Below, one piece after another: positions 1-64,000 of a stretch of DNA of 64,000 nt (positions are counted from its first letter, which is position 1; each line of letters opens with the position of its first letter). The notes beneath the pieces were generated by a model. That model was not told the DNA's origin. It worked only from the letters and a program-made list of their open reading frames with translations, and did not search any database. The position numbers and the translations under genes were made by a program. The DNA lies in the NCBI GenBank assembly GCA_963790475.1, contig CAWBOS010000012.1, positions 224,001 to 288,000 of the forward strand. Direction: 5' to 3'. Origin of the DNA: an uncultured delta proteobacterium (lineage in GTDB: Bacteria > Desulfobacterota > RBG-13-43-22).

Positions 1-32
1 AACTCATGTCCTGCAGTTGTCTGTGGCAAAAA
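1..32. repeat. Right end of a palindromic repeat element (family A), cut by the window edge
   Basis: CTCATGTCCTGCAGTTGTCTGTGGCAAAAA matches the right end of the 4517-4696 element (CTCATGTCCTGCCTTTGTCCGTGGCAAAAA). Confidence 0.65.
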
Positions 33-79
33 GGGAATTGCTTTAGCTTTTTCAAAAAAATAAAATGGAGGTTTTCAAC

Positions 80-943
80 ATGTCCAAAATTCTGGAAATT
101 CTTGGAAGCAAGTACCCGATCATACAAGGGCCCATCGGTGAAATGAACGATCCCAAAATGGTCGCCGCCGTGTCCGAGGCCGGCGCTTTTGGGATGTTGG
201 CCCTCGGCTTTGTCCACGACCTGGAAAAGGTCAAACAATTAATCGCAGGGGTCAAAGAGCTGACCGACAAACCTTTCGGCGCCAATCTTATGATCGCCAT
301 GAATCCGAACAATGAAGCCATTCTGGAGATCTTAGCGGAAGCAGGAATCAAAACCATAACCACTTCTGCCGGAGCTCCCAAGAAAATCTATCCCAAAATT
401 AAAGAATTGGGCCTGAAGGGCCTGCATGTTATTTTGGCCGCCCCCCTGGCCTTGAAAGCCGTAGAGGCCGGGGCCAATGCCGTGGTCGTATCGGGAGCGG
501 AATCCGGAGGACTTCGAACCAGCGGTCCCGAGTCCAGCAACATGATCCTGATCCCCCTGGTCTGTGACTTGGTGGACCTTCCAGTCGTGGCTGCCGGAGG
601 GATTGCCGATCATCGGGGATTTAGAGCCGTCCTGGCCCTGGGGGCCCAGGGTGTGCAGATCGGGACCGCTTTTCTGGCCTCTGAAGAGAGCCCGGCCCCT
701 CAGGAATGGAAAAAGGCCATCATCGATTGCGCTGATGGAGGCACGGTGCTGCTGCCCAGGCTCGGCATAGCCATGCGGGCTCTGATCAACGATGAGATGC
801 GCCAAATGATGGCTTCCGGCGTGGATCTCAGCAAGGAATACAAAGCAGGTGATGCCGGCAAAACCTGGGGAGGAGGCCAGATCAGCGCCTTGATTAAAAA
901 GATCAGGCCCGTAAAGGATATTATCGAAGAAATGGTATCCTGA
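80..943 (+). CDS. Nitronate monooxygenase / FabK-like FMN oxidoreductase
   Basis: YPIIQGP, KPFGANL, GAESGG, PVVAAGGIAD and LGAQGVQIGTAF motifs; GGAGG at 67-71 favours the ATG at 80. Confidence 0.88.
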   Translation: MSKILEILGSKYPIIQGPIGEMNDPKMVAAVSEAGAFGMLALGFVHDLEKVKQLIAGVKELTDKPFGANLMIAMNPNNEAILEILAEAGIKTITTSAGAPKKIYPKIKELGLKGLHVILAAPLALKAVEAGANAVVVSGAESGGLRTSGPESSNMILIPLVCDLVDLPVVAAGGIADHRGFRAVLALGAQGVQIGTAFLASEESPAPQEWKKAIIDCADGGTVLLPRLGIAMRALINDEMRQMMASGVDLSKEYKAGDAGKTWGGGQISALIKKIRPVKDIIEEMVS

Positions 944-1083
944 CCATTACCAAGAAAGGCTACTTGGACAGGGCCCCCTTGGCCGGGAACGAGGGATCTT
1001 GTTCTCCAGGAGGTTTTCCGGGGATAGGCTTGCTGATAAATGGAATTAATGTAACACGTTAGTTATTGGAAAATGAGTTTATA

Positions 1084-1278
1084 TTCACCGCAAAGCCGCA
1101 AAGATCGCAAAGAGAATTATTTTTGTTCAATCCCATGAGAGTCAGGATTGAACAAAACAGCCTTGGCCTCCGGCCAAATAATTCCCCGCAAGGAAGTGAA
1201 GGATATTGATTGCCGGCCCCTCACCGGCAATCAATAAAAACATTTTCTTCTTTGCGCCCTCAGCGGCTCTGCGGTGAA
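1084..1278. repeat. ~195 bp nested-hairpin element (family B, copy 1)
   Basis: Ends TTCACCGCAAAGCCGC...GCGGCTCTGCGGTGAA; internal hairpins TTTTGTTCAATCC/GGATTGAACAAAA and ATTGATTGCCGG/CCGGCAATCAAT; inverted copy at 60581-60776. Confidence 0.85.
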
Positions 1279-1339
1279 AACATTTAATTTCAAAAAGCTA
1301 AATGAATAAAATTAATAATTCCGTTGGAAGGAGGCTATT

Positions 1340-2911
1340 ATGTCGGAAATCTCAGTTCGTAGCAAACCAACCAATTTCCTGGAACTCAACGCGGGGAAAC
1401 ACCCGGACAAAACCGCGGTAATCGGTCCTGACAGGTCCATGACTTATGGACAATTGCGGGAAAGAGCCAGGGCTCTGGCCCGGAGCCTTTACGGCCTGGG
1501 GGTCAGGCCCGGGGATCAGGTGGCCCTCATGACCTACAACCTTCCGGAAGCCTCTGAAGTCTCGACGGCCCTTGTTTATCTTGAAGTAGGCCTGGTTATG
1601 ATCGGTTACCGGATGAAACCGCCGGAAATTGAATACATCGTCGGAAACTCGGATTCCAGGGTTCTTCTTTTTTGGCATGAATTTGCGGATCGCATTCTGC
1701 CCTATAAGGAAAATTTTAAAAAGATCATACCCGGAGGTTTCATCTCCTTTGGAGGGCCTTCTTCCGCTAGTGCCTTGGACTATGAAACCCTGTTTAAAGA
1801 CCCGCCGGAGATGGACCTGGACAACCTGCCCCCGGCCAAACAGGCGGGAACGGCCATGATCTATACTTCGGGAACCACAGGCCGACCTAAGGGTGCCGCC
1901 CGAAAAACAGATTTTACCAATAAACCGGGAGTATTGGATTTCCTGTTTGCCACGATTGGTTTCCTGAAAATGGATCCCGACGAGGTGCACCTGGTTTGCT
2001 GCCCGATTTACCATTCAGCCCCCTCTTACTTTAACGCCGTTAATTTTATCCTCGGTGGAACCACAGTCTACCAACCACGATTTGACCCGGTGCAATTCCT
2101 CGAGCTGGTGGCCAGACATCGGGTTACCTCAAGCCATCTGGTTCCTACCATGATCGTCAGATTGCTCCAGGTGCCGGAGTCGGTCACCCGGAATCTGGAT
2201 CTTTCCAGCCTGCGCACCGTGATTTGCGGGGCGGCACCCTTGTTTCCTGAATATAAGCTTGCCTTTCTGGACCGCTTCGGCGACTGCCTCAACGAGTATT
2301 ACGGGGCCACCGAAACAGGCGTGAACACCTTTATCACGCCCCAGGAGATGCGGGAGCGGCCCAACAGTGTCGGCCAGGCCTTTGCCAATAATGAACTCAA
2401 GATCTTTGATGAACAGGGCCATGAAGTCCCGGACGGAGAACGGGGCGTGCTCTATATGTATAATCCCATTATGATGGAGGGTTACTATAAAAATGAAAAA
2501 GCCACCATCGAAACCTATCGGGGCAACTATATGACGGTCGGGGATGTGGCTGTTCGGGACAGGGACGGGTATATTTACATCGTCGATCGGGTAAAAGATA
2601 TGATCATTCGCGGCGGAGTCAACATTTATCCGGCGGAGGTGGAAGAAGTCCTGGTGGGCATGCCCGGGATAGCCGATGCCGCCGTGGTTGGAAAGTTCGA
2701 TCCGGAGTTCGGCGAAACGGTGGCTGCCTTCGTGGTCCTGGAGAAAGGCTCACCGGTTACCGAAGAAAGTATCAAGGAATATTGTGCCCCGCGTATGGCT
2801 AATCAAAAGATCCCCGTTACCATAGTTTTTTTGGATACGATTCCCCGTACGCCAACAGGAAAAATTCTGAAAAGAGAGCTCCGCGAGGCCGTTAACGTGC
2901 CCACAATTTAA
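1340..2911 (+). CDS. Acyl-CoA synthetase (AMP-binding family)
   Basis: YTSGTTGRPKG, YYGATETG, GD...DRVKDMIIRGGVNIYPAEVE, PRTPTGKILK; RBS GGAGG. Confidence 0.95.
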   Translation: MSEISVRSKPTNFLELNAGKHPDKTAVIGPDRSMTYGQLRERARALARSLYGLGVRPGDQVALMTYNLPEASEVSTALVYLEVGLVMIGYRMKPPEIEYIVGNSDSRVLLFWHEFADRILPYKENFKKIIPGGFISFGGPSSASALDYETLFKDPPEMDLDNLPPAKQAGTAMIYTSGTTGRPKGAARKTDFTNKPGVLDFLFATIGFLKMDPDEVHLVCCPIYHSAPSYFNAVNFILGGTTVYQPRFDPVQFLELVARHRVTSSHLVPTMIVRLLQVPESVTRNLDLSSLRTVICGAAPLFPEYKLAFLDRFGDCLNEYYGATETGVNTFITPQEMRERPNSVGQAFANNELKIFDEQGHEVPDGERGVLYMYNPIMMEGYYKNEKATIETYRGNYMTVGDVAVRDRDGYIYIVDRVKDMIIRGGVNIYPAEVEEVLVGMPGIADAAVVGKFDPEFGETVAAFVVLEKGSPVTEESIKEYCAPRMANQKIPVTIVFLDTIPRTPTGKILKRELREAVNVPTI

Positions 2912-2918
2912 TTTCATC

Positions 2919-3311
2919 ATGGATGCCATTTTTGCCAATCTTGTAATGATTTTTCATTTCACTTACGTATCCTATATTATCTTGGGATTCGTCTATATCT
3001 GGCTGGGCTTTTTTCTCCGATGGAAGTCTATTTATAATCCGCTCCTTCGGTGGACCCATTTGGCGGCTATGGGGATTGTGATTTTAGAGACTGCTTTTGG
3101 CTTTTTCTGTCCCTTAACGGAATGGGAGGCTAAGCTGCGTCGAGGAGCCGGTCAGTCATTTCTTTATCCCCAGGGTTTTATTCCCCATTGGGTGCACAAG
3201 TTTTTGTATTACAACTGGCCTGACTGGATGTTTGCGGTCATTTACATCGCTTTTTTTGTTGGAATGTGCTTAACGTTTATTTTCATCCCGCCAAGAAAAC
3301 CTGATCGGTGA
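2919..3311 (+). CDS. DUF2784-like small membrane protein
   Basis: Three hydrophobic segments with H..., CPLTEWE and GFI-HW patterns typical of DUF2784. Confidence 0.75.
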   Translation: MDAIFANLVMIFHFTYVSYIILGFVYIWLGFFLRWKSIYNPLLRWTHLAAMGIVILETAFGFFCPLTEWEAKLRRGAGQSFLYPQGFIPHWVHKFLYYNWPDWMFAVIYIAFFVGMCLTFIFIPPRKPDR

Positions 3312-3481
3312 ATTCTTCAAAAAGCCCCTGCTATGCTGTCCGGTTTAATTTTTCCTCCGGGATAATCATGTAGACTCTATCCCTTCATCCAGATCTTGGT
3401 CCGATTCTGTGAAATTCTCCAGGACTTCCATTTTTTTGATTCCCGCCTTTGGCAATCAAATGGCCATGTCTGCTCGGCCCT

Positions 3482-4444
3482 TTATTCAGCCTGGGAAGGG
3501 CAATTTCTTTTTAACCAGTCCGTCAGAAAGGCATTCACCTCATTGGGTTTTTCCTGTTGAATCCAGTGCCCGCATTCCAATGTACGGCTCTCCAGATTCG
3601 GGACATATTCCGAAAAATCGCCCCCCTTCGGGACAATGTCGTAGGCCCCGTAGATCATGGCGCAGGGGACATCGATCCGCTGTGGAAGGCCGGAGGACCT
3701 CTCCCAGTTTCGGGTGATGTTCCGATACCAGTTAATCGGCCCGGTAAATCCTCCTTTGCTGAATGCGGCAACAAAAACGTCCAACTCCTTATCCGACATG
3801 AGGGGTTCCCCCGGGGGATCGGTCAGGTCAAGAAGGTTTATCAGGGACACCTTGAAACTGGGTTTTTCCTTTGCTGATCCTGCCTTTCGGTCACCCTGCT
3901 GTCGGCGACGAAACACATTATTCAGAAAGCGTTCGGGATTTCCTGCGAAGGCGGCATCGGCAACTCCGGGTTGCCGGTTAAAATGTACGATATAGTGTTC
4001 CGGCCCGTAAAACTGCTCCAATAGAGCCACCGGGTCGCTATTTCCCCGTGGCGAAAAGGGGACACTCATTCCCACTACCCCGGCGACTCTGTCCGGGTGA
4101 AGCAACGGCATATTCCAAACCACCGGACCACCCCAGTCATGGCCGATAAAAATGGCCTTTCCCAGGCCCAGGGCGTCCAACAGGTTGGCCATGTCACCAC
4201 AAAGATGCTGAATATCATAGGCCTCCACCCCCTCGGGTTTGTCCGTCGCGCCGTATCCCCTCTGGTTCGGTGCGATGACCCGGTATCCCGCCTCTGCCAG
4301 GGCGGGCATTTGAAACCTCCAGGAATAGGCGAGTTCCGGAAAGCCGTGGGCCAGAATAACCGGAAATCCCTCCCCCTGTTCAAAAATTTCCATGTTGATT
4401 TCATTGGTTTTTATTATTTTCGGATCGGGAAAGGCGATAGTCAT
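3482..4444 (-). CDS. Alpha/beta hydrolase, epoxide hydrolase-like
   Basis: HGFPELAYSW, GHDWGG (Asp nucleophile), INWYRN, GHWIQQEKP. Confidence 0.92.
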   Translation of the reverse strand: MTIAFPDPKIIKTNEINMEIFEQGEGFPVILAHGFPELAYSWRFQMPALAEAGYRVIAPNQRGYGATDKPEGVEAYDIQHLCGDMANLLDALGLGKAIFIGHDWGGPVVWNMPLLHPDRVAGVVGMSVPFSPRGNSDPVALLEQFYGPEHYIVHFNRQPGVADAAFAGNPERFLNNVFRRRQQGDRKAGSAKEKPSFKVSLINLLDLTDPPGEPLMSDKELDVFVAAFSKGGFTGPINWYRNITRNWERSSGLPQRIDVPCAMIYGAYDIVPKGGDFSEYVPNLESRTLECGHWIQQEKPNEVNAFLTDWLKRNCPSQAE

Positions 4445-4516
4445 TTTTTCTCCTTCCTGGGTTATATTAAGTCAAAGAGTATAAGCAAAGGAAACACTTT
4501 AGTTATTTAAAAAATG

Positions 4517-4696
4517 TTTTGCCACAGACTCACACTGACAAAGGCTGGACAGAAGATCGTTTGCCCGGCCCAACAAAAACGGGCCAGACAAACCAGTTAT
4601 CGCTTAACGGCGAACCTGGTTTTAATGCCCGAAGGGCCTGACAGTAGAAGGAAGACAAGTCGTCTTCCTCATGTCCTGCCTTTGTCCGTGGCAAAA
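4517..4696. repeat. ~180 bp palindromic element (family A)
   Basis: Ends TTTTGCCACAGAC / GTCCGTGGCAAAA, subterminal GACAAAGGCTGGACA / TGTCCTGCCTTTGTC, internal hairpins; related copies at 1-32 and 54820-55016. Confidence 0.75.
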
Positions 4697-5075
4697 AAAG
4701 GATATTCCCTTTTTTCAAAAAGCTAAAGTGATACAAGCAAAGAAATTATCATTCCGGTGTCTGCGGGTCAAGATTTGTTGAAAAGTATTAAGCTGATGTA
4801 TATCATTTTTTTTGATTTACAATCAAAGGAAAATCAGCAGGCAACTCCGGGACCGAATAGAGCCTTCGGTAAAGGACTCCCCAAGACGGAGAGAGAGCCG
4901 AGTGGCCCGAATATTTTTTTGACCGGCCTCTTGGGATGGGTTAATCTGAATCCTTAAAAACGAAACATTCTTTTCTGATGATTGGGGAGTTGAGAGGTTT
5001 CGAATTGAATGGTAATTAAGTCAACCTTTTAAGAATCGTTTTCTGGCCAAATCGGAAACTGTAAAAGGAGGAATT

Positions 5076-5892
5076 ATGGAGAACAAAATGAAGGATCTTT
5101 TTTCCATCGAAGGGAAAATTGCCCTGGTCAGCGGAGGTTCGAGAGGAATCGGTGAGATGATCGCGGCCGGTTTTTTAAGTCACGGGGCCAAAGTCTATAT
5201 CAGCTCTCGTAAGGCTGAGGTTTGCAATGCTACCGCCAAACGGCTGGCCGACAGGTACGGAAAGGAATGTCTTTCGATCCCTGCCGACCTGTCGGGTCTG
5301 AAAGGCATAGAGTCGCTTGTCACCGCCTTATCGGAGCGGGAAACCAGACTGGACATTCTGGTTAATAACGCCGGGGCCACCTGGGGCGCCCCTTTGGAGG
5401 AATTTCCCGAATCAGGGTGGGATAAGATTATGGATACCAATGTCAAGGCTATTTTTTTTCTCACCCAGAAACTCCTGCCGCTGTTACGGAAATGCGGCTT
5501 CATCCGAAAATCCGGCGCGGGTGATCAATATCGGCTCAATCGACGGCATCAAAACGCCGTCTTTTAATAACTTCTCTTACGGACCTTCCAAGGCCGCTGT
5601 GCACCATTTGACCCGTGTTCTGGCTGCACACCTGATCAAAGAACATATCATCGTGAACGCCATTGCGCCGGGACCGTTTCCAACCCCGATGTTGAGCTCC
5701 GGAGTTGGGTTCGGTGGAAAGACTGAAGGAGAAGGTGTGAACTGGGATATGGTGGGTCAAACCAACCCGAGCGGCCGAGTCGGCACTATAGAAGACATTA
5801 GCGGTTTGGCGATTTTTCTCAGTTCCAGAGCGGGCGCTTATGTGGTGGGTCAAACCATACCCTGTGACGGAGGAATGGTCGCTAGTTCCTGA
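5076..5892 (+). pseudogene. SDR oxidoreductase split by a one-base frameshift near 5490
   Basis: ORF1 has SGGSRGIG and NNAG; ORF2 has INIGS, YGPSK and NAIAPG; CGGAAATGCGGCT contains one extra base; could be a sequencing error. Confidence 0.82.
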
Positions 5893-5930
5893 TGGTATCA
5901 CTAAAAGAAACATCCGAGAGGAGATAAGAG

Positions 5931-6773
5931 ATGAAAGTGGAGGACTTCAAGGAAATAGTTTACCAGAAGGAAGACAACGGCATCGTCACGGTTACGCTGA
6001 ACATTCCGAAAAGAAAAAATGCTTTGAGCCCGTATACGTTTTACGAGCTTTTCTGGGCCGTGGACGCCATGGAAAAGGATGACTCGGCTGGAATCATGAT
6101 CCTGACCGGTGCCAAAGATCCCGATTCCGACGATCCGACCAAAGAAGCCTTCAGCAGCGGCGGCTATTTCAATCCCGCCTCTTTGGCGGGACTAAGCGAG
6201 GAAGTGAAAGCCCAGCTTGACCTTACGGATATTGCCCAGAAAAAATTAACTTTGAAGATGTGGCAATTCGACAAACCGGTCATCGCCGCCGTCAATGGGC
6301 TGGCGGTTGGCGGGGCCTTCACCATGTGCCTGTCCTGTTGCGATCTAATCTATTGCTCCGAACACGCCTGGGCTTCCTTGCCCTTCGTCGGTTTGGGCAT
6401 CATTCCCGAACTGGCCTCCAGTTATCTGCTGCCGAGATTGATCGGCTTCCAGCGGGCCAAGGAGATCATGTTTTTTGCCGAACGTATCACGGCCCAACAC
6501 CTTTTCGATCTTGGACTGATAAACAAAGTGTTACCCCATGATCAACTGTTGCCCTATGCCCGAGAAAGGGCCCTTAAACTGGTCCCGCCTCAGGGAGCCG
6601 GGTATGCGGTCCGCATGGCCAAGCGGGCCCTTCATCAACCTCTTCTTGCCGCCGTTACTACGGCCCTGGATATGGAAAACAAGGGACTCAATGAGGCATT
6701 TCGCACGGCGGACTTCGCCGAGGCCCTGACCGCCCGGGCTGAAAGGCGGGCCCCGGTTTTCAAAGGCCGGTAG
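5931..6773 (+). CDS. Enoyl-CoA hydratase/isomerase family protein
   Basis: FSSGG, KPVIAAVNGLAVGG, GIIPE, ERRAPVFKGR. Confidence 0.93.
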   Translation: MKVEDFKEIVYQKEDNGIVTVTLNIPKRKNALSPYTFYELFWAVDAMEKDDSAGIMILTGAKDPDSDDPTKEAFSSGGYFNPASLAGLSEEVKAQLDLTDIAQKKLTLKMWQFDKPVIAAVNGLAVGGAFTMCLSCCDLIYCSEHAWASLPFVGLGIIPELASSYLLPRLIGFQRAKEIMFFAERITAQHLFDLGLINKVLPHDQLLPYARERALKLVPPQGAGYAVRMAKRALHQPLLAAVTTALDMENKGLNEAFRTADFAEALTARAERRAPVFKGR

Positions 6774-6834
6774 TAGACCGAACCCGCAAATGGGAATCGG
6801 CCGGTCAGATAATCGCTCTCAATATTTCAAGGGA

Positions 6835-7593
6835 CTAAGGTACCATGGCCACAATCCGGGCCGGTCCGGCACTACCCCCCTTGATCTTCAAGGGAAAGCA
6901 GGACACTTTGAATCCATAGGGGGGTAGTCCTCCCAGGTTGACTAATCGTTCGATCTGGGCATAGGGCAAATTTGCCTGATGGGCGGCCCAGAAAACCCCC
7001 GGCTTTCCGCTGCTCAAGGCCTCTTTAGCCTGCCGATCCAAAGGGGTGTCCCAGCCCCAGGCATCTATACCCATGACTCTGATGCCTTGATCAAACAACC
7101 AATGGGTGGCCCCGGCGGTAACCCCGCAGCCCCGGAACATATAGTCCGGTTGGCCGTAAAAGGCGTCTCTCCCGGTACGCACCATCACGATATCCAGGGG
7201 TTTCAAGGTGTATCGGATACGCTTAAGTTCATTTTGGACATCTTCCGCGGTCATCCCGTCCCCATCGGCTTTGTAGGACATTTCCAGGATCACCCCGTCA
7301 CTGAAAAACCATTCCAAAGGCAGCTCATCAATGGTTTCAGACCTTTTCCCTTGGATTTGACTGTTGTAATGCCAGGGGGCATCAATGTGGGTGGTGCTAT
7401 GGGTCCCCAGATTGGTTATCTTTTCCACTGCCCACCCTTCCCCACGATTTAGAAGATTGGACGGGACATTAAACATACCCTGGATTCCGGCCGCACCCTC
7501 GGTATGGGACTGATATTCTATGACCGTTCGTAAAAACTCCGGAACTCCTTCAGGACTGGGGGCAATCATAGCCGATAAGTCAATGAATTTCAT
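6835..7593 (-). CDS. Cyclase family (KynB-like) metal-dependent hydrolase
   Basis: THSTTHIDAPWHY, GIDAWGWD, QIERLVNL, PLKIKGGSAGPAR. Confidence 0.9.
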   Translation of the reverse strand: MKFIDLSAMIAPSPEGVPEFLRTVIEYQSHTEGAAGIQGMFNVPSNLLNRGEGWAVEKITNLGTHSTTHIDAPWHYNSQIQGKRSETIDELPLEWFFSDGVILEMSYKADGDGMTAEDVQNELKRIRYTLKPLDIVMVRTGRDAFYGQPDYMFRGCGVTAGATHWLFDQGIRVMGIDAWGWDTPLDRQAKEALSSGKPGVFWAAHQANLPYAQIERLVNLGGLPPYGFKVSCFPLKIKGGSAGPARIVAMVP

Positions 7594-7652
7594 AAGGCAC
7601 TCCTCCTTTTAAAATGGTATCTTTTTTAAGGATGATCGATTCAGAATAATCC

Positions 7653-7865
7653 TTATTCTAAGCCATATTTTTCCTTCATTTCAGCGTACACCTGCATTAA
7701 TTTTTGTTCGTGCATTTGCTCTTCTTTCAGGAAATTTCCGAAAATTTCCTTTTCCATTCGGGAAGTACTTTTTTTAATTAAATTCTCATAGAATTCCTGA
7801 GCCTTTCTCTCGTTTTCTACTCCGATTTCGAACAGTTTAAACAGTTCCTTTGTTTTCTCGTCCAT
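7653..7865 (-). CDS. Small ferritin-like (half-rubrerythrin) protein
   Basis: E-x6-Y and EEQMHE carboxylate/His pattern; RBS GAGGAGG. Confidence 0.7.
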   Translation of the reverse strand: MDEKTKELFKLFEIGVENERKAQEFYENLIKKSTSRMEKEIFGNFLKEEQMHEQKLMQVYAEMKEKYGLE

Positions 7866-7907
7866 TTTTCGTCCTCCTCATTTTCCTGAGTGCCTTTACA
7901 AGTCGGG

Positions 7908-8768
7908 TTAGTTCTTACCAGGCTCTGGATCTTTCAGCGTCTTGGGGTGCTTCTTTTTCTTCGGGCCGAGTTTCCTGATGTTTTCGGCCGGCGGTAGATC
8001 TTCCGGCATCGTCCCGCCAAGCTCCTGAATGGTTTTTCGAACTTTCTCGCCGACTTCCTTATGGGTAAGGTTAGCCTTTACTTTACCCCTGATCCGGTCA
8101 CGACGGAGTTTTTCCTCGGTCTGAGTGGTCCTGAACAAATTGGCGGCCAGTTCCGTGCTGCCCATGTGGTCGAGAATCTGTTGGCTTTTCTTTAACCCCC
8201 GGCGAAGGTGAATATCTTTAGCCGACAACCCGCCATAGAGGCCGCGATAGCCGTGGTCCTGAAAGATGGCATAATCCTTGGACTCGATGACGCCGGCTGC
8301 CCGGGCCGTACCCGCCAGCCGGATATTGTGCAGCTTCATTTCTTCCCGTAAAAGCAGCCGCCGAACTTCCTCGGTCGTCCTTTCAGAAAGTTCCTGTCTT
8401 CGGGTCTGAAGGGCAAAATAGTTCTGACCCAAAGCGACAATTTCTTTCGAGGGGTCCGCGTTTTGGACGATGAGGTAACAGGCGTACCGGGAAAGCAAAA
8501 CTGTTTTGATGGGCCGCTGCGCTCCACTGCCGATCGTGACCATTTCGGTGACGTCAACGAAATGGTCTTCGATGTGGTGGCCGCTGTTAAAACAGGCCAG
8601 TCGGGCTTTCTCCAGGACGGCCTCAAAGTTTCGATAATCACTGTAACCCAGCACTAAGGCAAAGTCCCGGCTGGACCAGTATTCTACACCGGCTGAATTT
8701 ATTCGCCGGATGCGCTCGAAGGGGGAGAGATCATCGGCCACCGGCATGTTTTCTTTTTCCTGGTCCAT
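7908..8768 (-). CDS. dinD: DNA-damage-inducible protein D
   Basis: SPFE-I, EYWSSR, LSRYACYLIVQNADP-K, YAIFQDHGYRGLYGG, ILDHMGSTELAANLFR, GGTMPEDLP. Confidence 0.92.
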   Translation of the reverse strand: MDQEKENMPVADDLSPFERIRRINSAGVEYWSSRDFALVLGYSDYRNFEAVLEKARLACFNSGHHIEDHFVDVTEMVTIGSGAQRPIKTVLLSRYACYLIVQNADPSKEIVALGQNYFALQTRRQELSERTTEEVRRLLLREEMKLHNIRLAGTARAAGVIESKDYAIFQDHGYRGLYGGLSAKDIHLRRGLKKSQQILDHMGSTELAANLFRTTQTEEKLRRDRIRGKVKANLTHKEVGEKVRKTIQELGGTMPEDLPPAENIRKLGPKKKKHPKTLKDPEPGKN

Positions 8769-8788
8769 GTTTTCCCTTCGCTGGGAAT

Positions 8789-9355
8789 CTATTTCTGGAT
8801 CAGCTTCTTTCCGATCTCCCAGGCCGCGCCTACGTCCGGTCCGAGTCCCAGATACTTCTTGTCGGGCATGATAAGAACAAAGGGATTTACCTTCCGCAGG
8901 TCAGGGGCGCCCTCAGTGAGGCAGCTCTCTTCACAGTAGGCCGCGATGATTTCCCCGATGAAGAGCTCCTCGGCCGGCAGGTCAACGGTCTGCACCAGTT
9001 TGCACTCGACATTAAGGAGGCATTCCTTGATCATAGGCGCCGTTCCCAGCTTGCCGTAGAAGGTTTCAAATACGGCGGCCTTGTCGACCTTCCGGCCTGA
9101 AACCAGGCCGCAGTAATCGGTCTTCTCGACCATGTCCGCTGAAGGAATGTTCACACTGAAAGTCCCATTCGCCTTCAGTCCTGGGTTGGTATAATGGGCC
9201 TTGTTCATGGCCACGGCCAGATAGGCCGGCTTGGGATTTACCATACTGAACCAGGCCACCGTAAGGTAGTTGGCTTTTCCATCCACGTTGGCCCCGACCA
9301 GGGCGCAGGGCATGGGGTAGTAGGCACGGTCGCTGCCTATTTCAATCTTGGCCAT
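8789..9355 (-). CDS. Flavin reductase-like (flavoredoxin) protein
   Basis: YPMP, FSVNIP, DYCGLVSG, APMIKEC, ELFIGEI. Confidence 0.9.
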   Translation of the reverse strand: MAKIEIGSDRAYYPMPCALVGANVDGKANYLTVAWFSMVNPKPAYLAVAMNKAHYTNPGLKANGTFSVNIPSADMVEKTDYCGLVSGRKVDKAAVFETFYGKLGTAPMIKECLLNVECKLVQTVDLPAEELFIGEIIAAYCEESCLTEGAPDLRKVNPFVLIMPDKKYLGLGPDVGAAWEIGKKLIQK

Positions 9356-9436
9356 AATATCCTCCTTGATAAAGTGAACGCTGATATTAGTCTAACTCCA
9401 ATATTTCTCTCCGCGTTTTGTAAAGTAGGGCTTCTC

Positions 9437-11614
9437 TCATTCTTTCCTGATCCGGCACAACAGCGCCGTGTGAGGCCAACTGCCGATCTCCGGGCTGCAA
9501 TATTCCGATCCGTCCGGGCAAAGCACATTGGCATTCGATTCGAAGACACTGAAAAGAGTCGGAGCCGCCTCTTCCCTTTCCGGAAACCACCATCCGTGTT
9601 CGGCATCAGCCATGCGCCGGTCGATCCTGTCCGAAAGATGCAGACGCAGACGAATGCTTCCCTGGGGGGTTTCAACCCGAACCCAATCCCCTTCAATCAA
9701 ATTCAGGACGGCGGCGGTTTCCGGGTGCAGGGTCACCAGCGGATCAGGCCGTTTTTTTCTGGCTCCCTCAACCTGCCTCTGTTCCGAGTGGTACATGGGC
9801 ATAAACCGGCTTCCGGTAATCAGGACCAGGGGAAAATCCCGGGTCGATGGAGAATCGTTCAAGGGGCTTTGGGCCATCTCGCGGTAGACCGGCAAAGGTT
9901 CACAGCCCAGCGCCTCGAAAGTGCTCGATCGCAGTTCCACTTTACCCGATGGGGTACCGAACCCATATTTTTTGTAGCGCTCAAATTCCGGCTTTCCGAA
10001 GAGACCGTTTTGTTCCAGGAGCCGGTTGAAGGTCAAACCCAGCGGGGACAGTCTATAGTCCCAGACTTCGTCAATGTCTTTCCAGGGCCAGTGTTCGCTC
10101 TGCCCCAGTCTGACGGCTAACCCCCGCCAGAAATCATAGGTATTCCGCCGCTCAAAAAGGGGCTCGATCCCTCTGGGGCAGGCCACACAGAAGCCCCCCG
10201 TCAACCAGAGCTCGGTCGTCTCCACGGTGGAACAGATGGGAAAAACATAATCAGCCAGGGCGGCGGAAGGCGTAAGAAAGAATTCACCGACGACATAAAG
10301 CTCCAGGTTCATCAAGGCATCATAGGTGTGGCGGATATTTGGCAGGGAAAGCATGGGATTGCTGGCTACCGAGATGGCGGCCGTGACCGGATAAGGTTGG
10401 TGGGTAATCATGGCCTCAAAAACCGGTCTGGCGTGAGCCATACAGGTCATGTCGGCATTTGGGGGACGCATATATTCACGGGGGAGGCGTCGGTTGGCCT
10501 GCTCACTTCTCGACCAGCCCGGGAAGCCAAAAAAAGGATATTGATCGGTCCCCAATTGTTTGGCTCGCTGTTCGGCCGGCAGGATCTCGTTTAATTGCAT
10601 TTCCTCGTCGTTGATGATTTTTCCGACCGGATCGTTGCAGCCCAGAGATTCACCCCCCGGAATGTCCAGATTGCCGGTCAGAGCCTTCAAACAGCATCTC
10701 GCCCTGGCCGCCTGAGTGGCATTGAGGCCCTGCTTGTCCAGACCGAAACCCCAGGTAATGACCGCCGGTTTGGTCATCCCATACAAACGGGCTGATTCGA
10801 TGACCTGCTCCGGAGTCAGCCAGGTGATTTCCGCCACCCTTTGAGGCGTGTAGGCGGCAGCGGCGGCTTTAAGATCTTCGAATCCCACCGTCCAGTTGGC
10901 AACGAAGTCCCGGTCATAGAGTCCTTCTTCAATGATGATCCTGATCCAGCCGAGCATCAGAGCCACATCGGTGCCGGGTCTTATCTGCAGCCAGAGATCG
11001 GCTTTTTCCGCCTCGGCAATGCGGCGGGGATCCACGACCATGAGTTTTGCCCCGTTCTTTTGGGCCTGGAGGATCAGGGGATAAAGACCGATCGGATCGG
11101 ATTGGGAGGGGCCATGTCCCCAAAGCACCACCAAGCGGGTATGCCTGAAGTCCCCCCAGGTAAATCCGCCGTAAGTGGCGTATTCAACCGCCTGAGTGGG
11201 GCACATGCAGACATTATTGACCCCGCAGACATTCGGCGATCCGAAAAGATTGAAAAAGCGGCGTTCATCCCAATGATAGGTCCGCTTGGTGCCGTGGGTA
11301 AAGGCCAGGGTCTCCGGGCCGTGTTTTTGGCGAAGAGCCTCCAGTTTTCCGGCCACTTCATCCAGGGCCTGATCCCAATCCAGACGCTGCCATTTCCCCG
11401 ATCCTCTTTCCCCCTGGCGTTTAAGGGGGTAATTGATTCTACCCGGGTGATGAACATGCTCGGGCATCAAATGGCCTCTGGAGCAGATCCGGCCCCTGGT
11501 TACGGGGTGTTCCGGGTCCCCTTTGACCTTGATGATTCGGCCGTCTTCTATTTCCAGAATCAGACCGCACCGAGGATGGCATAATCCGCAATAAGATCTT
11601 CTGATTTCAGTCAT
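9437..11614 (-). CDS. Mo/W-bisPGD oxidoreductase, acetylene-hydratase-like, no TAT signal
   Basis: N-terminal CGLCHPRC...C Fe-S motif, YPLKR, GSPN-x7-C metal ligand, PGTDVAL, TPSGKVEL, HGWWFPE; GGAGG favours the ATG at 11614. Confidence 0.9.
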   Translation of the reverse strand: MTEIRRSYCGLCHPRCGLILEIEDGRIIKVKGDPEHPVTRGRICSRGHLMPEHVHHPGRINYPLKRQGERGSGKWQRLDWDQALDEVAGKLEALRQKHGPETLAFTHGTKRTYHWDERRFFNLFGSPNVCGVNNVCMCPTQAVEYATYGGFTWGDFRHTRLVVLWGHGPSQSDPIGLYPLILQAQKNGAKLMVVDPRRIAEAEKADLWLQIRPGTDVALMLGWIRIIIEEGLYDRDFVANWTVGFEDLKAAAAAYTPQRVAEITWLTPEQVIESARLYGMTKPAVITWGFGLDKQGLNATQAARARCCLKALTGNLDIPGGESLGCNDPVGKIINDEEMQLNEILPAEQRAKQLGTDQYPFFGFPGWSRSEQANRRLPREYMRPPNADMTCMAHARPVFEAMITHQPYPVTAAISVASNPMLSLPNIRHTYDALMNLELYVVGEFFLTPSAALADYVFPICSTVETTELWLTGGFCVACPRGIEPLFERRNTYDFWRGLAVRLGQSEHWPWKDIDEVWDYRLSPLGLTFNRLLEQNGLFGKPEFERYKKYGFGTPSGKVELRSSTFEALGCEPLPVYREMAQSPLNDSPSTRDFPLVLITGSRFMPMYHSEQRQVEGARKKRPDPLVTLHPETAAVLNLIEGDWVRVETPQGSIRLRLHLSDRIDRRMADAEHGWWFPEREEAAPTLFSVFESNANVLCPDGSEYCSPEIGSWPHTALLCRIRKE

Positions 11615-11636
11615 GGCAAAACCTCCCCCTCCACTC

Positions 11637-12164
11637 CTATTTCGGCAGGAATCCCACGTCGAGGCCCGCAAAGTTGTGCTCGATGCCCATCTCGTCCAAG
11701 ATCTGTGATATCTGCCCGCGATGATGGATGCTGTGCGTGATGCTCGTGCTCAAGAGGTAATGGACGGGCACCGCGTCGGGCTTCCCGCCGAACCAGGATA
11801 CCTTGACCGGAGTGACGAAATCGCTCTCGGCGAGACCGGCGATGAAATCGACGGTGGCCTGATCGGCGACTGTGGCGACCTTCTTAAGCTCGGACCATTG
11901 GTCCGCGCTAAGGGAATCACCCTTGGGCGCCTTGAGGCCCTCGGTAGCTTTAAGCGCCGAGGACGCCGCGGGGACGGCCGTGCGTAAAAGACCGTGGAAA
12001 AAGGGGGTTACGCCCAAGGCATGGCAGGCGAGACCGGAGAGACTCTTGTAGTAGCTTTTCCTATTCTCGTTGCGAGCTTCCTCCGACAGGCCGTCCAGCA
12101 AGGCGATGACCGAAGCGTTAGCCCTTTGGGTGTACTTTGCATACATGAGCAGTAGATCTTTCAT
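11637..12164 (-). CDS. DinB/YfiT family protein
   Basis: YxxxAN, SLxGLxxH, HSIHHRGQISQIL. Confidence 0.85.
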   Translation of the reverse strand: MKDLLLMYAKYTQRANASVIALLDGLSEEARNENRKSYYKSLSGLACHALGVTPFFHGLLRTAVPAASSALKATEGLKAPKGDSLSADQWSELKKVATVADQATVDFIAGLAESDFVTPVKVSWFGGKPDAVPVHYLLSTSITHSIHHRGQISQILDEMGIEHNFAGLDVGFLPK

Positions 12165-12321
12165 ACAATACCTCCTAAGTAGAATTTATATTTTTATTAA
12201 TTTTAACTCAAAAATATTCCTCTAACAAATGTAATTTACGAAAACAGGTCGTCCCCTATTTCCTATACCATCCCCGGATTTCCCTTTGCGCTATCTAACA
12301 AAAAAGGATCATCTGCCGGAA

Positions 12322-13872
12322 TTATGGCCGAAAGGTGAAAGTATGGGTGCCGGGCTTAGTCGCCTTTCTGGCCAGACTTGCCCAACGACAGAGTATCGGC
12401 CGCGTTTCCCGCGGATCGATTATCTCTTCGATCTCAAAGAACTCCGCGGATCTGAACGGGGATCGGACCCGGTTAAGACGATCTCTGATCTTGGCCAGGT
12501 GGGCATCATAGTCATCGCTTTTGGCAAGTTCCGCCTTATAGGCCACTTCGATCCCGCCTTCGATCGGCAAAGAGCCCCAGTCACCGGACGGCCAGGCGTA
12601 GCGAAAATGATGACTGCCGGGTTTGTGATTGGCCCCGCCGGCCACTCCAAAGGCCTTGCGGATTACAACGCAGCAGAAAGGAACCGACGATTGCCCCAGA
12701 GCCGCCAGCGCCTGGGAGCCGAAACGAATAGTTCCAGCATGCTCCGCCTCTTTGCCGATTAAGAACCCGGGGCAGTCCTCCAGGTGTATCAGAGGCAAAT
12801 GGAAGGTGGAGGCCAGATCGATAAAACGGGACAATTTTCGGCAGGAATCCGCCGTCCAGGCGCCACCGTAAAAGAACGGGTCCTCAGCAAAAATCGCCAC
12901 CGGAATGCCGCCCAAACGTGCAAAACCACAGATCACCGAGCAGCCCCATTTTGCGCCGATCTCGAAAAAGGACCCTTGATCGGCGACCGATTCAATTATG
13001 GCGCGCATCTTGTAAACCTTACGAGGATTTTTAGGAACAATGCTCAACAGCAGTTCATCTCGTCTTTCCGTGCTGTCTTTTAAATCGCTTAAAGGCGGCA
13101 GTTCATCTACGTTGCTCGGGAGATAGGAAAGAAACCGGCGAACCTTTTGGAAGGCCTCTGACTCGGTATTCGCCTCATCATCGATAGCGCCATTCCGGGT
13201 ATGGATCCGGGCGTCCCCCAACTCTTCTTTGGATACAGTTCCGAGGTTGGCCCAATCCACCAGGGCCGGACCGGCAATCATCATCTGGGCGGTATTTCTG
13301 ACGATAATGGAATAATGGCTGGTGGCAACCCGTGCGGCGCCGATTCCGGCAACCGACCCGAGAGCCAGGGATATGGACGGCGCCACCCCCAGATGGTTAA
13401 CCACGACTTCCCAGCTTCGCAATTCGGGTATGTAGGTGCGACCGGCCATCTCGATGGTCTTCACGGACCCACCCCCTCCCATTCCGTCCACGAGTCTTAT
13501 GTGAGGCAGCCGGAGTTCATAGGCGATCCCTTCGGCCTGGACGCGTTTGGCCGGTATGGAGGCATCGGCGGAACCCCCGCGGACGGTGAAATCATCGCCG
13601 GAAACTACGACCGGCCGGCCATCGATGTCAGCGGTCCCAAAAACAAAATTCGAAGGCATAAACGCCTTCAGCTCGCCGTTCTCGTTGTATTGTCCGCGCC
13701 CGGCCAGTTCGCCGATTTCGTGGAAGGTATTCTGATCTACAACGGCATCAAGGCGTTCCCGTATGGTCAGCTTACCGAATTTGTGCTGACGGGCCACCTT
13801 CTCTTCTCCGCCCATCTGATGGGCTAAAGCGGAACGGGCGTGGAGCTCATCTATTTCTCGATCCCAGCTCAT
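12322..13872 (-). CDS. Acyl-CoA carboxyltransferase (carboxylase/decarboxylase beta subunit)
   Basis: QHKFGKLTIRER, DDFTVRGGS, DCPGFLIG, RKAFG, EIIDPRETR. Confidence 0.93.
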   Translation of the reverse strand: MSWDREIDELHARSALAHQMGGEEKVARQHKFGKLTIRERLDAVVDQNTFHEIGELAGRGQYNENGELKAFMPSNFVFGTADIDGRPVVVSGDDFTVRGGSADASIPAKRVQAEGIAYELRLPHIRLVDGMGGGGSVKTIEMAGRTYIPELRSWEVVVNHLGVAPSISLALGSVAGIGAARVATSHYSIIVRNTAQMMIAGPALVDWANLGTVSKEELGDARIHTRNGAIDDEANTESEAFQKVRRFLSYLPSNVDELPPLSDLKDSTERRDELLLSIVPKNPRKVYKMRAIIESVADQGSFFEIGAKWGCSVICGFARLGGIPVAIFAEDPFFYGGAWTADSCRKLSRFIDLASTFHLPLIHLEDCPGFLIGKEAEHAGTIRFGSQALAALGQSSVPFCCVVIRKAFGVAGGANHKPGSHHFRYAWPSGDWGSLPIEGGIEVAYKAELAKSDDYDAHLAKIRDRLNRVRSPFRSAEFFEIEEIIDPRETRPILCRWASLARKATKPGTHTFTFRP

Positions 13873-14173
13873 ATTACTCGAATCCTTTCTTCATAAAGGC
13901 CCCTTCCAGCGGACCAGGTTGTTCCGGGGGCGATAATAAATTTTCAACAGACATTGCCTTTCAACGATTTAAGACCCTAGTTTTTTCATTGAATAATTTA
14001 TTATGGGCTTTTTTGTTCGCCCCACGCCGCGGCTCACTCCCACCCCTTCGGGGTGGTGCCTAGTTTCAGCAACCCGTTATGTTCTCTTTTGATGAGAAGA
14101 GTATAATGGGAGAAAGGGATCGGGGCAAGAGGAAAACAAGGGGCGAAGGCCAGGGAGGAGATGGGGATCCTTA

Positions 14174-14341
14174 TTAAAATTCCATTTCCTTTACATCGCT
14201 GGCGATGATGAGGGAAGCCTCGGTCTGGTTTATTATTTCCTCCGGGGTCCATCCGGGCGCGAATTCCCGGAGAAGCAATCCGCTTTCAGTTACTTTAATG
14301 ACGGCGATATCCGTTACGATGAGATCGACACAAGCCCTAGC
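14174..14341 (-). pseudogene. C-terminal remnant of a family I CoA-transferase beta subunit
   Basis: Manual translation ARACVDLIVTDIAVIKVTESGLLLREFAPGWTPEEIINQTEASLIIASDVKEMEF*, typical of the ScoB/AtoA C-terminus; no start codon. Confidence 0.75.
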
Positions 14342-14795
14342 TGGTAGTCAAAAGGGGCCTCGTTTAATTCCGTCTGTTTCAGGAGGTAGTCCAGAGGAAG
14401 CTCGATCAGGGTTCCACTTCGAAGGAACTCAATTTAAAAGAATAAGGATAGGGGATGATCCCCACGTAGGGGCAGATACGGAAATTGGAGAGAGTGACCA
14501 TGTGGTCCAGTTCTCCCATAACCTCGACGGCATCCATTTCGATCCCGATTTCTTCCTCGGTCTCCCGTAAAGCCGTTGTCAAACAATCCAGGTCCTCAAA
14601 ATTAAAGGCCTCGCCCGGAAAGCAGATCTGTCCCTTGTGATGTTCCACCCTGTCCGTCCGCTTGGTTAAAAGGATATGGGTTTCCCGGTTTTTTTGAAAT
14701 AGGGGAATTAAAACAGCCGAAGGTGCCAGGTCCGGACGGTCGGTTATCCGTTTGCATTTTTTGTTCAGGCATCGTTTAAGTTTTTCTTTTTCCAT
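14342..14795 (-). pseudogene. Nudix CoA pyrophosphatase, frameshifted and 3'-truncated
   Basis: SAVLIPL, LLTKR, HKGQICFPG, TALRETEEEIG; after EVE a one-base shift gives LIELPLDYLL before the sequence breaks off. Confidence 0.82.
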
Positions 14796-14805
14796 CTTTT
14801 CCGGT

Positions 14806-15570
14806 CTAAGGGGTTCCGTATTCGTGAAGATATTCATCAAACACTTTTTTGAGGGACGCGGAGATCGGCTGCCATTCGCCTTCCACCTGAACCGGGATTT
14901 GCCCGGCAAAGAGATATTCGACCACCTCGGAAATCGGGGCTATCGAATAAACCGCCACCCCGGTTGTGTCGGTGAATTTTTTCAAGGCGTCCTCCCCCTT
15001 TTTCCCCGGAATGACCTTCCCCTCCGAATCATAGCAGGCCGTGGTCTGTTGACGGTCTATGCCCAGACATAAACCCACCACCCGAACCGAGATCTTTTTC
15101 TGCTCTCGTTCCCGATCGATTTTCTGCAGGAGGTCATATTTGGTGGCCATGGAGGTGCCCACATCATCAACGATCCATATCCCGCAGTCATCGAAGAAGG
15201 TGTTGTTGACCATCAGGTTCTTTTGTCCGGAGGCTTCGCCGTAATCTTTCAGCTCTTTTCGGTCGTATTCAAAAAGAATTTCTTTCCGCTGCTCGGTCCA
15301 GAAGTTTATGGCCATGGCCTGGGCAATGGCGCTGCCTTTATAGGAAGGCCCTAAAAGGATATCCACTTCCGGTAACCGGTTCAATTCCAGGAGGCGGCGG
15401 ACAAAAAAAGAACCAAGAGAAAAGCTCAATTTGCCGGTACACAGACGCCCCATATTGACAAAATAAGGACTGGGGCGGCCGTCCTTCAAGATCAGTCCCT
15501 TTCTGAAAAAAAGACAGCCCGTTTCAGCTAAAAAACGGGTGAATTCCTGTTGATAGGGTTTAAGAGGCAT
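14806..15570 (-). CDS. pyrE: Orotate phosphoribosyltransferase
   Basis: LKDGRPSPYF, GPSYKG, DRKELKDYGE, PRPP-binding IVDDVGTS. Confidence 0.85.
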   Translation of the reverse strand: MPLKPYQQEFTRFLAETGCLFFRKGLILKDGRPSPYFVNMGRLCTGKLSFSLGSFFVRRLLELNRLPEVDILLGPSYKGSAIAQAMAINFWTEQRKEILFEYDRKELKDYGEASGQKNLMVNNTFFDDCGIWIVDDVGTSMATKYDLLQKIDREREQKKISVRVVGLCLGIDRQQTTACYDSEGKVIPGKKGEDALKKFTDTTGVAVYSIAPISEVVEYLFAGQIPVQVEGEWQPISASLKKVFDEYLHEYGTP

Positions 15571-15572
15571 TA

Positions 15573-16586
15573 TTAGAACCTCCCGGTTATCTGGAGAAAA
15601 AGGCCGATCTGCAGGGCCTTGGCTTCATCTAATGACACCCTGGCCACAGTATTATTAGAAAAAAAAGTGGTATCCGCACCGTCTTGGGCATAGAAATAAG
15701 ACACTCGCCCCCCCCCTTCGATTTCCAGGAATTTCAGGGGTTGGTAAACCAGGGAAATGGCCCCGTCCATTCCTAAAATCCCGAAGTTGTCGGCTTCATG
15801 GGAAAAACTGGGATCTTTTCTTAAATCATCCCGCAGGTTCCATACCCCGTCCCCTTTGTAATGCATAAAAGGAAAAAAGGCCAGGTGGGTTTTTAATCTT
15901 AAAGGATTTATCCCCGACTGGAGGGTATTTGCTAAGGCCACTTCACTCTTGATCCCCAATCGCAACGCGTCCCAGTTAAAGTCATAGCGGGAATCCAGAC
16001 CGGTAATAGGGGTGTTAGTATCCTGACCAGATAAAATGGTCCAAAGGCCATTGGTCATAGTGATATTTTCTTCATAATGCTGCCACCCTATGAAAGGTTT
16101 AAACACCCTGCGGGGGTGAGAGGTGAAAGAAAATGTGGTCTGGATATCAGCGGTCCAGAAGGTCGCGTCTTCGCTGGCATCGAATCGGGACCGTTGAAAC
16201 AATCCACTGGACAGGAAATCGGAATCCGTACCATCTCCCTTCAAGCCTTGGCCTTTTCCATATTGGATACATAAAGAAACATAAGAGTCGGGATGGTTGA
16301 TATCCAGAACCACGAATGGGATACCTCCGCTTATCCCCTTAAATTCCAAGGTCGATCGGCTTCGTCCGTTTTGATCCGGAAAGCTGATTTCCCAGGAGCT
16401 GGTACTACTGGAATAAAGATATCCAAGACCGATATCGACTATGTTCGACGGCTGGCCCCAGATTAAGGACCACCTTTTCGCAGGTATTGAGGGGGAAAGA
16501 GCCTCTTCTGCAGCTTCAACAGAAAAAAAGGCCGCTTGGAGAAACAGTAAGGCCAATATCACGGGGATGAGAACCAATTTTTTCAT
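15573..16586 (-). CDS. Outer-membrane beta-barrel, omptin-like
   Basis: Signal peptide, alternating amphipathic strands, GDGTDSD motif, terminal Phe. Confidence 0.65.
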   Translation of the reverse strand: MKKLVLIPVILALLFLQAAFFSVEAAEEALSPSIPAKRWSLIWGQPSNIVDIGLGYLYSSSTSSWEISFPDQNGRSRSTLEFKGISGGIPFVVLDINHPDSYVSLCIQYGKGQGLKGDGTDSDFLSSGLFQRSRFDASEDATFWTADIQTTFSFTSHPRRVFKPFIGWQHYEENITMTNGLWTILSGQDTNTPITGLDSRYDFNWDALRLGIKSEVALANTLQSGINPLRLKTHLAFFPFMHYKGDGVWNLRDDLRKDPSFSHEADNFGILGMDGAISLVYQPLKFLEIEGGGRVSYFYAQDGADTTFFSNNTVARVSLDEAKALQIGLFLQITGRF

Positions 16587-16801
16587 TATATAACAATACC
16601 TGCGCTTGACTTTTAAGCCCTTTCTTCTATAGTTATTTCAAATTACCAAACATCTGAAGATATTTTTTTAATGCCCCTCAACCTCCTTTTACCGAAGGGA
16701 GCCTTTGGGAAGCTCCCCCCTTAGTAAAGGGAAGCGGGCCGAATTGGCCTTCATCCCGGTGACCAACCGGGGATTAACTTGCTAAATCAGGATTTTTTCT
16801 C

Positions 16802-17969
16802 ATGTCCCTTGGAATCGATTCTTTTTTATCATATCCCCCGGCTGATTTGCAGAATAAACGTTGGGGCCTGCTGTCCAACCTGGCCTCGGTGAATGTAACT
16901 GGATACCATAGCAAAGATCTCCTCCGGGGTAAATTCAAAAATAACCTGAAAGCCCTGTTTTCTCCCCAGCATGGATTCTGGGGCACGGAACAGGACAACA
17001 TGATTGAAACCCCGGATGCTCCGGATCCGGCAACGGGTTTACCTGTTTACAGCCTTTATAGCCACACCCGGAGGCCCACCGACCGGATGATGGAAGGCAT
17101 TGATGTTCTCCTGATAGACCTGCAGGATATTGGGACTCGGGTCTATACTTTTATCACCACCCTGGCCTATTGCCTTGAGGAAGCCCGAAGACTGGGGAAG
17201 GAGATTATTGTTCTGGATCGGCCCAACCCGATTGGAGGAACCGCGGTGGAAGGGAATATCCTTAATCAGGCCATGATTTCCTTTGTCGGGGTCCATCCCC
17301 TGCCCATGCGCCATGGCCTGACCATGGGAGAATTAGCCCGATTGTTTAATCAGGAAATGGGCATCCAGGCCGAGCTCCGGGTGATCCCCATGAAGGAGTG
17401 GGATCGGTCCCGATATTTTGATCAAACCGATTATCCCTGGATCATGCCTTCTCCCAACATGCCGGGTCTATCTACGGCCCTGGTTTATCCCGGTCAGGTA
17501 ATCTGGGAAGGGACCAATGTCTCCGAGGGCCGGGGCACCACACGTCCTTTTGAAGTTTTTCGGGGCCCCGTTTATCGATCCTCAGGAGGTCAAAGACTAT
17601 CTTAAAGATATTTTTTTACCGGGGGTCCGGTTGATTGAGACCACCTTTCGCCCGACCTTTCAAAAATGGCAGGGGCAGGAATGCCGGGGATTTTTCTTGT
17701 GGGTGTTTGATCGGCAGGCTTTTAAACCCTATTTTACTTCCCTGACCTTGCTCCAGGCTGTAAAAACTCTTTATAAGGATGCCTTTCAATGGAAAGCCCC
17801 TCCTTATGAATATGAAACCAGGCGATCGCCTATTGATTTATTGATTGGCGATCAGGAAATTCGACAAGCCCTGGAAAGCGGCCATTCCATCCCCGAACTG
17901 GAGGCCTCCTGGATGGCCGGACTGAACAACTTTCTGCAACTTCGCCAGAAATATCTGCTTTACTCCTGA
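16802..17969 (+). pseudogene. namZ: DUF1343 / NamZ exo-beta-N-acetylmuramidase, frameshifted near 17556
   Basis: LFSPQHG, DLQDIGTRVYTF, LDRPNPIGG, PMRHGLTMGE, PSPNMP, SEGRGTT; an extra T in GAAGTTTTTCGGGG separates FE-VF from GAPFI. Confidence 0.85.
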
Positions 17970-18259
17970 GTTCAAATCCGTAATCTTCCATTTTGACAAA
18001 GCTGGCTGAGGAGTGGACCCTGCGGACCCTGAATACGAGGTGAAGTTCTCAAGCAGTAAGGGGCTGCCTTTTCTTTTCCAATGAATCTCCTTCTTTCGGC
18101 AAAGTCCAGACCCAGATGGTCCAATTTTCTTCAAATGGCTCCCCCCGTTTTTGCCCCACCCTTTTTTACCTTCTTTATTTTATTTTTTTCTTGTTTTATA
18201 TTATTCCCATAGAAAAACCTATCAACTTTTAATCTAAAAATCATGGAAATAGTAATTAT

Positions 18260-19150
18260 ATGAAAATACTACTTGCTACAGACGGCTCAGAATATTCTGG
18301 CAGAGCAGCTAAGTTCCTGACTAACCTTAATTTGTCTTCACATGACGAAATTACCGTACTCCATGTCATAACTGATGTCCCGTTTAGGGATAAAGGGGCG
18401 TCTTACCACGCCAGTCTCAAGCAAATAAAACAAGAAATTGGCGAAAAGATTATTGGAACAACTACAAATATTCTCAGACCGCTCAATACAAAAATTAACT
18501 CTTTGTTGGCAGATGGTTATCCAGGCAAAAGGATTATTGATACGGCAGAAGATCTGAATATGAACATGATTGTCATGGGACCTAAGGGAATAAAAGGCAT
18601 TAAAAGGATTCTTATAGGAAGTGTGACGAGATTTGTAGCTATTAATTCTTCAAAACCGGTACTTATTGTAAAATCTCCTCAGGGAGAACTATCTGGTAAC
18701 TTAAAAGTTCTTTTTGCAACTGACGGTTCCGGTCATGCTACCGAGACAGGAAGGTTCTTAAATTCGATACCTTTTCCTAATGATGCAGAAATAACTGTTT
18801 TGCACGTAATACAATCTGGGTTGGATATACCAGAAAAGTCTAATATAAAAATAGATGAAAGAATGAAAAAGATTCTGACTGAGGTCAAGTCGTTGGCATT
18901 GAAAGAATCGGAAAAGATTATAGAGCAGGCGTGTAAATTTATAGGTGATAAATTTACAAAGGTAAACAGCTTAACAAAAGATGGAGATCCCTCTTTAGAG
19001 ATACTAAATACGGCAACGATGCTAAAAACAGACATAATTGTGGTTGGTGGTAAAGGTATGAGAGGAATAAAAGGAATGCTGGGAAGTGTATCCAGATACA
19101 TTCTTGGCCATTCGGGATGCTCTGTTTTAATAGGAAAGTCAGGCAAGTAG
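18260..19150 (+). CDS. Tandem-domain universal stress protein
   Basis: Two USP repeats (ILLATDGS / VLFATDGS; IGSV / LGSV); visibly AT-rich. Confidence 0.92.
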   Translation: MKILLATDGSEYSGRAAKFLTNLNLSSHDEITVLHVITDVPFRDKGASYHASLKQIKQEIGEKIIGTTTNILRPLNTKINSLLADGYPGKRIIDTAEDLNMNMIVMGPKGIKGIKRILIGSVTRFVAINSSKPVLIVKSPQGELSGNLKVLFATDGSGHATETGRFLNSIPFPNDAEITVLHVIQSGLDIPEKSNIKIDERMKKILTEVKSLALKESEKIIEQACKFIGDKFTKVNSLTKDGDPSLEILNTATMLKTDIIVVGGKGMRGIKGMLGSVSRYILGHSGCSVLIGKSGK

Positions 19151-19174
19151 CAATTTTGGGTTCTTTAGGTGGAA

Positions 19175-19555
19175 TTACTGGAGGCTCTTTTCAGCGCCCT
19201 TTGCCAAGCAACTTCTCCAGTTGTAGCAGTTCACCGTCTCGGGTTGGAATTCTCCCCACCAAAGAGCACAACTATTTGCGTCCAGTGGAATCCCAACTAC
19301 TAGTACTTCAGCACAAGCACATAGACGCAGGTCTGAAACCAGTTCCGGAGGCAGGCGATCCCCGATACTCCGAGATGCTTTCCTCACTTCTTCAATTTTT
19401 TGAAGACTGATTGAAGGATTTGCAGTCATCCAAATATAGGGTCGTACTCCAGGCCGGCGCAACATTTTCGACAAAGCATTGATGTTGTCAGACTCCTGAG
19501 CAACTCCTGGTAAACATAATCCCCTCGCCACATTTTGCAGAATGACATTCCGCAT
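19175..19555 (-). CDS. Hypothetical protein or gene remnant
   Basis: 126 aa ORF in an AT-richer islet; no motif recognised. Confidence 0.25.
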   Translation of the reverse strand: MRNVILQNVARGLCLPGVAQESDNINALSKMLRRPGVRPYIWMTANPSISLQKIEEVRKASRSIGDRLPPELVSDLRLCACAEVLVVGIPLDANSCALWWGEFQPETVNCYNWRSCLAKGAEKSLQ

Positions 19556-19777
19556 AAAGATTCCGCAAGCAGTATAGAAGAAATGCCAGCTTCACGCTCT
19601 AGGCCGGGTAGTTCAACCATCTCTCTCTCATATTTTTATTAGTATTCCTCAATTTTAGTCCAGCTTCCAAGCAAGAGCAGGATGTGAAATATCCTATCCA
19701 ATGGAATATCAGTTCATGGATTTTATTTGACTTTTTGATTATTAAAGTATAGAGATTTTTACGTAATATTAAACTGT

Positions 19778-19863
19778 TTCATTGTCTAACAACCTTACAG
19801 ATAAGGAGTGTCAATGGAAGAAAAGGCCCCATTTCTCTGAAGAGTGATGGGGTTTTTTATTTT
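19778..19863 (+). promoter_or_regulatory. Leader element copy 1: hairpin plus intrinsic terminator
   Basis: CAACCTT...AAGGAGTGTCAATGGAAGA...CCCCATTTCT...GATGGGGTTTTTTATTT; homologous to 28099-28182. Confidence 0.65.
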
Positions 19864-19943
19864 GATCTCGGTGATCTACCATAAAGTACAAATTACTGAA
19901 TGTGGATCTTTTTGTTTGAGCTAACCATCTTTGAGGCAAGAAG

Positions 19944-20066
19944 ATGCAGTGTCCCAAGTGTCAGACGGAGAATCCTGAAGGCATAAAATTTTCTTATCTG
20001 AGGAGAAATCTTTTTGGTCAATATTCTATTGTAAATCCAAATTTTTTGTATAAGCTCATCTTGTAA
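19944..20066 (+). pseudogene. Zinc-ribbon N-terminal gene remnant
   Basis: MQCPKCQTENPEGIKF(S) resembles double-zinc-ribbon N-termini (MxCPKCxxENxxxxKFCxxCG) but the second CxxC is absent. Confidence 0.5.
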
Positions 20067-20083
20067 AAAAGGGAGGTACAACC

Positions 20084-21250
20084 ATGGAACAAGCGCTGTC
20101 GGGATTTAGGGTAATTGACTTTGGACATTATATCCCTGGGCCCTACACCGCCATGCTTCTGGCGGAGCAGGGTGCCGAGGTGATCAAGGTGGAAAGACCG
20201 GAGGGTGATCCTGCTCGAGGGGATCCCGGTTTCATGGTCTGGAATCGCAGTAAGAAGAGTATCAAACTGGACCTGAAGAAAAATCAAGCCGTAAAAATTG
20301 CACACGAACTGATCAAAAAAGCCGATGTGATTATCGAAAATTTCCGGCCTGGCGTAGCCGACAAACTCGGCATAGGATTTGAGAAGGTCCACGAGGTGAA
20401 CCCCAAGGCGATCTATTGCTCCATCTCCGGTTTCGGACCGAAGGGGCCATACCGTGACCTGCCGGGCTGGGATCCTATGGTGGGAGCCTTGTCCTGCGCT
20501 TTTGTCGAACATGGAGGCGGAAGGGAATGTCCGCCTCTGTACCTGGTCAATCCCCTCCCAAGCCACTATACCGCTTTTATGGCCGCCTTCAGTATCACCA
20601 CGGCTCTAATCGCCCGTGAATTCACCGGACAAGGTCAACGCATCGATATTTCTTTGTTCGCTTCTATGCTGGGCGCTGCCAGTATGTTCCTGGTTGATTT
20701 TGCGGGAAGGATTAGGATCCCCTTCACCGATCCGCAGGGGGCCATGCCGCTCTATAAGTTCTATCAGGGGAGTGACGGGAAATGGTTTTTCCTAGGGTTG
20801 GGGAATGTGACTTTTCTTACCAAATTCGCTATCGTTATGGAACATGAGGAATGGTTGGCCGATCCCCGCTTCGAAGGCGCTCCCTTTTTGATATTTCCTC
20901 CTGACAGTGATGAGATTATCTCCATGTTTAAGGAGATTTTCGCCACAAAAACTCGGGACGAATGGTTGGCCTTCCTGCGATCGGAGGATATCCCCTGCGC
21001 GGCCGCCCTGCCGGTAGAGGAATTTCTCGATGATCCCCAGGTGATGGCCAATGATATGATCGTTGAAATGGAAGAACCTGGTCTGGGGACGGTGCGGGAG
21101 ATGGGTATCCCCGTTAAACTCAGAGGAACACCAGGAGAGGTAAAAGGCCGATCACCAAAGCTGGGGGAACATGCCCATGAAATCTTGACCGGCCTCTTGG
21201 GTTATTCAGAAGAGGAGATAGCCGCTTTCAAAAAAGAAGGTCTCTTATAA
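20084..21250 (+). CDS. Class III (CaiB/BaiF) CoA-transferase, subunit 1
   Basis: LSGFRVIDF, GAEVIKVE, NRSKKSI, ENFRPG, SISGFG. Confidence 0.93.
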   Translation: MEQALSGFRVIDFGHYIPGPYTAMLLAEQGAEVIKVERPEGDPARGDPGFMVWNRSKKSIKLDLKKNQAVKIAHELIKKADVIIENFRPGVADKLGIGFEKVHEVNPKAIYCSISGFGPKGPYRDLPGWDPMVGALSCAFVEHGGGRECPPLYLVNPLPSHYTAFMAAFSITTALIAREFTGQGQRIDISLFASMLGAASMFLVDFAGRIRIPFTDPQGAMPLYKFYQGSDGKWFFLGLGNVTFLTKFAIVMEHEEWLADPRFEGAPFLIFPPDSDEIISMFKEIFATKTRDEWLAFLRSEDIPCAAALPVEEFLDDPQVMANDMIVEMEEPGLGTVREMGIPVKLRGTPGEVKGRSPKLGEHAHEILTGLLGYSEEEIAAFKKEGLL

Positions 21251-21263
21251 GAGAGAAAGGAGG

Positions 21264-22466
21264 ATGACCATGCACCCTCTCGAAGGTATCAGGGTTCTTG
21301 ATTTTAGTACCATGCTCAACGGCCCGTACGCAACGATGCTGCTTTCCGATATGGGCGCTGAAGTAATAAAAGTTGAACCGCCGGATGGTGATTCCTGGCG
21401 AGCCGTGGGAGGAGGCTTCATTGCCTGCAACCGGGGTAAAAAAGCCATCTGCCTTGATCTGAAAAAAGACGAGGCCAAACAAATCATATATTCTTTGATT
21501 AAAAAAAGCGACATCCTGGTGGAGAATGCCCGCTGGGGGGTTTGGCATCGACTCGGTTTGGATTACGATTCGGTGGTCAGGGAAAAACCGGATCTAATCT
21601 ATGTCTCCGTTCTGGGACATGGATCCACGGGTCCTTTGTCGGAAACACCGGGATATGATCCCCTGCTCCAGTCCCGCAGTGGTGAAAGCGTCTCCCAGGG
21701 AGGCCTGGGAAAACCCCCGGTTTTTCATGCCATACCTCTTAATGATTTGGCTACGCCCATGCTGGGGGCCTGGGGCGCTGTTCTGGCCCTCCTGGCCAGG
21801 GTTAGGACCAAGACGGGAAAGGGACAGAACGTCGAATCATCCCTGACCAACGCCTCTATAGCCCTGCAGTCGGGTAATTTTATTGACTATGCCGGAATCA
21901 ACCGAAAATACCCCGGAGGACCGGGCATAAAAGGATTGAGTTCAACCCACCGGTTATACCAAACCAAGGATGAGAGGTGGATCTTCATTATGTGCTATAA
22001 ACCGCAACATTGGTCCAGTCTCTGTCAGGTTTTAGGACAGGAAGAGTTGCTCTCCGATCCCCGATTTGAAAATGAGCAAAATCGCAAGAAAAATGACGAA
22101 TCTTTGTTGAAAATTTTTACTGAGACCTTTAAAGGCAAGACCTATGAGGAATGGGTGAGCGCCCTTTCAAAGGCGGATGTGCCGGTTGCTCCGGCCCAAT
22201 CGGCTGAAGAGGTGATCAGGGATCCGCACTGTGACGCCAATAATTATTTTGCCGAGATCCAGGACCCGGAGTTCGGACCGGTAAGACTACCGGGAGTTGG
22301 ACCTCAATTTTCAGAGATGTCCGGAATCATTCGTCGCGGGACACCGAAGCTCGGCCAAAATACGGACGAAGTTTTGAAAGAATTGGGCTATACTGAAGAA
22401 CAGATCAATGTCCTTAAAGATAAACGGATCATTTTCCAGGCTGATCTGTCGAATTCTCAACCATGA
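21264..22466 (+). CDS. Class III (CaiB/BaiF) CoA-transferase, subunit 2
   Basis: PLEGIRVLDF, GAEVIKVE, NRGKKAI, PGYD, PLND with the presumed catalytic Asp. Confidence 0.93.
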   Translation: MTMHPLEGIRVLDFSTMLNGPYATMLLSDMGAEVIKVEPPDGDSWRAVGGGFIACNRGKKAICLDLKKDEAKQIIYSLIKKSDILVENARWGVWHRLGLDYDSVVREKPDLIYVSVLGHGSTGPLSETPGYDPLLQSRSGESVSQGGLGKPPVFHAIPLNDLATPMLGAWGAVLALLARVRTKTGKGQNVESSLTNASIALQSGNFIDYAGINRKYPGGPGIKGLSSTHRLYQTKDERWIFIMCYKPQHWSSLCQVLGQEELLSDPRFENEQNRKKNDESLLKIFTETFKGKTYEEWVSALSKADVPVAPAQSAEEVIRDPHCDANNYFAEIQDPEFGPVRLPGVGPQFSEMSGIIRRGTPKLGQNTDEVLKELGYTEEQINVLKDKRIIFQADLSNSQP

Positions 22467-22556
22467 AAAACATAGCCAGAAGAAGGGAACTCATTTATTC
22501 TTCACACCCTGGCCTTCGAATGATCGCTAAAAGCCCTCTTCGTCATTCCGCGCTTG

Positions 22557-22699
22557 GAGACTGTGTCGCAATTACTTTTTTTGTCATTTCGTGCAAGCGA
22601 AGCGTAACACGAAATCCAGTATTTCCAATAAGTTCTGGATACCGGCTTTCGCCGGTATGACGTCTTTTATGGCACTTGCAGTAATTGCGACACAGCCTC
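22557..22699. mobile_element. 143 bp MITE (family D, copy 1) inserted in a REP-like hairpin
   Basis: TIR GAGACTGTGTCGCAATT / AATTGCGACACAGCCTC; 3 bp TSD TTG; close copy at 48323-48464. Confidence 0.85.
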
Positions 22700-22887
22700 T
22701 TGACCCGGAATCCATCCTGCCTTTGGCGGACCGGTTTTCACCGAGACGATGTCTGTACAGAGCTCTTAGCGCAGGTTTGTGTTCTATCGACCTCTGAATC
22801 CTCACCGGCGAACCGGGTAGATCTGCGGTAATGGACATTACCTTAAATCGTCCCGGTAACGCCGGTGTCTTTCAAAGCGTAGAAAGA

Positions 22888-24093
22888 TTAGGCGTCGTAT
22901 CTCCCTACAATCGCCACTGCCGCGACATTCCGAAATGGTGCCCCGCCCAGATTATGGGTCAGGCCGAATCTGGGATTATTGAGCTGTCTTTCACCGGCCC
23001 GGCCATGGAGCTGCAGGTACATTTCATACAGCATGCGCAGACCGGAGGCACCGATGGGATGCCCAAAGCACTTCAATCCGCCGTCCACCTGACAGGGGAC
23101 CTGGCCGTCAAGATCGTAAAACCCATCCAGCACATCCTTCACGGCTTGACCCCGGGAGGATATTTTCAGGTCTTCCATGGTCACCAGTTCGGTAATACTG
23201 AAGCAGTCGTGAACCTCCATCATACTGATTTCCTGCCGGGGGTTGGTGATTCCGGCCTCGGCATAAGCCCGGTCCGCCGCCTTATCGGTGGTGACGAAAT
23301 GTTCCCCCTCCCATTCATCGTATTCCATTTCATAGCCGTTGGAAACGGCCAGTTGGAGGGCCTTAACGGAAACGAGATTCTTTTTTCCCATTTTTTTGGC
23401 GATCTCCGGCGTGGTGACGATGGCACAGGCCGAACCGTCTGATACACCGCAGCAGTCGAAGAGTCCCAGGGGATCACTGATGATTGGCGCGTTCAAGATC
23501 GTCTCCATCGATACCGGATTTCGCAAATGCGCCTTGGGGTTCTTGGCCCCGTTTTGATGACTTTTCCAGGATACATGGGCGATGGCCTCTTTCAATAAAT
23601 CCCGGCTGATGCCGTATTTGGCCCGATAGGCACTGGCCAGTTGGGCAAACATGCCCGGGGCGGTCATATTGGGAGAGGTCATATTGCCCACGGTTATCTT
23701 CCCACCGCTACCGGGCAACCCGCCATAACCCACATCCTTGAGTTTTTCCACTCCCAGGGCCAGACAGATATCGTAGGCCCCGGAAGCGACGGCATAACTG
23801 GCCGCACGGAACGCTTCCGTACCGGTCGCGCACATATTTTCATTTCGCGAAACGGGAATATTCGGCAGACGAAGCGTCATCGGCAGGGGCAGTGCGCTGC
23901 CGCCTACACCATACTCCGGAGAATTGGTCCCGAGCCAGGCCGCCTCTATTTCGTTCTTTTCAATGCCGGCATCGGCCAGACATTCTACAAAGGCTTCCAC
24001 CATTAAATCTTCACCGTTGCTCTCCCAGCGCTCCCCGAATTTTGAGCATCCCATGCCCAGGATAACCACTTTGTCTCTTATTCCTGTAGCCAT
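22888..24093 (-). CDS. Thiolase, SCPx/SCP2-thiolase type
   Basis: ENMCATG, GVEKL, CCGVSDG, EVHDCF, GGLKCFGHPIGASG, HNLGG; RBS GGAG before MATG. Confidence 0.92.
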   Translation of the reverse strand: MATGIRDKVVILGMGCSKFGERWESNGEDLMVEAFVECLADAGIEKNEIEAAWLGTNSPEYGVGGSALPLPMTLRLPNIPVSRNENMCATGTEAFRAASYAVASGAYDICLALGVEKLKDVGYGGLPGSGGKITVGNMTSPNMTAPGMFAQLASAYRAKYGISRDLLKEAIAHVSWKSHQNGAKNPKAHLRNPVSMETILNAPIISDPLGLFDCCGVSDGSACAIVTTPEIAKKMGKKNLVSVKALQLAVSNGYEMEYDEWEGEHFVTTDKAADRAYAEAGITNPRQEISMMEVHDCFSITELVTMEDLKISSRGQAVKDVLDGFYDLDGQVPCQVDGGLKCFGHPIGASGLRMLYEMYLQLHGRAGERQLNNPRFGLTHNLGGAPFRNVAAVAIVGRYDA

Positions 24094-24161
24094 AATTTTC
24101 TCCTTTGCAGTTTTAAAAAATTCATTTGTTCTTGAGCCTCCCCCCATTCTTCAACGGTGGA

Positions 24162-25622
24162 TTAGGCCTTTCTGCTATGATCGGGGGCAGCTTTCCAGAA
24201 ATATCCGGTAAAACCCCGTTTAGGATCGTGATAATTTATCCGGAAGGTCATCTTCATGGGCACGCCGACCTCTATATCATTCAGGGAACAGTCGGTAAAA
24301 TCAGTCATGGTCCGTCCGCCGCCTTCAAACTGAATCATGCCATAGATAGCCGGAGGATCCAATGAAGCAGCCAGGTTATCCGCTGTAAAGGTCACCACTT
24401 TGGCCGGTCTGTCGGCAAATTCGTAGTCTACCAAGGAGTCAACCGCTCCGCAATCCGGTTTAACACAGATTCGCTTGGCCGGAATCTGGGCTGTTCCGCA
24501 GGTGGTGCACTTACCCCCTACAAATCCCAGGATATATTTCCGGTTTCGGTATAGGGAGGAAAGCCCGGTACGATAATCCTGATCCCCCCTTCCACCCAGG
24601 TCGGTTTCGATGAGATTATTGTATTGGAGCCACTTGGTATAAGATTCCTCGGTCTTTTTGTTGGCCAGATATCCGGAAATTCCTGTCCTGGACGACGGCT
24701 TCATGATGTTTTCGGTCGCCCGAAAAATCAGGGCGGTAGCCCCCTGCCCCATTCCGGCCACCAGTAAAATATCACCGGGTTTGGCTGTTTCCAGCTCTTT
24801 AGCCAGCATGACCAAGGGATGCGCCACCCCACACTCGCCTACCTGGGCCTCCAGTGTATCGGCCAACTGATTCGGCTTTGCGCCCACGGAACCTGCCAGT
24901 TTGGCGTTAATCCGTCCGAAAATACAGGGAAAGATCATTTTGGTGATATCTCCCACCGCAATGCCGGTCTTTGCCATCGCCCCTTTGAACACCTCGGGAT
25001 ATATCTTGGAAAAACCTTCATCCCTTACCCAGCGTTGCTCCCAGTTATAGTCAAATTTCGCCTCTTCACCCCGGTAATGGTCGACAAAATCAATGGATGT
25101 CGAATAACCGCCCAGATATTCGGCGATCAGGTCATTATCACCCACCACCAGCGCCCCCGAACCGTCTCCGAAAAGCATTTCCTCGTTTGACGCGGCCTTG
25201 GTTCGCCGTTTATCGGAAGCGGTCACCAGGATCCGATGTTTATCCCCGCCCTTAACCACTTCCAGGGCCGTCATCAAAGCCGTCGTCCCGGCTTTAAGTG
25301 AAGATGCAAAATCGGCTGAAGTGATGTCGTCTCTGAGGTTCAAAGCGGACTTTACAACACCGGCATTGTCCCGGTCACTAAAAGGTAAAGTGGTCGAGGC
25401 CAGATAAATACCATCTAATTTTGTTTTATCCACACCCACCAGGGCGTCCCGGCTCGCCGAAACGGCCATGGTCAGGCAGTCCTCATCCCAGTTGGCCATG
25501 GAACGCTCACCGCGGGCCGCTCCTAATAGTCCGGGAGCAAACCAGCCCATGTTTTTGGCAACAGCCGCCCGGCTCAACCGCATCCGGGGGATATAACCGC
25601 CATATGAAACAATACCAACCAT
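24162..25622 (-). CDS. HMG-CoA-synthase-like domain fused to DUF35 (Zn-ribbon/OB-fold)
   Basis: GIVSYGGYIP, DEDCLTMA, FGDG; C-terminal CTTC...CVKPDC, FEGGGR, YFWKA. Confidence 0.88.
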   Translation of the reverse strand: MVGIVSYGGYIPRMRLSRAAVAKNMGWFAPGLLGAARGERSMANWDEDCLTMAVSASRDALVGVDKTKLDGIYLASTTLPFSDRDNAGVVKSALNLRDDITSADFASSLKAGTTALMTALEVVKGGDKHRILVTASDKRRTKAASNEEMLFGDGSGALVVGDNDLIAEYLGGYSTSIDFVDHYRGEEAKFDYNWEQRWVRDEGFSKIYPEVFKGAMAKTGIAVGDITKMIFPCIFGRINAKLAGSVGAKPNQLADTLEAQVGECGVAHPLVMLAKELETAKPGDILLVAGMGQGATALIFRATENIMKPSSRTGISGYLANKKTEESYTKWLQYNNLIETDLGGRGDQDYRTGLSSLYRNRKYILGFVGGKCTTCGTAQIPAKRICVKPDCGAVDSLVDYEFADRPAKVVTFTADNLAASLDPPAIYGMIQFEGGGRTMTDFTDCSLNDIEVGVPMKMTFRINYHDPKRGFTGYFWKAAPDHSRKA

Positions 25623-25811
25623 ATCAACTCTCCTTTCTGTTTTGATGAATCTGAAGAATTATTCCTCAAGAGACCAACGTTATGATTCGTGAATCCTCTT
25701 GTTCCTGGTCCGTTGAACCATTGTTGGAAATCCTTAAGGTGCAATGGATCAGATTTCAAAGGTCTCCAGGGGTAAGTTATCTTTTTCAACGAATCCTCCC
25801 CTTCTCAGAGG

Positions 25812-25839
25812 AGAATACCCCTATCAACGTAGATGTCAA
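25812..25839 (-). promoter_or_regulatory. Putative sigma70 promoter for the HMGS-like/thiolase pair
   Basis: TTGACA-16 bp-TATTCT on the minus strand. Confidence 0.45.
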
Positions 25840-25997
25840 CTTTCTTGTTAAGCCAAATCCCAAAAATCATTCCTAAGGCATTTATCATAATCATTGGATA
25901 AAATATCCAGTTTCTTTCATCGATGAACCGGGGGCGAAACGGGTGTTTCAATTACTAACGCTGCAAAAATTTAAGTTAAGAAGGATTGAGATATTGT

Positions 25998-26657
25998 TTA
26001 AAACTCACCCGATGTCGAACCATCAAGAGGGATCGCTCGAAAATGACCATGACGTAATTCTCTTACCAGATCCTCACTTGTATGAAAGGTATTTTCAAAC
26101 TCTGTCGCGCAATTCAAGAACCAGTCCCGATTGGCGTAATGGGCATCACTTCCTCCGATTCCCCTCAGGTCGGTTTGTTTAATCAGGGCTGCCGCCTTTT
26201 GGTTTTGCTCTCCTGAATTACTCCCGTTCAGTTCTTCGATAATACTGACCTCGTCCAATTGAATCTCATCCTTGGTCAAGGCCCGGCCGTAGATAGAACT
26301 TCTGAAAGGATGGGCCGGGATGGCGATTCCACCGCAATCGTTAATGGTTTTGATGACTTTTTGACTATTGAGATTTCTCCGGGACACATCGACCTGCTTG
26401 AGAAAATTGGTAGTGATTCCATAAAGCAGCAGATGGCCAAGATTCGTTTCCACTTCAACCCCCTGTAGAATCAAAACATCATATTGATCACTGATTTTCT
26501 GATAAGGCATTTGTTGATCATAAAGACAATGCTCGGTAATGACCAGGCCGTGAAAGGGGTGATATTCACGATATCGTTTAATGAGGCGGCAATAGGTCTC
26601 CACGGTTGCCGATGAATCCCCGGATGCCTGGGTGTGCACATGCATATCGATGATCAT
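25998..26657 (-). CDS. PHP-domain metal-dependent phosphoesterase
   Basis: DMHVHT, ITEH, GVEV, GHLL, AHPFR, GGSDAH. Confidence 0.9.
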   Translation of the reverse strand: MIIDMHVHTQASGDSSATVETYCRLIKRYREYHPFHGLVITEHCLYDQQMPYQKISDQYDVLILQGVEVETNLGHLLLYGITTNFLKQVDVSRRNLNSQKVIKTINDCGGIAIPAHPFRSSIYGRALTKDEIQLDEVSIIEELNGSNSGEQNQKAAALIKQTDLRGIGGSDAHYANRDWFLNCATEFENTFHTSEDLVRELRHGHFRAIPLDGSTSGEF

Positions 26658-26663
26658 GTTTGG

Positions 26664-27563
26664 TTATTCGATACCCAACACCTTCAAACCTTGTCCCAGG
26701 GTATTCGGGGCAACGTCTAACAGCTCATCAACCGTCCACCGGCCTTTTTTATAAATAGTCCTTTCCAGCACAGGTTCCGAGTAAAGGCTTATCTCTCCCC
26801 CAAAGACGTTGAAGGTCCGCCCGCTGATGTTGCCGGCCGCTTTTGTACATAGGAAAATGATGAAAGGTGAAATATCGTCGGGCTGATTGGCCTCCACCCT
26901 TTCTTTGATGTCGGTTAAGCCGGCCCTTTCCCAGTTGGCGATCAGTTCGGGACTCATGGTCAGCCGAGTGGCTGCCGTCGGCCTGATGGCGTTGCAGGTC
27001 GTATTATACTTGGCCATATCCCGGGCGATCTGGCGGGTAAGTCCGATAATCCCTTCCTTGGCAGCGCCGTAGTTGGCCTGTCCAAAAGTCGACCCCAGAC
27101 CGGCCGAAGAGGAGGTGTTGATAATTCGCCCCCACTTTTGGGCCCGCATATGCCGGCTGGCAGCCCTGGCACAATAAAAATGCCCGTACAAGTGGACCTT
27201 TAGCACAATGTCCCATTCTTCATCACTCATATTAAAAACCATGCGATCCCTCAGAATTCCGGCATTGTTTACCAGAATATCGACTCGACCAAAATTGTCC
27301 ACGGCGGTTTGGATAACCCTCTCCGCACTCTTGGCCTCGGCAACGGAATCAAGGCTGGCAATCGCTTCTCCTCCCGCAGCCTTAATCTCATTGACTACTT
27401 GCTGGGCGGGACCTGCATCGCTCCCAACACCATTGCCACCACCACCTAAATCGTTGACCACGACTTTGGCTCCTGCTGCGGCCAGGGCCATAGCCTCGCC
27501 TCTTCCGATACCACGGCCTGCTCCGGTTACGACCGCGACTTTTCCTTCCAATACTTTAGCCAT
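26664..27563 (-). CDS. SDR oxidoreductase (MFE-2 / 3-hydroxyacyl-CoA dehydrogenase-like)
   Basis: TGAGRGIG, VVVNDLG, NNAGILRD, GQANYGAAK. Confidence 0.93.
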   Translation of the reverse strand: MAKVLEGKVAVVTGAGRGIGRGEAMALAAAGAKVVVNDLGGGGNGVGSDAGPAQQVVNEIKAAGGEAIASLDSVAEAKSAERVIQTAVDNFGRVDILVNNAGILRDRMVFNMSDEEWDIVLKVHLYGHFYCARAASRHMRAQKWGRIINTSSSAGLGSTFGQANYGAAKEGIIGLTRQIARDMAKYNTTCNAIRPTAATRLTMSPELIANWERAGLTDIKERVEANQPDDISPFIIFLCTKAAGNISGRTFNVFGGEISLYSEPVLERTIYKKGRWTVDELLDVAPNTLGQGLKVLGIE

Positions 27564-27695
27564 CCTGCATCCTCCCTTTTTTGTTTATTTTCAATCCCAT
27601 GAATGCGGAAAACACAAAGTCCGTCCAACTGAATGATTGCCCTGACGACCCCAATCACTTTGGTAAGATCATTTATACACCGAGAACTAATATTC

Positions 27696-27712
27696 TGCAA
27701 TGCCATTGCCTT
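27696..27712 (-). promoter_or_regulatory. Putative sigma54 (-24/-12) promoter
   Basis: Minus strand AGGCAATGGCATTGCA gives GG-N10-GC, ~130 bp upstream of the SDR start. Confidence 0.5.
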
Positions 27713-27741
27713 CGTTTCCGTCAAGGCTGAAAGGAATCTAT

Positions 27742-27775
27742 ATTTCCGATTTCGGATTTCGGATTGTGGAATTCG
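27742..27775. repeat. Short heptamer tandem repeat
   Basis: ATTTCCG ATTTCGG ATTTCGG ATTGTGG AATTCG. Confidence 0.6.
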
Positions 27776-28046
27776 CCACCCCTTTAGATCCCGATTTCAA
27801 GCAGCGGGCGGGTGCCCGGCAAAGCAATCTTCGTGGGACAAATTGCAAGAAGCCGGCCGGTGATCCTGCGCGGCCTTCCGTCCTTGGTTGTCCCGATCAG
27901 TCGCATGGTGTGGTGGAGGCCAAATCGTTGTCCATAAGAATCAGGATCAGCATGCAAAATTTGAATAAGCTTAACCAGAATTCAAAGACCTGCCTTTTTA
28001 AGGTCACGTTTCGATAATAATCAATGAAAAAGATGGTTGAAATTAA

Positions 28047-28182
28047 TTGACTTTTTGGGGATTATGCGGTTAAAATTTCTTCCTATTCTAAAAAGGCTTT
28101 CTTGTTGGCAACCCTTAAGAGGAGTTCCAATGGAAGATTAAAAAACCCCATTTCTTAAATAAAGAGATGGGGTTTTTTATTT
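28047..28182 (+). promoter_or_regulatory. Promoter plus leader element copy 2 (hairpin plus terminator)
   Basis: TTGACT-18-TAAAAT, then CAACCCTTAAGAGGAGTTCCAATGGAAGA...CCCCATTTCT...GATGGGGTTTTTTATTT. Confidence 0.65.
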
Positions 28183-28244
28183 CGACTTAGGTCCTGGGTT
28201 GTAAAAAAGAAATAAAAGAAAGGTGTTTAGGGAGGCGGTTTTCA

Positions 28245-28577
28245 TTGAAACTTTCAAAGATATCGTGGTTACTTTTTGGGATTATTTTACTCGCTATTCA
28301 ACAAGAACAGGTATTAGGAGGTAGTAACAGGGAGATTTCATCTTCTGCATTTAAGGACAGAGAGAAGATCCCAATTCAATATGTCATGCCTGGAGCGGGC
28401 GGGAAAAATATTTCTGTTCCCCTTTCCTGGAAGAACATTCCTTACCAGTTCACCCTCTATGCCTTAAGTCAGGAGAAGCTTAACCTCGGGGCAAACACCT
28501 CGCTCTCTGCTTTTAAGAAGGCCTTAGAGGGAAAGATCCTGGGATCAACGACACTCACAGGAAAATATGGACGTTAG
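28245..28577 (+). pseudogene. YbhB/YbcL (PEBP) family protein with an in-frame internal deletion
   Basis: ISSSAFKD...GKNISVPLSW joined directly to YQFTLYAL; the central DP...HW...GPxPP block is missing. Confidence 0.75.
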
Positions 28578-28708
28578 GAATTGAGGTCTGGCGTTCACTT
28601 AATTTATTCTCTTCCCATTAAAAAGCAACCTTTTGTCAAAAAATGTGGAAGTTCATATTGGCCTCAACTTTTGAAGGGAACCAAAAAAGTATCGGAAAGG
28701 AACGAATC

Positions 28709-29548
28709 ATGGGGAAATTAGAAGGTAAAGTGGCTATTGTGACTGGAACGAGTCGAGGTATCGGTAAAGCCATATCCAAGCTCTTTGCGGCTGAAGGGGC
28801 CAAGGTTTTTTGCGCCGCTCGCACCCTGGACGAAGGGGAGCATGTTTTCGAGGGTTCTCTTAACACGACAGTTTCAGAAATCCAGCAGGCCGGAGGCACT
28901 GCTTTAGCCGTACAGACCAATACAGCCTCCGAGAATAGCTGCATTCAGCTTGTTCAGACTGCCAAGGAAACCTTTGGCCCTGTCGATGTCTTGGTTAATG
29001 ATGCGGCCCTTATTTATTTTATCCCCATTAAAGACATGGGAGAACATCAATGGGATCGTTCTTGGGCAGTCGGTCCTCGTGCTGTTTTTATCCTATCTAA
29101 AACAGTGCTGCCGGCTATGATCGAACGCCGGAGCGGAGCCATCGTCAATATTTCTTCCGGCGCAGCGATTGGCCCAGGGCGCGGCCCTTATCAACCAAAT
29201 GCGCGAGGTAGTACCAAGTATGGGGCGGAAAAAGCGGCCATAGAGCGTTTCTCTCAAGGACTTGCTGAAGAGGTTTATTCTTACGGTATTACCGTGGCGG
29301 CTTTGTCTCCTTCGCAGGTAGTGGTCACTCCAGGCACAGTCTATTTCAAATTAACTGCCCCGGAAAATCCGGACGACGAGCCCCCGGAGATCATGGCCAA
29401 AGCAACCCCCCTTCTTGCTACCGAGCCGCTTGACAAAGTTACCGGCCTGGTCACTTATAGCCAGGCCGTTCTCAAGGAGTATGGCTGGATCAGCAATGGT
29501 AAGGGCATCGGAATAGACCGACCGGGTAGTGGATGCAGCCAGCGGTAG
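28709..29548 (+). CDS. SDR oxidoreductase
   Basis: TGTSRGIG, LVNDA, NISS, YGAEK. Confidence 0.9.
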   Translation: MGKLEGKVAIVTGTSRGIGKAISKLFAAEGAKVFCAARTLDEGEHVFEGSLNTTVSEIQQAGGTALAVQTNTASENSCIQLVQTAKETFGPVDVLVNDAALIYFIPIKDMGEHQWDRSWAVGPRAVFILSKTVLPAMIERRSGAIVNISSGAAIGPGRGPYQPNARGSTKYGAEKAAIERFSQGLAEEVYSYGITVAALSPSQVVVTPGTVYFKLTAPENPDDEPPEIMAKATPLLATEPLDKVTGLVTYSQAVLKEYGWISNGKGIGIDRPGSGCSQR

Positions 29549-29615
29549 CCGAAGGGGAAGGAGCTATAAGGGGGTCTAGAAAACTAATAGATTTGAAGAC
29601 CACAAAGGATTTACG

Positions 29616-29696
29616 ATGATCTGTCCCAAGTGTCAACCCAACCTTCCTGACGGACAGGACATCATCCTGGTCCGAACTTATAAGGACTCATATTAA
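29616..29696 (+). pseudogene. Second zinc-ribbon N-terminal remnant
   Basis: MICPKCQPNLPDG; shares TGTCCCAAGTGTCA with the 19944 remnant. Confidence 0.35.
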
Positions 29697-30499
29697 TCTC
29701 TTGCCTCGTTCCCAACTTTTTTAAGGGCTTTTTTAAAATCTTCTTCTCCGGGATAGGCCTCTCTTCCCAAACCCATCATGCTTTGATGGGCCAGGATCAG
29801 ACCCAGACGGCCGCAATCCGGAAGGGGCCGCCCCTTGATCAATCCCGCTAAGAATCCGGCGGCAAAAACATCTCCGGCCCCGGTCGTATCCTTGGGCTGG
29901 ATAATTTCAGCCGGCAAGTCCCAGGTTTCAGCGCCCTGAACTATGAGGGCTCCCGCCCCGATTTTCTTGATAACTAATATTTTCGTGCCGATGGATTGCA
30001 CTGTGGCTATGGCTTTCAGCAATGGGTATCCGGTTAAAATCAGCAATTCTCCTTCGGTGATAAATAAAATACTACAGTGGGAAAGAAGAGGGGTAAGGGC
30101 GATCAATCCCTGCCGGACATAAACTTCACCGGGATCAAAACTGATCCGCATCTTTCCGGACATTTCTCCGGCTAACCGTTCCTGGAGCTTGAGTCCTTCC
30201 CCGGGCAAGGAAGTCAGGTGCATTATGGAAAATGAGCCGATTTGAAAACCCATCTTGGCCAGGCAATAGGAGGCATTGGCCGCACTGCCCCCGCCGCTTT
30301 TGGAAATCAGGCGGGCCTTTTCCTTCAGAATTATTTTTAGTTTTTGAATTTCTTCCGAATCGGTCAACAACCAGGCCCGCCTCCACTTGCCTTCCGGGTA
30401 AAATGGTTGCAGAAAAGAGAGGTCAGCCGCTTCATAGATATAGTCTACATTCAGGGAACTTATTCCCACCACATCCTTCATTCCTGATCGGTTGGTCAT
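29693..30499 (-). CDS. PfkB carbohydrate kinase with an apparent internal deletion
   Basis: GGSAAN, SFDPG, DTTGAGDVFAAGFL; the G-x-VG-x-D-x-x-G block is absent after GFQIG. Confidence 0.8.
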   Translation of the reverse strand: MTNRSGMKDVVGISSLNVDYIYEAADLSFLQPFYPEGKWRRAWLLTDSEEIQKLKIILKEKARLISKSGGGSAANASYCLAKMGFQIGSFSIMHLTSLPGEGLKLQERLAGEMSGKMRISFDPGEVYVRQGLIALTPLLSHCSILFITEGELLILTGYPLLKAIATVQSIGTKILVIKKIGAGALIVQGAETWDLPAEIIQPKDTTGAGDVFAAGFLAGLIKGRPLPDCGRLGLILAHQSMMGLGREAYPGEEDFKKALKKVGNEARD

Positions 30500-31563
30500 T
30501 TTAGATATTCCTTAAAGGCAATCCAGTTATGGCGAATGTTTTCGGAAAAATGCCCCTTGTTCCATTGGGCGATCATTTCTTTTCTCTTTCGGGCGGCGTG
30601 GTTTATGCTGTGCCCCAGATGTTCAACCAGTTCTTGCTCATAGTTTTGCAGTGGCTGGAGATTTCTCCGGCGAACAGCCTCGGCCGCCGCCTCGCCGGCC
30701 ATTTCCCCGGAGATAAGGGCATTCCCCACCCCGGCCCCGGTTATGGGGTGACAGGTCCCGGCCGCATCCCCGGCCAGGATCATGTTTTCTTTCCGGACCC
30801 TGGTCAGCCCCCCGACCGGGATTAATCCTCCTCCCCGGCCCATGATCTGATTTTCAACCGACCCTTCGGCCACCCTTTCCCCTACAAATTTTGTGAGGAC
30901 TTCAGGCAATCCTTTATCCAATGCAGGGTCGATTCCCACTCCCAGGTTGGCCATCTCCCCTTTGGGGAAAAGCCATCCATATCCTCCGAAAAGGTAGGGT
31001 CTAAAATAAACCCGGATGTGATCCAATGGCCTATTTAAGGGAACCCGGATCTGGGCGGCAATCAAATAGTTCCCCGGTTCATTCCCCATCCATCGGACCA
31101 CTTGAGAGGAAGGACCATCAGCCCCGATAATAATCCGGCTGGAAATCGTAACCGGTCCATCTTTTCCCCGAGCAGTGACCGTCCCTTCGGTCATGACCTG
31201 GGCCTGAAAACCGGTTTTTATTTCGGCCCCGGCTTTGACTGCCAGATCGGACAGTTTCCGATCCAGCCGATCCCGATGGATCATAAGGCCGGGTGCGGTC
31301 ATTTCATTTACCAATTTCCCTTCAACGTAGGTTTGCATCGACCGGACCGGTTGCACCAGAATTCCGGAAGACTCTAAATCCACATAACGATAGATAGGCA
31401 GAGGGACATACTCAGCACAACGGACAGGCAGACCGACGGTCTCCCTCCGTTCCAGAAGGATGACCTTGAACCCTTTTTGGGCGGCAAACCGGGCGGCGGT
31501 GCTTCCTGCCGGGCCGGCCCCGATGACCAGCACATCACAGGACCATGGTTGATTTTTTGCCAT
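30496..31563 (-). CDS. Geranylgeranyl-reductase-family FAD oxidoreductase (LipT-like by context)
   Basis: VIGAGPAG, PVRCAE, IGADG, YGWLFPKG, GDAAG..HPITGAG. Confidence 0.88.
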   Translation of the reverse strand: MAKNQPWSCDVLVIGAGPAGSTAARFAAQKGFKVILLERRETVGLPVRCAEYVPLPIYRYVDLESSGILVQPVRSMQTYVEGKLVNEMTAPGLMIHRDRLDRKLSDLAVKAGAEIKTGFQAQVMTEGTVTARGKDGPVTISSRIIIGADGPSSQVVRWMGNEPGNYLIAAQIRVPLNRPLDHIRVYFRPYLFGGYGWLFPKGEMANLGVGIDPALDKGLPEVLTKFVGERVAEGSVENQIMGRGGGLIPVGGLTRVRKENMILAGDAAGTCHPITGAGVGNALISGEMAGEAAAEAVRRRNLQPLQNYEQELVEHLGHSINHAARKRKEMIAQWNKGHFSENIRHNWIAFKEYLK

Positions 31564-31765
31564 AATTACAATTGATTTGGGTTTTTCTTTGTCGGCATTC
31601 ATTTTATATGCTTTAAATCAAAATACAATTCTTTTGTGAATTTTTGACAGCCGCTTACTTCAAGATAATCAGGATAGGTGTCGGCAATGAAAAACAGCTT
31701 GTCTTTTCTCTGCGGAATCTGTTAGAATAGTCTTAATTTTGGTCAACCAGAATAGGAGACTGTCC

Positions 31766-32026
31766 ATGAAAACCCTTTCATTGTCAGAGGTGAAGATGAA
31801 ATTGAGTAATCTGGTGGAGGTGGTGAACTCCACCGATGAGGAGATTATGATTACCAAAAACGGGTCACCGGCTGCTGTCTTGATCAGCCCGGAAGAATTT
31901 GAAAGCCTGAAAGAAACCATCGCCGTCAGGTCAAATGCCGAGTTGATGGAGGAAGTCAGGAAAGGCCTTAATGATCTAAAAAAGAAAAAAGCGGGGCTCT
32001 ATACCCTGGAAGAGCTTTTCGAATAG
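31766..32026 (+). CDS. Phd/YefM antitoxin
   Basis: LSEVKMKLS, ITKNGSPAAVLIS; RBS AGGAG. Confidence 0.9.
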   Translation: MKTLSLSEVKMKLSNLVEVVNSTDEEIMITKNGSPAAVLISPEEFESLKETIAVRSNAELMEEVRKGLNDLKKKKAGLYTLEELFE

Positions 32027-32035
32027 ACCGCCCCC

Positions 32036-32317
32036 ATGGTGGACCCCATCTTATATAAGCTAAGGGTTACTGATGATGTAACCCATTTCCTGAGGACTCT
32101 TCATCCGGAACTGAAAAGGAAAATAAAGGCAGCGCTGAAAATCCTTATTTCAACCCCGGATGCCGGCAAAACCCTCCGTGATGAACTGGCGGGTTTAAGG
32201 AGCTTCAGAGTGAGCCGGTTCCGTATTATTTACAGGATCAGCAGGCGGACTATTGAGATTATCGCCGTGGGACCGCGGGAGAGGATTTATGAAGAGACCT
32301 ACCGGCTAATGAAATAG
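32036..32317 (+). CDS. RelE/ParE family toxin
   Basis: GKTL..ELAGLRSFRVSRFRIIY, VGPRERIY. Confidence 0.9.
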   Translation: MVDPILYKLRVTDDVTHFLRTLHPELKRKIKAALKILISTPDAGKTLRDELAGLRSFRVSRFRIIYRISRRTIEIIAVGPRERIYEETYRLMK

Positions 32318-32403
32318 GAGGAGACTTTCACCTTGACCCGTCCCTTGGCCTAACTTATACTTCTGGTATTCAATCGATACGGGGTTCGATTATTCCTAAA
32401 AAA

Positions 32404-32928
32404 ATGACCTTAAAAGACCAGTTTAAAATATTAACGGAATTCTTTGATCGCCAGCATATTGATTATGCGGTCATCGGCGCCTTTGCTCTATATGCTTACG
32501 GATATACTCGGGCAACAAGGGATATCGATTTTATCACCAGATTTAAATATCAAGACAAAATAGTCGAATATCTGGAATCCCTTGGTTTCGAAACATTAAA
32601 CCGATCAGAAGGGTTTTCCAATCATCTACATTCGATTGACTCCGCAAGAATTGATTTGGTTTATATAGACGATGAAACCGCCGATATTATTTTTGGAGCG
32701 ACTCAAAAGAGATCTATTTTTGAAAATTCTGAACTGCCGGTCGTCAGCCCGGAACATTTGATAGCCCTTAAATTATTCGCAATCCAGAATGATCCCGACA
32801 GAAAGCACAAAGAATTAGCGGATATTAAGGAAATTTTACGGATTACGCAGGTTAATAAAGATCCTATTCGAGAGTATTTCAGGAAGTACGGGTTGGAGGA
32901 TTATTATGGAGAAATCGCGGAAGAATAA
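32404..32928 (+). CDS. Nucleotidyltransferase (DUF6036/AbiEii-like)
   Basis: IGAFAL..YG..RATRDIDF, RIDL, EHLIALK, KELADI. Confidence 0.8.
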   Translation: MTLKDQFKILTEFFDRQHIDYAVIGAFALYAYGYTRATRDIDFITRFKYQDKIVEYLESLGFETLNRSEGFSNHLHSIDSARIDLVYIDDETADIIFGATQKRSIFENSELPVVSPEHLIALKLFAIQNDPDRKHKELADIKEILRITQVNKDPIREYFRKYGLEDYYGEIAEE

Positions 32929-33115
32929 AATCGATAACCTTCAATTCCCCTGGGATCACAAAGCAGCACAGACTCTTCAGGCGAAACAAACACGTTTTAA
33001 CTTGGAACTGGATCTTGATGGGTATTTTGATTGGCTGGCCGAGATCAAACCAAGCCGGCAGGAATTACGTCAGACAAAAATCTTCGACCAACCTTTTACT
33101 CTCAGGTCACGGTAA
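32906..33115 (+). CDS. Small hypothetical partner of the nucleotidyltransferase
   Basis: Overlaps the NTase stop; RBS GGAGG; 69 aa. Confidence 0.55.
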   Translation: MEKSRKNKIDNLQFPWDHKAAQTLQAKQTRFNLELDLDGYFDWLAEIKPSRQELRQTKIFDQPFTLRSR

Positions 33116-33138
33116 CGCATAAATCATTCCGAGAAATA

Positions 33139-33186
33139 AGGGACACATTCCTAATTTCCATAGGTTAAAATAGGGGATGTGTCCCT
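33139..33186. repeat. REP-like palindrome
   Basis: AGGGACACATTCCTAATTT...AAAATAGGGGATGTGTCCCT; half copy at 41166-41189. Confidence 0.6.
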
Positions 33187-33330
33187 GGTTTCCTAAAAGA
33201 GTTCTTCTGCAAACTGTTAAATAACTTGGGCGGCATCATAAAGGATCTTAAGGATGCCGGGACTCTAAGCAGGATGGCGCCCCTTCAGCCGGCCTCAATG
33301 GCCCTAAACGGGCCGATAGGCTTTTCTTTC

Positions 33331-34888
33331 TCAACACCGCTTGTAATCAACTAAATTCAACACCTTTTCCAACAAGGCCAGCTTTAGATGGGTTTGTTGC
33401 CGGAATTCCCCGTGATAAGCCTCCTTTTCCTGATTCAGTTCGTAGCAGGTCGTATTTTCAATATCGATCAGCAACCCCGGAAGCCCGGCCTGTTTAAAGG
33501 TTTCCTGACGTTTTAATTGAAAGGCGTCACAACAACAACCGATATAGGCCCGGATCCCCTTCCTTTTTTCTTCTTCCAGGGTTTCGACCAGATGTTCATA
33601 ATTCTGGATGGTCAAGATTTTAAGATCTTTTCCTTCGGCCAGGGCAAAGGCCTCTCCGGTGGTACAATCACCGCACTGGATGCAGCCGTTTTTATCCCGA
33701 TACTCGCATTCCGGTAATTTTGAACAATAGGGCAGCAAAAGAAGATCGCACTGCTTCAGGACCTCCGGCAGGGTGCCGTTAAAAACGGTCATCGCCTTGG
33801 ACTCTTCAAAAGAAAAGCCGAAATCGGGATAGGTCATTTTATCCAGTGCCAGGCGGATGGCCCGGTAAAAATCCATAAAATGCAAACCCAGCGACTTCCA
33901 CCTGGTTTTCCTGAAAAAAATTTCCCACTTTACTTTTCAAATCGTTAATCAAGGTATTCTTGAGGGCGGCCTCCAGATCATAGATCGCCCGCCGGGGATG
34001 AATAAAAAAATCTCCGGTTATCAGGAGGTCTTTGATCCGTCCTTTTCTCAGGTCAACCTTGACTGCAGTCCTGACCAATCCCCCGTCTTCTTTATGAATG
34101 GAATGAAGCACCTCCTGAGGCCGGAAAGGAATCCTGGTCCCTTGAATCCAATCGGTTGATCGCATCTTAGGCAATAGCCCCCGGAATAAAGCCCGTTCCT
34201 GTTCTGTGATTTGACCTGGTTGAAAGGACAGGCCCAGGCCGATTTTGAAACCTTTTTCCAGGGCTTCTTTAACTTTTTCCAGGGGGGGAGTCCGGCCCAA
34301 TTGTTCCTTTAAACTGGTCACCCGCTCCCGGGCCGAGGCCAGCTCCTTATGGCTCAATTTTTCAATGGGAATGCGCAAGGCCTTGATCAGGTGTTCGAGA
34401 TTGACATCAATCAGCAAGGTCCCTTGAAAGAGGAATACGTCCCCTTCAAAGGCCGCTCCGGTCCCGGAAATCTTTCGACCTTCAATCTCGATATCATTGC
34501 GGGGTCGAAATCCGGCCTCAAGTCCCAGGGTCTTCAAGCCCAAGGCCGCAGCCCGGCAGATGGCCTCGGTGATCTTCTCCTGGGTCAGACCGAGACCAAG
34601 GGATTTTCTGGAGGCGATCAGCTCCCAACCCAGTTGACCCTGGTCAAAATAAATAGCGCCGCCCCCGGTAACCCGGCGATTGATTTCAATCCCCTCCTGC
34701 CGGCAGTAATCAATCCGGATTTCTTCCGCCACAGCCTGATGATAGCCAACCAGGGCAACGGGAGGGGAAAACCTTAAATATCGCAAGGTATCCGGAATGC
34801 CCCTATGAGACCGGGCGGTCAGCAGGGCCTCATCCCAAGCCATGTTCTCCGCTCCGGTTAATAATCCGGTGTCGATAATGCGCATCAT
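33331..34888 (-). pseudogene. Lipoate-protein ligase (LplA+B) fused to a Cys-rich DUF116-like domain; frameshift near 33895
   Basis: ENMAWDE, RRVTGGGAIY, NDIEIEGRKISG, FQGTLL, ITGDFF; after a one-base shift SLGLHFMDFYRAI leads into LLPYC..C..CIQCGDC and IGCCC. Confidence 0.83.
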
Positions 34889-34926
34889 GGAGTAAAATAT
34901 AAAATAATTTTTTTAAGATTTATTAA

Positions 34927-35000
34927 ATTCCTCCCCACTCTCCCTTTTTCAAAGGAAGTCCCGCCGGCGGGATTTGGAAAAGGGGGAATGAGGGGAATTT
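34927..35000. repeat. Long palindrome (REP- or terminator-like)
   Basis: AAATTCCTCCCCACTCTCCCTTTTTCAAA...TTTGGAAAAGGGGGAATGAGGGGAATTT. Confidence 0.6.
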
Positions 35001-35041
35001 TGGAGCTTATGCTTTCAATTTAATTTTTTATTAAACAAATT

Positions 35042-35953
35042 CTATTTTATAAGACCAATCAGCGCGCAACATTCTGTATGATAACTGATATTCATTCTCA
35101 AATCCTCTGCCCTTCGAAGGGCCTGATCGCTGGGATAGGCGATGCCGGCCAGCCCGGCTTCGATAGCCAGAAGGTCGAGCTTTTTGCGGTGAAGTCCCAG
35201 GGGTCGTTCACAACCCAGAATGACCGGTGTCTGAGGAAACAGGGAACGGGCCAACCCAAACAGGTCTCCCATTTCCTCCGGGGACGGAGGCACGGTCCCG
35301 GCCATGAGCGTTTTGAGGATGGGGCGAAATCCAATCAGGACCAGGGCTTTTATCGGGTATCGGGCGATCATTTCCAAGGCCTGGGATTCCCCCCGGATTT
35401 GTCCATAATGAAGACCCATGACCACATGAGGGGCGGTTGGAATGTCCCGATCGGTGAGAAGTTTAAGAGATCGCTCATAGTCCCCAACTGAGGCCTCCAA
35501 GTGATAAATGTCCCGGATGGTCCGGTTATCTCCGATGGTATCCAACAGGGCCATATCGATCCGGGCCTCGGCCAGGGCGTCGGCCAGGGGAGGAGAAACC
35601 AGACCTGTATGGACCAATACCTTCAACCCCAATTCGGAACGGATTTCTTTAATAACCTGAATAAAGTCCAACAAGGGGACCTGGCCTTTTTTATCCGCCC
35701 CGCCGCTGACCAGAATAGTCTCGCCGCCTTTATCGGCAATCCGTCTTGCTGCCTCTTTTAAAGCCGATGGGGTTTCAGCCGCCGCCATATTCCGCAGGAT
35801 ATGTCCCCCGCAATGCTGGCAGTTTAATTGACAACGACCGCCGGTAATAGACACGGCTTTAGTCCCACAGGGAGTTATCCCGGAAAAAGGGAGTTTGTCC
35901 ACCTTTTTTAAGGAAGGAAAGAAAAATGAGATGTTCTTAACGGTGTTGTTCAT
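35042..35953 (-). CDS. lipS1: Radical SAM protein, LipS1-type lipoyl synthase subunit
   Basis: SITGGRCQLNCQHCGG (CX3CX2C); C-terminal LGCERP and CC motifs as described for LipS1; adjacent to the lipoate ligase. Confidence 0.75.
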   Translation of the reverse strand: MNNTVKNISFFFPSLKKVDKLPFSGITPCGTKAVSITGGRCQLNCQHCGGHILRNMAAAETPSALKEAARRIADKGGETILVSGGADKKGQVPLLDFIQVIKEIRSELGLKVLVHTGLVSPPLADALAEARIDMALLDTIGDNRTIRDIYHLEASVGDYERSLKLLTDRDIPTAPHVVMGLHYGQIRGESQALEMIARYPIKALVLIGFRPILKTLMAGTVPPSPEEMGDLFGLARSLFPQTPVILGCERPLGLHRKKLDLLAIEAGLAGIAYPSDQALRRAEDLRMNISYHTECCALIGLIK

Positions 35954-36136
35954 TGGCTCATGTTGTTTAAAAAAAAGGGGCTATGAGAACAACTATAAAA
36001 TAACCTGTTGCCCTTGGTCAAATTTTCTTTTATGATCGATTCCAATTTTATAGACCAGCTATTGGCAACCATCAACCAAGAGAGATAGACGAATCAGAAT
36101 TTCGTCCCTCGGCAATTTCGGATTGAAGATTCTAAT

Positions 36137-36973
36137 ATGATGAAACGTTTATTCTTAATACTGATCCTGATCTGTGCCGGCATCACCCCTGGCCCGGCAC
36201 TGGGAAAGCAGCTCCCTCTTTGGGAAGCCGGCCTGGGGGGTACGGCTTTACTCATGCCCGATTATCGCGGGTCCGATGAATACCGCTGGTACCTTTTGCC
36301 TTTTCCTTTCCTGACTTACCGGGGAGATATCCTTAAAATCGATCGGGAACAAATCAGTGGGCTTCTTTTTAAAACCAATCGTCTGCAACTGGAAATGAGT
36401 TTCAATGGGGCCGTGCCGGTTGACAGTTCAAAAAACAAGGCCCGCCAGGGCATGCCGAATCTGGACCCCACCTTTGAAATAGGCCCGTCTTTACAGGTGA
36501 TGTTGGCTGAGGATAAGAATGCGGAATATAAAATCACTTTGACTTTTCCGATTCGAGCCGTATTCAGCACCGATTTCTATGGATTGAAGCCCGCCGGCTG
36601 GGACTTTAGTCCACGCTTTAATATAGACCAGTATAATATCGGCGGAAAGGGGTGGGACTTCGGATTGAGTATCGGTCCGATTTTCGGCGACGCGACCTAT
36701 CACAATTATTATTACCAGGTGGATCAGGCTTTTGCCACTCCGGACCGTCCGGCTTATTCGGCTCAAGCGGGATACGGTGGGATACAATGCGCCCTCTCTC
36801 TCAGTAAACAATTTAAAAAAGTATTGATTGGTGGATTCCTTCGAGCTGAAAGTTTACAGGGTGCTGTTTTTTCCGACAGCCCTTTGGTGAAAACAAACAC
36901 CTCCTTCTTGGCCGGACTATATTTTTACTGGACCTTTATGAAATCCAAAACCTTGGTTGAGGCGGACAAATAA
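36137..36973 (+). CDS. MipA/OmpV family outer-membrane protein
   Basis: Signal peptide, WEAGLG, PDYRGSDE, RQGMPNLD, YYYQV, SPLV. Confidence 0.88.
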   Translation: MMKRLFLILILICAGITPGPALGKQLPLWEAGLGGTALLMPDYRGSDEYRWYLLPFPFLTYRGDILKIDREQISGLLFKTNRLQLEMSFNGAVPVDSSKNKARQGMPNLDPTFEIGPSLQVMLAEDKNAEYKITLTFPIRAVFSTDFYGLKPAGWDFSPRFNIDQYNIGGKGWDFGLSIGPIFGDATYHNYYYQVDQAFATPDRPAYSAQAGYGGIQCALSLSKQFKKVLIGGFLRAESLQGAVFSDSPLVKTNTSFLAGLYFYWTFMKSKTLVEADK

Positions 36974-36979
36974 CCATTT

Positions 36980-37121
36980 GAGACCTTTGAAAAATGCCCC
37001 CTTTTACTCAATCTCTGTGTCAGGCTCAAATTTCAATACTCGAAATATTCAATATATGCCTGCGGTTGAAATTTTTGCCTTCCTTGATCTTGACCGAAAT
37101 TGAACTTTTTTCAAAGGTCTC
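36980..37121. mobile_element. 142 bp MITE with IS5-like ends
   Basis: TIR GAGACCTTTGAAAAA / TTTTTCAAAGGTCTC; non-coding interior. Confidence 0.75.
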
Positions 37122-37191
37122 CTTTCATTCTTTTGCCTTTCTAATTGATTATTGAATTTTTGAATTGATAAATCATGAGCCGGAAACCCTG

Positions 37192-38049
37192 ATGAACCCC
37201 ATTGGCGCCCACATGTCCATTGTCGGAGGCCCGTCCAAGGCCTTTCAAAGGATCCAGACCGTGGGAGGCGAATGCTTCCAGATTTTCGTCAAACCCAGTG
37301 TCCAATGGCAGGCCGGAGAATTATCCCTGGAAGAGGCGGCCGAATTTATTGCCGAAAGGGAAAGGACCGGAATCGCAACGGTGGTGGCCCATGCCTCCTA
37401 TCTTCTGAATCTGGCATCCCCGGAGAAAGAACAACGAAACAGGTCCATCCTGACTCTGGCTTTGGAGCTGGTCCGCTCGGCCCGTCTGGGCATAGAGTCT
37501 CTGGTCCTCCATCCCGGCAGTCACCGGGAAGCCGGAGAAAAAAAGGGGATTAAATGGATCGCCCAGGGGATTGATCGGGCCCTGGCCAAGGCGGATGTCC
37601 CCAATATCAAAATCCTTTTGGAAATCATGGCCGGCGCCGGAAGCCAACTGGGCTGCCGTTTGGAACAACTAAGGGATATGATCGGCCAAAGCTGCAACCC
37701 CCGGATGATCGGGATTTGCCTGGATACCTGCCATGTTTATGCTGCCGGATTTGATATCGCCGAACCCGAATCCTATCAGGCCTTCTTCCTTTCCTTCCAA
37801 AGACTCATCGGCCTGAACCGGCTAAAGGTAATTCATGTCAATGATTCCAAGAACCCGCTTGGCTCCGGAGTGGACCGACATGAACACATCGGTCTTGGTC
37901 ATTTAGGCCGTGGGACTTTTCAGCGTCTTTTGAATGATCCCCGACTGGACGGCATCCCTTTTGTCCTGGAAACCCCCAAAGGGGAAAAAGGAGGAAAAAA
38001 CTGGGACGCCATCAACATTCGAAAGCTGAAAAAGCTCCGCAGGGCTTAA
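37192..38049 (+). CDS. nfo: Endonuclease IV
   Basis: IGAHMSI, FQIF, HASYLLNL, VLHPG, LEIMAG, CLDTCH, HVNDS, DRHEHIG, LETP. Confidence 0.95.
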   Translation: MNPIGAHMSIVGGPSKAFQRIQTVGGECFQIFVKPSVQWQAGELSLEEAAEFIAERERTGIATVVAHASYLLNLASPEKEQRNRSILTLALELVRSARLGIESLVLHPGSHREAGEKKGIKWIAQGIDRALAKADVPNIKILLEIMAGAGSQLGCRLEQLRDMIGQSCNPRMIGICLDTCHVYAAGFDIAEPESYQAFFLSFQRLIGLNRLKVIHVNDSKNPLGSGVDRHEHIGLGHLGRGTFQRLLNDPRLDGIPFVLETPKGEKGGKNWDAINIRKLKKLRRA

Positions 38050-38098
38050 TGACCGAATTATTCATTCTGGTACCCGGTTGGAAATTAGTGAAAATCAA

Positions 38099-38242
38099 GG
38101 GACTCTAAAAAGTCGTCACCCCTGCGAAAGCCGGGGTCCAGACACCGTCCTGTTGGAAGCCAAGAACCAGACCATTGAACGATCCCGGCTTTCGCCGGAA
38201 TGACCTAAAGCGGGATTCGGCGACTTTTTCGAAGTTCATCAA
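38099..38242. repeat. MITE-like element (family E) containing an inverted REP pair
   Basis: AAAAAGTC...GACTTTTT ends; internal GTCACCCCTGCGAAAGCCGGGGTCCAG and GATCCCGGCTTTCGCCGGAATGAC; related to 47713-47845. Confidence 0.7.
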
Positions 38243-38249
38243 GGACGAG

Positions 38250-39329
38250 TTAATCACCCGGCTGTTTCCCGAATAACTGACCCATTTTCAGTATCAAAGA
38301 CAAATCGCCGGTGACTGTATATTTTTGTTCCATAAACATCTGCTGGCCGTCGGCCTTGCGGGTCAAAATGTCCATCCACAATTCAAATGGCGACTCAATG
38401 GTCACATCCGGGTTTTCAGCCGAACCCTTGCCGGTAACGATGCCGCCGTTTTCAATTTTAAGATAGCAAGGACCCTCAACTTCTCCGGAGAAGTTGAATT
38501 GCATGACGGCCTTCGAGTCTTGGGCGGCCTCCGGATTAAAGCCCATAGACATCAACAGCAGGAAGGTCTCAATGGTATCCGGACGGGGCATGAGTCCCTT
38601 TTCATCAAATTCCCTGGGGGTCACCCCTTCGGCAATGCAGCTCTTCCAGAATAAATTGCCCAATAGGGGGAAATCTTCCTTTTTCTCAACGGTGTCCTGG
38701 GTGATACGTGACATCGTTTCCGGGGAAACGGATAACTGCTCAACGATTTCTCTGCCGGCCTGCCGGAGAGCGGCAAAGATTTCCTGGGTCTTTTCTCCAA
38801 GCCGAGACAGACTTTCAGCCGCCGGCCGATATATTTCCGCCACCAGACTTTCATTATTTCCGAAAACAAACCGCACCCAGGAAGACAACTGATCGAACAC
38901 AGCCCGTTCCGGAAACCCGGCCACGGAAAGGAAAACTGCCTTGGGGGGTTGATGACGAAGGGGATGATGGGTCCGGTCATTATCCTGTTCAAAGAACGGT
39001 TGAGCAACCGGCAAGGTGCGTTCAATAAAGGCCTTCATGGAGGCGTTGATGGTATAATGGTAAAGGGGTGAGGCATAAACCACCAGGTCGGAGGCCAGCC
39101 ATTTGGGAAAGAGCTCCCGGGTCATATCGTCCTGGTGGATACACAGGCCAGGGGTCTTGGTCCAGCAGGTAAAACACCCGGCGCAATAGCGGATCTTTTT
39201 TTTCCGCAGGTCGATCACCTCGACCTCGGCGCCGGCCTCCCGCATCCCTTGAACCAGATGATTCAGCAATAATTCGGTTTTGCTCTGCCCCTCACCCCGG
39301 GGGCTTGAATTTAAAGCGAGCACTTTCAT
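38250..39329 (-). CDS. Iron-sulfur flavoprotein (FMN reductase fold) fused to a C-terminal SCP2 domain
   Basis: LNSSPR, CAGCFTCW...C, ASPLY, MKAFIER; C-terminal QFNFSG...DVTI...FME.K..VTGDL; RBS GAGGAG. Confidence 0.87.
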   Translation of the reverse strand: MKVLALNSSPRGEGQSKTELLLNHLVQGMREAGAEVEVIDLRKKKIRYCAGCFTCWTKTPGLCIHQDDMTRELFPKWLASDLVVYASPLYHYTINASMKAFIERTLPVAQPFFEQDNDRTHHPLRHQPPKAVFLSVAGFPERAVFDQLSSWVRFVFGNNESLVAEIYRPAAESLSRLGEKTQEIFAALRQAGREIVEQLSVSPETMSRITQDTVEKKEDFPLLGNLFWKSCIAEGVTPREFDEKGLMPRPDTIETFLLLMSMGFNPEAAQDSKAVMQFNFSGEVEGPCYLKIENGGIVTGKGSAENPDVTIESPFELWMDILTRKADGQQMFMEQKYTVTGDLSLILKMGQLFGKQPGD

Positions 39330-39704
39330 GGTAGTCTCCTCTTTTGAAAGAGAAAAAACGGCTTTTTCGATCGGATTATTTGCCAATCCCCATTCTTCGA
39401 CTATACACAATTTGAGTTGATTATTGAAGGTTCCAAAATGCAGGACATTCTTATTGATGCCCAAGGACATAAACACTTGAACCGGCTCGTTGCCCGGCCG
39501 ATGAAAATAGCTCATCCTCTCCTGGCAATTTTATTCATCTCTACATTATCCTATCAGCCTTTTCATTAAATTTCCTTAAAAAATTCATGAAAAGATGTAA
39601 TGCCTTTGATCTTGACATTTTTCTTTTTCTCAAAGATAAAGGGTTCAGCTTAAAATTAATTTTTCCCGGTTGCTTCGGGAACCAGTTCAGGTAAAAACGT
39701 CATT

Positions 39705-40937
39705 ATGGTCCTTAACTATATCTGGATAGCCTTCTTTGTCGTCGCCTTTATCCTGGGTCTGATACGACTGATCGTTTTCGGGGATATCGGGGTCTTCCCG
39801 GCCATGATGAACAGTACCTTCGATATGGCCAAAACCGGTTTTGAGGTCTCCCTGGGACTGACCGGGGTGATGACCCTGTGGATGGGACTGATGCGGGTGG
39901 GTGAACAAGGCGGAATTGTGAACCTCATGTCCCGGCTGATGGACCCCCTTTTCCGTCGTCTCTTTCCGGAAATCCCCAAGGGACATCCGGCCGCTGGGTC
40001 GATCATGATGAACATTGCTGCTAACTTGCTGGGACTGGATAACGCGGCCACCCCGCTGGGGTTGAAGGCCATGACCCAGCTCCAGGAGATCAACCCGGAT
40101 AAGGATACCGCCTCCAATGCCATGATCATGTTCCTGGTCCTGAATGCCTCGGGGCTGACCCTCATCCCGGTGAGTATCATGGTTTTCAGGGCCCAACTCG
40201 GCGCAGCCAACCCTTCCGATGTTTTTATCCCCATCCTGCTGGCCACTTTCTGTTCTACCCTGGCCGGCGTGATTTCCGTCGCCCTGATCCAGCGGATCAA
40301 CCTGCTCAACAAAGTTGTCTTGGTCTACCTGGGAGGTTTCACTCTCCTGGTTTCCGGTATCATCTGGTATTTTTCCACCATACCCCAGGCCCGGATCAAT
40401 ACCATTTCTTCCCTTTCAGCCAATATCATCTTATTCGGGGTCATAACTTATTTTATTGTGTTGGCCTTTTTAAAAAAGGTGAACGTTTATGAGGCCTTCA
40501 TCGAAGGGGCCAAGGACGGTTTCTCCATCGCCGTTAAGATCATCCCTTATCTGGTGGCCATTCTGGTGGCGGTAGGGGTCTTCAGAGTCTCCGGGGCCAT
40601 GGATTTCGTGGTAGGCGGAATCGGTTACCTGGTGGCCGCCCTGGGGTTAGACAGCGAATTCGTGAAAGCACTCCCGACGGCCTTTATGAAACCCTTGAGC
40701 GGGTCCGGGGCCCGGGGCATGATGGTGGAGGCCATGAAAAGGTTCGGGGCCGATTCTTTTGTGGGCCGACTGTCATGCGTCTTTCAGGGGGCGTCCGATA
40801 CCACCTTCTATATTCTGGCAATTTATTTCGGTTCAGTCGGAATCCGCAAGACCCGCTATGCGCTGACCTGCGGACTGATCGCCGATTTTGCCGGGGCCCT
40901 GGCCGCTATCTTTATTGCCTACCTTTTTTTCGGTTAG
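39705..40937 (+). CDS. SpmA-SpmB fusion (nucleoside-recognition/Gate domain membrane protein)
   Basis: MVLNYIW, ANLLGLDNAATPLGLKAM, KPLSGSGARG, DTTFYILAIYFGSVGI. Confidence 0.92.
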   Translation: MVLNYIWIAFFVVAFILGLIRLIVFGDIGVFPAMMNSTFDMAKTGFEVSLGLTGVMTLWMGLMRVGEQGGIVNLMSRLMDPLFRRLFPEIPKGHPAAGSIMMNIAANLLGLDNAATPLGLKAMTQLQEINPDKDTASNAMIMFLVLNASGLTLIPVSIMVFRAQLGAANPSDVFIPILLATFCSTLAGVISVALIQRINLLNKVVLVYLGGFTLLVSGIIWYFSTIPQARINTISSLSANIILFGVITYFIVLAFLKKVNVYEAFIEGAKDGFSIAVKIIPYLVAILVAVGVFRVSGAMDFVVGGIGYLVAALGLDSEFVKALPTAFMKPLSGSGARGMMVEAMKRFGADSFVGRLSCVFQGASDTTFYILAIYFGSVGIRKTRYALTCGLIADFAGALAAIFIAYLFFG

Positions 40938-41144
40938 CAGGTTGCTGAAAAAGTCCCATCTATCCCGCCAACGTTATTGCCCTCATCCCTCCCCGCCTTT
41001 CGGCGGGGCAGGCGATGCGGCGTACTTCGATGTACGACTTATTCCTCAGGATTTCTTCGCGTAAAAGACAACGCCCAGTCCCACCCCTTCGGGGCGGGTT
41101 CCCGGTTTCGGGTGCCTTGTATCTGGGCCTTTTTGAGCAACCTG
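40938..41144. mobile_element. ~207 bp MITE
   Basis: TIR CAGGTTGCTGAAAAAG / CTTTTTGAGCAACCTG, right after the TAG stop; internal small hairpins CCCCGCCTTTCGGCGGGG and CCCACCCCTTCGGGGCGGG. Confidence 0.75.
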
Positions 41145-41320
41145 ACCTATATGGTGTTTCCACATAAATAGGGACACATCCCCATTTCCAGCCCCGTCAA
41201 ATTTTTCAAACTGCAAAAAAGTCCTCACGGCATAAAGATAAACCGATTGTGAGCAGATTCTGCCTGGAGAAAATCATGGTCCAGCTTTGACCTATTTTTC
41301 ATTCTGGGTTTCCCACTGGT

Positions 41321-42082
41321 CTACGGAGTTATCGTTTGGCCGCCTCCGACGGTAATGGAATAGCCGGTCATATAGGAGGCCTCATCTGAACAAAGCCATA
41401 ATACGGCACTGGCGATTTCTTCGGGTTTTCCGAATCTGCCCATGGGCACCGTGGCCAGGTAAGCCTCTTTCATGGCTGGTCTTTCAATAAATCCTTCTTC
41501 CAGCATGGGGGTCATGATCGGACCAGGGCAGACAGCGTTGATGCGGATGTTTTTGGTGGCGTAATCGGAGGCGGCCGATTTGGTCAGGCCCAAAACCCCA
41601 TGCTTGCTGGCGCTGTAAATGGCCATGCCCGGCGACCCGCTTATTCCGGCGGTGGAGGCCGTGTTGACTATGGCCCCGCCTCCCTGTTTCAACATGAGCT
41701 GGATTTCCTGTTTCAGGCAAAGCCACACCCCCCTGAGGTTGGTGTTGATGACCAGGTCCCAGTTTTCCATGGTTTGTCTGACCAGACGATTCATGGGGCC
41801 GCCCACCCCGGCATTGTTGAAGGCCACATCGAGTTTTCCATATTGATCGATGATCTCTTTAAAAAGGTTTTCTACTGCCGTGGGGTTAGTGACATCGGTC
41901 TTAATGTAATGGGCATAACCGCCTTCTTTCTTAATCTCCCGGACCACGGCTTGACCGAGATCCTCCCGACGCGCGGCTATGACAACACTGGCGCCATCTC
42001 TGGCAAAGGCCAGGGAGGTCGCCCTCCCAATGCCCGAATTACCTCCAGTGACCAGGGCCACTTTATCTTCGAATCTTTTCAT
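41321..42082 (-). CDS. SDR oxidoreductase (glucose 1-dehydrogenase-like)
   Basis: TGGNSGIG, FNNAG, YSASKHG, NAVCPG. Confidence 0.93.
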   Translation of the reverse strand: MKRFEDKVALVTGGNSGIGRATSLAFARDGASVVIAARREDLGQAVVREIKKEGGYAHYIKTDVTNPTAVENLFKEIIDQYGKLDVAFNNAGVGGPMNRLVRQTMENWDLVINTNLRGVWLCLKQEIQLMLKQGGGAIVNTASTAGISGSPGMAIYSASKHGVLGLTKSAASDYATKNIRINAVCPGPIMTPMLEEGFIERPAMKEAYLATVPMGRFGKPEEIASAVLWLCSDEASYMTGYSITVGGGQTITP

Positions 42083-42201
42083 GATCTTTCCTCCTGTGCG
42101 AAGAATTGATTGGCTGTTGCTTTTGTCTGAAAAGAATATAAAATGGAGATGAAAAGAGAGTCAAGGAGAAAAGGGGGCCGAAGAATAGGAGATAGTTCGA
42201 C

Positions 42202-44442
42202 ATGGTTACGAAGCAGGAGCCAGGAGAGCAGATGGAAAAGCAAAATCATACGGTGAACGATAGGCAAACTCGGGTCGGTCGATTCGTTGATGGGCCGTTG
42301 ATCGGCGCTGATTACAGCACGCCAACCGAGAAAGGTGTAAGCAATGCCGTCGGAGCTTTTCGTTTTCGTGATGGAGAGAGGGTCACCTGGAACATCGGAC
42401 GGCTTTCTTTAGGCACCTCTGAGGCCAAAGACCGGATCACCCCTGCCGATCTGGTCCTTATTGCTTGCGATCATCCCTCACCCCTAACGGATCAACGGGT
42501 GATCAACCGGGCGCGATTTCTGCACAGCCTTGCTTCGGAAACCGATCTGGCCCGGGGTATTATGATCAGCCCGGCTATCAGGGCCGAAATCGATCAAGCG
42601 GCCGACCAGATCAATTTTGACCAGGACGAGGAAGGCTTTATCGCCGATCCATCGGTACGGAGACTTTTCGAGAAGCTCGGGCTGAGATTGCGCAGCGTCG
42701 AGGAGTCTCGCAACCATCTTCGTCGCAGTATGGCCGGTATCAAGAAGATTTTCGACGTCAAAGTCCCCACCCGGGACGGCTCTTATCTCCTGGCGGACGT
42801 CTATCGCCCTTTGGATGAGGGGCGTTATCCGGTTATTCTGCGGCTAAGTGTTTACGGCAAGGCCTTCGGTACCGGTTCTATCTGTTCCCCTGAGGATTAC
42901 CTGCGCAGTGAAAAGCGGGAGGATGCCTGGTTCCAGGAACGCCGCAAGGGCCTGGCCCCTTCTCTAAGATACGCCGAAAATGTCGTCAGCGCCAATACCA
43001 TGGACTGGGTACCGCGCGGGTATGTACTGGTGCGTGTTGACTGCCGGGGTGTCGGACGCACACCCGGCAAGCTTAATCCCTTTTCCAAACGAGAAGCGGA
43101 AGATTATTTCGATGTAATCGAATGGGCCGCGGTCCAGCCCTGGAGCAGCGGGAAGGTCGGTCTCCACGGGGCCTCTTATGCGGCCACCATCCAATGGAAC
43201 GTTGCCGCCCTCGGGCCTCCTTCCCTGAAAGCCATGATTCCCTGGACCGGAGATGCCGATTCGTACCGCGATCTCTCCTACCCCGGCGGTATCTTCAACG
43301 AGGGATACCGGCGTCAATGGTGGGCCAACCTGTTAGGGAACTCTTGCGGGGCCGAGACCGTTAATCTGATCGGCGATATGCTGGCCCATCCCTTTGACGA
43401 TCCCGAGGTCTACGGACCCCAGGGTAGCGGCCCGCTCAGTGCTGATTTCAACCGCATCACCACTCCCTTTTTGACGGCCGTCAGTCAGACAGGGGTATTG
43501 CATGCCCGGGCCGGTTTCGAGGCTTTTTCATTATCGCCCTCCCCGTACAAGCGGCTGGTCGTGGTTGACGCCAATTACTTCAAGTTTCTTTACCGGGATT
43601 GTCTGAAGGACCAGTTCGCCTTTTTCGATCGTTGGCTTAAAGAAATAGACGACGAGACCACATCGTTACCGCCGGTTCGGATGATCATGCGGATCGGTCA
43701 AGGCGGCTTCGAATGGCGGGACGAAGAGACCTGGCCTGTTCCCGACACCCTATATCGAAGTTTCTTTCTTGATGCCGGGGCCAAGGGTCCCTTGATAGAG
43801 GTTGATCCGGCCAGACCGTATTTGAAACTAGCCGACTCATTGCCGTTGTCCGGGGCCCAGGTCGTATACCCGGCTGAGGTCGATGATGAAGGAGGGTATG
43901 CCCAATCGGGCGTGTCCTTCCTTTCGGATGTTCTGGTCGAAGACCTCGAGCTGGCCGGCCACTTCACAACTACCCTTTGGGTTTCCTCCACTTCTTTTGA
44001 CATGGATGTCTATGTGGCCCTAAGAGTAATCGGACCGGACGGTGTTGAAGTGCCTTATGCCGTTTATGCCCGCCAGTCCAAGGCCCCGGTGACCTGGGGG
44101 TGTCTCAAGGTTTCTCAAAGGAAGCTCGATCTTATCCGTTCTACAATTGATCGTCCCTGGCATACCCATCGTAATCTCGACCAGCAACTACTTGGATCAC
44201 CGGACGGGATCGTTCAGATCGAGGTGGAGCTGATGCCGGCCACAGCCAGGATTTCCGCGGGAAATCGCCTTCGCCTCGACGTCCAACCGGTGGAAGGGGA
44301 AGGGGGTTTTCTCGACGCCCAGGGCCGTCCGGCCCGCCGTGCCTATGATTCAAGTTATCACCAGGGGGCGGAAAATGTTATTCACACCGGGAGCAAGTTC
44401 CCGAGTTCAATCCGGGTTCCTGTTGTGACGCGCCGTTCTTGA
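42202..44442 (+). CDS. CocE/NonD family hydrolase with an extra N-terminal domain
   Basis: VPTRDG..LLADVYRP, VDCRG, GASY nucleophile, PepX_C-like tail; start could be 42232. Confidence 0.87.
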   Translation: MVTKQEPGEQMEKQNHTVNDRQTRVGRFVDGPLIGADYSTPTEKGVSNAVGAFRFRDGERVTWNIGRLSLGTSEAKDRITPADLVLIACDHPSPLTDQRVINRARFLHSLASETDLARGIMISPAIRAEIDQAADQINFDQDEEGFIADPSVRRLFEKLGLRLRSVEESRNHLRRSMAGIKKIFDVKVPTRDGSYLLADVYRPLDEGRYPVILRLSVYGKAFGTGSICSPEDYLRSEKREDAWFQERRKGLAPSLRYAENVVSANTMDWVPRGYVLVRVDCRGVGRTPGKLNPFSKREAEDYFDVIEWAAVQPWSSGKVGLHGASYAATIQWNVAALGPPSLKAMIPWTGDADSYRDLSYPGGIFNEGYRRQWWANLLGNSCGAETVNLIGDMLAHPFDDPEVYGPQGSGPLSADFNRITTPFLTAVSQTGVLHARAGFEAFSLSPSPYKRLVVVDANYFKFLYRDCLKDQFAFFDRWLKEIDDETTSLPPVRMIMRIGQGGFEWRDEETWPVPDTLYRSFFLDAGAKGPLIEVDPARPYLKLADSLPLSGAQVVYPAEVDDEGGYAQSGVSFLSDVLVEDLELAGHFTTTLWVSSTSFDMDVYVALRVIGPDGVEVPYAVYARQSKAPVTWGCLKVSQRKLDLIRSTIDRPWHTHRNLDQQLLGSPDGIVQIEVELMPATARISAGNRLRLDVQPVEGEGGFLDAQGRPARRAYDSSYHQGAENVIHTGSKFPSSIRVPVVTRRS

Positions 44443-44470
44443 TCCGCAAAAAAATATTGAGGAGGAACAG

Positions 44471-45433
44471 ATGAAAGCAGCCGTATACTATGAAACAGGC
44501 AAGCCTGATGTTTTTAAATATGAAGACGTTCCGGACCCGTCCTGTGGTCCTTGGGATATTGTTATCGATATCAAAGCGATTTCCATTGAAGGCGGTGACG
44601 TGCTCAATCGGGCCGGAGGCCTTATGCCAAAAGTTCCCCACATTGTCGGATATGATGCCGCCGGCGTTATTTGCCAGGTAGGACAAAAAGTCACCAATCG
44701 CCAAATCGGGCAGAGGGTGACCACCTTGAGTCCCTTCGGCTCCCATGCTGAAAAACGCGCCGCGCCAGCGATCACCTCCTGGCTCATTCCGGATAAGGTA
44801 TCTTTTGAAGAGGCCGCTTGCGTGCCGGTGACTTTCGGTACCGCCCATGAATGCCTGTTCGAATTCGGCCATTTAAAGGCCGGGGAGACTGTTCTCATCC
44901 AGGCCGGGGCCGGCGGTGTGGGCCTGGCGGCCATTCAGTTGGCCAAACGAGCCGGGGCCAGGGTGCTGGCCACCGCTTCCAGTAATCAACGATTGGAACG
45001 ATTGAAAGAATATGGATTGGATGAAGGTATAAATTATGGAGAAAAGGATCTCGTGGCCGAGGTCAGGCGATTGACCGACAACCAGGGAGTGGATCTGGTG
45101 GTCGACGGAGTCGGGGGCGAGGTACTGCAAAAAAGTATTGATGCAGCACGTGCCCGAGGCCGTATTATTACCTTCGGCCAGGCCGGACGCGGCTTTCGCA
45201 GGGTGGATGTCAGCAGCCTGGCCATGGGCAACAAAACGCTGACCGGGGTTTTCCTGGGTGCCGAGATCGCTACTGAGCGGGTGCAGAAAATGATCAATCA
45301 GTTATTGGAGGATATCGCCGCCGGAGATATCAAGGTGCCTATCGATCGAAAGTTTCCCCTCTCCCAGGCGGCTGAGGCTCATGCCTATATCGAGAGCCGT
45401 CAGGCGGTGGGCCGGGTGCTGTTGATACCCTAA
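44471..45433 (+). CDS. MDR family NAD(P)H:quinone oxidoreductase-like protein
   Basis: GYDAAG, GETVLIQAGAGGVG, AHAYIESR..GRVLL; no Zn-binding Cys motif. Confidence 0.92.
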   Translation: MKAAVYYETGKPDVFKYEDVPDPSCGPWDIVIDIKAISIEGGDVLNRAGGLMPKVPHIVGYDAAGVICQVGQKVTNRQIGQRVTTLSPFGSHAEKRAAPAITSWLIPDKVSFEEAACVPVTFGTAHECLFEFGHLKAGETVLIQAGAGGVGLAAIQLAKRAGARVLATASSNQRLERLKEYGLDEGINYGEKDLVAEVRRLTDNQGVDLVVDGVGGEVLQKSIDAARARGRIITFGQAGRGFRRVDVSSLAMGNKTLTGVFLGAEIATERVQKMINQLLEDIAAGDIKVPIDRKFPLSQAAEAHAYIESRQAVGRVLLIP

Positions 45434-45539
45434 GGGCGAAGAAAAGGTCCATTCCGACAAGTGGGGGGGAATAAGTTGTTTGAGAACCAATGTCCCTCTT
45501 CCCTTACGAATCCGTTATTTTTGAAAGGTTTATTTTCTT

Positions 45540-47693
45540 ATGGTTGAGTTTAAATATTCCAACGTGGAGCGGGAGATGGAGGTTTATGGCTATGATTCGG
45601 TGGTCCGGAGTCATTGCCGTAATTGCCATGGCGGATGCGGGGTCCTGGTCTATGTCAAGGACGATAAAATTGCCAAGATAGCAGGCGACCCCGCTTGTCC
45701 CGTCAGCCACGGGACCCTTTGCAGCAAGGGACTGGCCTCCACCCAGCTCGTCTACCACCCGGACCGGCTTACCTATCCGGTGAAACGGAAAGGCCCCAAG
45801 GGAAGCGGAAAATGGGAGCGCATCACCTGGGATGAGGCCCTGGAGACGATTGCCGGTCGGATCCTGGCCTACAAGGAAGAGTTCGGCGCCGAATCGGTCG
45901 TTTTCGGATACGGGACCGGTCGGGAAAATGAAGCGGTCATCTACCGGATTGCCAATCTGTTGGGGTCTCCTAATGTGTTGACCGCCGGCCATTTCTGCTA
46001 CGGTCCGCGGATTGCCACCAGCATCCTTACCTGCGGCACCAATCCGATCGTCGATTATGAAAATCATCCCCAATGTCTCATGATGTGGGGGAACAATGTG
46101 GTCATCAGCAACCCGGATTGTTACAAGGGCGAACCGTTTTCCGTGGCCCTGGATGCGGGGGCGAAATTGATCGTCGTTGATCCCCGGCTGACTCGGGCCG
46201 CGGCCCGGGCCGACGTCTGGCTCCAGCTCCGTCCGGGAACGGACACGGCCCTGGCCTTGGGTCTGGCCCAGGTCATCGTTAACGAGGGGCTCTATGACCG
46301 GGAATTTGTCGAGAACTATACCCACGGGTGGGAAGAGTTCGTTAGACGGGTGAATGAATATCCCCTGGAAAAGGTGGAACGGATCACCTGGATTCCCCGC
46401 GAAAAGATCGAACAAGCGGCCCGCCTCTTTGCCGAGACCAAACCGGCGGCCATTCAGTGGGGAGTGGCCATCGAGCAACAGAATACCTGTGCCGACAACG
46501 ACCGGATCCTCATGTGTCTCATGGGGATCACCGGCAACATAGATCGGCCCGGCGGCCAGGTGCTCTTCAAGACGCCGCCCATACACAACGTGGGCAAATT
46601 CGGGGCCCATGGGATGCTGCCTCCCGAGCAGGCGGCCAAACGACTGGGAGGGGACCGTTTCCGTCTGGCCGGCCGATTCGCCATCATCCAGCCCAAGGCA
46701 GTCTGGGATGCCATTCTCGATGAAAAACCCTATCCGGTCAAAATGCTCTTCTTCATCAGTTCGAATCCGCTTATGACCAGGGCCAACGCCCGTGAGGTCT
46801 ACCGGGCTTTGGAAAAGGTGGACTTTATGGCCGTGTCTGATTTCTTTTTGACCCCTACCGCGGAATTAGCCGATATCGTCCTGCCGGCCTCCACCTGGCT
46901 GGAGATGGACTACATCGGAGATTTTTGGAAACGTCACGGCCGTCTCCTGCCGCGCCGCAAAGTCGTCCAGATCGGGGAGTGTCGCTCGGACCACGAGATG
47001 CTCAACGACCTGGCTCATCGCCTCGGCCAGGGGCAGTTCTGGTGGGACTCCTTCGAAGGCGGCCTGGACTACATCCTGAGACCCATGGGCATCACCTGGC
47101 AGGAATTTAAAAAAATGGACTGCATCCGGGGAGAGGTAAAATACGAGAAATATAAAGAGGCGGGATTCTCCACCCCTACCCGGAAGTTCGAGCTCTTAAG
47201 CACCACCCTGGAGAAGATGGGCTATGATCCCTTACCGCAATTCAGGGAACCGCCGGAAAGCCCGGTCAGCACACCCCAACTCTATGAGGAATATCCCTAT
47301 ATCCTGATCACCGGCGCCAGGCAGCCGGGGTTTTTTCACACTGAAAATCGACAGGTGCCCTGGCTCAGGGAGCTGCACTCGGACCCGATGGTCGAACTCC
47401 ATCCGGACACGGCCGCCAAAGAAGGCATTCAAGAAGGGGACTGGGTGATCATCGAGTCTTTACGGGGTAAGGTCCGGCAGCGGGCTAAACTTTTTGCCGG
47501 TATGGACCCCCGGGTAGTTGCCGCCCAGCATGCCTGGTGGTTTCCGGAAAAAAAAGATCCCGGCCACGGCTGGGACGAGTCGAACATCAATATCCTGACC
47601 GACAACGCCTATGAAACCATGGACCCGGCCATGGGGGCCAGCAGCATCAGGACGCTGCTAGTCAAAATCTATCCGGAAAGGAGTCGTTCTTAA
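45540..47693 (+). CDS. Mo/W-bisPGD oxidoreductase catalytic subunit, acetylene-hydratase-like
   Basis: CRNCHGGC...C, YPVKR, GSPN-x7-C, PGTDTAL, TPTAELADIVLP, HAWWFPE; no TAT signal. Confidence 0.92.
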   Translation: MVEFKYSNVEREMEVYGYDSVVRSHCRNCHGGCGVLVYVKDDKIAKIAGDPACPVSHGTLCSKGLASTQLVYHPDRLTYPVKRKGPKGSGKWERITWDEALETIAGRILAYKEEFGAESVVFGYGTGRENEAVIYRIANLLGSPNVLTAGHFCYGPRIATSILTCGTNPIVDYENHPQCLMMWGNNVVISNPDCYKGEPFSVALDAGAKLIVVDPRLTRAAARADVWLQLRPGTDTALALGLAQVIVNEGLYDREFVENYTHGWEEFVRRVNEYPLEKVERITWIPREKIEQAARLFAETKPAAIQWGVAIEQQNTCADNDRILMCLMGITGNIDRPGGQVLFKTPPIHNVGKFGAHGMLPPEQAAKRLGGDRFRLAGRFAIIQPKAVWDAILDEKPYPVKMLFFISSNPLMTRANAREVYRALEKVDFMAVSDFFLTPTAELADIVLPASTWLEMDYIGDFWKRHGRLLPRRKVVQIGECRSDHEMLNDLAHRLGQGQFWWDSFEGGLDYILRPMGITWQEFKKMDCIRGEVKYEKYKEAGFSTPTRKFELLSTTLEKMGYDPLPQFREPPESPVSTPQLYEEYPYILITGARQPGFFHTENRQVPWLRELHSDPMVELHPDTAAKEGIQEGDWVIIESLRGKVRQRAKLFAGMDPRVVAAQHAWWFPEKKDPGHGWDESNINILTDNAYETMDPAMGASSIRTLLVKIYPERSRS

Positions 47694-47712
47694 AAGAGTA
47701 TGAATCCAGTAA

Positions 47713-47845
47713 TGATGGACTTGTAAAAAGTTGTCACCCCGGTGAAAACCGGGGTCCAGGTGGTTTTCTAACTTCTTAAAATCCTGGATTCCGACTTTCG
47801 TCGGAATGACGGTCACGGCCTTTGGGCGACTTTCTGCATGACCAT
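47713..47845. repeat. MITE-like element (family E) with an inverted REP pair
   Basis: TGATGGACTTGTAAAAAGT; GTCACCCCGGTGAAAACCGGGGTCCAG; CTGGATTCCGACTTTCGTCGGAATGAC. Confidence 0.7.
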
Positions 47846-48017
47846 ATGTATAATTTCTTCTCAAAATTAAAACTTAAAAAAAGTCAGTAGGATTTTTTAC
47901 AATTTAATTGCCGTTGTAATAGAACAGGTGTTGAACCAAGAGGCGGATTTTTTCTTTGTCATTCCGGTCCCGCCTCCCCTGCGGGATAGACTCCAGCCGG
48001 AATCCAGGGAGGCGGGA

Positions 48018-48306
48018 ATGAACAAACAATTCGCGGTATACATTCTGGCAAGCAAAAAAAATGGCACCCTTTATATCGGTGTGACATCAACTTTGGTCAA
48101 AAGAATATGGGAACACAAAAACAATTTAGTAGAGGGATTTACTAAACGCTATAATGTTCATCTGCTGGTTTGGTATGAATTGCATGAGAATATTGAATCC
48201 GCTTATGAGAGAAAAACAATTGAAAGAATGGAAGAGAAAATGGAAACTCGAATTGATTGAGAATATTAATCCGGGATGGGAGGATTTATATTACAAAATT
48301 GTTTGA
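48018..48306 (+). pseudogene. Small GIY-YIG nuclease, frameshifted near 48203
   Basis: VYILAS..GTLYIGVTS..RIWEHK, GFT.RY; the shifted frame continues REKQLKEWKRKWKLELIENINPGWEDL to TGA at 48304-48306. Confidence 0.87.
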
Positions 48307-48322
48307 CTGGATTCCGGCTTTC

Positions 48323-48464
48323 GAGACTGTGTCGTAATTGCATCCATGTCATTTCGTGCAAGCGAAGCGCGACACGGAATCCAGTATTTCCAATAAGTTC
48401 TGGATACCGGCTTTCGCCGGTATGACGGCCTTGATGGCACTTTTATTAATTACGACACAGTCTC
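48323..48464. mobile_element. 142 bp MITE (family D, copy 2) inserted in a REP loop
   Basis: TIR GAGACTGTGTCGTAATT / AATTACGACACAGTCTC; TSD TTC. Confidence 0.85.
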
Positions 48465-48525
48465 TTCGTCTGAATGACGTTGAGATTGAACTGGTTCTTA
48501 CAGGTAAAAAGAGGGAGATGATTCA

Positions 48526-49038
48526 TTGAATCAATATGCAATCATTATTGATGAAAAAGCCTGCTGGGGGTGTAAAAGCTGCGAGGTGGCCTGCAAGCAG
48601 GAAAATAAGGCTCCGATAGGGATCAAATATATTTCCGTTTCGGAAGACGGTCCGAAGATATTCGACGGGAAGCTGAATTTTGTCTACCGGGTCAATCTCT
48701 GCCGCCACTGCGATATTCCTGAATGTGTTGATTCCTGCCCCACGGAAGCGATCACCAGGCGGGACGACGGTCTCGTTATTCTGGATGACGAGGCTTGCAA
48801 CGGCTGCGCCGCCTGCGTCGAGGCCTGTCCCTACCAGGCGATTGCTTTTGATGAACAGGCCGGCAAGGCCCGCAAATGCAATCTCTGTCATCACCGGGTG
48901 GACAAGGGCCTTATCCCGGCCTGTGCCGATAATGTCTGCCTGGCCCACTGTATCTATTTCGGTCAATCCGACCGGATGGAGCAGATGATAGCTGACAAAC
49001 CCTGGTTAAAGGAGCGACTGGCTGCGGATGCCAAATAG
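48526..49038 (+). CDS. 4Fe-4S electron-transfer subunit (DmsB/NrfC-like)
   Basis: CWGCKSCEVAC, CRHC..PECVDSCP, CNGCAACVEACPY, KCNLC; TTG start. Confidence 0.9.
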   Translation: MNQYAIIIDEKACWGCKSCEVACKQENKAPIGIKYISVSEDGPKIFDGKLNFVYRVNLCRHCDIPECVDSCPTEAITRRDDGLVILDDEACNGCAACVEACPYQAIAFDEQAGKARKCNLCHHRVDKGLIPACADNVCLAHCIYFGQSDRMEQMIADKPWLKERLAADAK

Positions 49039-49052
49039 GGAGCACCTCGTTT

Positions 49053-49163
49053 GAGGATCGCTTCGCTTAAGGATCGTACGTCTTCGACGAACTTGAGGCA
49101 GAAGATAGTTGCCTCTTCCCTCAAGCGGATCCCGCTGCCCGGGACTCAAGCGTAGCGATCCTT
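49053..49163. repeat. Nested palindromic element
   Basis: GAGGATCGCTTCGCTT...AAGCGTAGCGATCCTT ends with an internal GAGGCA/TGCCTC stem. Confidence 0.55.
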
Positions 49164-49187
49164 CAGATCGGGTTTAGGAGAAAGCGG

Positions 49188-50771
49188 ATGGCGGATATTT
49201 TTGTTCACATCGGTGAAATGCTGGCGCGGAACAGCCGGATGTATCCGGACGAGGTGGCCCTGGTGGAACGGGACCCCGGGGAAAAGCGGCGTGCCGAGAT
49301 TACCTGGAAGGAGTTTAGCCGGAAGGCTGACCGTATGGCCAATTTCCTTCGGGAAAGAGGCATCGGAAAAACCGACAAGGTTGTTCACCTGATGCACAAC
49401 TCGATCGACTGGCTGGCCGCCTACTTCGGCATTATCCGCACCGGTGCCTGGGTGGTCCCGCTCAACTTCCGGTTTACCAGCGAAGATATCCAATACTGCA
49501 TCGACGTGGCCGAACCCCGGATAGTCCTGTTTGGTGAGGAATTTGCCGAAAGAATAGATTCTATCAGAGATGAACTTTCTTCCGTGGAGATCTTTATCTG
49601 TGCCGGTGAACCTATTCCAACCTACGCGGAATCATTCTCCGAGGCCATTGGGAATTCTCCGGATGAACCCTTTCCCTCGGATTTAGGACCGGATGACCCC
49701 TGCGGACTTTATTTTACTTCCGGTACGACCGGTCAACCAAAACCGATCCTCCTGACCCACAAGAACATGGTCTCTGTCTGTATCACTGAGAACATGCACC
49801 ACAGTCAGACGCACCAGGACAAATTCATTCTCATTCCGCCCCTCTATCACACCGGCGCCAAGATGCACTGGTTCGGAAGTCTGCTTGTCGGCGGACCGGC
49901 TGTCATCCTCAAAGGGTATTCACCCCAGTGGTTACTCGAGGCCGTGAGTGAAGAAAAAGGCACGATCACCTGGCTCCTGGTCCCCTGGGTACAGGACCTG
50001 CTGGTCCAATTGGACAGAGGGGAATTGAAACTGGAAAACTATTCGCTTTCCTCCTGGCGTCTCATGCATATGGGAGCCATGCCCGTTCCACCCTCTCTTA
50101 TCCGGCACTGGAGGGAATATTTCCCCGACATGGCCTACGACACCACCTATGGCCTGAGTGAGTGCACCGGACCTAATTGCATCCACCTCGGGGTTGAAAA
50201 TATCCATAAAGTGGGGGCCATAGGGAAACCTGGTTTTAACTGGGAAGCCCGGATTGTCGATGAGCAGGGAAATAATGTTACCAGGGGGACACCGGGGGAA
50301 CTGGCCCTCCGCGGGGACGGGGTTATGAGGGAGTATTACAAGAATCCCGAGGCAACGGCCGAGGCCTTAAAGGAGGGATGGCTTCACAGCGGAGATATCG
50401 TCCGAGAGGATGAAGACGGCTTCATCTATATTGTGGACCGGAAAAAGGATATCATCATAACCGGCGGCGAAAATGTCTTTCCTGTGGAGGTGGAGGATTT
50501 TTTTCATACTCACCCGGCCGTTAAGGATGTGGCGGCTTTCGGATATCCGGATGAGCGGTTGGGGGAGATCGTTGCCGTGACCATCGATCTGAAACCGGAT
50601 GAGGTCCTGACCGAAGACGAAGCCCTTAGGTTCTCCGAAACGCTGCCGCGTTATAAACGGCCCCGGAAGATTTTTTTCGGTCCGGTCCCCAGAAGCCCCA
50701 CCGGAAAGATCGAGAAACCGAAGCTGAGAAAACAATACTGCGGCCGGGAAGAGGCCGTTAATCCTTTCTAG
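49188..50771 (+). CDS. Acyl-CoA synthetase (AMP-binding family)
   Basis: YFTSGTTGQPK, YGLSE, SGD, DRKKDIIITGGENV, PRSPTGKIEK. Confidence 0.95.
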   Translation: MADIFVHIGEMLARNSRMYPDEVALVERDPGEKRRAEITWKEFSRKADRMANFLRERGIGKTDKVVHLMHNSIDWLAAYFGIIRTGAWVVPLNFRFTSEDIQYCIDVAEPRIVLFGEEFAERIDSIRDELSSVEIFICAGEPIPTYAESFSEAIGNSPDEPFPSDLGPDDPCGLYFTSGTTGQPKPILLTHKNMVSVCITENMHHSQTHQDKFILIPPLYHTGAKMHWFGSLLVGGPAVILKGYSPQWLLEAVSEEKGTITWLLVPWVQDLLVQLDRGELKLENYSLSSWRLMHMGAMPVPPSLIRHWREYFPDMAYDTTYGLSECTGPNCIHLGVENIHKVGAIGKPGFNWEARIVDEQGNNVTRGTPGELALRGDGVMREYYKNPEATAEALKEGWLHSGDIVREDEDGFIYIVDRKKDIIITGGENVFPVEVEDFFHTHPAVKDVAAFGYPDERLGEIVAVTIDLKPDEVLTEDEALRFSETLPRYKRPRKIFFGPVPRSPTGKIEKPKLRKQYCGREEAVNPF

Positions 50772-52437
50772 GAGCCTGTCGGACTTAAATTTGTCCGGTT
50801 AAATTTTCGTTTAAAAAATCTATTAAAAATGTGCTCAAAAGACAAGATTTCTCTTGGCATAAGTTGGATTATATGATAAAATACAAATTAATTCAATTAG
50901 TTAAATATATTCGACTTTAAAATTACGTAGAGAGAAAATATGAATCCTCCACGATTTAAGTGTTGTGACCGCGATACCCTATACCTGATGCCTCCCTCTA
51001 TTCATGATTGGCTACCACGAAATCACTTGGCCAGATTTATTGTGGAGGTGGTCACCAAACTTGACTTGAGGCCCATTGAAAACGCCTACGACGGCCGGGG
51101 TTCCGAGGCTTATTCTCCGACCATGCTGGTGGCATTGTTGTTTTACGGTTATGCCACGGGCGTCTTCTCCAGCCGCAAACTGGAATTGGCCACCCATGAG
51201 TCGGTAGCTTTTCGTTATATTACGGCCAATCAACACCCGGATCATGACACGATAGCTGCCTTCCGCAAACGTTTTCTGGAAGAGTTAAAGCCTCTATTCG
51301 CCCAGATCCTGATGATTGCTCAAACAATGGGTATAGCCAAACTGGGCCAAGTGGCCTTAGACGGAACTAAGATCAAGGCCAATGCCTCCCAACATAAGGC
51401 CTTGAGTTGGGATCATGCCTGTAAACTGGAACAACAGATTCAGGCAGAAGTTGACTCGCTCTTACGTCAGGCCGAAGTAGCGGACCGGGAAGCGGTTCCC
51501 GAAGGGATGAGTATCCCGGAGGAACTTTCTCGAAGAGGGAAACGGCTTGAAACTATAGAACTGGCCAAGCGAGAGATTGAACGTCGAGCCGCTGAGCGTT
51601 ATGCCAAAGAGCAAGAAGTCTACGACCAAAAGATGGCCGAACGTTATGCCAAGGAGCAAGAGGGTGGTAAGAAACCCCGAGGACGTGAACCTAAACCACC
51701 CGAGTCCGGCCCTAAAAAAACCGATCAAGTGAATCTGACCGATGAAGATTCCCGGATTATGCCCGCTGCCGGCGGGACCTTTGAACAAGCTTACAACGCC
51801 CAAGCCGGGGTGGATCTTTCAACCATGCTTATTGTCGAAAATCATGTTACCCAACAACCCAATGACAAGCAAGAAATCCAGACGACCTTGGAAAACCTGA
51901 TTTCCTTACCAGACCAGTTAGGCACGGTGGACACCCTAGTGGCCGATTCAGGCTATTTTAGTGAGGCCAACCTGGATAAGTGCGCAGCCGAGCAGATTAC
52001 CCCCTATATTGCTGTAAATCGTGAAAAACACAATATTCCCTTAGAAGAACGTTTCGCCCAGCCCGAACCTTTGCCGGAAGAGGCTGATGTGCTTACCCGA
52101 ATGAAGCATCGGCTAAAAACATCAGAGGGCAAAAAGATATACGCCCGGCGGAAGAGTACGGTCGAACCGCTATTCGGCATTATCAAGGCCATTATGGGCT
52201 TTCGACAATTTTTCCTTCGCGGGTTAGAGATGGTCAGCGGCGAATGGAATTTAGTCTGTATGGCCTACAACTTAAAAAGAATGTATGCCTTAGCTGCCAA
52301 ATAAAAAAATCCACAAAGAAAAATTACAAAAAAAGGCCTTATTCTATTATCTTGAATTTACTATAACCCTTTGGAGTCCTCAAAATAAAATCGGACCTCT
52401 CGGGAGACAATATCTTTAGCTCAAGATCGACAGGCTC
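50772..52437 (+). mobile_element. IS1182-family insertion sequence (1666 bp)
   Basis: TIR GAGCCTGTCGGACTT / AAGATCGACAGGCTC; CTAG duplicated at 50768-50771 and 52438-52441. Confidence 0.9.
50940..52304 (+). CDS. IS1182-family DDE transposase
   Basis: LMPPS..DWLP..HLARF, YGYATGVFSSR, PDHDTIA.FR, LDGTKIKANAS, ADSGY, RKSTVEPLFG. Confidence 0.93.
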   Translation: MNPPRFKCCDRDTLYLMPPSIHDWLPRNHLARFIVEVVTKLDLRPIENAYDGRGSEAYSPTMLVALLFYGYATGVFSSRKLELATHESVAFRYITANQHPDHDTIAAFRKRFLEELKPLFAQILMIAQTMGIAKLGQVALDGTKIKANASQHKALSWDHACKLEQQIQAEVDSLLRQAEVADREAVPEGMSIPEELSRRGKRLETIELAKREIERRAAERYAKEQEVYDQKMAERYAKEQEGGKKPRGREPKPPESGPKKTDQVNLTDEDSRIMPAAGGTFEQAYNAQAGVDLSTMLIVENHVTQQPNDKQEIQTTLENLISLPDQLGTVDTLVADSGYFSEANLDKCAAEQITPYIAVNREKHNIPLEERFAQPEPLPEEADVLTRMKHRLKTSEGKKIYARRKSTVEPLFGIIKAIMGFRQFFLRGLEMVSGEWNLVCMAYNLKRMYALAAK

Positions 52438-52542
52438 CTAGTATCATTGGCCCGTTTCCCTTGCACTGCTTGGTATTTTAAGGGAGGGTTACGGATCTTC
52501 CGCTATGGATCGACCGGGATCCGATGACCCGCCTGTTCCGTT

Positions 52543-53352
52543 TCAGGCTATCCGCCCTCCCGGATAGGGCGGTCCGCCGGCGTAAATCTCTTCCACCTGG
52601 ATAACCCCCGTTCGATTGAATTCCGACCAGTGCCCTTTAGTCTGATAGGAGATAGCTTCCGAGGTGAGGATATTGGCAGCCACCAGGGCCTGGTCCGTGG
52701 GTGAAAGGAACCCGTCCATTTTCCGGTAGATCAGCTTCTTTTGCCCCGCCGGCAGCAACGACAGGGATGGGATCACCTTGGGATATCCATCCAGTCCGAT
52801 CCAGGCCAGGACCTTGACGGCGGCCATCCTGGCAAATTCGCCTCTCACAGCCAGGGGAATGGTCACGTTATTGCCCGATAATTTTTTTTGAACATTGCCT
52901 TGTCTGATAGCCGCCAGCCGGGTCAGCCAATAATCCTTGAGCACCTCGAGTTTGGAGATGGCAAAGGTCCCTTCTACGGAGAGCAGGCGGATGAGCCCCA
53001 CATTACGGACTCCGGTATAGGCGTTATAGCGCAAAAGGGGACTGCCCTTTTGTCGGTCCACATAGGGTCCGGTTGGCTGAAACTCGACAAATTCTCCTTT
53101 GAGGGTCCATCCCTTCAGTTCGGGTGTGACCACCAGAATACCGATTCGCCGGTCTTCCAGGAGGTTTTTGATGCTCTTGCGCAAGAGGAAATTTCCAAAA
53201 AAGAGTGTATCCTCCTGATCTTCAGTCGGAAGCAAAGAGATACAGGGGACGACGTTGGGGATACCCTGGGCCGAGCGGGTGGCCAGAAATTTGGGGGTCA
53301 TCGCTCCGCGCAAAGCGTTCAATAAATTGGGCGTTTGTTTGAGAAGGGACAT
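52543..53352 (-). CDS. Tandem pyridoxamine-5'-phosphate-oxidase-like (split-barrel) protein
   Basis: KFLAT...GIPNVVP and KVLAW..DGYP repeats; KSIKNL; RBS GGAGGAG. Confidence 0.7.
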   Translation of the reverse strand: MSLLKQTPNLLNALRGAMTPKFLATRSAQGIPNVVPCISLLPTEDQEDTLFFGNFLLRKSIKNLLEDRRIGILVVTPELKGWTLKGEFVEFQPTGPYVDRQKGSPLLRYNAYTGVRNVGLIRLLSVEGTFAISKLEVLKDYWLTRLAAIRQGNVQKKLSGNNVTIPLAVRGEFARMAAVKVLAWIGLDGYPKVIPSLSLLPAGQKKLIYRKMDGFLSPTDQALVAANILTSEAISYQTKGHWSEFNRTGVIQVEEIYAGGPPYPGGRIA

Positions 53353-53512
53353 GACGATCTCCTCCAGATGGTGGTAGTTTCTCAAACACCTTAATCTGAG
53401 AATCTATCTTTAAGGGCCATCTCCAAATTAGTTGGTCAATAATAAACCCTGAATCTTTGGAATCGTCCATCCATCAAGGCTGATTGGATTACAGGTAAAA
53501 ACTGATAACCAC

Positions 53513-53738
53513 CTCTCGCCCGTTCCCTTCGGTCTCTTGAGCTCGCAGAGGGCACGGAGAAAGGCAGATTAGATTGGTCCAATTTCCCGAGGGGGGAAAT
53601 TAGACCGGCCGGCTCAGCCTCCGGCCTGGGTGCGCTACAACGCTGGACAGTTTTTTCATTGCGGTCCCCTCAACCGCAATGAAAAAGATAAAGGGTTTTC
53701 TCAGTGAACTCTGTGTCCTCCAGCGAAGCGGGCGAGAG
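53513..53738. repeat. ~226 bp nested-hairpin element (family C, architecture shared with family B)
   Basis: Ends CTCTCGCCCG / CGGGCGAGAG; hairpins GGTCCAATTTCC-CGAGGG-GGAAATTAGACC and TTTTTCATTGCGGT-CCCCTCA-ACCGCAATGAAAAA. Confidence 0.75.
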
Positions 53739-53825
53739 ACAAAAAATCTTTCTTGGTCCAACTTCGTCAAGTGCCCAAATCCATTGGTAGAAGAACCATG
53801 ACTGTCAACTGTCATCGGTTTGGGT

Positions 53826-54743
53826 TTATCTGGTCGCCCCGGACCACACGGCGGTCGGCACCAGTTCCACCGCGGTCTGCCAAAGGGATTCCATCTCGGC
53901 CTGGGTTAAGAGGGGCGTTGATTCCAACAGATACGGTAAATCAAGCCGATGGTATTTGGGCTGGCCAAAATTGGTGTAGGCCAGCAAATCCCAACGCTGC
54001 ACGGTCGGCAAGGCTTCGCGGATAAAGCCGCCGATGGTTTGGATATTTTCCGGGTCACTGGTATAACCGGGAATGACCGGGGTTCGAATCCACATCGTTT
54101 TGCCGGCAGCGGCCAGGCGGCGGGCATTCTCCAGGATAGTGGTGTTCGAGAGGCCCGTGGCCCGTTTGTGTCCTTCCTCGTCCATCAGTTTAAGATCGAA
54201 CAGAACCAGGTCCAGCCAGGGTAATATCTTTTCGTAGCGCTCCCAGGGGACAGCGCCGGAGGTATCCAGGGCCACAGGCATCCCGGCTTCCCGGCAGCGA
54301 GGCAGAACTTTCTCCAGGAAATCCGTCTGCAACATCGGCTCGCCCCCGCTAAAGGTGACTCCTCCTCCCGATGTTTCATAAAAAGCCCGATCTTTCAAAA
54401 GCTCAGCGATCAATTCATCGGGGGTAAAGGAACGACCGATAATTTCTATGGCCCCTGCCGGGCAGGCATCCCCGCACTTCCCGCAGAGGGTGCAACGCCC
54501 CCGGTCGATTCCCATCCCCTCGGGCCTGAGATTTAATGCCTTTTCCGGACAAACCTTAAGACAATCCCTGGCGCCGATGCAGCGAACGTCATACCACATG
54601 AGATCGGGTTGGGGACGGAGTCCTTCCGGGTTATGACACCACGGACAGCGCAGGGGGCAGCCTTTGAGAAAGACCGTGGTGCGGATGCCGGGACCATCCT
54701 CGGTACTGAAATGTTGGAGATTAAAGATCAGACCGGTGGACAC
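53826..54743 (-). CDS. Glycyl-radical enzyme activating enzyme
   Basis: FSTEDGPGIRTTVFLKGCPLRCPWCHNPE, ferredoxin insert, GGVTFSGGEP. Confidence 0.95.
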   Translation of the reverse strand: MSTGLIFNLQHFSTEDGPGIRTTVFLKGCPLRCPWCHNPEGLRPQPDLMWYDVRCIGARDCLKVCPEKALNLRPEGMGIDRGRCTLCGKCGDACPAGAIEIIGRSFTPDELIAELLKDRAFYETSGGGVTFSGGEPMLQTDFLEKVLPRCREAGMPVALDTSGAVPWERYEKILPWLDLVLFDLKLMDEEGHKRATGLSNTTILENARRLAAAGKTMWIRTPVIPGYTSDPENIQTIGGFIREALPTVQRWDLLAYTNFGQPKYHRLDLPYLLESTPLLTQAEMESLWQTAVELVPTAVWSGATR

Positions 54744-54819
54744 CCTGATTATCCCCTAACTGTGATTGACAAGGCTGTTTTAAGAAATGAATTAGCAATC
54801 TAACCTTTAAAAAGAAATT

Positions 54820-55016
54820 TTTTGCCACAGACACACAAGGACGCACACAGACTTTTTCCCCTGCGGACTTTCGCAGGAGAAAATCTGCTTAGCCGAGAAG
54901 GCCAGCTGGGTATTAATTGATAGGCCCACCCTTTTCATGAGTTAGCTATTTAACTGGGGTCGTCAATCAGTACACATCCTTACTGTCGGGCGTTGTCTGC
55001 CTTGTCCGCGGTTAAA
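54820..55016. repeat. Palindromic element (family A)
   Basis: TTTTGCCACAGACACACAAGG...CTGCCTTGTCCGCGGTTAAA; internal TTTTCCCCTGCG/CGCAGGAGAAAA hairpin. Confidence 0.65.
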
Positions 55017-55029
55017 TCCGTTCTAACCA

Positions 55030-57432
55030 TCAAATCGCATGGGACTCCCGGGCGATGATCTCGTCTTGAATCTCTTTCCCCAGGCCTACAAAATAGGCAT
55101 TGTAACCGGTGACCCGCACCAGCAGGTTGTGGTATTCGTCGGGGAACTTTTGGGCCTCCCGCAGGGTATCGGCGTCCAGGACATTGACCTGCAGACAGGT
55201 CCCACCCACTTGGCCATAGGCCCGTAACAGGGCTTTGAGCTTTTGGCGCTGTTCGGGATTCCGCAGCAGGTTCGGGCTGAAGCTCATGGTGTGGCTGGCC
55301 CCGTTGGGCGCGGTCTCCAAACCCAGTTTGCCGACACTCTTGATGATCGAGGTCGGTCCTTTGCGGTCGGCCCCATTGACCGGGCACACCGCATTGGAAA
55401 GGAATTGTCCTCGAAGGCGGCCGTCGGGCGTTGCCGCGGTCGTCGGCGCGTAAGCGATCCAGTAGTTCCAGGAAAGATAGCCGCCGCGATAGTGTTTTCC
55501 GGTTGGTGAAAAGTGCTTAAAGGCCTCTTCGGTCCAAAAGCGGCTGACCTCGCGGGCGATCTCATCGGCGTAACCGTCGTCATTGCCGTACTTGGGTGCT
55601 TTGACCAGCAGGGTCCGGCGCAGATTCTCCTGGCCTTTAAAATTGTCGCGGATGGCCCCAACCAGTTTTTCCATCTCGATCTGCCGGTCTTCATAAACCA
55701 GCTTTTTTACAGCGGCAAGGCTGTCGGCCACAGTGGCCAGGGCCACGCCTTCCACCGTCAGAAAATTATGTCGCGCGCCGCCGGCGTTGCAGTCCTTGCC
55801 GTTTTGCAGACAACCGTCCACCAGGGCGCTGAGGTAGGGGACCGGTTCCCAACGGGCCCGCCCGGCATCGGCCAGGTTGTTGGCGGCGATGAGTTGTTCC
55901 AGGATGGTTTTGAGCTGTTGTTTAAAGGCCTCCATAAACTGAGGGAAGTCTTTAAAATTTTTGGGATCACCGGTGCGCGGTCCGATCCGATGGCCCGTGG
56001 CCATATCGCGGCCGTCATTTAAAACCAGTTCGACGGCTTTGGCCAGGTTCAGGTTGACATCCACAGTGCCGGAGCGGTCGTCACCGATCAAGGTGTTTTC
56101 CAGGCAGCCGACCGGTGCGTAATCCCAGAGCCTTTCTTCCGGCAGGCCCTGCCAACGCAACCCGGCGATGGAATTTTCATCAAAGTTGATCAGGAAGGGT
56201 GAACCCTGGGCCTTGGAGAGCATTTCCACCAGACGATCAAGCAAGCGGTCGGAGGTGCCGGCGTGGACGCGCACATTGGGTTTGGGTTCCAGGAGGTTCA
56301 TCTCTTCGATAACCTCCAGCATCAGATAGGTCAGGTCATTGGCGGCGTCATGGCCCTGGGCATCCATTCCGGCCAGGGTTATAAGCTGGCCAAAGGAAGA
56401 ATTGATGCCCTGATTGGTCCCGGCCCAGCCTTGATAATCATAGACATAATTATGTTTGATCCACCAGCATTGCAGCCATTCGCGGGCGGACTCCTCCGTA
56501 AGGAGTCCCGCCTTTCGATCGGCCTGGAAGAATGGGTAAAGGTATTGATCCACCCGTCCCGGCGACAGGCCCGGTCCCGGATAACTTTCGGCGGCCATGG
56601 CCAGCATGTGCGTGAACCAAAGGGCCTGCAGGGCTTCGGAGAATGTTTCCGGGGGCAGCCAGGGGACCTTTTGGCAGATGCGGGCTATCTCCAGCAACTC
56701 CTGCTCACGTTTCGGATCCGTTTCCATCTCGGCCAGGAGTTTAGCCTGGATGGCGTAGCGGTCGGCCAAATCATGTGTGGCCTCCGCGGAAATCATGATT
56801 GCCCGGGCCATATTCTTTTGCTCGCCCGTACTCCCGGGATCATCGAACAAAACATGGGCCTCGTCCCGGATTCCTTTCCAGCCGATTTTAAGGACCTTGG
56901 GGTAGTTAGGCACCAGATGACCGGGGACGGCAGCGCAGTTTCCCACTCCAAGGTTATTAAGGTCATTCCAGGCCTTCAGGAATGTTTGCTCCTCCCGGTC
57001 CCGGGCCCTGGCTTCGTCTTTTTTGAGACAACGGGAGAGGGCCGTGCTGAAATGGGAGCCGACGACCAGCTCACCATCCAGTATTTCAACAGGCAAGTGA
57101 GAGCGAACCACTTTACGAAAAAACAAGGCTTGTCGAACAGCCAGGGGTTCCTGCCAGAAGTCCGAGGGCAAGTCGACCGGCTGAGACGCCGCCCAGAGGT
57201 AACTGCGAAATCCCTTCTGGAACAGGGCGATTTCAGGAACGTTGGTCCAGTTCCAGATGGAATACACCGTGTCCCAGGGCGTGCCGGTGGTGTAGGCCCG
57301 GACCTCATTGGTATATTCCCGTTCATAGAAGGAAAAAAATTGCCGACGCAAACGCTCCACACGAGGTGAAAGGTTTGAGGACGCCGACCATAATTGCTCG
57401 GGAGAGACGGCGCAGGTTGATTCGCATATCAT
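55030..57432 (-). CDS. Glycyl radical enzyme (PFL2/eliminase-like), substrate unknown
   Basis: SPGRVDQYL, Cys loop VGCLE, PKYGNDD, ATPDGR, Gly loop LLVRVTGYNAYF; RBS GGAGG. Confidence 0.93.
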   Translation of the reverse strand: MICESTCAVSPEQLWSASSNLSPRVERLRRQFFSFYEREYTNEVRAYTTGTPWDTVYSIWNWTNVPEIALFQKGFRSYLWAASQPVDLPSDFWQEPLAVRQALFFRKVVRSHLPVEILDGELVVGSHFSTALSRCLKKDEARARDREEQTFLKAWNDLNNLGVGNCAAVPGHLVPNYPKVLKIGWKGIRDEAHVLFDDPGSTGEQKNMARAIMISAEATHDLADRYAIQAKLLAEMETDPKREQELLEIARICQKVPWLPPETFSEALQALWFTHMLAMAAESYPGPGLSPGRVDQYLYPFFQADRKAGLLTEESAREWLQCWWIKHNYVYDYQGWAGTNQGINSSFGQLITLAGMDAQGHDAANDLTYLMLEVIEEMNLLEPKPNVRVHAGTSDRLLDRLVEMLSKAQGSPFLINFDENSIAGLRWQGLPEERLWDYAPVGCLENTLIGDDRSGTVDVNLNLAKAVELVLNDGRDMATGHRIGPRTGDPKNFKDFPQFMEAFKQQLKTILEQLIAANNLADAGRARWEPVPYLSALVDGCLQNGKDCNAGGARHNFLTVEGVALATVADSLAAVKKLVYEDRQIEMEKLVGAIRDNFKGQENLRRTLLVKAPKYGNDDGYADEIAREVSRFWTEEAFKHFSPTGKHYRGGYLSWNYWIAYAPTTAATPDGRLRGQFLSNAVCPVNGADRKGPTSIIKSVGKLGLETAPNGASHTMSFSPNLLRNPEQRQKLKALLRAYGQVGGTCLQVNVLDADTLREAQKFPDEYHNLLVRVTGYNAYFVGLGKEIQDEIIARESHAI

Positions 57433-57837
57433 GGATGCACCTCCGTTAAATAAGGGCCCTTTGAAGCCGGTTCCATAAGGATGAGATCACGATCAAGACC
57501 TTTACCTCCTGTTGAAACAGGAATGAAGAAAGAGCAAGGTCACCAATCTGGAAAATACCATGAGGAGGATCAAAAAGCAATGTTCTTGATTTTTAGGGTC
57601 ATTGGGCCGCTTTTATTTAGAAACCTTTGAGGGTCGAGGTGGTTTTGATATGAAAGAGTAATAGAAAAAGGATGGGAGGGGAATGAGGGCACGGGGATTT
57701 GGAGTTGGAGGATTTTTTTGATTTTAAAAAAGGTAAAACAAGAATACTTTTTTTTCAGTCTGCCCCCAATTATTGTCCTTCTAACTAAGATCGAATAAGT
57801 TGTTGAATGAAAGATTTAAAAAGTCTACAATTAACAA

Positions 57838-58011
57838 ATGATTGAGACTTGGGGAAGAATTCTTAATTTAGTTCAGCATCGGAATGTTAGGATCTCCGAA
57901 CATGGATATGACGAACTGGCAGACGATGACATCGCTATCCGGGATATCATGGCCGATATTCCCAGGGCCCTCATTATTGAGCACTAACCAGAATATCCGA
58001 AAGGTCCCTAA
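57838..58011 (+). pseudogene. DUF4258-like (toxin-type) gene remnant
   Basis: Manual translation MIETW...VRISEHGYDELADDDI...IIEH*PEYPKGP*; internal stop where DY is expected, then truncated. Confidence 0.65.
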
Positions 58012-58069
58012 TTACGACAAACAATTGAAAGAGAAGGCCGGGTCATAAACCACATACAACGAGAGGAAA

Positions 58070-58483
58070 ATGGTTAAGTTCAGTGATCTTGAAGACGCCT
58101 TTCTTTTTGTGAGTTCATCTTCTGACGGAGTGAATTCGGCTTATCTAAACAAGGACACGGGTCAGATCGTCTACCGGTCAGAGATGGGAGATGATGACGA
58201 AATCGCCGATGAGGAACTTGAGGGGGATGGATGGCTGGATATTCCTCATAAGAACGATCTGGACTTGGGTTGGGAGCTTGTATTCGAATTTGTTGAAACC
58301 CACCTGGCCGAAAAACACGAACAAGTCCGGCAAATGTTTCGAAGACCTGGGGGGTACAGACATTTCAAGGCCTTGCTGGAGAACAAGGGGCTGTTGGAAA
58401 CCTGGTACGAATTTGAGAACCGGCGGGAGCAGGAGGCCTTGAGGGAATGGTGCGAAGAAAATGAAGTAAAATGGTCCGACTGA
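58070..58483 (+). CDS. UPF0158 family protein
   Basis: DLEDAF..V, YL.K.TG.I, IP.K.DLDLG, GGYRHFK.LL, WYEFE, LREWCEEN. Confidence 0.8.
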   Translation: MVKFSDLEDAFLFVSSSSDGVNSAYLNKDTGQIVYRSEMGDDDEIADEELEGDGWLDIPHKNDLDLGWELVFEFVETHLAEKHEQVRQMFRRPGGYRHFKALLENKGLLETWYEFENRREQEALREWCEENEVKWSD

Positions 58484-58597
58484 CGGTTGCCCATCAACGC
58501 AGAATGTTATCAACCCCGCGGACACCTTTCTCGGTTAGTTAAGAAATAAGTATTGTCCACGTGATTTCTCCGATCTACTGCTCACTCTACGAAAACC

Positions 58598-58635
58598 TTG
58601 ACATGGTATGCATATAAAGTTATTATTATGCATAC
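58598..58635 (+). promoter_or_regulatory. sigma70 promoter with an overlapping operator (vapBC autoregulation)
   Basis: TTGACA-17-TATTAT; inverted repeat GTATGCATA...TATGCATAC. Confidence 0.75.
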
Positions 58636-58649
58636 GAATAAGGAGGCCG

Positions 58650-58856
58650 ATGATGAGAACAACATTGGATTTACCTGAACATTTAATTGATGAGGCCATG
58701 AAGGTGACTCAAATTAAAACAAAAACCCAGGTCATTATAAGCGCCTTGGAAGATTTAATCATAAAGTCGAGGATATCCGGGTTGAAACAGTTTAAAGGTA
58801 AGGTCAATTTGGACATTGATTTGAACGCCATCAGAGGGCGTCAATGTCGGTCTTAG
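58650..58856 (+). CDS. vapB: VapB antitoxin (RHH/DUF2191 type)
   Basis: MRTTLDLPEHLIDEAM...TKT; RBS AGGAGG; overlaps the PIN gene. Confidence 0.85.
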   Translation: MMRTTLDLPEHLIDEAMKVTQIKTKTQVIISALEDLIIKSRISGLKQFKGKVNLDIDLNAIRGRQCRS

Positions 58857-59224
58857 TTGATACCTCTCTCTGGATAGAATATTTCAGAAGCGGAAATAAT
58901 TCTGAAAAACTGGATCACTTAATAGATAAGAACCTGATTGTTACTAATGACCTTATTCTCTCAGAATTGGTCCCGGCTTTAAGAGTGCGCCGGCAGGGAA
59001 AGATTGTGAATTTATTATTTCAAATTCAAAAGTTGGAACTATCCATAGATTGGAATCAAATTATCGACTTCCAATTCAAATGCTTAAAAAATGGTTTAAA
59101 CGGAATCGGAATTCCGGATCTTATTGTTGCCCAAAACGCGATACAAAATCACTGTGAAATTTATTCACTAGATAACCATTTTAGACTCATAAAGGGCATC
59201 CTTGGACTTCAACTTACCGGTTAA
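58844..59224 (+). CDS. vapC: VapC PIN-domain toxin
   Basis: VLVDTSLWI, SEL, PDLIVA, SLDNHF. Confidence 0.9.
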   Translation: MSVLVDTSLWIEYFRSGNNSEKLDHLIDKNLIVTNDLILSELVPALRVRRQGKIVNLLFQIQKLELSIDWNQIIDFQFKCLKNGLNGIGIPDLIVAQNAIQNHCEIYSLDNHFRLIKGILGLQLTG

Positions 59225-59590
59225 TAATATTTTTTGAACCCTTCCTTAAAGAAAGGCGTGACCAAGGGATTGTCTGCCGGGGGATGGGACAAACTTCGAT
59301 ATATAAGTCAACAGGGTAGAAATAGACTGTCTGTCGAGAAAATACAATTTACTTTCCGGGAGTCATTATGACGAAAGGGGAAATCTCTTGACGGCTGAGA
59401 ATGAATCTACAGCGCAGTGGAACCCGATTATTGACAATTCTCCAATGATGTTTACTTTCAATGCCGTATGCCAGACGCCTAAAAGGTAACGAATCGATCT
59501 GAAAAGAAGAGTCTTTTAGTTTGGGTTGGTTCAAAAGGGGTATAATAATCGCGTCTCCAAAAACAACGGATGTGAAAAAAGATAGATCCA

Positions 59591-60532
59591 ATGGTCACAA
59601 AAAAGAAAAAAGAAGATCCGGAAGCGGAAATTGAAAAAACAGAAGCTTCCCAAAAGATGCAGGACCTAAAAAAACGGATCATCCGTTTTTGCCGGAATAA
59701 AGGAGTTGATTTAATCGGCTTCGCCCCGGTAGAACGCTGGGCTGAAGCCAAAGAAGTACCCCCGGAATTCTGGCCTCAGGCCATCTGGCCGCCCGCCAGA
59801 ACCGTAATCGTCCTGGGGCTGGAAATGCCGCTGCCTATTGTGGAAACCACTCCATCCGTTGTCCATATGGAGATGTATAAAACCGCCAATGCGGAACTGG
59901 ATCAATTGGCTTACGATCTGACCCGGTATCTCAATCGTCTGGGGCATGCCTCCTTTTTCTTTCCCCGGGACGGTTACGGCAGTATGAGGGCCTTGAAGGA
60001 AAATAATCGGGCGGCCTTTGCCCATATTCCCGCGGCCAAATATGCCGGCCTGGGGACTGTGGGAGCCAGCCATAATCTTTTGACTTCGGAATTCGGCCCC
60101 AGAGTCCGTTTTGTTTCCGTATTCACTTCGGCCAGGATACCTCCGGATCCTATGATTAAAAAAGAGCTCTGCATCAAGTGTGAAGCCTGCGCCAAGTGCT
60201 GTCCCAAAAAAGCGATCAGTATCCGGCCTGACCGGGTAGTCGGCGATTATGACGATCAAGCCTGTCTGGAAATGGCCGAAGAACTCGTGGCCCGGAGGTG
60301 TTTCCCTTGTGGAATCTGCACCAAGGTTTGCCCCGTCGGCCGGGACCGGGCTGTCTATAAGCAACCCGGGATCACGAAAAAATACCTGAGGGAAAAAGAG
60401 GCCCTGGCCGCTAATCCTGAGGACCCCGAATACCGGGCCTGGACCCATCTGCGTAAATACGGGGTTGCTCAGGGGAAAAAGCGTGAAGGGGAAAAGGCCG
60501 GTGCCGGCCCGAATGGCAAGGTGGTTTCCTGA
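59591..60532 (+). CDS. Epoxyqueuosine-reductase-like (QueG/RdhA superfamily) Fe-S protein
   Basis: GVDLIGFA, HIPAAKYAGLG, FGPRVRF, CIKCEACAKCCP, CGICTKVCP. Confidence 0.83.
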   Translation: MVTKKKKEDPEAEIEKTEASQKMQDLKKRIIRFCRNKGVDLIGFAPVERWAEAKEVPPEFWPQAIWPPARTVIVLGLEMPLPIVETTPSVVHMEMYKTANAELDQLAYDLTRYLNRLGHASFFFPRDGYGSMRALKENNRAAFAHIPAAKYAGLGTVGASHNLLTSEFGPRVRFVSVFTSARIPPDPMIKKELCIKCEACAKCCPKKAISIRPDRVVGDYDDQACLEMAEELVARRCFPCGICTKVCPVGRDRAVYKQPGITKKYLREKEALAANPEDPEYRAWTHLRKYGVAQGKKREGEKAGAGPNGKVVS

Positions 60533-60580
60533 AGGAGTTATGACCTAATCTATTTATTAAGAGGAGCAGATATTAGGTTG

Positions 60581-60776
60581 TTCACCGCAAAGCCGCAAAG
60601 TGCGCAAAGAAAAAAATATTTTTATTGATTGCCGGTGAGGGGGCCGGCAATCAATAGCCTTTGCTACCTTGCGGATAATTGTTTGGCTGGAGGCCAGGGC
60701 TGTTTTGTTCAATCCAACCTCTCATGGGATTGAACAAAAATAATTCTCTCTGCGATCTTTGCGGCTTTGCGGTGAA
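60581..60776. repeat. ~196 bp nested-hairpin element (family B, copy 2, inverted)
   Basis: Reverse-complement homolog of 1084-1278. Confidence 0.85.
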
Positions 60777-60837
60777 CGTAAACTCTTTTTTCAAATATCT
60801 AAAAAGTTACAGCAAAGCGAATTTGTAGGAGAAGGCT

Positions 60838-61575
60838 ATGAATTTGGAAGAATTCTGCGACCGTTTCCAGGCCCATCTGAACCAGGGTCCCAGTACCCCG
60901 CTATTGGGGGAGGCCGGCCGGCAGCTCTTAAGGGACTTGCTTAAAGATCCCTCCTGGTTCGGGGAATTCCTGCAGAAATACATTGCCGATCCGGCCTTTC
61001 TTTCTGACCCACCGGCATCCATATTCGATAATGAAATAAAACTCTTTCGCAGCCCGGACAAGTCTTTTCTCCTCCTGGCCTACATCTGGGACAACAGCGG
61101 GCTGGGCCCTATTCATGATCACGGGGCCTGGGGTATCATCGGGGGTTTGATCGGTTCCTTACGGGAAATCAAGTACCAAAGAATGGACGATAACCAGGTT
61201 GAAGGATACGCCGAATTGAAACAAATTTCCGATACCCAGATTAAGCCCGAAGATATCCGGATGATCCTTCCCTTGGATAAAGGCATCCATCAGACCGGAG
61301 CGGCGGATGATCGGCTAACTATTACCTTCCATATATATGGGAGAAGCCTTCGGAAGGGATATATTCATTATTTCGATCCCGCTGAAAAAAAAGTCTCCCA
61401 GTCCTACAGGCGACTTCAGTTTCGAAAGGTTTTAGCCCTTCAGGCCTTGGTTGCCCTGGGAGAAGCGGTCGGGAAAAGGTTTTTAACCCTGGATCTGATT
61501 CAATCCTTACCGGAGGATTTAGTCAAAGAGTTTCGGGTGATCTCTTTGGCCTCTGATAAATACCTGCAGGAATAA
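60838..61575 (+). CDS. Cysteine-dioxygenase-like cupin
   Basis: YIW...PIHDHGAWG, GIH, TFHIYG. Confidence 0.8.
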   Translation: MNLEEFCDRFQAHLNQGPSTPLLGEAGRQLLRDLLKDPSWFGEFLQKYIADPAFLSDPPASIFDNEIKLFRSPDKSFLLLAYIWDNSGLGPIHDHGAWGIIGGLIGSLREIKYQRMDDNQVEGYAELKQISDTQIKPEDIRMILPLDKGIHQTGAADDRLTITFHIYGRSLRKGYIHYFDPAEKKVSQSYRRLQFRKVLALQALVALGEAVGKRFLTLDLIQSLPEDLVKEFRVISLASDKYLQE

Positions 61576-61831
61576 TCATCTGGATGAACAAGGTCCCGGA
61601 TTATATGGTTCACCAATTTAAAAAAATGTATGGTATTTCCCCTCAATTGTATGGTGTAAACAAGCATATTGAACTTGTTAACTCAATACTTTCTTGCAGA
61701 GTGCGGGCTGGACAGTGTAAGGGAAATAGAAATCAATAGGACAATCCTGATAAGGTAAAGTTGGAAAAAATTGTATCCGGGAACAGCACGGACGGCATAT
61801 TTGTTAATGAAATGGAATGGAAGAAGAGAAC

Positions 61832-61848
61832 TTACTGAATCCCGTGAA
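61832..61848 (+). repeat. 17 bp direct repeat, left copy
   Basis: TTACTGAATCCCGTGAA, identical at 63580-63596. Confidence 0.75.
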
Positions 61849-61994
61849 CAACGACCGCTTGTCCCAGGGGATCGGTAATCCAAGAACGGCATCCTGATTC
61901 TTGACCGGGGGAAAAAGAGGCATACTCTTCTGGAATTCCGCATAAAAACCTTTATGCTTGACATAACGCATAAAATCTGGTAAGTTAAATTCTC

Positions 61995-62276
61995 ATGATC
62001 GTAAGCTTTAGAGATAAGCGAACGCAGGAATTTGCACAGGGGAAGCGGGTCAAGACCTTTACCGGATTTGAATACAAGGCGGAAATGAAGCTTGATCAAC
62101 TCGATTCGGCTACTTCATTGCTTGATTTGGACTTGCCCGGAAACCGTCTCGAAGCGCTTAAGGGAGACCGTAAGGGTCAATACAGTATTCGCATTAATGA
62201 CCAATGGCGGATTTGTTTCGAGTGGCCGAAGGGTACCTTGGGGCCGATCAATGTTCAAATCATCGATTATCATTGA
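61995..62276 (+). CDS. higB: HigB (RelE-family) toxin
   Basis: MIVSF.DK.T, PGNRLEALKGDRKGQYSIRINDQWRICF, IIDYH. Confidence 0.93.
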   Translation: MIVSFRDKRTQEFAQGKRVKTFTGFEYKAEMKLDQLDSATSLLDLDLPGNRLEALKGDRKGQYSIRINDQWRICFEWPKGTLGPINVQIIDYH

Positions 62277-62284
62277 GGTGCAAT

Positions 62285-62602
62285 ATGGGACGTAGTGCTA
62301 TTCATCCCGGCGAACATCTCGCCGAACAACTTCAGGCTCTGGAAATGAGTGCGGCTGAATTGGCCCGCAGGCTCAAGGTTCCTACTAATCGCATAACTGA
62401 AATCCTGAATGGCCAGCGAAGCGTGACCGGGGACACCGCCTTGCGATTGGGACATTTCTTTGGAACGAGCCCGGAATTCTGGCTGAACCTTCAGAAAATA
62501 TTCGAATTGCGTCTGGCCGAGAAGAAATCCGGAGAAATGATCCGGACCTTACCAAAACTCTCCAAACCGATAAACAAACAAAGCAACAATGCGCATCCTT
62601 AA
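62285..62602 (+). CDS. higA: HigA antitoxin
   Basis: IHPGE.L, HTH, TGDTALRL..FFGTSPEFWLNLQ. Confidence 0.93.
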   Translation: MGRSAIHPGEHLAEQLQALEMSAAELARRLKVPTNRITEILNGQRSVTGDTALRLGHFFGTSPEFWLNLQKIFELRLAEKKSGEMIRTLPKLSKPINKQSNNAHP

Positions 62603-62945
62603 CTGGCCAACTTCCCTTCCATTGTTCAAGTGCATCAGGAAAATGGGGAGGACTGCCCTTAACTAAATAATATGTTTTAATAATTTGTTCAAAAAAGAAA
62701 TCCAAACCTTGAAAGGATGTCCTATGAAGCAGTCCGACAAGACCCCATATTTCTGAAAAAAATATGGGGTCTTGTTTTGAGGAGATAGAGTAACAGAAAC
62801 AAACGGGCGGTTGAAGGGAATGAAATAGGTTTTGGTCTGGCTTTAGAACTTGGGTCAATAACAGACTTGATCCTCAGACCTTTGGCCCTTGAAAAAGAAT
62901 AGGAATGATGTATAATGGTGCTGTATAAAATATTTGAGGTGTGAC

Positions 62946-63179
62946 ATGGTACGGACACAAATTTATTTGACAGAGCGTCAGCGTGAAAAACTGGTGGCCA
63001 TCGCCAAGACTGCAGGGAAAAAGCAAAGCGAGCTGATTCGAGAGGCCGTCGATCGCTTCATCAATCAAAAGGGCCGGAGTACCCGGGAGGCCGTATTACG
63101 CGAGGCCGCTGGAATTTGGAAGGACAGGACGGATCTTCCTGACTTCAAGGCAACACGGGCCGGATGGGACAGGGGCTGA
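62946..63179 (+). CDS. CopG/RHH antitoxin
   Basis: MVRTQIYL, SELIREAVD, AAGIWKDR. Confidence 0.87.
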   Translation: MVRTQIYLTERQREKLVAIAKTAGKKQSELIREAVDRFINQKGRSTREAVLREAAGIWKDRTDLPDFKATRAGWDRG

Positions 63180-63181
63180 AC

Positions 63182-63565
63182 ATGGCCAGGGCAATCCTTT
63201 TTGACACTGATGTTCTGGTTGATTTTTTTCGCGGCACAAGGAAAGCCGTGGACTTAGTCAACCTGCACTCAGAGAGGATCATCCTATCCTCAATCGTCGT
63301 TGCGGAGTTGTTCGCCGGTGTGAAAGGGGATACGGAACTGGCTGTTTTGGAAAAGTTTATCTCCCTCTTCCGTGTTGTCCCTGTAAGTACCGAGATTGCC
63401 AAGGTTGGAGGACTTTATAAGCGTGATTACGGCAAGTCTCACGGCGTAGGGCTCGCCGACGCTATACTGGCAGCTACTGCTGAAGCCGAGGATGCTGAGT
63501 TGAAGACGCTCAACATCAGGCACTACCCTATGTTGAAAGGTCTTGAATCAGCGTACAAGAAATGA
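63182..63565 (+). CDS. vapC: VapC PIN-domain toxin
   Basis: LFDTDVLVD, VAEL, LADAILAATA, TLN.RHYP. Confidence 0.9.
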   Translation: MARAILFDTDVLVDFFRGTRKAVDLVNLHSERIILSSIVVAELFAGVKGDTELAVLEKFISLFRVVPVSTEIAKVGGLYKRDYGKSHGVGLADAILAATAEAEDAELKTLNIRHYPMLKGLESAYKK

Positions 63566-63579
63566 ATATGAAGGAATAT

Positions 63580-63596
63580 TTACTGAATCCCGTGAA
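63580..63596 (+). repeat. 17 bp direct repeat, right copy
   Basis: TTACTGAATCCCGTGAA. Confidence 0.75.
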
Positions 63597-63633
63597 GATG
63601 TCCCCTCGTGACCAAAAAAGGTAGTATAGTTAT

Positions 63634-64000
63634 ATGGCAAATTTACTCGAAATCACCGGAAATGACATCGCTCAACTGGCTGATGCAGATCTTCGCGATT
63701 TAGTCGGTTTATTGTGTGAAGCGGATTATCGTTCAGCCGATCTTCCCATTAAAGGAATAACTTGGAGCGGTCATCAAGATGCTCGTGACGGTGGTCTGGA
63801 TGTTGTTGTTCGAGACGAGGTTCGCCCACCCTCGACTAGCTTCGTTCCAAGAAGGAGAACAGGATTCCAGGTAAAAAAGCCCGACATGAATCGGGGGGCG
63901 ATTCTCAAGGAGATGCGACCCAAAGAAACTTTGCGGGAAGAGATCAAAACTCTAATTCAAGAGAGCGGGGCATATATTATTGTCAGTTCAACCGGGTCAA
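63634..64000 (+). CDS. N-terminus of a protein with a PD-(D/E)xK (Mrr-like) nuclease domain; runs off the window
   Basis: Manual translation MANLLEITGNDIAQLADADLRDLVGLLCEAD...DARDGGLDV...TGFQVKKPDM...GAYIIVSS; frame open to the edge. Confidence 0.7.
   Translation, partial: MANLLEITGNDIAQLADADLRDLVGLLCEADYRSADLPIKGITWSGHQDARDGGLDVVVRDEVRPPSTSFVPRRRTGFQVKKPDMNRGAILKEMRPKETLREEIKTLIQESGAYIIVSSTGS

Follow-up and report, generated by a model that had tools for sequence, protein, structure and literature searches.

A glycyl radical enzyme, its activase and a tandem split-barrel protein form a co-inherited module in uncultured anaerobes

We analysed a window of 64,000 nucleotides (positions 224,001 to 288,000 of contig CAWBOS010000012.1, assembly GCA_963790475.1) from an uncultured delta proteobacterium. 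Checking of the open reading frames (ORFs) placed three genes on the minus strand at window positions 52543-57432, encoding an oxygen-sensitive type of enzyme, a glycyl radical enzyme (GRE), together with its radical-SAM activase and a split-barrel protein of tandem build (here called the partner). The features are as follows:

55030..57432, minus strand: GRE, 800 aa (PFL-like, PF02901, 470.6 bits; Gly_radical, PF01228, 92.5 bits)
53826..54743, minus strand: GRE-activating radical-SAM enzyme, 305 aa, GTG start (TIGR02494, 336.3 bits)
53512..53754, no strand assigned: copy of a short dispersed repeat in the activase-partner spacer (assembly self-matches)
53607-53626, minus strand: terminator-like hairpin within the same spacer
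52543..53352, minus strand: tandem split-barrel (PNPOx-like / FMN-bp / HupZ-like) partner, 269 aa (fold and family matches)

The partner ORF had been listed as 52543-53385; the ORF is present, but translation most likely starts not at the TTG at 53385 but at the ATG at 53352, which lies 7 nt downstream of GGAGGAG and gives 269 aa. The activase-partner spacer is unusually long here (473 bp, compared to ~30-220 bp in close relatives), and its repeat is partially matched at 18 other places in this assembly, over about 36-272 bases and with 68-95% identity. As both this repeat and the terminator-like hairpin lie between activase and partner, co-transcription is not assured at this locus. The preliminary description had noted an absence of Bss/Hpd-type small subunits and of microcompartment genes, and both observations stand: the GRE-activase gap holds no Cys-rich small-subunit ORF, and a search of the entire 6.34-Mb assembly (estimated completeness 100%, contamination 9.68%) for the BMC shell domain (PF00936) gave no match.

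Across 78 related loci, drawn from at least six phyla and here termed clade 1, the genes run in the order GRE, activase, partner. A downstream partner on the same strand occurs in 62/78 of these, and the partner is present in 59/62 loci with at least 2.3 kb of downstream sequence and in 44/45 with at least 8 kb. A more distant group (clade 2) has GREs about 45% identical (43-48%) to the window GRE and partners about 25% identical. Here, 17/18 distant partner homologues (117-155 bits) adjoin a clade-2 GRE, the eighteenth being at a contig end. The trio is thus co-inherited in many uncultured anaerobes, and the three-gene unit is a genuine, self-contained module. Genes outside it vary by lineage and give no pointer to a substrate: peptidases and an aminotransferase in Anaerolineae, where GRE and partner can be as far as 6.7 kb apart with other genes between them, an acyl-CoA dehydrogenase-like gene in Actinomycetota, and CoA-ligase and hydratase genes in MAGs labelled Thermodesulfobacteriota.

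Each GRE motif quoted in the preliminary description was located in the translated 800-aa ORF: VGCLE (441-445), RVTGYN (773-778), AAESYPGPGLS (280-290), YDYQGWAGTNQGINSSFGQ (331-349) and GYLSWNYW (651-658). The key residues are those of the Gly loop (RVTG776YN) and Cys loop (VGC443LE445), together with His172, which aligns with His164 of glycerol dehydratase (GD). Both C443-x-E445 and H172 occur without exception in 42 clade-1 sequences and are also conserved across 12 from clade 2. The family-specific segments are 280-290, 331-349, 452-458, 651-658 and C683-PVNGAD. The AlphaFold2 model (pLDDT 85, pTM 0.88) has the fold of solved GREs (Foldseek TM 0.73-0.81), and is weak at the family-specific loops (pLDDT <50 at 342-347, 654-660, 682-685 and 779-784). 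Identity to all solved GREs is 24-30%, and the protein scores under every NCBIfam equivalog cut-off (HypD, the best, 470 bits against a cut-off of 1100; HpsG 445, CutC 396, IAD 284 and HPAD 260 bits). It also falls below the cut-offs of the subfamily model TIGR01774 (519.5 vs 678.2 bits) and the PFL model TIGR01255 (107.7 vs 994.2 bits). These scores support the view that the GRE belongs to no characterised GRE family. The preliminary description had made its proposal depend on this point and on conservation of the PNPOx-like gene nearby, and both hold.

The closest known enzymes are the C-O-cleaving 1,2-eliminases glycerol dehydratase (1r8w) and 1,2-propanediol dehydratase (5i2g/9rco), which match the window GRE over its full length with TM 0.79-0.81 and 28-30% identity. 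They share its C-x-E Cys loop, RVxGY Gly loop, His at GD His164 and an activase with a ferredoxin insert. In contrast, the diol-binding residues of GD are replaced in the alignment (H281/S282 by P287/G288, and Y640/S642 by L653/W655), and the window system differs in having family-specific aromatic segments, no microcompartment genes and a split-barrel partner. Position 683 is Cys in the window GRE and Ser in GD, CutC, HypD and PFL2. CutC (5fau, 9f3w) is the best PDB sequence match (406.7 bits); it and HypD (6vxc) have the CXE motif, and a Phe in the substrate-loop segment of HypD aligns with Phe347. However, the window GRE scores below half of the HypD and CutC cut-offs (1100 and 1050), is 27-28% identical to these enzymes, and has an N-terminal 170 residues left unaligned in sequence searches, including those against HypD and CutC.

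Source names among the homologues include "trans-4-hydroxy-L-proline dehydratase" (several from JGI) and "formate C-acetyltransferase", and HypD is the top equivalog model, so that the GRE could be taken for a divergent orthologue of a named enzyme (HypD, glycerol/propanediol dehydratase or, following generic annotation, pyruvate formate-lyase) with the partner as a bystander. We regard this as highly improbable considering the shortfalls against the HypD and TIGR01255 cut-offs, the single Cys in place of the PFL Cys-Cys pair, the loss of H281/S282 and the linkage of the partner in 44/45 long loci. Even less credible would be an alkane- or hydrocarbon-activating X-succinate synthase (XSS), as argued for Archaeoglobus fulgidus PFL2. 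The A. fulgidus GRE (2f3o) is in the top five PDB matches, the function of that protein is still debated (PMC13450708), and CoA-linked genes lie near the trio in some loci. On the other hand, the window GRE is 23-25% identical to BSS and MASS alpha subunits, and the locus shows no ORF for a HiPIP-like or rubredoxin-like small subunit, whereas such subunits accompany every characterised XSS (PMC13450708).

The preliminary description had suggested that this may be new radical chemistry, which stays a conjecture: the GRE retains the C-x-E Cys loop and the His aligned to GD His164, and the most economical reading would be a known type of eliminase or isomerase reaction applied to a new substrate. 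The activase would place a radical on Gly776 via S-adenosylmethionine, by the known mechanism of the family, and the radical would move to Cys443, which would abstract a hydrogen atom from a small organic substrate. Glu445 would then deprotonate a substrate hydroxyl and His172 would protonate the leaving group, in keeping with the roles described for the CXE Glu and GD His164 (PMC13450708). With Glu445 and His172 kept, a substrate that bears a hydroxyl would most likely undergo 1,2-elimination or a ring-opening isomerisation, though C-x-E also occurs in GRE decarboxylases (HPAD C503/E505, IAD Glu502), so the motif is no proof of elimination. The pocket is probably much more aromatic than that of the diol dehydratases (Y284, Y329, Y331, W336, F347, Y652, W655, Y657, W658).

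These aromatic residues would also suit a decarboxylase, or another non-eliminase, acting on an aromatic or hydrophobic carboxylic acid, with the partner as an accessory subunit, just as HPAD requires its gamma subunit. As with the known decarboxylases, no downstream pathway is conserved in the operon, and CoA-ligase and beta-oxidation-type genes recur beside the trio, with AMP-binding genes in 11/79 loci (the window included). GntR/FCD-type regulators, which usually sense carboxylates, lie upstream in 8/18 of the clade-2 places fetched. We nonetheless consider a decarboxylase unlikely, as the eliminase profiles score higher (HypD, HpsG and CutC above IAD and HPAD) and His172 corresponds to the dehydratase general acid.

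The activase carries the radical-SAM motif CX3CX2C (C29/C33/C36) and a ferredoxin-like insert with seven Cys (C55, C61, C65, C84, C87, C90, C94); it exceeds the TIGR02494 cut-off (336.3 vs 174.35 bits) and stays under all equivalog cut-offs. As the preliminary description had remarked, the motif CIGARDC (55-61) has Ala58 at a position that is Cys in most activases. Clade-1 activases have Ala there in 54/65 sequences and Cys in 3/65, and the canonical Cys is found in 9/9 listed clade-2 activases, so by alignment the replacement is a clade trait.

The model of the partner has pLDDT 93.2 and pTM 0.91. It had been described as a two-domain split-barrel protein, and the internal duplication is borne out by hhalign (N-half vs C-half, 98.1% probability, E 7.5e-14, 21% identity). 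The C-half is a degenerate duplicate; the N-half has K59/N63 and a 24-residue insertion with an invariant RYNAY (108-112), which is absent from the C-half and from HupZ. Small split-barrel proteins such as 3in6, 1axj and HupZ are homodimers of about 120-150 aa, while the partner consists of two fused, diverged copies. Superposition of the N-half on such proteins gives Z 12.8-16.2, with an rmsd of 1.9-3.0 Å over 113-127 residues. Its likenesses include Swol_0183 (3in6), the Desulfovibrio vulgaris FMN-binding protein (1axj, Z 14.2), YviC (7eg5), HupZ (5esc/7kpz) and F420 reductases (3f7e), and residues 1-132 give a VIA Z of 16.2 to 3in6 and 15.8 to HupZ. The partner itself falls short of the PNPOx_N cut-off (25.2 vs 28.1 bits), but 48/48 aligned orthologues match this family (best E 5.4e-12). 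By sequence, its nearest solved relatives are not flavoproteins but two proteins that bind haem, HupZ (E 0.0015) and HutZ (E 0.019). The earlier label "PNPOx" does not describe its function. The proposed flavin binding comes from the fold: the N-half resembles small FMN-binding proteins and suggests that the partner may bind flavin, whereas its sequence lies nearest to haem-binding proteins. Searches of the organism's own assembly, with an estimated completeness of 100%, yielded no CofD and no CofG, and this speaks against F420 as the cofactor here.

Like HPAD gamma, BSS beta/gamma and MASS beta/gamma/delta, the partner is a small protein encoded and inherited with a GRE. Those known accessory subunits are of HiPIP-like [4Fe-4S] or rubredoxin-like type (PMC13450708), whereas the partner, at 269 aa, is a tandem split barrel that has one Cys and lacks any metal-cluster motif; their GREs are decarboxylases or XSS where this one is eliminase-like. 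Within the collection of papers searched, none linked a GRE to a split-barrel protein. We predicted a complex of the partner with GRE residues 70-800 (cut for size), which scored 0.38 (runs 0.01, 0.42 and 0.38), compared to 0.00 for the best of 3 controls, with at least 73% contact agreement between runs and a partner pLDDT of at least 79. The pass mark is reached by 116/157 solved complexes and 2/215 mismatched pairs, and scores of at most 0.60 comprise 18 of those 157 along with both mismatches that passed; 0.38 falls in a band where a pass is more likely to be false than true unless the prior is strong. The prediction lends weak support to the GRE-partner binding proposed here.

Alternatively, the partner could be a separate flavin-dependent oxidoreductase for the next or previous step, such as the reduction of an enone, imine or aldehyde that the GRE produces, and stay by the GRE only because either step is useless alone. 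The superfamily is rich in small FMN- or F420-dependent reductases (3f7e, 5jab, 8d4w and Ddn were matched), and the K59/N63 helix typical of the family is kept. Up to 6.7 kb separates the genes in Anaerolineae, and searches gave no case of the partner fused to a GRE or an activase (the best 150 partner matches are all at most 337 aa). We think this rather doubtful, as the partner occurs only with this GRE clade (17/18 distant homologues, and one full two-barrel copy in its own genome), the conserved genes near the trio include no NAD(P)H-binding module and no supplier of reductant, and the complex score weakly favours binding.

The partner might instead stand in for flavodoxin as a dedicated low-potential electron donor to the activase. 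In E. coli, flavodoxin reduces the [4Fe-4S] cluster of PFL activase in vivo (PMC13450708), the N-half fold is nearest to FMN-binding electron-carrier-type proteins (Swol_0183 and the D. vulgaris protein), and the partner gene lies directly 3' of the activase gene in most loci. Still, 4/17 clade-2 places have a GRE-adjacent partner (150-350 bp away) and no activase match in the fetched stretch. The own genome encodes five full-length GREs, with two more activase genes seen among the four other GRE loci examined, and one full two-barrel partner (contig C6 adds a distant single-barrel match of 136 aa). Across 50 loci, pairwise partner distances follow the GRE (r = 0.94) more closely than the GRE follows the activase (r = 0.88), a comparison that is only descriptive since related sequences are not independent. 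Considering these points, a donor role is improbable.

We favour, at about even chances, an eliminase-type GRE with a co-inherited split-barrel accessory subunit that binds it and controls it or exchanges electrons. The partner would be a new type of accessory subunit, obligate to the GRE itself: a pseudo-dimer whose N-half holds a single FMN-type site and which would bind the GRE and either control it or pass electrons to or from the reaction. Whereas gene identities, family matches, co-inheritance and the lack of an assignment are shown here, the chemistry, the cofactor and the physical contact are inferred. As a module of GRE, activase and split-barrel partner, the system matches no studied enzyme of the GRE class.

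The window encodes, on its minus strand, a module of three genes: a glycyl radical enzyme (GRE), its radical-SAM activase and a tandem split-barrel protein, referred to here as the partner.

55030–57432, minus strand: GRE, 800 aa; PFL-like (PF02901), 470.6 bits, and Gly_radical (PF01228), 92.5 bits against a cut-off of 22.2
53826–54743, minus strand: glycyl-radical activating enzyme, 305 aa, GTG start; TIGR02494, 336.3 bits against a cut-off of 174.35
53512–53754: dispersed-repeat copy within the activase–partner spacer (53386–53825)
52543–53385, minus strand: split-barrel partner ORF, 280 aa; PNPOx_N (PF01243), about 25.2–25.3 bits, below the cut-off of 28.1

The trio is real and well conserved, and represents a clade of PFL-like GREs with a new type of obligate partner that is uncharacterised as far as we searched. 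The Gly_radical match places the large protein in the superfamily, and among its close relatives (clade 1) both the Gly loop RVTG776YN, which fits the superfamily pattern RVxG[FYW], and the catalytic residue of the Cys loop, C443, are invariant in all 42 sequences compared. Each motif named in the preliminary description was found in place, and the segments that it regarded as unusual proved to be invariant or nearly so across these 42 sequences. It was also right that accessory genes of the familiar kinds are lacking: the gap between the GRE and activase genes holds no Cys-rich small ORF, and no BMC shell domain was found across the 6.34-Mb assembly (estimated 100% complete, 9.68% contamination).

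The GRE start codon is preceded by GGAGG 7 nt upstream. For the partner, the most likely start is the ATG at 53352, which gives 269 aa, as GGAGGAG lies upstream of it and the orthologues begin there. The activase–partner spacer is 473 bp here versus roughly 30–220 bp in close relatives because the repeat copy sits in it; 18 other partial matches to the 440-bp stretch at 53386–53825 (68–95% identity, about 36–272 bases) are scattered over six contigs of this assembly. A terminator-like hairpin (53607–53626, minus strand) also lies in this spacer, and an Rfam scan of 52000–58600 for a riboswitch or leader (E 1 or better) returned two chance-level matches only.

We compared the GRE with characterised members of the superfamily by structure and by profile. 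Its AlphaFold2 model (pLDDT 85, pTM 0.88; pLDDT below 50 at 342–347, 654–660, 682–685 and 779–784, and low confidence in the Gly loop) superposes on all solved PFL-like GREs with TM 0.73–0.81 and 24–30% identity, and the Foldseek matches listed (ranks 1–50) are all GREs, with TM 0.73–0.81, in keeping with the ten-stranded barrel of the superfamily. Propanediol dehydratase, the B12-independent glycerol dehydratase (GD, 1r8w), HypD, A. fulgidus PFL2 and CutC are nearly tied for structural closeness, and the sequence alignment to solved structures starts only near residue 170. All NCBIfam equivalogs scored below their cut-offs (bits/cut-off): HypD (NF043068) 470/1100, HpsG/HpfG 444.8/1000 and 403.8/1000, CutC 396/1050, PflD-type 356.2/1109, IAD 283.9/1100, HPAD 259.7/1150 and PFL 107.7/994.2. 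The PFL2/GD subfamily model TIGR01774 likewise gave 519.5 bits against a cut-off of 678.2, with a match that begins at residue 168. The proposal that this protein matches no known GRE is thus borne out by both its equivalog scores and its low identity to solved enzymes.

Two specific assignments were considered and rejected. First, a pyruvate or 2-ketoacid formate-lyase would carry an adjacent pair of cysteines, and the Cys loop here, VGCLE, has one. Second, for an X-succinate synthase, no HiPIP-like beta or gamma ORF was found in the operon or its gaps, and identity to the alpha subunits of BSS and MASS is 23–25%. The limonenylsuccinate synthase GRE, as presented in the available text of its report (PMC12583861), is BSS-type and unrelated to this clade. 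A 2026 review of the superfamily lists characterised GREs and their subunits, and a flavin or split-barrel partner is absent from its available text (PMC13450708). Our full-text literature search, covering mostly sources other than subscription journals, found no glycyl radical enzyme tied to a split-barrel protein. As far as we searched, the GRE of the window is not a characterised one.

Relatives of this enzyme are common. Those at 73% identity or above number more than 120 cluster representatives and bear either no name or the generic names 'formate C-acetyltransferase' and 'trans-4-hydroxy-L-proline dehydratase'. In contigs from one genome per species, we found 78 loci with a GRE relative 57–91% identical to that of the window (clade 1). 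As labelled, the hosts are Thermodesulfobacteriota or 'delta proteobacteria' (the closest, 82–91%), Anaerolineae and other Chloroflexota, Planctomycetota, Acidobacteriota, Riflebacteria and Actinomycetota (Geothermincolia, Anoxymicrobiaceae, Acidimicrobiales). The clade is found in six or more bacterial phyla, in metagenome-assembled genomes (MAGs) of peat, groundwater and sediment. Mean column identity among the 42 clade-1 GREs is 73%. A second clade, about 45% identical to the window GRE, likewise lacks an NCBIfam assignment, with no match among PDB sequences at E 1e-90 or better. The segments ESYPGPG, GCLENT...DRSGTVD, LSWNYW, CP-x-NGAD, PNGASHT and RVTGYNAYF are common to both clades (42 and 12 sequences).

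The partner gene travels with the GRE, as a neighbourhood check proposed in the preliminary description required for the pairing to hold. By tblastn, the activase lies downstream on the same strand in 73 of the 78 clade-1 loci, and the partner is present in 62, downstream of the GRE in 61 and upstream in one (L047). Where at least 2.3 kb follows the GRE the partner is found in 59/62 loci, rising to 44/45 where at least 8 kb follows; the 16 loci that lack it are contig ends, save L015 and L020. Searching 401 genomes sampled from the phylum with the partner profile gave 49 with a match at E 1e-20 or better, in two score groups. Of the lower group (117–155 bits), 18 places were retrieved, 17 of which have an adjoining full-length GRE of 43–48% identity, namely clade 2, while at the 18th the contig ends too early. 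The activase stands between GRE and partner in 13 of these 17; in the other four, no activase match was present in the fetched stretch and the GRE–partner gap is 150–350 bp. Pairwise distances over 50 loci correlate more closely for GRE and partner (r = 0.94) than for GRE and activase or activase and partner (both 0.88). The evolutionary rate of the partner is about 1.6 times that of the GRE; these figures are descriptive only, since the sequences are related.

A search of the window's own genome with the partner profile gave a single complete copy, the one beside this GRE, as well as a distant match on contig C6, a single barrel of 136 aa. Five full-length GREs and one fragment are encoded there: besides that of the window, four more full-length PFL2-type GREs and a broken copy (contig coordinates C12:397011–399940, C1:71248–71553, C10:833597–833896 and C1:182400–182696). 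Two of the four form a tandem pair some 120 kb away from the window, all four are below every NCBIfam equivalog cut-off, and the partner-profile search placed a split-barrel partner beside none of them. Two clade-2 loci, L084 and L086, have a further GRE, about 35% identical to that of the window, just past the partner, so that a single activase and a single partner accompany two GREs.

The partner itself is modelled with high confidence (AlphaFold2 pLDDT 93.2, pTM 0.91) as two beta-barrel halves linked by a long helix. In the wide structural search, which covered essentially residues 1–134, residues 1–132 superpose on the FMN-binding protein Swol_0183 (3in6, Z 16.2), HupZ (15.8), the D. vulgaris FMN-binding protein (14.2), FMN-bound YviC (14.0) and an F420 reductase (12.8); the fold of the C-terminal half rests on DSSP and an internal-repeat test. 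In that test, profiles of the two halves match each other with 98.1% probability (E 7.5e-14, 96 columns, 21% identity), which makes the protein an internal duplication and hence a covalent pseudo-dimer. The Lys59/Asn63 helix is kept in the N-terminal half alone, as is a 24-residue insertion that carries an invariant RYNAY; this insertion is missing from HupZ as well as from the C-terminal half.

Membership in the PNPOx-like families is supported by the PNPOx_N profile (PF01243), which matches 48/48 orthologues (best E 5.4e-12), and no NCBIfam family matches the partner at E 0.001 or better. Pyridoxamine 5'-phosphate oxidase proper (PdxH) was rejected, as the E. coli enzyme (1g76) reaches just Z 9.2, at rank 42. 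By sequence there are just two solved relatives, the haem-binding proteins HupZ (E 0.0015) and HutZ (E 0.019). The partner has one Cys and no metal-cluster motif, and F420 is unlikely to be its cofactor in this organism, as genes for CofD and CofG were sought in the genome and not found. Among 1.84 billion proteins, 588 cluster representatives (50% identity) belong to the family at E 0.001 or better; their number falls to 266 at 1e-10 and to 103 at 1e-30. The best 150 profile matches are all at most 337 aa, and a search for longer or fused forms found none, which is weak evidence. The 585-aa partner ORF of L086, a product of longest-ORF gene calling, is no fusion: the activase match lies in another reading frame, and the ORF extends upstream over the activase gene. 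The 427-aa ORF of L085, called in the same way, is probably a similar artefact.

Complex prediction was run for GRE residues 70–800 with the partner, each with its own alignment. The pair scored 0.38 (runs 0.01, 0.42 and 0.38) and the best of three controls 0.00; the runs share at least 73% of contacts, with partner pLDDT of at least 79. The mark used for this score is reached by 116/157 solved complexes and 2/215 mismatched pairs, with just 18 of those 157 and both passing mismatches at 0.60 or less. Considering the strong genomic prior, the prediction, which rates as weak support, tips the balance modestly towards a physical association of the two proteins.

What the partner may do on the GRE is more speculative. 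Class III ribonucleotide reductase requires an external reductant, and by analogy the partner would be a flavin-carrying redox subunit that couples the radical chemistry to electron transfer, for a net reductive or oxidative reaction; we consider this an unlikely reading. Under it, the family-specific Cys683, at a position occupied by Ser in GD, CutC, HypD and PFL2, could be a second redox-active thiol. If true, this redox coupling would establish a new class among the PFL-like GREs, the first whose subunit is of flavin rather than iron type, spread across Thermodesulfobacteriota and Chloroflexota.

For the reaction itself, the C-x-E motif of eliminases and isomerases is present and invariant (C443-L-E445). 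In all structurally solved eliminases and isomerases, the Glu of this motif hydrogen-bonds a substrate hydroxyl, according to the available text of the review (PMC13450708). In a phmmer alignment, H172, invariant in both clades, falls on GD His164, the general-acid position of the C–O-cleaving members, which is proposed in that text to protonate the hydroxyl as it leaves (PMC13450708). The glycerol-binding positions of GD are substituted (H281/S282 by P287/G288, Y640/S642 by L653/W655), and in this enzyme the strands corresponding to the pocket lining of other GREs hold an unusually high share of Tyr, Trp and Phe. As judged from these residues, our best reading would be an eliminase- or isomerase-type reaction whose substrate bears a hydroxyl group and has a sizeable hydrophobic portion. 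The main chemical rival is a decarboxylase acting on a hydrophobic acid: GRE decarboxylases retain the C-x-E Glu too (PMC13450708, available text), so the motif fits both.

The activase has its radical-SAM motif CX3CX2C (C29/C33/C36) in 65/65 clade-1 sequences. Most GRE activases have eight extra cysteines, as stated in the available text of the review (PMC13450708); the first ferredoxin motif of the window's activase reads C55-x2-A58-x2-C61-x3-C65. This Ala-for-Cys replacement, already noticed in the preliminary description, is real and inherited, with Ala at position 58 in 54/65 clade-1 sequences and Cys in 3/65. The variant does not define the module, since the clade-2 activases have the canonical four Cys (9/9 printed) and another activase of the same genome, belonging to a further GRE, shows CxxAxxC as well.

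Around the trio, the window holds the following genes.

45540–47693, plus strand: molybdopterin oxidoreductase, Fdh-alpha/PhsA-like
47928–48260, plus strand: GIY-YIG nuclease-domain ORF
48526–49038, plus strand: 4Fe-4S dicluster protein
49188–50771, plus strand: AMP-binding acyl-CoA ligase, flanking the trio on the transposase side
50940–52304, plus strand: IS1182-family transposase, intact-looking; NF033551, 351.5 bits against a cut-off of 270
58608–59224, plus strand: VapB–VapC type II toxin–antitoxin pair, separating the GRE operon from the Fe-S protein gene
59591–60532, plus strand: reductive-dehalogenase/QueG-like Fe-S protein, weak matches only
60838–61575, plus strand: 245-aa protein without a family match

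The transposase lies about 240 bp past the partner stop codon, convergent with the trio. The ligase cluster recurs within 8 kb of the GRE in 11/79 loci, the window counted. The molybdopterin oxidoreductase is below cut-offs and is split from the 4Fe-4S dicluster gene by the nuclease-domain ORF; the clade-2 locus L082 also has a molybdopterin oxidoreductase, about 3 kb past its partner gene, possibly by coincidence. On the GRE side, Pfam and NCBIfam identify a UPF0158-like gene, the VapBC pair and the Fe-S protein, which together with the 245-aa protein forms a gene pair (ORF clusters c30 and c31) also seen upstream of the GRE in L004 and L007.

ORFs from the 78 loci and the window were clustered, with 36 cluster representatives annotated, and the procedure was repeated for the 18 clade-2 places. 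In both sets, no gene beyond the trio is conserved across lineages, and we therefore rejected gene neighbourhood as a route to the substrate. Neighbours are lineage-specific in kind: C69 and M24 peptidase genes, a class-III aminotransferase and a DUF6206 gene inserted between the trio genes in Anaerolineae; in Actinomycetota, an acyl-CoA dehydrogenase-like gene that follows the partner and an alpha-alpha-toroid gene that precedes the GRE; and hot-dog dehydratase, enoyl-CoA hydratase and AMP-binding ligase genes near the trio in MAGs labelled Thermodesulfobacteriota. In clade 2, a GntR/FCD regulator lies upstream in 8 of the 18 places, and PAS histidine kinases also occur.

In guts, sediments and oil reservoirs, much of the difficult chemistry done without oxygen falls to GREs. 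Whole clades of them are still without a function, according to the available text of the 2026 review (PMC13450708). Members of the clade described here routinely carry the wrong label, pyruvate formate-lyase or hydroxyproline dehydratase, and their partner is of a kind seen with no characterised GRE. Once its substrate is identified, a gene common among uncultured anaerobes would gain a reaction, and a demonstrated role for the partner could add a new type of GRE subunit.
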